A stretch of 8,419 bases of DNA from Promethearchaeia archaeon. GTDB taxonomy: Archaea; Asgardarchaeota; Lokiarchaeia; Sigyniarchaeales; SOKP01. This document shows, piece by piece, positions 1-8,419 of this stretch; within the stretch, counting starts at the first letter, position 1, and the number at the start of each line of letters is the position of its first letter. The notes under the pieces are model-generated. The model saw only the letters and a program-made list of their open reading frames with translations. It ran no database searches and was not told where the DNA came from. Both the position numbers and the translations under genes were made by a program. The DNA lies in the NCBI GenBank assembly GCA_046497275.1, contig JAWOFX010000173.1, forward strand, positions 1-8,419, written 5' to 3'.

Positions 1-231
1 TCAGACCCGATAACTATAAATGATAATCCTCTTGAGAAAAATGAAAATAATATTAATCAAAAGTCGAATGTTCGACCGAATCCTCAAGAAACCCCAATGA
101 ATCCATCCAATCAATACAGAGAAAGAAGCTTAAAAGAGATTTATGAAGATTTTTGGGATTTTATCGATAATGATAATGAAATATTTATGGAATTCATAAT
201 AAACGACGAGCGAAGAAAATTTGAATTTTAG
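1..231 (+). CDS. 3' end of a hypothetical protein (5'-truncated by the window edge)
   Basis: Frame +1 is open from base 1 to TAG at 229-231 (76 aa: SDPITINDNPLEKNENNINQ...ERSLKEIYEDFWDFIDNDNEIFMEFIINDERRKFEF*). It is absent from the ORF track and no family was recognised. Confidence 0.6.
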   Translation, partial: SDPITINDNPLEKNENNINQKSNVRPNPQETPMNPSNQYRERSLKEIYEDFWDFIDNDNEIFMEFIINDERRKFEF

Positions 232-494
232 GAAGAACTATTATTTTTAAAATGAGAGCATAGGAAAATCAGCTTATTTGATAAATTCTAAACCAATTAA
301 TTTTTTAATTTTTTCCGCATAATCAATTTTGATTTAATTTCTATTTCTTTTATAATTTAATAATTTGGAGGGGTTTCTGAATTTAGATATTAACCTATTA
401 TAAAAAAATTTAGATCCTTTAGTACAGAGGAAATTAAAGACAGATAAAAAATGATTAAAACTAGAAAGAAAATAATAATTATATACAATATCAA

Positions 495-1364
495 ATGATA
501 GATTTAAAATTAGCTGAAATCATTGGAATTGCTTTAGGAGATGGAAGTATCCCTAGAAATAAATCAAGAATAAGAATCACCTTAAATAAATCCGAAGAAC
601 CCCAATATACTCGAAAAGTATATAAATTATTATTCGATGTTTTAGGAAAAAAACCAACTATATATGAACCAAAAGATGCAAATGCAATCAAATTAACTGT
701 ATCGGGTAAAACAATTGTAGAAAAATTGATTAAAAAGGGACTTCAACCTGGTGATAAAAAAGTTAATCAAGTGAAAGTTCCTGATTGGATAAAAATGAAT
801 AATAATTTTGTTAAGAATTGTCTAAGAGGATTAACAGATACCGACGGATCTATTCATGTACATAAATCATATAAAAGGATTCGTGTTGGTTTTAAGAATG
901 CCTCAAAACCATTAATGAAAGATTTCAAGGAAATGTGCGAAATTCTCAATATTCAAACAGGAAGTATTTTTCCTTCAAAGGGGCAAGATACTTATCAACT
1001 GCATATAGAGAGTAAAAAACAAGTCGTCAAATTTATTAATAAAGTCGAACCAAGAAAATGGGCTTATAGAGCTGAAACAATCGGATTAGTTTTAATTTCA
1101 ATCAAAGAATCTCGAAAATGGAGGAAAGTTAAAACTGAATTATTAAAACAATATCCATATGGAAAAGTCCATTATGATAAAGATTACAAGAATTATATAA
1201 AGTATTTATGTAAAAAAAATTGTTATGATATTAGTAGTGAAGCTATAAAATTAGAACTTCTTTATGCTTTAACCTATAGAGATAATTGCAAGGGAATCTC
1301 TAAGAAAATAATAGAAGAAAATAATCAGTTAGCTAAAACAATTATTAATAAGCTAAAATTTTAA
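495..1364 (+). CDS. Free-standing double-motif LAGLIDADG (DOD) homing-endonuclease-like protein, 289 aa
   Basis: Motif 1 LAEIIGIALGDGSI (aa 6-19) and motif 2 CLRGLTDTDGSI (aa 109-120) each keep the acidic residue before G. The GDKK...VPDWI linker is typical of intein-type DOD endonucleases. There are no intein splicing termini (no N-terminal Cys/Ser, no C-terminal HN). Confidence 0.9.
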   Translation: MIDLKLAEIIGIALGDGSIPRNKSRIRITLNKSEEPQYTRKVYKLLFDVLGKKPTIYEPKDANAIKLTVSGKTIVEKLIKKGLQPGDKKVNQVKVPDWIKMNNNFVKNCLRGLTDTDGSIHVHKSYKRIRVGFKNASKPLMKDFKEMCEILNIQTGSIFPSKGQDTYQLHIESKKQVVKFINKVEPRKWAYRAETIGLVLISIKESRKWRKVKTELLKQYPYGKVHYDKDYKNYIKYLCKKNCYDISSEAIKLELLYALTYRDNCKGISKKIIEENNQLAKTIINKLKF

Positions 1365-1381
1365 TATGCCAAGGGTGGGAT

Positions 1382-1411
1382 TTGTTCCAATTAGAATAAG
1401 TTTCTAATTCA
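1382..1411 (-). other. tRNA-Phe intron 3, T-loop position 58/59, 30 nt
   Basis: TGAATTAGAAACTTATTCTAATTGGAACAA. Perfect central helix GTTC/GAAC, bulges AA|T and AA|A, and an 8-bp internal hairpin AATTAGAA/TTCTAATT. Removal restores T-loop TTCAAAT. Confidence 0.92.
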
Positions 1412-1439
1412 TTGAACCCACGATGCCCAGATCTTCAGT

Positions 1440-1468
1440 TTCACCATATCTCAAGTTTTCGAGACATA
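1440..1468 (-). other. tRNA-Phe intron 2, anticodon stem position 30/31, 29 nt
   Basis: TATGTCTCGAAAACTTGAGATATGGTGAA. Perfect central helix CACC/GGTG, bulges AG|T and AA|A, and a 9-bp internal hairpin ATGTCTCGA/TTGAGATAT with two G-U pairs. Confidence 0.92.
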
Positions 1469-1479
1469 CTGGTGCGTTC

Positions 1480-1509
1480 TTACCCATAATTGGGTAATCC
1501 AAGAGTATT
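1480..1509 (-). other. tRNA-Phe intron 1, D-loop position 19/20, 30 nt
   Basis: AATACTCTTGGATTACCCAATTATGGGTAA. Central helix GCCC/GGGT, bulges GG|A and AA|G, internal ATA/TAT and TTGG/CCAA pairs. Removal restores the archaeal Phe-type D-loop AGCCCGGGA. The outer junction has an A-A mismatch (relaxed BHB). Confidence 0.85.
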
Positions 1510-1750
1510 CCGGGCTACGCCACCTTGGCAACGTTGTTTTATCTTATTTAGTGTATCTTAGATATTCATTTCTTATAAATAAGATATCTTTTAAAATCAA
1601 GAATATGTTATAAATTTTTTTGGTAGATATGATGGTCCTTTGAGCATTAATTTTTAATAAAATTTCAACCTTTTTTATATTCAATTGTGTTCTAAAACTA
1701 ATTATTGGACTCAAATTGTTTATTATATATTAAAAAATAGTATCTTTACA

Positions 1751-1756
1751 GGGTGA
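1751..1756 (+). promoter_or_regulatory. Shine-Dalgarno-like site for the 1765 CDS
   Basis: GGGTGA lies 8 nt before the ATG at 1765 and matches the archaeal GGTGA-type SD. Confidence 0.6.
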
Positions 1757-1764
1757 AATAAAAT

Positions 1765-2334
1765 ATGAAAGATGATGAAAAGACCCGAAAGAGAGGTGTA
1801 AAAGAGAGAAAATCAAAATTCTCATTATATAATATTCTCTTAACAGGTATTCAGACATTCTTATTTATTAGTCAGCTTATAATGTTCTTCCTCCTTCAAT
1901 ATGAGATTTGGTCATGGATTTTATTCTATTTGGGTTTTATTTGTTGGGGAATTAGCGTTTATTTAGGTTTTATACCCTTTTATATCTTTAAAAAAGAGGG
2001 AGAAGTTGAAAAAGGTAAAAGTTATGTGCATACGAATAAAGTAGTAACTAAGGGACCCTATTCCTTGATTAGGCATCCTCAATATTTAGCAGGTATTTTT
2101 CTATCAATAGGAATAACTTTATTGACTCAAACACTACTTCATTTCATTATAACAATCCTAATAATAGTTCTAACATATCTATGGACAATCCAAGAAGATA
2201 AAATGCTCATAAATAAATTTGGTCAAGATTACATAGAATATAAAGAGAATGTTACCCGATTAAATCCATTATACGGGATTTATAAATATTTTGTCAAGAG
2301 AAAACATCTCAAAACAGACAATATGATAAATTGA
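1765..2334 (+). CDS. Isoprenylcysteine carboxyl methyltransferase / PEMT-family membrane methyltransferase
   Basis: Hydrophobic TM segments, the signature VVTKGPYSLIRHPQYL, and the C-terminal EDKMLINKFGQDYIEYKENVTRLNP motif. Confidence 0.85.
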   Translation: MKDDEKTRKRGVKERKSKFSLYNILLTGIQTFLFISQLIMFFLLQYEIWSWILFYLGFICWGISVYLGFIPFYIFKKEGEVEKGKSYVHTNKVVTKGPYSLIRHPQYLAGIFLSIGITLLTQTLLHFIITILIIVLTYLWTIQEDKMLINKFGQDYIEYKENVTRLNPLYGIYKYFVKRKHLKTDNMIN

Positions 2335-2342
2335 GATTAGAT

Positions 2343-2355
2343 AAAATAAAAAAAA
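2343..2355 (-). terminator. Possible oligo(T) terminator of the minus-strand repair operon
   Basis: An A-rich run on + (AAAATAAAAAAAA) reads T8-A-T4 on the minus strand, directly after the stop at 2356 in a convergent intergenic gap. Confidence 0.4.
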
Positions 2356-3126
2356 TCAATTTTGTAATATTTCATTTTTTAATTTATCTGGAAGTTTTTC
2401 ACATGCTGTTCGTAAGGTTGCTCTCGTAAATCTAACTCGATTTTTCAATAGATATTTAAAAATCACTTTTGGTTTATATTTAGAGCATGTTTTTAACATC
2501 CATCCAATCCCTTTTTGAATATATTGTTCAGAATCATTTAATAGTCGTTCAGTTAATTTATGAAGAAGGTCGATATCAAAATCTTTATGAATCATTGTAA
2601 TTTTAAGAAAAATAACCATAGAGGCTCTCCTCACCCATAAATGAGAAGATTTAGACCACTTTTCTATGATTTTATTAGCAAGATCTTTATTTCCTTTCTT
2701 TGCTAAATAAGGACCTAAAACTTTAATCATACTACTATCACAAAATGCCCACGTATCACAGTTATTTTTTAACGTTTGAAAATATAATTCGACTATATAA
2801 TCATTAAAATGTCGTTTATATCTATTTATAAAGCTAATGGCAGCCATTTTTTCATCGTGATTATGAGTATCCATGAGTAACTTGAAACCTTCGCATGCTT
2901 CCTCAAAATTGATATCATACTCATTTACTATAGATCGGACAATTTTGTCAATTTGGGATACTTTCAACCCATAAGTTATGAACTTTGGATCTGTGGGGTT
3001 GATAATCCTTTTCTCCCACTCTACTTTATCTGAATTTCTTTGTGGAGCATTTATCCTTAAATCCTCTTGGATGTTCCTAATAATCTGTTCAACTTGATGT
3101 TTACTTTCCTGATCTATTCTACTCAT
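2356..3126 (-). CDS. DNA alkylation repair protein, AlkD-like HEAT-repeat glycosylase family, 256 aa
   Basis: Motifs DTWAFCD (W-x3-D), HLWVRRAS and YIQKGIGWMLK match the AlkD-family W/D, R and W active-site positions. It overlaps the upstream gene by 4 nt (ATGA, 3126-3123). Confidence 0.85.
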   Translation of the reverse strand: MSRIDQESKHQVEQIIRNIQEDLRINAPQRNSDKVEWEKRIINPTDPKFITYGLKVSQIDKIVRSIVNEYDINFEEACEGFKLLMDTHNHDEKMAAISFINRYKRHFNDYIVELYFQTLKNNCDTWAFCDSSMIKVLGPYLAKKGNKDLANKIIEKWSKSSHLWVRRASMVIFLKITMIHKDFDIDLLHKLTERLLNDSEQYIQKGIGWMLKTCSKYKPKVIFKYLLKNRVRFTRATLRTACEKLPDKLKNEILQN

Positions 3127-4265
3127 AAAAATCTATCCAAAGTTTTTTTATCACGGTCTTTTTCTCCCTCTTTTAGGTAAGGTTTTATAAAATCAATTAT
3201 TTCCGCATCAAAATTTCGCAATTTTCTGAGTTCTCCTCTCTTATAATAATTAATAATCGATTCGTCTAAATTATTCAAATAGAGTCCCGCCCATTTCATT
3301 TTACTATTCGGATTACCAAGAATTGAGTTTTTATATTCTTCATTCAATAATATCTCAGCAATCTTATAATTCCATTTACGATAATCTGAAGGAATCCATC
3401 GTTTAACTCGAATTTCTATATTATATTTCTTGCATAAATTGAACAACTTTATATTCATTTTCTTAATGTATTTTGTTAATTCGTTTTTATCCGAATTTTC
3501 TCTATAAAGGTTTAATAAAGGCTTTACAATGTTTCTATATTTACTATTTTTTAGCTTATGAATGAAAAATTCTTTTTGAGAATCTCTTAATGTTAATCCC
3601 GGAGCAAATAAGATAAAATCCGCACCTGCTTTCTTTGAATTTTTAATTACGTCCTCTAATTTCTGATCATCATCTTCTAAAAAAGGAATAATCGGCATGA
3701 AATAAGTACCTACTTGTATTTCTGGAGCTTTTTCCTTTATTTCGCTTAATGCTTTTACTCTCATCCTTGGAGGAGAAGAATTTGGTTCTAAAAATTGAGC
3801 GAGTTCATTATCCATTGTAGAAACAGAAAAACCAATAGTGGCCCAAGTGTCTTTCGCAATCTTTCGGAATAAATCTAAATCTCTTACAACTAAATTAGAT
3901 TTAGTAGCTAAATTAACAGGAAATTGGTATTTTGCAATTACTTTTAGCAATTTTCGAGTATTTTTAACTTCTTTTTCAATTGGTTGATAAGCGTCACACA
4001 CGCCCCCTGGTCCAATTACATCTGGCAATAAAGACTTTGAATTTTTTATAGTATTTTCGAGCTTCTTAGCAAAACCTTTTTTTATTATAATATCCTCTTC
4101 AAAATTCTGAGTAAGGTAATATCTCTGACTTCTTGCATCACAGTATATACACACATGTTCACATCCTGAATAAGGATTAGAAGTGTATCTCGCCCAAAAC
4201 CAAGAATCTGGAAATTTTAATTTGTTTAAAGCTGTTTTATATTCCTTATAGATATAATTGACCAT
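3123..4265 (-). CDS. Radical SAM protein, SplB/spore-photoproduct-lyase-like DNA repair family, 380 aa
   Basis: NPYSGCEHVCIYCDAR contains the CxxxCxxC motif (aa 35-42). CDAYQPIE, TKSNLVVRDLDL and EPNSSPPRMR are family-typical segments. A C-terminal helical extension follows. Confidence 0.88.
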   Translation of the reverse strand: MVNYIYKEYKTALNKLKFPDSWFWARYTSNPYSGCEHVCIYCDARSQRYYLTQNFEEDIIIKKGFAKKLENTIKNSKSLLPDVIGPGGVCDAYQPIEKEVKNTRKLLKVIAKYQFPVNLATKSNLVVRDLDLFRKIAKDTWATIGFSVSTMDNELAQFLEPNSSPPRMRVKALSEIKEKAPEIQVGTYFMPIIPFLEDDDQKLEDVIKNSKKAGADFILFAPGLTLRDSQKEFFIHKLKNSKYRNIVKPLLNLYRENSDKNELTKYIKKMNIKLFNLCKKYNIEIRVKRWIPSDYRKWNYKIAEILLNEEYKNSILGNPNSKMKWAGLYLNNLDESIINYYKRGELRKLRNFDAEIIDFIKPYLKEGEKDRDKKTLDRFL

Positions 4266-4442
4266 TAATAGTCAAACTAAGAATGTATTTATTTAATTTG
4301 TTTTGATGAGATAATTTTCATTGAACTATCATCATAATGATTTCTTATTTTATTATTATTGCTTATAAGTAGTAAGGTAAGTTCTTAATTTTAATTATAA
4401 ATTGAGGTAAATTTGAATAAAGAATCATTGAGAACATAAAAG

Positions 4443-4542
4443 TGCGCCCGCCGGGATTCGAACCCGGGTCGCTGGCTTGGAAGGCCAGAATACTACCATT
4501 TTACAATGAAAGAAAATCTTTCAATTTCTATACAACGAGCGC
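4443..4542 (-). tRNA. tRNA-Gly: tRNA-Gly(TCC) with one D-loop intron; exons 4542-4527 and 4499-4443
   Basis: Joined exons read GCGCTCG TT GTAT AGAATGGTA GTAT T CTGGC CTTCCAA GCCAG CGAC CCGGG TTCGAAT CCCGG CGGGCGC A (73 nt). Anticodon TCC is at 4481-4479. CCA is not encoded. Confidence 0.93.
4500..4526 (-). other. tRNA-Gly intron, about position 16/17, 27 nt (boundary slightly ambiguous because of A-runs)
   Basis: AATTGAAAGATTTTCTTTCATTGTAAA. Internal hairpin TGAAAGA/TCTTTCA, central helix TATA/TGTA, bulges GA|A and AA|A. Confidence 0.75.
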
Positions 4543-4679
4543 AATTCATTTTAATTTTGATCTAAAACGATATGATCTTAAAATAAACATTTCTTTTATT
4601 TTTACTGCTTTTCTCAGTAGAAAATCTTTTATAGGCTTAAGATGATATAGATAAAAGAGAAAAAACATTTGAATACCAC

Positions 4680-5399
4680 ATGAATGATAAAATCAGATTA
4701 GGTATCCTAAGTCTACTTATGATGATCTCTGGAGTTTTGCATTTAATCGCCGGATTCTTATCCATTGGACTATTAGAATTATCTGTAACCTTGATAATTT
4801 TCACTTGCTTTTTCCTTCCTTTGTCATTTCTTCTCATAATTCAAATTAGGAAAAATTCTTTTACAGAAAAAGAAAATATAGTCATTATGTCCACAACGGT
4901 ATCGTTTCTAAATATTTTAATGCTCTTTACCCAAATTTTGATTAATTCTCCCCAAAATCGTTATTACATATATCTCATCTTGATCGTTTTAATGGCTATC
5001 GATATAATCAATTTTTCACTTGTGTTTGAATTTAAGAGTAGAATTGAACAAATGGATTTTAATGATAAATTGAATTATTTCTGTCTGGTAGTTATACGTG
5101 GATTAGGGATTAGCCTTATTTTTAATACTTTAACATGGATCGGATATCCTCCGAATCCTAATTTATTGATGATTCTTTATGTAGTCTTGTTTGGGAGTTT
5201 ATATTTGCTAAATGGGTATTTTTTATTTCTAAAGAAAAAGAAAATAATAATTGATATTGAAGTTTTAATTCTTTTATTTTCCGCCCTAATTATTGGATTA
5301 TTGCTATATTCTTATTTTCCTCATCCAAATATATTAATAAGTGCGTTTCTATATATCCTTGTTATCCCAATGATAATTTATAAAATAAAAATTAAGTAA
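4680..5399 (+). CDS. Hypothetical multi-pass membrane protein, 239 aa
   Basis: About 7-8 hydrophobic segments separated by short charged loops. No family motif was recognised. Confidence 0.75.
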   Translation: MNDKIRLGILSLLMMISGVLHLIAGFLSIGLLELSVTLIIFTCFFLPLSFLLIIQIRKNSFTEKENIVIMSTTVSFLNILMLFTQILINSPQNRYYIYLILIVLMAIDIINFSLVFEFKSRIEQMDFNDKLNYFCLVVIRGLGISLIFNTLTWIGYPPNPNLLMILYVVLFGSLYLLNGYFLFLKKKKIIIDIEVLILLFSALIIGLLLYSYFPHPNILISAFLYILVIPMIIYKIKIK

Positions 5400-5457
5400 T
5401 AATTAATAAGAATGAATTAAAATATTCATTTAATGAAATATACACGTCCTATCTATT

Positions 5458-6132
5458 TTAAATTATATTAAACATAATTTCATAGAAAGTTATTACTCTG
5501 CTTACAATTATCCAAGCAAAAAGAGATTCTTTAGCTATTGATATAAGATTATCTGAGAGATCTAAGATATTATTAGAAAACGCAGCTTTTTGAAAGCCAC
5601 CGATTATTAGTGCATAATCCTTTGATATTCCTCGTTCATATAAATGCTTAAATGATTTAATTTGTTTTCCTTGTTCTGATAAGATTATTTTTTCTTTATC
5701 TTCAAATTCGGACAATTTTTCGTTCAGTGATTTGGAGACAGGCGCGATGAGAAATTCTTTCTCAGTTTTAATCCCATCATCTATAAGCAATTTGGCCATT
5801 AATCCCTTAAATCTATTAAAATTCTTAGTTATCCGAATTTTTGGATTAAACTCAAATAATCGGTTTTTTACAGTATGAACAAATATTCTTAATTGTCCAG
5901 ATTTATTTAGTGGAGAGCCTAAAGCATTTAGTAAGCAGAGATGCACTATGTCAGGTCTTCCACGCTTATTATGATTTTTTAGGCGCCTCATCGCGGAGTG
6001 ATGGAGAGCATTATCTAATAATTGGGAATAATAATTATTCATAGACAAATTTCTTTTCACTGCTGGATGACTTCGTATCCGCTTTGGGATCAATTCCAAT
6101 CCGCACTCAACTAAAAAAATTGTAAGCGTCAT
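5458..6132 (-). CDS. nep1: Nep1/Emg1 SSU rRNA pseudouridine N1-methyltransferase (SPOUT)
   Basis: Motifs KRGRPDIVHLCLL, GSPLNKSG, RITKNFNRFKGLM and IIGGF. ATG 6132 (MTLTIFLVECGLELIP) resembles typical Nep1 N-termini, so it is preferred to the ORF-track TTG at 6159. Confidence 0.92.
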   Translation of the reverse strand: MTLTIFLVECGLELIPKRIRSHPAVKRNLSMNNYYSQLLDNALHHSAMRRLKNHNKRGRPDIVHLCLLNALGSPLNKSGQLRIFVHTVKNRLFEFNPKIRITKNFNRFKGLMAKLLIDDGIKTEKEFLIAPVSKSLNEKLSEFEDKEKIILSEQGKQIKSFKHLYERGISKDYALIIGGFQKAAFSNNILDLSDNLISIAKESLFAWIIVSRVITFYEIMFNII

Positions 6133-6161
6133 GAATAATAAGATAATTAGGATATTCAAGA

Positions 6162-6494
6162 TTATATATTTTGGTTCTTGGTATGAATGAAATATCTCGT
6201 TTGATGATTACATTCTAGACATGTAACTGTGAGATGAGAAGCTTTTCCTTTTCTTGATTGGAGTCTAACCCGGCAATTGATTCCTGGATAAAGGAATCTT
6301 TTGCATTTATGACAAATTCTATGCTTCCATTCTTTAGGGATTTTAATTTTAGCACGTTGGGCATATCTCATAGCCAAGTCAGCATAGTGATTAGCACGTT
6401 CACTATTTTCAGGGAAAACCTCATTTGCTAAATGAAAGAGATAGAGCATCCGACTTTTTGCGATTTTTTGTGCAATTCCTTTAAAATTTGTCAT
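6162..6494 (-). CDS. rnp4: Ribonuclease P protein component 4 (Rpp21)
   Basis: N-terminal helices (IAKSRMLYLFHLA...A.RYA.RA) followed by the zinc ribbon CHKC...CLEC with RICHKCKRFLYPG and RVRL. Confidence 0.93.
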   Translation of the reverse strand: MTNFKGIAQKIAKSRMLYLFHLANEVFPENSERANHYADLAMRYAQRAKIKIPKEWKHRICHKCKRFLYPGINCRVRLQSRKGKASHLTVTCLECNHQTRYFIHTKNQNI

Positions 6495-6521
6495 AATTTT
6501 AGGAAAAACGTGAAAATAAGA

Positions 6522-6797
6522 TTATTTTATATCTATTGGAGTTTTTGAGAGAATTATGATTCTCCCCCTTAAATCTAATAAATATGAGTCAGTCTTTTGA
6601 GCTATAAGATTTGCAAGTTTATCAATTTTCATATCATGCAGAGCAGTTTTCAAGATTTTAATTTTAATTATTTTATGTGTTTTTAACAGTTGATTCACAT
6701 GATTTATAAATCCTTCATTATTATGAAGGCCTTTCTTGCCTAAAATAGTATGCGGGTCACTTAATAGAACGTTTTTAAATTTTGTTTTTTCATCCAT
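6522..6797 (-). CDS. yhbY: YhbY/CRM-domain RNA-binding protein
   Basis: A single domain of about 90 aa with ILGKKGL, LLKTHKIIKIKILK and LLDLRGRIIILSK, lying next to rnp4. Confidence 0.85.
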   Translation of the reverse strand: MDEKTKFKNVLLSDPHTILGKKGLHNNEGFINHVNQLLKTHKIIKIKILKTALHDMKIDKLANLIAQKTDSYLLDLRGRIIILSKTPIDIK

Positions 6798-6836
6798 TGA
6801 AAAGAGCCTTTATTGAGTCTACAATAAAATTTTTAA

Positions 6837-6844
6837 TTTATATA
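6837..6844. promoter_or_regulatory. Candidate TATA box in the divergent yhbY / rps19e intergenic region
   Basis: TTTATATA on + (TATATAAA on -), about 40 nt from the yhbY ATG and 55 nt from the rps19e ATG. Other AT-rich candidates exist nearby. Confidence 0.4.
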
Positions 6845-6898
6845 CGATTTTAATAATTTAATAAAGAACGGATAAGTAAAAAATATCATTGAATAACG

Positions 6899-7327
6899 AT
6901 GTCAATTTACATTGTTAAACCTAATACACTCATCGGAGCAGTGGCTGAAAAATTGAAAGAATATCCTACCATTCAACCTCCAGAGGGTAGTGAGTATTGG
7001 AAAACTGCATATTATAAAGAGATAGCACCTATTGACTCAGATAACTTTTGGTATGTAAGAGCAGCATCTATTCTACGAAAGGTTAGGAAATATGGGCCGA
7101 TTGGTGTAAATCGATTAAGGAAATATTATGGAGGAAGATATAGAGATAAGCGTGGTAAGTCAAAGAGTGCAAAAGGTTCAGGAAAAATAATTCGCCTTAT
7201 ACTTCAACAATTAGAAGAAGCTAATCTTATAACTCAAAAAGAAAAGGAAGGGAGGATACTTACTCCAGAAGGAATTAGCTTTTTGGAACGAAGTGCGTAT
7301 GAAATTTTAAGGAAAAAGAATAAATAA
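6899..7327 (+). CDS. rps19e: 30S ribosomal protein eS19
   Basis: FWYVRAASILRK, GPIGVNRLRKYYGG, KGSGKIIRLILQQLE and GRILTPEG match eS19. Confidence 0.97.
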   Translation: MSIYIVKPNTLIGAVAEKLKEYPTIQPPEGSEYWKTAYYKEIAPIDSDNFWYVRAASILRKVRKYGPIGVNRLRKYYGGRYRDKRGKSKSAKGSGKIIRLILQQLEEANLITQKEKEGRILTPEGISFLERSAYEILRKKNK

Positions 7328-7357
7328 AAACAATAATCATCTAATTTGTGATTGAAT

Positions 7358-7699
7358 ATGAGTGATGATGAAGAACGATTAAATGAATTACGAAAGAGAA
7401 AGCTTGAAGAATTGAAAAATCAAGCAATGCAAAACCAAATGGCGGAAGAACAACAACAAGCATTTGAACAACAGAAATATCAAATTATGAGGAAAATTCT
7501 CTCACAAAAAGGTCGTCAACGCTTGGAAAATATCCGAATGGTCAAACCAGAGTTTGCCGAACAAATTGAATTACAACTGATTCAATTATTCCAAGCTGGA
7601 CGTATTAGAAATCAAATGTCTGATAAAGACTTTAAAAAACTGTTAGAAAAAATTACCAATTCAAATAAGAAAAAAGATTTTAAGATTAAAAAACTATAA
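7358..7699 (+). CDS. PDCD5-like DNA-binding protein (TFAR19 family)
   Basis: LRKRKLEEL...ILSQKGRQRLENIRMVKPEFAEQIELQLIQL in its usual position after rps19e. ATG 7358 is preferred to the ORF-track TTG at 7352. Confidence 0.92.
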   Translation: MSDDEERLNELRKRKLEELKNQAMQNQMAEEQQQAFEQQKYQIMRKILSQKGRQRLENIRMVKPEFAEQIELQLIQLFQAGRIRNQMSDKDFKKLLEKITNSNKKKDFKIKKL

Positions 7700-7712
7700 A
7701 CTCGTGAAAATT

Positions 7713-7874
7713 ATGGCAAGAAATAAAGATCATGCATCTAAGATAAGAAGAGGAAAAAAGATTCGACAGAATAGATCTGTTCCTAGTTGGGTTACCATGA
7801 AAACGGGTGGAAAAGTCCGTAGTAGTCCACAAACTAGAAGAGAATGGAGAAATAATAAATTAAAATTAGATTAA
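7713..7874 (+). CDS. rpl39e: 50S ribosomal protein eL39 (53 aa, not in the ORF track)
   Basis: Manual translation gives MARNKDHASKIRRGKKIRQNRSVPSWVTMKTGGKVRSSPQTRREWRNNKLKLD*. QNRSVPSWV and RREWR are eL39 signatures, and the position before rpl31e is canonical. Confidence 0.95.
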   Translation: MARNKDHASKIRRGKKIRQNRSVPSWVTMKTGGKVRSSPQTRREWRNNKLKLD

Positions 7875-7890
7875 TTTTAAAACGTAAATT

Positions 7891-7896
7891 AGGTGA
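7891..7896 (+). promoter_or_regulatory. Shine-Dalgarno-like site for rpl31e
   Basis: AGGTGA lies 5 nt before the ATG at 7902. Confidence 0.65.
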
Positions 7897-7901
7897 TTTA
7901 A

Positions 7902-8372
7902 ATGGCGAAAAAGAGAAAAGAAATTAGCTTAGACGACTTAGAAGAGGAATTAGCCGAAGAAGGAGAGGAGCTGGAAGAAGTCGAAGAAGAAGCTGAAATC
8001 GAAGAGATTGAAGAATTTAGTTTAGAAGAAATCAGTGCGGAAGAAGAAGTGGGAGAGGTTTTCGAGGAAGAAATTGTTGAGGAAACAGAAGTTGAAGAGG
8101 AAATTATCCCTGAAGAAGAGATTATTGATGAGAGAATTTACACCGTTCCTTTAAAACTTGCTCGAAAAGGTCCAAGAACTAAATGGGCTAAAAAGTCAAT
8201 AAGATATCTGAGAGAATTTGGAACACGACACATGAAACCTGAGTACTTATTAATAAGCCAAGAGGTTAACGAGAGGGTTTTTAGTCGCGGGATGCAGAAA
8301 CCCCCCAGAAAGCTTCGAGTGCGAATTACAAAAGATATTAACGGTTTATGTATTATATATTTGGCGGAATAA
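7902..8372 (+). CDS. rpl31e: 50S ribosomal protein eL31 with a long acidic N-terminal extension
   Basis: The core ERIYTVPL...WAKKSIRYLREF...EVNERVFSRGMQKPPRKLRVR starts at about aa 77. Aa 11-77 are Glu/Asp-rich. Confidence 0.95.
   Translation: MAKKRKEISLDDLEEELAEEGEELEEVEEEAEIEEIEEFSLEEISAEEEVGEVFEEEIVEETEVEEEIIPEEEIIDERIYTVPLKLARKGPRTKWAKKSIRYLREFGTRHMKPEYLLISQEVNERVFSRGMQKPPRKLRVRITKDINGLCIIYLAE
7932..8132 (+). repeat. Low-complexity Glu-rich coding tract (GAA/GAG-rich)
   Basis: 39 of 67 residues (aa 11-77) are D/E with no K/R, arranged as recurring EE/EEE plus hydrophobic-residue units. Confidence 0.85.
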
Positions 8373-8419
8373 TTTGTATTTCTATTACTGATTCATTCAT
8401 TATCTTTTTTTAAAAATGT

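Follow-up and report, generated by a model that had tools for sequence, protein, structure and literature searches.

A free-standing LAGLIDADG homing endonuclease gene, probably active, abuts the 3' end of a three-intron tRNA-Phe gene in an Asgard archaeon

Collaborative homing was reportedly described by Zeng, Bonocora and Shub in 2009 for F-CphI, a free-standing endonuclease encoded beside the intron-containing psbA gene of cyanophages. In intronless homing, as exemplified by the Seg and Mob endonucleases of T4, co-conversion follows the cutting of neighbouring conserved sequence. Archaeal rRNA introns of the I-DmoI type encode a mobility protein, and the earlier sequence-only reading of the present DNA, according to which archaeal BHB introns encode no such protein, is therefore right for tRNA introns but not for rRNA introns. 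The mobE/I-TevIII pair of T4 provides a further comparison for collaborative homing (mobE, PMC2790892), and SegB belongs to the T4 tRNA gene cluster (PMC13096335). Randau and Soll (cited in PMC4390854) suggested that splitting or intron insertion guards tRNA genes against integrating elements, and Sugahara et al. 2012 (PMC3293823) that a mobile element creates tRNA introns. Our literature search found no published description of a tRNA-docked endonuclease element such as the one presented here. The means by which archaeal genomes come to contain non-canonical tRNA introns is a standing question, for which a sister branch of the present gene offers one possible route of spread.

The locus resembles both F-CphI/psbA and mobE/I-TevIII in that a free-standing endonuclease gene adjoins a gene with an ORF-less intron. 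It also shares with them the proposed logic, whereby the intron-less allele would be cut, the intron-bearing allele would be immune and both elements would be passed on by joint gene conversion, and a fossil in a sister clade associated with tRNA-Thr and tRNA-Met (see below) fits this scheme. However, the introns of the present system are 28-31-nt protein-spliced BHB mini-introns of tRNA genes rather than self-splicing group I introns, several occur per gene at variable sites, the setting is an archaeal chromosome and not a phage, and cleavage at an intron insertion site is a prediction. Like SegB, the gene is a free-standing homing endonuclease gene among or beside tRNA genes, but SegB is a GIY-YIG enzyme of a phage, whereas the present family is of the LAGLIDADG type, resides in cellular chromosomes and has one clade per tRNA species. 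I-DmoI and I-Tsp061I are likewise archaeal, with a double-motif single-chain fold (Z about 18) and both acidic residues; they differ in being encoded inside the rRNA BHB intron that they mobilise, whereas our gene is external to the tRNA, is encoded on the other strand and specifies a protein with an extra 100-residue C-terminal helical domain. Intein-borne endonucleases (TliVMA, PI-SceI and PI-PfuI) are related through the best structural and NCBIfam matches and by interleaving in the tree, but Hint and extein flanks are absent here. Finally, as Randau and Soll and Sugahara et al. also supposed, the interruption of tRNA genes is here connected with mobile DNA directed at them, although the agent is a homing endonuclease gene in place of an integrase-type element, and a specific replacement of an intron-less by an intron-bearing tRNA-Met can be read from the DNA.

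The window, which is the whole 8,419-nt stretch of contig JAWOFX010000173.1 that was analysed, carries the endonuclease gene and a tRNA-Phe gene tail-to-tail (Table 1). The stop codon TAA of the endonuclease gene occupies positions 1362-1364 and the discriminator A of the tRNA is at 1367; the closest homologue, P0002 (L148), has an identical 2-nt gap. The AT-rich region 232-494, which is presumed to contain the promoter, is part of an insertion of roughly 1.1 kb relative to endonuclease-free genomes of the same genus, and in endonuclease-free relatives 80-300 nt separate the end of the flanking gene from the tRNA-Phe 3' end. The unspliced tRNA-Phe gene was missed by ARAGORN and by Rfam (E up to 1). 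Because tRNA finders gave nothing on the unspliced gene, the exons were spliced by hand and then submitted to ARAGORN, which called the 74-nt product of the joined minus-strand exons as tRNA-Phe(GAA). Both the exon sizes and the 2-nt abutment proposed in the sequence-only reading were thus confirmed. The 29-30-nt introns are hairpins of the BHB type; in the local fold of intron 2 the 5' splice site lies in a 3-nt bulge beside a hairpin. Rfam matched no group I intron family. Orthologues of this tRNA-Phe gene were recovered from about 90 genomes of the family. BHB mini-introns occur genome-wide in this lineage, many protein genes of the source genome being interrupted as well, and the three tRNA-Phe introns belong to this family-wide, genome-wide population. 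Multi-intron tRNA genes are missed by standard finders, and with them the association with an endonuclease gene.

Table 1. Features of the endonuclease and tRNA-Phe region of the window
Feature	Position	Strand	Basis or comment
3' end of conserved flanking gene	1..231	+	tblastn synteny
AT-rich region, preceding gene to endonuclease start	232..494	+	comparison with L116, L118, L119
Free-standing, double-motif LAGLIDADG homing endonuclease gene (P0001, 289 aa)	495..1364	+	translation, Pfam, AF2
Tail-to-tail spacer, endonuclease stop codon to tRNA discriminator base	1365..1366	.	2 nt
tRNA-Phe(GAA) with three non-canonical mini-introns	1367..1529	-	ARAGORN on spliced 74-mer; orthologues
Exon 1, 20 nt: 5' strands of acceptor and D-stem, D-loop in part	1510..1529	-	
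Intron 1, 30 nt: D-loop, class D20	1480..1509	-	orthologous introns in endonuclease-free G276, G151, G166
Exon 2, 11 nt	1469..1479	-	
Intron 2, 29 nt: inside anticodon-stem 5' strand, class AC31	1440..1468	-	
Exon 3, 28 nt: anticodon loop to T-loop	1412..1439	-	
Intron 3, 30 nt: T-loop, class T59; boundaries slide 1-3 nt	1382..1411	-	
Exon 4, 15 nt: T-arm end, acceptor 3' strand, discriminator A	1367..1381	-	

The translation of P0001 has no internal stop. Residues 106-184 match the Pfam family LAGLIDADG_3 (PF14528) with 55.1 bits (cut-off 22.5), and weaker LAGLIDADG_2 and LAGLIDADG_3 matches are present in the N-terminal half. The two motifs are LGDG (residues 14-17, including D16) and DTDGS (residues 115-119, including D117), and the acidic residues D16 and D117 are invariant across 13 homologues. 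The AF2 model (pLDDT 92.9) comprises a LAGLIDADG core (residues 1-185) with the pseudo-dimeric alpha-beta-beta-alpha-beta-beta-alpha fold of single-chain, double-motif enzymes, followed by an all-helical C-terminal domain (residues 187-288). Structure comparison (Foldseek, VIA) returned the TliVMA intein endonuclease, I-Tsp061I, I-DmoI, PI-SceI and PI-PfuI at Z 16-19; by VIA, I-DmoI, I-Tsp061I and the endonuclease domain of TliVMA superpose at Z 18-19 with an rmsd of 2.1-2.8 Å, and the best structural match is the intein-borne TliVMA endonuclease (Z 19.1). The best NCBIfam match is to an RtcB-type intein. A search of PDB chain sequences with the family profile gave zero matches at E 0.01, and a structure search with the C-terminal domain returned generic helical matches only (Z about 5), none of them convincing. 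An intein-borne endonuclease can be dismissed, as the open frame is just 299 aa long with stops on both sides and no Hint or extein flanks, and so can an intron-encoded gene of the I-DmoI type, since the ORF is located past the discriminator base and on the strand opposite to the tRNA. The initial description of an apparently intact free-standing ORF, inside neither an intron nor an intein and with both catalytic-position Asp residues, accordingly holds. This is the sole free-standing LAGLIDADG gene in its own genome.

The ten close homologues, seven from genomes of five or more genera and three metagenomic, are 44-61% identical to P0001. Every one of them adjoins the tRNA-Phe 3' end in tail-to-tail orientation across a gap of 2-96 nt, and the adjacency is kept despite differing wider neighbourhoods. 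They form a clade (PHE clade) with support of 100/99, and chance adjacency is ruled out by the position of 10/10 members at tRNA-Phe. Other clades adjoin tRNA-Thr/Met, tRNA-Arg and tRNA arrays, and each clade of this family in Lokiarchaeia-type Asgard archaea is tied to one tRNA gene. Across the family a tRNA is present within 2 kb of about 25 of the 38 free-standing loci, compared with 1/10 intein-borne loci and an expectation of about 5%, so that the predicted enrichment of homologues beside tRNA genes was strongly borne out. Free-standing and intein-borne copies from the same genomes are interleaved in the tree. In other genomes the same tRNA-Phe spot is occupied by an unrelated PD-(D/E)XK endonuclease gene (PDDEXK_5), which is full-length in G242, G145 and G146 and persists as C-terminal remnants in four more genomes; the tblastn match in G242 is a 45-codon LAGLIDADG remnant adjoining the PD-(D/E)XK gene. 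A targeting domain common to the C-termini of the PD-(D/E)XK proteins and the LAGLIDADG clade was ruled out (BLASTP E > 0.2). In many g12 genomes an ORF of roughly 400 aa separates tRNA-Phe from the flanking gene; these ORFs encode ordinary aminotransferases.

Signs of mobility at the tRNA-Phe 3' flank consist of presence or absence at one site together with remnants. The endonuclease gene was found in 0/6 genomes of the same genus and is missing from about 90% of the family. Degraded copies include a frameshifted gene in G266, a copy lacking the N-terminus in G179, remnants in G249, G219 and G174, and the last 44-50 codons of a G264-type copy in G238; the intact, frameshifted, truncated and remnant copies show a cycle of gain, decay and loss, and such tRNA-docked genes turn over quickly. 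Within the PHE clade dN/dS is 0.2-0.5, indicating purifying selection. Comparison of G207 with G184 revealed about 87% identity in the tRNA-Phe region and about 94% in the flanks, and the G207 allele beside the endonuclease gene is a mosaic of a G210-type backbone and a G184-type anticodon-stem intron, a pattern that fits gene conversion at this place. Upstream of tRNA-Phe, G207 has 2 kb of extra DNA, which encodes a HAD hydrolase, contains two small ORFs and shows none of the hallmarks of a mobile element. A search of 17 loci for leftover tRNA-Phe fragments beyond the endonuclease gene gave only chance matches of 13-14 nt. PHE-clade proteins are 46-58% identical between genera, and the neighbouring host gene AlkD is 45-67% identical; since this divergence is similar to that of the host gene, long vertical descent with many losses explains the distribution of this clade equally well as recent homing.

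Further observations on the introns come from the sister Thr/Met clade. In L126 (G266) a 29-nt 5' fragment of an intron-less tRNA-Met runs directly into 8 nt derived from the 3' end of a foreign-type tRNA-Thr, and this junction is followed by the endonuclease gene and then by a complete tRNA-Met with a D-loop intron. In this clade a fossil breakpoint is only 5 nt away from where the D-loop intron would sit in an intron-less tRNA-Met, and a 14-nt tRNA-Met fragment is kept in L019. As read from this arrangement, the intron-bearing tRNA-Met copy of G266 appears to have arrived with the endonuclease cassette, replacing the broken intron-less gene. An intron in the first 40 nt of tRNA-Met is present in 7/7 endonuclease-linked alleles versus 14/26 pristine alleles (Fisher p = 0.03, or p = 0.006 including remnant loci). 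The Thr/Met endonucleases of genera g12 and g13 are 85-88% identical, whereas the neighbouring radical-SAM enzyme reaches at most 77%; these identities show recent cross-genus transfer, and do so for this sister clade only.

With a probability of roughly 0.7, we consider ORF 495-1364 to be a free-standing, probably active homing endonuclease gene of a clade tied to tRNA-Phe(GAA), lying flush and convergent at the 3' end of that gene. The features that we observed are the fold and motifs, the clade-specific tRNA adjacency, the presence or absence and decay at the same site and the purifying selection; cleavage activity of P0001, the position of the cut and shielding by the introns are inferences. 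The enzyme would cut endonuclease-free tRNA-Phe loci, either within the tRNA or at the point where it ends on the 3' side. The double-strand break would then be repaired with an endonuclease-bearing chromosome as template, and the gene would be copied along with neighbouring parts of the tRNA gene and their introns. Once fixed, the gene undergoes decay through frameshift, truncation and deletions of the tRNA-distal end, and short C-terminal remnants persist beside the tRNA.

Collaborative homing is a plausible hypothesis, for which allele comparisons at tRNA-Phe have too little power. Its strict form, in which the target lies in the intron-less tRNA-Phe (most plausibly in the D-stem/anticodon-stem stretch), the D-loop and anticodon-stem introns interrupt that target and so confer immunity, and introns and endonuclease gene spread jointly by co-conversion, can be held only tentatively. 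It would account for the tRNA-Met fossil fragments beside the endonuclease cassette in L126 and L019 and for the excess of 5'-half introns in endonuclease-linked tRNA-Met, and the anticodon stem, to which the fossil breakpoints map, is nearly alike in tRNA-Phe and tRNA-Met (CCAGA/TCTGG). The tRNA-Phe alleles beside 8/8 intact PHE-clade genes contain a D20 or AC31 intron, but this is not significant, as one or the other is also present in 81% of endonuclease-free tRNA-Phe genes. The endonuclease-linked tRNA-Phe alleles from genomes all have at least two introns, compared with 0-1 introns in 22/78 others, and the mean is 2.75 introns per endonuclease-linked tRNA-Phe gene versus 2.23, a weak trend (one-sided p = 0.03, with relatedness ignored). 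As to the suggestion that linked tRNAs carry more introns, or introns at shared positions, the number shows this weak trend, and no intron position is common to all endonuclease-linked tRNA-Phe alleles. Further points against this reading are that the endonuclease-free relatives G276, G151, G166 and G238 carry the same tRNA-Phe introns, that the metagenomic P0010 is an intact gene beside a one-intron allele, that the related endonucleases of G207 and G179 (73% identity) accompany quite different intron sets, that intact family members adjoin intron-less tRNA-Arg and tRNA-Thr genes (L136, L023), and that the source genome has mini-introns in many protein genes too. The original idea of self-immunity through introns that are copied along is accordingly a tentative one for tRNA-Phe, with indirect support from the Thr/Met clade, by analogy with which the tRNA-Phe introns may shield the resident allele.

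It is also conceivable, if rather doubtful, that the enzyme recognises a site made up of the tRNA-Phe 3' end together with the trailer, in which case insertion itself would destroy the site and the introns would be mere passengers. Coexistence of family members with intron-less tRNAs would then be expected, and the insertions are indeed flush, with a spacing of 2 nt for both P0001 and P0002 and of 19-34 nt for several others; the 1351-bp indel between G207 and G184 starts within 13 nt of the tRNA end with the resident trailer resuming at +2, and the unrelated PDDEXK_5 genes start 23-54 nt from the tRNA end. On the other hand, the distance from endonuclease to tRNA ranges between 2 and 96 nt, conservation of the trailers within the family is poor and half of such a site would therefore vary, and the Thr/Met fossil breakpoints are inside tRNA-Met and not at the flush tRNA-Thr junction. 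It is very unlikely that P0001 is a domesticated or surviving LAGLIDADG protein (a WhiA-like DNA binder or a tRNA-Phe-locus factor) that is inherited vertically and no longer mobile. The purifying selection, a divergence close to that of host genes, a tree roughly consistent with genera and an overall architecture resembling WhiA, with a LAGLIDADG core and a C-terminal helical domain, would suit such a protein. WhiA, however, has not retained the catalytic acidic residues, both of which are kept here, and the sporadic distribution, which extends to absence from all six same-genus genomes and from most of the family and includes frameshifted, truncated and deleted copies, argues against domestication, as does the recent cross-genus transfer in the Thr/Met clade.

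At least two unrelated families of endonuclease genes use Asgard tRNA genes as specific docking sites, and the Thr/Met clade supplies at least one readable case in which an intron-bearing tRNA seems to have replaced an intron-less copy in the same event that brought the endonuclease gene. A more far-reaching and speculative proposal is that endonucleases cutting uninterrupted tRNA genes drive the heavy interruption of Asgard tRNAs, intron-bearing alleles being immune and copied into intron-free ones along with the endonuclease gene, as the tRNA-Met fossil of G266 suggests. If true, BHB introns could be gained by way of DNA and selection would favour keeping them, and the tRNA-Phe gene described here, with three introns and an endonuclease gene docked on it, would be a living instance.

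The open reading frame adjoining the interrupted tRNA-Phe(GAA) gene is a homing endonuclease gene docked on that tRNA, with presumed cleavage activity. It is set in AT-rich Asgard DNA near genes for S19e, L31e, Rpr2 and Nep1, and named homologues bear the labels Promethearchaeota or Thorarchaeota. The product of the frame matches Pfam LAGLIDADG_3 with 55 bits (cut-off 22.5) and carries two motifs, LGDG (residues 14-17) and DTDGS (115-119), each with an acidic residue (D16 and D117, respectively) that does not vary across 13 aligned homologues. An AlphaFold model based on the homologue alignment (pLDDT 92.9) superposes with Z scores of 16-19 on the TliVMA intein endonuclease domain, I-Tsp061I, I-DmoI, PI-SceI and PI-PfuI; residues 187-288 form an additional helical domain, for which structure comparison gave no clear match. 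The three tRNA introns measure 30, 29 and 30 nt, and the unspliced gene is detected by neither ARAGORN nor Rfam. The sequence-only reading had described a free-standing LAGLIDADG gene that abuts a triple-intron tRNA-Phe and lies in neither an intron nor an intein, a description borne out by the profile match, both Asp residues, the 2 nt that separate the stop codon from the tRNA discriminator base, and the spliced exons. An intein was rejected because the open frame spans only 299 aa, and an intron-encoded gene because the frame is located beyond the tRNA on the opposite strand. No second copy of the gene exists in its genome; the three further LAGLIDADG_3 matches there are inteins, in frames longer than 1000 aa.

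Features of the window and of related loci (empty cells, nothing recorded)
Feature	Locus and coordinates	Strand	Remark
LAGLIDADG endonuclease ORF	window 495-1364	+	translation, 289 aa
tRNA-Phe(GAA) exons	window 1529-1510, 1479-1469, 1439-1412, 1381-1367	-	spliced 74 nt accepted by ARAGORN
tRNA-Trp(CCA)	window 4443-4542	-	~100 nt
Repair scar, G266	L126:1685-2822	-	leftover tRNA-Met 5' end beside endonuclease cassette
Repair scar, G177	L019:1408-2392	+	leftover tRNA-Met 5' end beside endonuclease cassette
tRNA-Thr(GGT) to tRNA-Met(CAT), own genome	C180:5385-5802	+	
LAGLIDADG gene in tRNA array, G173	L030:19-1183	+	
LAGLIDADG gene in tRNA array, G161	L141:1790-4440		
PDDEXK_5 gene	L098:2791-4110	-	
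PDDEXK_5 gene	L031:2648-3532	-	
PDDEXK_5 gene	L033		
PDDEXK_5 remnants	L062, L063, L045, L055		

Of 400 phylum genomes, 57 have a match to the endonuclease; almost all of these belong to the same family as the window, and none is among the six genomes of the same genus. All full-length homologues (genomes G264, G170, G161, G207, G179 and G266, plus metagenomic contigs encoding P0002, P0010 and P0014) adjoin a multi-intron tRNA-Phe(GAA) gene at its 3' end in tail-to-tail orientation, with gaps of 2-96 nt. Across several genera the wider order is a radical-SAM gene, an AlkD gene, tRNA-Phe and then a convergent flanking gene, from which the endonuclease gene separates the tRNA as an insertion of ~1.1-1.35 kb. 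The wider neighbourhood is different in G161, G170 and G179, and the endonuclease gene is nonetheless attached to tRNA-Phe. Other clades of the family adjoin other tRNA genes, one lying between tRNA-Thr(GGT) and tRNA-Met(CAT) and further ones at tRNA-Arg(TCG) and tRNA-Arg(GCG), and two members are found inside tRNA arrays. As the sequence-only reading had anticipated, homologues are enriched beside tRNA genes: the ten tRNA-Phe-adjacent members form one clade (support 100/99), and a tRNA lies within 2 kb of ~25 of 38 free-standing loci, compared with 1 of 10 intein-borne copies in the same genomes and a chance expectation of ~5%. In G173 and G161 related LAGLIDADG genes are embedded among 6-14 tandem tRNA genes, in what looks like a tRNA cluster of a virus or mobile element. 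Several clade members (L002, L003, L005 and L007; P0005-P0009) possess low-complexity, Lys/Asn-rich N-terminal extensions of 100-400 aa; the window protein has no such long extension.

The site behind tRNA-Phe also accommodates a second nuclease. An unrelated PDDEXK_5 gene (Pfam PF11645; PD-(D/E)XK) occupies the same tail-to-tail spot in G242, G145 and G146, and its C-terminal remnants are kept in four other genomes. In G242 it is inserted into a LAGLIDADG gene, of which 45 codons are left at tRNA-Phe and the N-terminal part 2.6 kb away. At tRNA-Phe, five genomes have an intact LAGLIDADG copy; the copy in G266 is frameshifted, that in G179 is truncated at the N-terminus, and only C-terminal remnants persist in G238, G249, G219 and probably G174. 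Relative to G264, with flanks ~90% identical and the same two introns, G238 has lost 1.28 kb of the endonuclease gene. Intact, decayed and remnant copies represent the life cycle expected of a homing endonuclease gene, and dN/dS values of 0.2-0.5 within the tRNA-Phe clade denote purifying selection. Between genera, proteins of this clade have diverged as far as host genes have (46-58% identity), so a long stay with many losses and a recent spread are equally likely for the clade.

Heavy intron load is general to the window's lineage. In the family, 94 complete tRNA-Phe genes were compared; each has 0-4 introns, and the insertion points recur (after mature nt 15, 19-21, 29-31, 52-54 and 57-60). 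The Rfam tRNA model recovers only 26 genes above threshold in the window's genome, ~15 of them with inserts; since this genome is 98.9% complete, multiple introns probably conceal some 20 further tRNA genes. The tRNA-Trp(CCA) gene of the window has an insert of ~28-30 nt immediately following the 5' strand of the acceptor stem, around position 7-9, and Rfam matches model positions 10-63 only.

The sister clade at tRNA-Thr/tRNA-Met serves as a replicate. These two tRNA genes are 7-17 nt apart in most g12 and g13 genomes without the endonuclease, 930-960 nt apart with it, and separated by remnants of 90-280 nt in other genomes. At L126 in G266, a tRNA-Met 5' fragment of 29 nt, which lacks the D-loop intron, begins after a spacer of 10 nt behind tRNA-Thr; next come 8 nt from the 3' end of a tRNA-Thr type absent from G266 itself, the endonuclease gene, its conserved upstream region and a complete tRNA-Met with the D-loop intron. 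A 14-nt tRNA-Met fragment occupies the equivalent position at L019 in G177. On the simplest reading of L126, an intron-less tRNA-Met would have been broken no earlier than nt 29, a point 5 nt away from the intron site; a broken end would have invaded a donor bearing endonuclease and intron, DNA synthesis would have passed through the cassette, and the far end would have been joined without homology. Transfer of this endonuclease was recent and crossed genera, because identity between the G266 enzyme and its g12 counterparts is 85-88%, compared with at most 77% for the neighbouring radical-SAM enzyme and 51-61% for AlkD. In the window's own genome the tRNA-Thr to tRNA-Met spacer is 185 nt rather than ~16 nt and includes an A-rich stretch resembling the conserved upstream region of the cassette; it may be a remnant of a lost copy.

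Introns may protect the resident allele. Strict collaborative homing at tRNA-Phe, as the sequence-only reading proposed, has the endonuclease cleaving intron-less alleles and the introns masking the cut site; we would give this a probability of roughly 0.35. All seven endonuclease-linked tRNA-Met alleles have an intron within their first 40 nt, whereas 12 of 26 pristine alleles have none there (p = 0.03, or 0.006 with remnant loci added, from counts that are not phylogenetically independent). Five of the seven have the D-loop intron and two, from genus g5, an anticodon-stem intron; the anticodon stem is nearly the same in tRNA-Met and tRNA-Phe, a lead for a related target. Two intact family members speak against the shield as a general rule: one is separated by 17 nt from a tRNA-Arg(TCG) gene that has no intron, and the other adjoins an intron-less tRNA-Thr.

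At tRNA-Phe itself, loci that hold the endonuclease gene or a remnant of it average slightly more introns than the others (mean 2.75 vs 2.23; one-sided p = 0.03 with kinship ignored). No site is common to all endonuclease-linked tRNA-Phe alleles. A D-loop or anticodon-stem intron is present in 8/8 alleles beside intact genes and also in 81% of the others, P0010 adjoins a one-intron allele, and G207 and G179 combine related enzymes (73% identity) with differing intron sets. Introns 1 and 2 of the window are orthologous to introns in three genomes without the endonuclease gene, G276 (of the same genus), G151 and G166. Beside the endonuclease gene of G207 (L122) stands a mosaic tRNA-Phe allele: the G210 type (L076) is matched exactly by the exons and the D-loop intron, and the G184 type (L054) by the anticodon-stem intron. 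Between G207, with the endonuclease, and G184, without it, the downstream flank is ~94% identical (windows 87-100%) and tRNA-Phe ~87%, and a 1351-bp indel starts at most 13 nt from the tRNA end, bounded by an imperfect trailer repeat. A search for tRNA-Phe fragments beyond the endonuclease gene found none at any locus. Junction-target homing would be only slightly less probable than the strict model, and domestication of the LAGLIDADG protein is very improbable.

Our literature search found no paper connecting archaeal tRNA genes, Asgard or other, with homing endonucleases, and how introns arrive in Asgard tRNA genes is left open in a recent preprint on them. By analogy, the system would follow the logic of F-CphI/psbA collaborative homing and of phage Seg/Mob intronless homing, including SegB of the T4 tRNA cluster, and its predicted fold is that of I-DmoI-type and intein enzymes. 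What is new relative to these systems is that the introns are protein-spliced BHB mini-introns, that docking is at tRNA genes and that the host chromosome is Asgard.

Follow-up and report, generated by a model that had tools for sequence, protein, structure and literature searches.

The window analysed here is a stretch of 8,419 nucleotides that makes up an entire contig (C122) of an archaeal assembly of 3.85 Mb (188 contigs, 30% GC, estimated completeness of 98.9%), and the host can be assigned to the Asgard archaea of the former Lokiarchaeota. The minus strand of the window carries a gene for tRNA-Phe(GAA), whose precursor we parsed against the cloverleaf. The parsing gave four exons of 20, 11, 28, and 15 nt, adding up to 74 nt, and three introns of 30, 29, and 30 nt, adding up to 89 nt, with the introns located in the D-loop (19/20), the anticodon stem (30/31), and the T-loop (58/59) (Table 1). 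This reproduces exactly the original prediction, in which three introns at these positions made up 89 of 163 nt, and, as also predicted, the parse places no intron at the canonical position 37/38. CCA is not encoded in the gene, and a T-run is found ∼10 nt beyond its 3' end.

Table 1. Positions in the window of the tRNA-Phe(GAA) gene, its parts, and neighbouring features
Feature	Position	Strand	Content
Whole pre-tRNA-Phe(GAA) gene	1367..1529	-	163 nt
Exon 1	1510..1529	-	acceptor 5' strand, U8 G9, D-stem 5' strand, D-loop through G19
Intron 1	1480..1509	-	30 nt, 19/20
Exon 2	1469..1479	-	G20-G30: D-loop end, D-stem 3' strand, position 26, anticodon stem 27-30
Intron 2	1440..1468	-	29 nt, 30/31
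Exon 3	1412..1439	-	A31, anticodon loop CUGAAGA, anticodon stem 3' strand, variable loop, T-stem 5' strand, T-loop through A58
Intron 3	1382..1411	-	30 nt, 58/59, T-loop
Exon 4	1367..1381	-	A59 U60, T-stem 3' strand, acceptor 3' strand, discriminator A73
LAGLIDADG two-motif homing-endonuclease-like ORF, intact-looking	495-1364	+	289 aa; ends 3 nt from tRNA-Phe 3' end
tRNA-Gly(UCC) gene	4442-4542	-	27-nt D-loop intron at 4500-4526
Nep1/EMG1 methyltransferase gene adjoining that of RNase P subunit Rpr2/Rpp21	5458-6494	-	

When the three introns are removed, ARAGORN reads the 74-nt product as tRNA-Phe(gaa) and draws a full cloverleaf whose 21 stem pairs are without exception Watson-Crick, in keeping with the full pairing that had been claimed for the spliced form. 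The stems are 7, 4, 5, and 5 bp long, both the anticodon loop and the T-loop have 7 nt, and none of the conserved bases U8, A14, G18 G19, A21, U33, G53-C61, T54 T55 C56, and A58 is missing. G20, G37, and A73 are all present in the spliced tRNA. In yeast and archaeal tRNA-Phe, G20 and A73 are identity elements for Phe, and G37 is the site of the wyosine-type modification. The D-stem GCGT/ACGC, which had been described as covarying, is indeed complementary, but it is invariant in all the relatives and therefore provides no covariation.

The unspliced precursor was not recognized by ARAGORN with or without its intron mode, and the Rfam tRNA model (RF00005) was blind to the locus at the gathering score, in a whole-genome search at E<=1, and in a search of 301 nt at E<=10. 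The suspicion that standard callers would miss this gene is therefore borne out by ARAGORN and by the Rfam covariance model, in the latter case down to the most permissive of these thresholds. With the same Rfam model, single-intron orthologues gave partial matches of 31 to 38 bits, and two intron-free orthologues from the sister family scored 61.2 and 60.6 bits. We aligned the mature sequence, allowing for splicing, to the whole genome and obtained a single locus with a score of 131, the next best matches, at 65, being other tRNAs. A search for a second tRNA-Phe had been proposed as a check on the prediction, and none was found in the assembly. Two other candidates were rejected along the way: the "Phe" (aaa) called by ARAGORN at C59:81738 is a tRNA-Arg(GCG) with one intron, and at C69:109563 a tRNA-Gln(UUG) fits the locus better than the "gaa" reading does.

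The window contains a second hidden tRNA gene, that of tRNA-Gly(UCC), which was missed by ARAGORN and gave with Rfam a partial match (model positions 10-63, 39.8 bits) in which the 3' end of the intron wrongly takes the place of one D-stem strand. A few kilobases from both tRNA genes, the gene for the methyltransferase Nep1/EMG1 adjoins that of the RNase P subunit Rpr2/Rpp21, and this pair is followed by the genes for ribosomal proteins S19e and L31e.

The strand was also scanned for bulge-helix-bulge (BHB) motifs without using the cloverleaf, on the basis of a 4-bp central helix (exon positions -6 to -3 paired with intron positions n-5 to n-2), bulges of 3 nt, and helices flanking them. Within the gene, the three highest scores (29, 27, and 26) belong to the three introns, at the same offsets that the cloverleaf had given. 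The central helices are 4/4 paired in all three introns with 3-nt bulges on either side, so the scan agrees independently with the proposal that each intron forms a 4-bp exon-intron central helix flanked by 3-nt bulges. In intron 1, the central helix is GCCC/GGGU, the bulges are GG↓A and AA↓G, and the outer exon helix is the D stem, which lies beyond an A14.A21 mismatch next to the bulge. In intron 2, CACC pairs with GGUG between bulges AG↓U and AA↓A, the inner hairpin is long, and the outer exon helix amounts to just 1 bp, which makes the motif of the relaxed HBh' type. Intron 3 pairs GUUC with GAAC between bulges AA↓U and AA↓A, with an 8-bp inner hairpin beyond a G.G mismatch and with the outer helix h in a shifted register. 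The product would be identical if the third splice site lay at 56/57 or 57/58 instead of 58/59, but a full BHB is formed only at 58/59. With the mismatch in intron 1, which has both flanking helices, the single base pair in intron 2, and the shifted helix in intron 3, the three introns fit relaxed BHB forms (HBh') and not the strict hBHBh' form.

Compared with shuffled sequences, the precursor has a much more favourable fold (z = -5.4). The acceptor and T stems are present in its minimum-free-energy structure, as are the intron 2 motif and the intron 3 hairpin. The intron 1 motif does not appear in the minimum-free-energy fold of the whole precursor, which we do not count against splicing since alternative folds are to be expected when one precursor holds three introns. 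The D and anticodon stems are in competition with the intron 2 motif, and some refolding or an ordered splicing must therefore be assumed. A search inside the introns for C/D-box or other RNA families gave none, and the fully spliced junction sequence was sought in metagenome contigs and not found, a result that is uninformative either way.

We compared the gene with tRNA-Phe orthologues from 43 genomes of the same family, this one included (loci L003-L032 and L046-L070), after correcting three orthologue boundaries by eye (L008, L012, and L029). All of these genes are interrupted, with one intron in 15 genomes, two in 14, three in 10, and four in 4. Three-intron tRNAs had been described as rare, and for the tRNA-Phe of this family that is not the case. 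The introns occupy eight or more positions overall, namely, 19/20 (25 of the 43), 30/31 (19), 59/60 (17), 51/52 to 53/54 (10), 15/16 (8), 22/23 (4), 58/59 (4), and 37/38 (2). That such interruptions might prove routine in the lineage had been foreseen in the original prediction as lowering its novelty only. The D-arm introns (15/16, 19/20, and 22/23) are mutually exclusive, with at most one per gene among the 43 orthologues. In two genomes the canonical 37/38 intron is the sole intron of tRNA-Phe, and five genomes within one genus present five different intron sets. While the number of introns in the family ranges from one to four and is never zero, the genes of the sister family are often intact: three of the six tRNA-Phe genes examined there are uninterrupted and collinear with our spliced product. 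Relative to this intron-free sister-family tRNA-Phe, the gene described here carries three inserts of 29 to 30 nt (multi-intron tRNA genes of Asgard archaea being defined by at least two inserts of at least 10 nt against compact relatives with the same anticodon).

Relatives that lack an individual intron act as a natural splicing control. The 19/20 intron is absent in L015 and L018, the 30/31 intron in L016 and L024-L026, and any T-loop intron in L010, L016, L018, and L024-L026, and in every case the junction is exactly the one predicted here, so that, at the level of the aligned genes, the relatives confirm every exon junction. These junctions bear on the possibility that the gene is real and at least one insert is not removed by EndA at the proposed sites, either being retained as an expanded loop or being cut at shifted positions to leave a different T-loop. 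Such a reading would fit the weak outer exon helix of intron 2 and the register of the outer helix of intron 3, and some Asgard inserts have been described as lacking a canonical motif and as possibly not being introns (Goswami et al., bioRxiv 10.64898/2026.10.13.758758). However, the three central helices are complete and their bulges symmetric, the shifted alternatives score worse, with a 59/60 reading of intron 3 breaking the central helix, and a 30-nt insert in the T-loop or in the anticodon stem is incompatible with a working tRNA. Together with the exact junctions in the relatives, this makes retention or shifted cutting very improbable, and we keep to the removal of all three introns at the sites in Table 1.

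The exons are conserved to a degree that speaks for function. From the first search, 29 of 30 spliced orthologues were called as tRNA-Phe(gaa), and the 15 different mature sequences show pairing in 314 of 315 stem cells, with compensatory changes in 6 of the 21 pairs. The covariation lies in the acceptor, anticodon, and T stems, and almost all variation falls in the stems or the variable loop, a pattern from which the exons are judged to be under strong purifying selection. The splice motifs are likewise conserved, the central helix of intron 1 being invariant in the 21 family members tabulated and that at 30/31 being paired in 17 of 17. The interiors of the introns have drifted apart in sequence as well as in length, with compensatory substitutions in the inner helix, which covaries in intron 1. 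A decaying pseudogene, whose inserts would be junk and whose working counterpart would lie elsewhere, for example in unassembled DNA, could hide from ARAGORN and the Rfam model just as this locus does, and in a draft of 188 contigs a second tRNA-Phe is possible outside the assembled part. Against this, the 98.9%-complete assembly contains no other Phe-like locus, the exons have no defect, the gene is interrupted in 43 of 43 family members and syntenic where checked, and the variation among orthologues consists almost wholly of compensatory stem changes, which are unexpected in a pseudogene. We therefore give this explanation hardly any credence and uphold the claim of a functional gene, which is the sole tRNA-Phe found in the assembly.

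That the contig is a contaminant or a chimera foreign to the genome can be dismissed as negligible, given that, despite an estimated contamination of 4.4% and a contig of just 8.4 kb, its GC content is 29% against 30% for the genome, the gene with its introns 1 and 2 is 89 to 94% identical to those of same-family genomes, and the arrangement from Nep1 to tRNA-Phe recurs in a Promethearchaeota MAG, the nearest named relative. In that MAG, Nep1 is 73% identical and tRNA-Phe lies equally distant from it, with one intron at 15/16.

To see how such introns might be removed, we looked at the splicing enzymes, the subunit architecture of EndA having been suggested as a further check. The genome has two genes with an EndA domain (PF01974), at C46:30059-30664 and C168:8025-8627, encoding proteins of 201 and 200 aa. 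The first protein is closest to the catalytic alpha subunit of Aeropyrum pernix (3P1Z_B, E = 3e-38), keeps the Tyr/His/Lys triad, and aligns without gaps over the Crenarchaea-specific loop, where SKPR stands opposite EKPR (K44-P45-R46) of A. pernix. K44 and R46 of this loop confer broad substrate specificity, including the cleavage of D-loop introns (PMC3241643). The second paralogue has Val at the position of the catalytic His of M. jannaschii EndA and is predicted to be non-catalytic, as expected of a structural subunit. One catalytic paralogue and one without the catalytic His match the (alpha-beta)2 EndA with an L1 loop published for Asgard archaea (PMC5829648). The expectation that relaxed motifs need a broad-specificity endonuclease agrees with the 1-bp outer helix of intron 2 and with a predicted (alpha-beta)2-type EndA that has the equivalents of K44 and R46. 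Two full-length genes for the ligase RtcB are also found in the genome.

Taken together, the minus-strand locus is, with high confidence, the single functional tRNA-Phe(GAA) gene found in the assembly, with three BHB introns predicted to be spliced by EndA to give a standard 74-nt product. We infer that the precursor is transcribed, cleaved, and ligated as follows. For every intron, its 3' end would pair with four bases of the preceding exon, those just before the final two, forming the 4-bp central helix of a BHB with two 3-nt bulges flanking it. An EndA of the heterotetramer type, in which the alpha subunit is catalytic and bears the broad-specificity loop and the beta subunit is non-catalytic, would cut both bulges, RtcB would join the exons, and CCA would be added afterwards. 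The end product would be a standard tRNA that reads both Phe codons.

Heavily interrupted tRNA genes in Asgard archaea are an already described kind (Valentin-Alvarado 2024; Goswami 2026 preprint). Introns are present in 92 to 95% of the tRNA genes of three complete Asgard genomes, often at non-canonical positions and often several per gene (PMC11291895), and the survey of 90 Asgard genomes by Goswami et al. (bioRxiv 10.64898/2026.10.13.758758) found that tRNAscan-SE misses ∼30% of the inserts, mainly in the D-arm, in the three most intron-rich families. A three-insert tRNA-Phe(GAA) from Atabeyarchaeia-1 is a worked example in the same survey, which also gives 0.91 introns per tRNA gene for "other Asgard families." The idea that multi-intron tRNAs may be under-reported in this lineage is thus outdated insofar as the under-reporting in Asgard archaea has already been published in these two studies. 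Like the gene described here, the published Asgard genes have several introns of ∼20 to 30 nt at non-canonical positions, often in the D-arm or T-arm, with BHB motifs and two EndA paralogues, and are partly or wholly invisible to standard callers. The published papers centre on Atabeyarchaeia and on Freyr- and Jordiarchaeaceae, and the text of the preprint does not name Lokiarchaeia or Promethearchaeia. The Lokiarchaeia-type family of our gene has a lower overall burden, ∼0.9 introns per detected tRNA gene in a rough census, which is similar to the 0.91 of the preprint.

Outside the Asgard archaea, 30/31 and nearby T-loop positions have long been known in Crenarchaeota (PMC4090602). In Thermoproteales, up to three BHB introns per gene are found at non-canonical positions, 30/31 and the T-loop included, as in tRNA-Pro(UGG) of Pyrobaculum islandicum (25/26, 37/38, and 56/57; Sugahara 2007/2008, cited in PMC4090602), and their splicing depends on an (alpha-beta)2 EndA with the Crenarchaea-specific loop, as is predicted here. 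They differ in belonging to another phylum and in that many of their introns are near-identical transposed copies, whereas here none of the three introns has a significant copy elsewhere in the genome; the P. islandicum gene also has the canonical 37/38 intron that our tRNA-Phe lacks. The D-loop BHB intron of pre-tRNA-Thr from A. pernix has been biochemically proven to need K44 and R46 of the Crenarchaea-specific loop (Hirata et al. 2011, PMC3241643). The alpha subunit encoded in our genome retains the equivalents of both residues, but A. pernix is a crenarchaeon with one intron per gene whose splicing was shown experimentally, while splicing in the system described here is predicted from sequence. 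Two to three introns with BHB-like motifs in the D and T arms also occur in Cyanidioschyzon merolae and in cryptophyte nucleomorphs (PMC3728597; PMC4090602), but in these eukaryotic genomes, nuclear or nucleomorph, the enzymes are of the TSEN kind and some introns are much shorter.

The T-arm sets this gene apart from its nearest relatives. Introns 1 and 2 are shared at 89 to 94% identity with the two closest genomes, of which one belongs to the same genus, yet the T-arm introns of these relatives lie at 51/52 and 59/60, whereas here there is a single, unrelated intron at 58/59. The sequence of intron 3 has no homologue in any of the 4 of 43 family members with an intron at this position. Compared with L004, L005, and L006, the 5' 109 nt, including two introns, are 86 to 94% identical, and the T-stem (window 1382-1439) is GUGGG/CCCAC here versus GAGGG/CCCUC in the three relatives. 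These differences point to a recent replacement or turnover of the 3' part of the gene.

The LAGLIDADG ORF is located on this same side, occupying ∼1.1 kb between tRNA-Phe and a conserved neighbour gene where five relatives have a gap of ∼60 to 125 nt. The ORF is single-copy in the genome, and a homologue that is 54% identical occupies this position in L017 (G025, from another genus), alone among the loci that we fetched. A repair event triggered by the endonuclease, with co-conversion of the flanking DNA, could have swapped the 3' part of the tRNA gene, intron included, and this would amount to very recent intron turnover driven by a mobile element. We consider this scenario unlikely, and any connection between the LAGLIDADG insertion and the T-arm replacement is speculation. 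If true, it would provide a concrete route by which tRNA introns arrive or are exchanged, the central open problem of the 2026 preprint. With an integrated element in mind, we also searched for a displaced copy of the tRNA 3' exon and obtained only chance matches in coding sequence; the contig ends 1.4 kb downstream. When the three introns were compared by BLAST with the whole genome, there was no significant copy, only short AT-rich chance matches (best off-target E = 0.002). Matches of intron 3 in other genomes proved to be coding sequence or, in L039, another tRNA's T-loop intron, whose ends are under the same constraint. Neither the search of the genome nor these matches give evidence of intron copying or mobility.

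We also took a census of the tRNA genes in the genome by removing BHB motifs and then running ARAGORN, and the resulting numbers are rough. Greedy removal across the whole genome yielded few extra tRNAs, and a region-limited exhaustive version performed better. About 40 tRNA loci were obtained, with ∼12 uninterrupted, ∼21 with one intron, ∼6 with two, and only Phe with three, which is therefore the most interrupted gene detected in the genome, against a rough average of ∼0.9 introns per detected gene. ARAGORN, Rfam, and BHB removal all failed to recover at least nine of the anticodons expected, namely, Asn, Tyr, Trp, Glu-UUC, Gly-CCC, Arg-CCG, Ser-GCU, Thr-UGU, and further CAU genes, so the true intron burden is above the census count, and further hidden, heavily interrupted tRNA genes probably remain in the genome. 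Two calls of tRNA-SeC(UCA), at C33:11-133 and C165:59-181, both of 94 nt in ARAGORN once a 29-nt BHB candidate is removed, lie at contig ends and may represent one intron-bearing selenocysteine tRNA gene duplicated at an assembly break.

Phe codons account for 5.3% of the codons in long open frames, and every one of them seems to rely on a tRNA that becomes functional only after six cuts and three ligations. Since the sole tRNA-Phe found requires splicing, EndA and the ligase would be essential for translation in this organism. Automated pipelines built on ARAGORN and the Rfam model, neither of which sees the gene, would report a genome without tRNA-Phe, and the warning that the genome may look as if it lacks this tRNA holds for such pipelines. 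The comparison of 43 family members constitutes a compact data set on intron gain and loss that bears on how tRNA introns arrive in Asgard archaea. The main use of the finding is the correction of the annotation, together with one data point on intron turnover.
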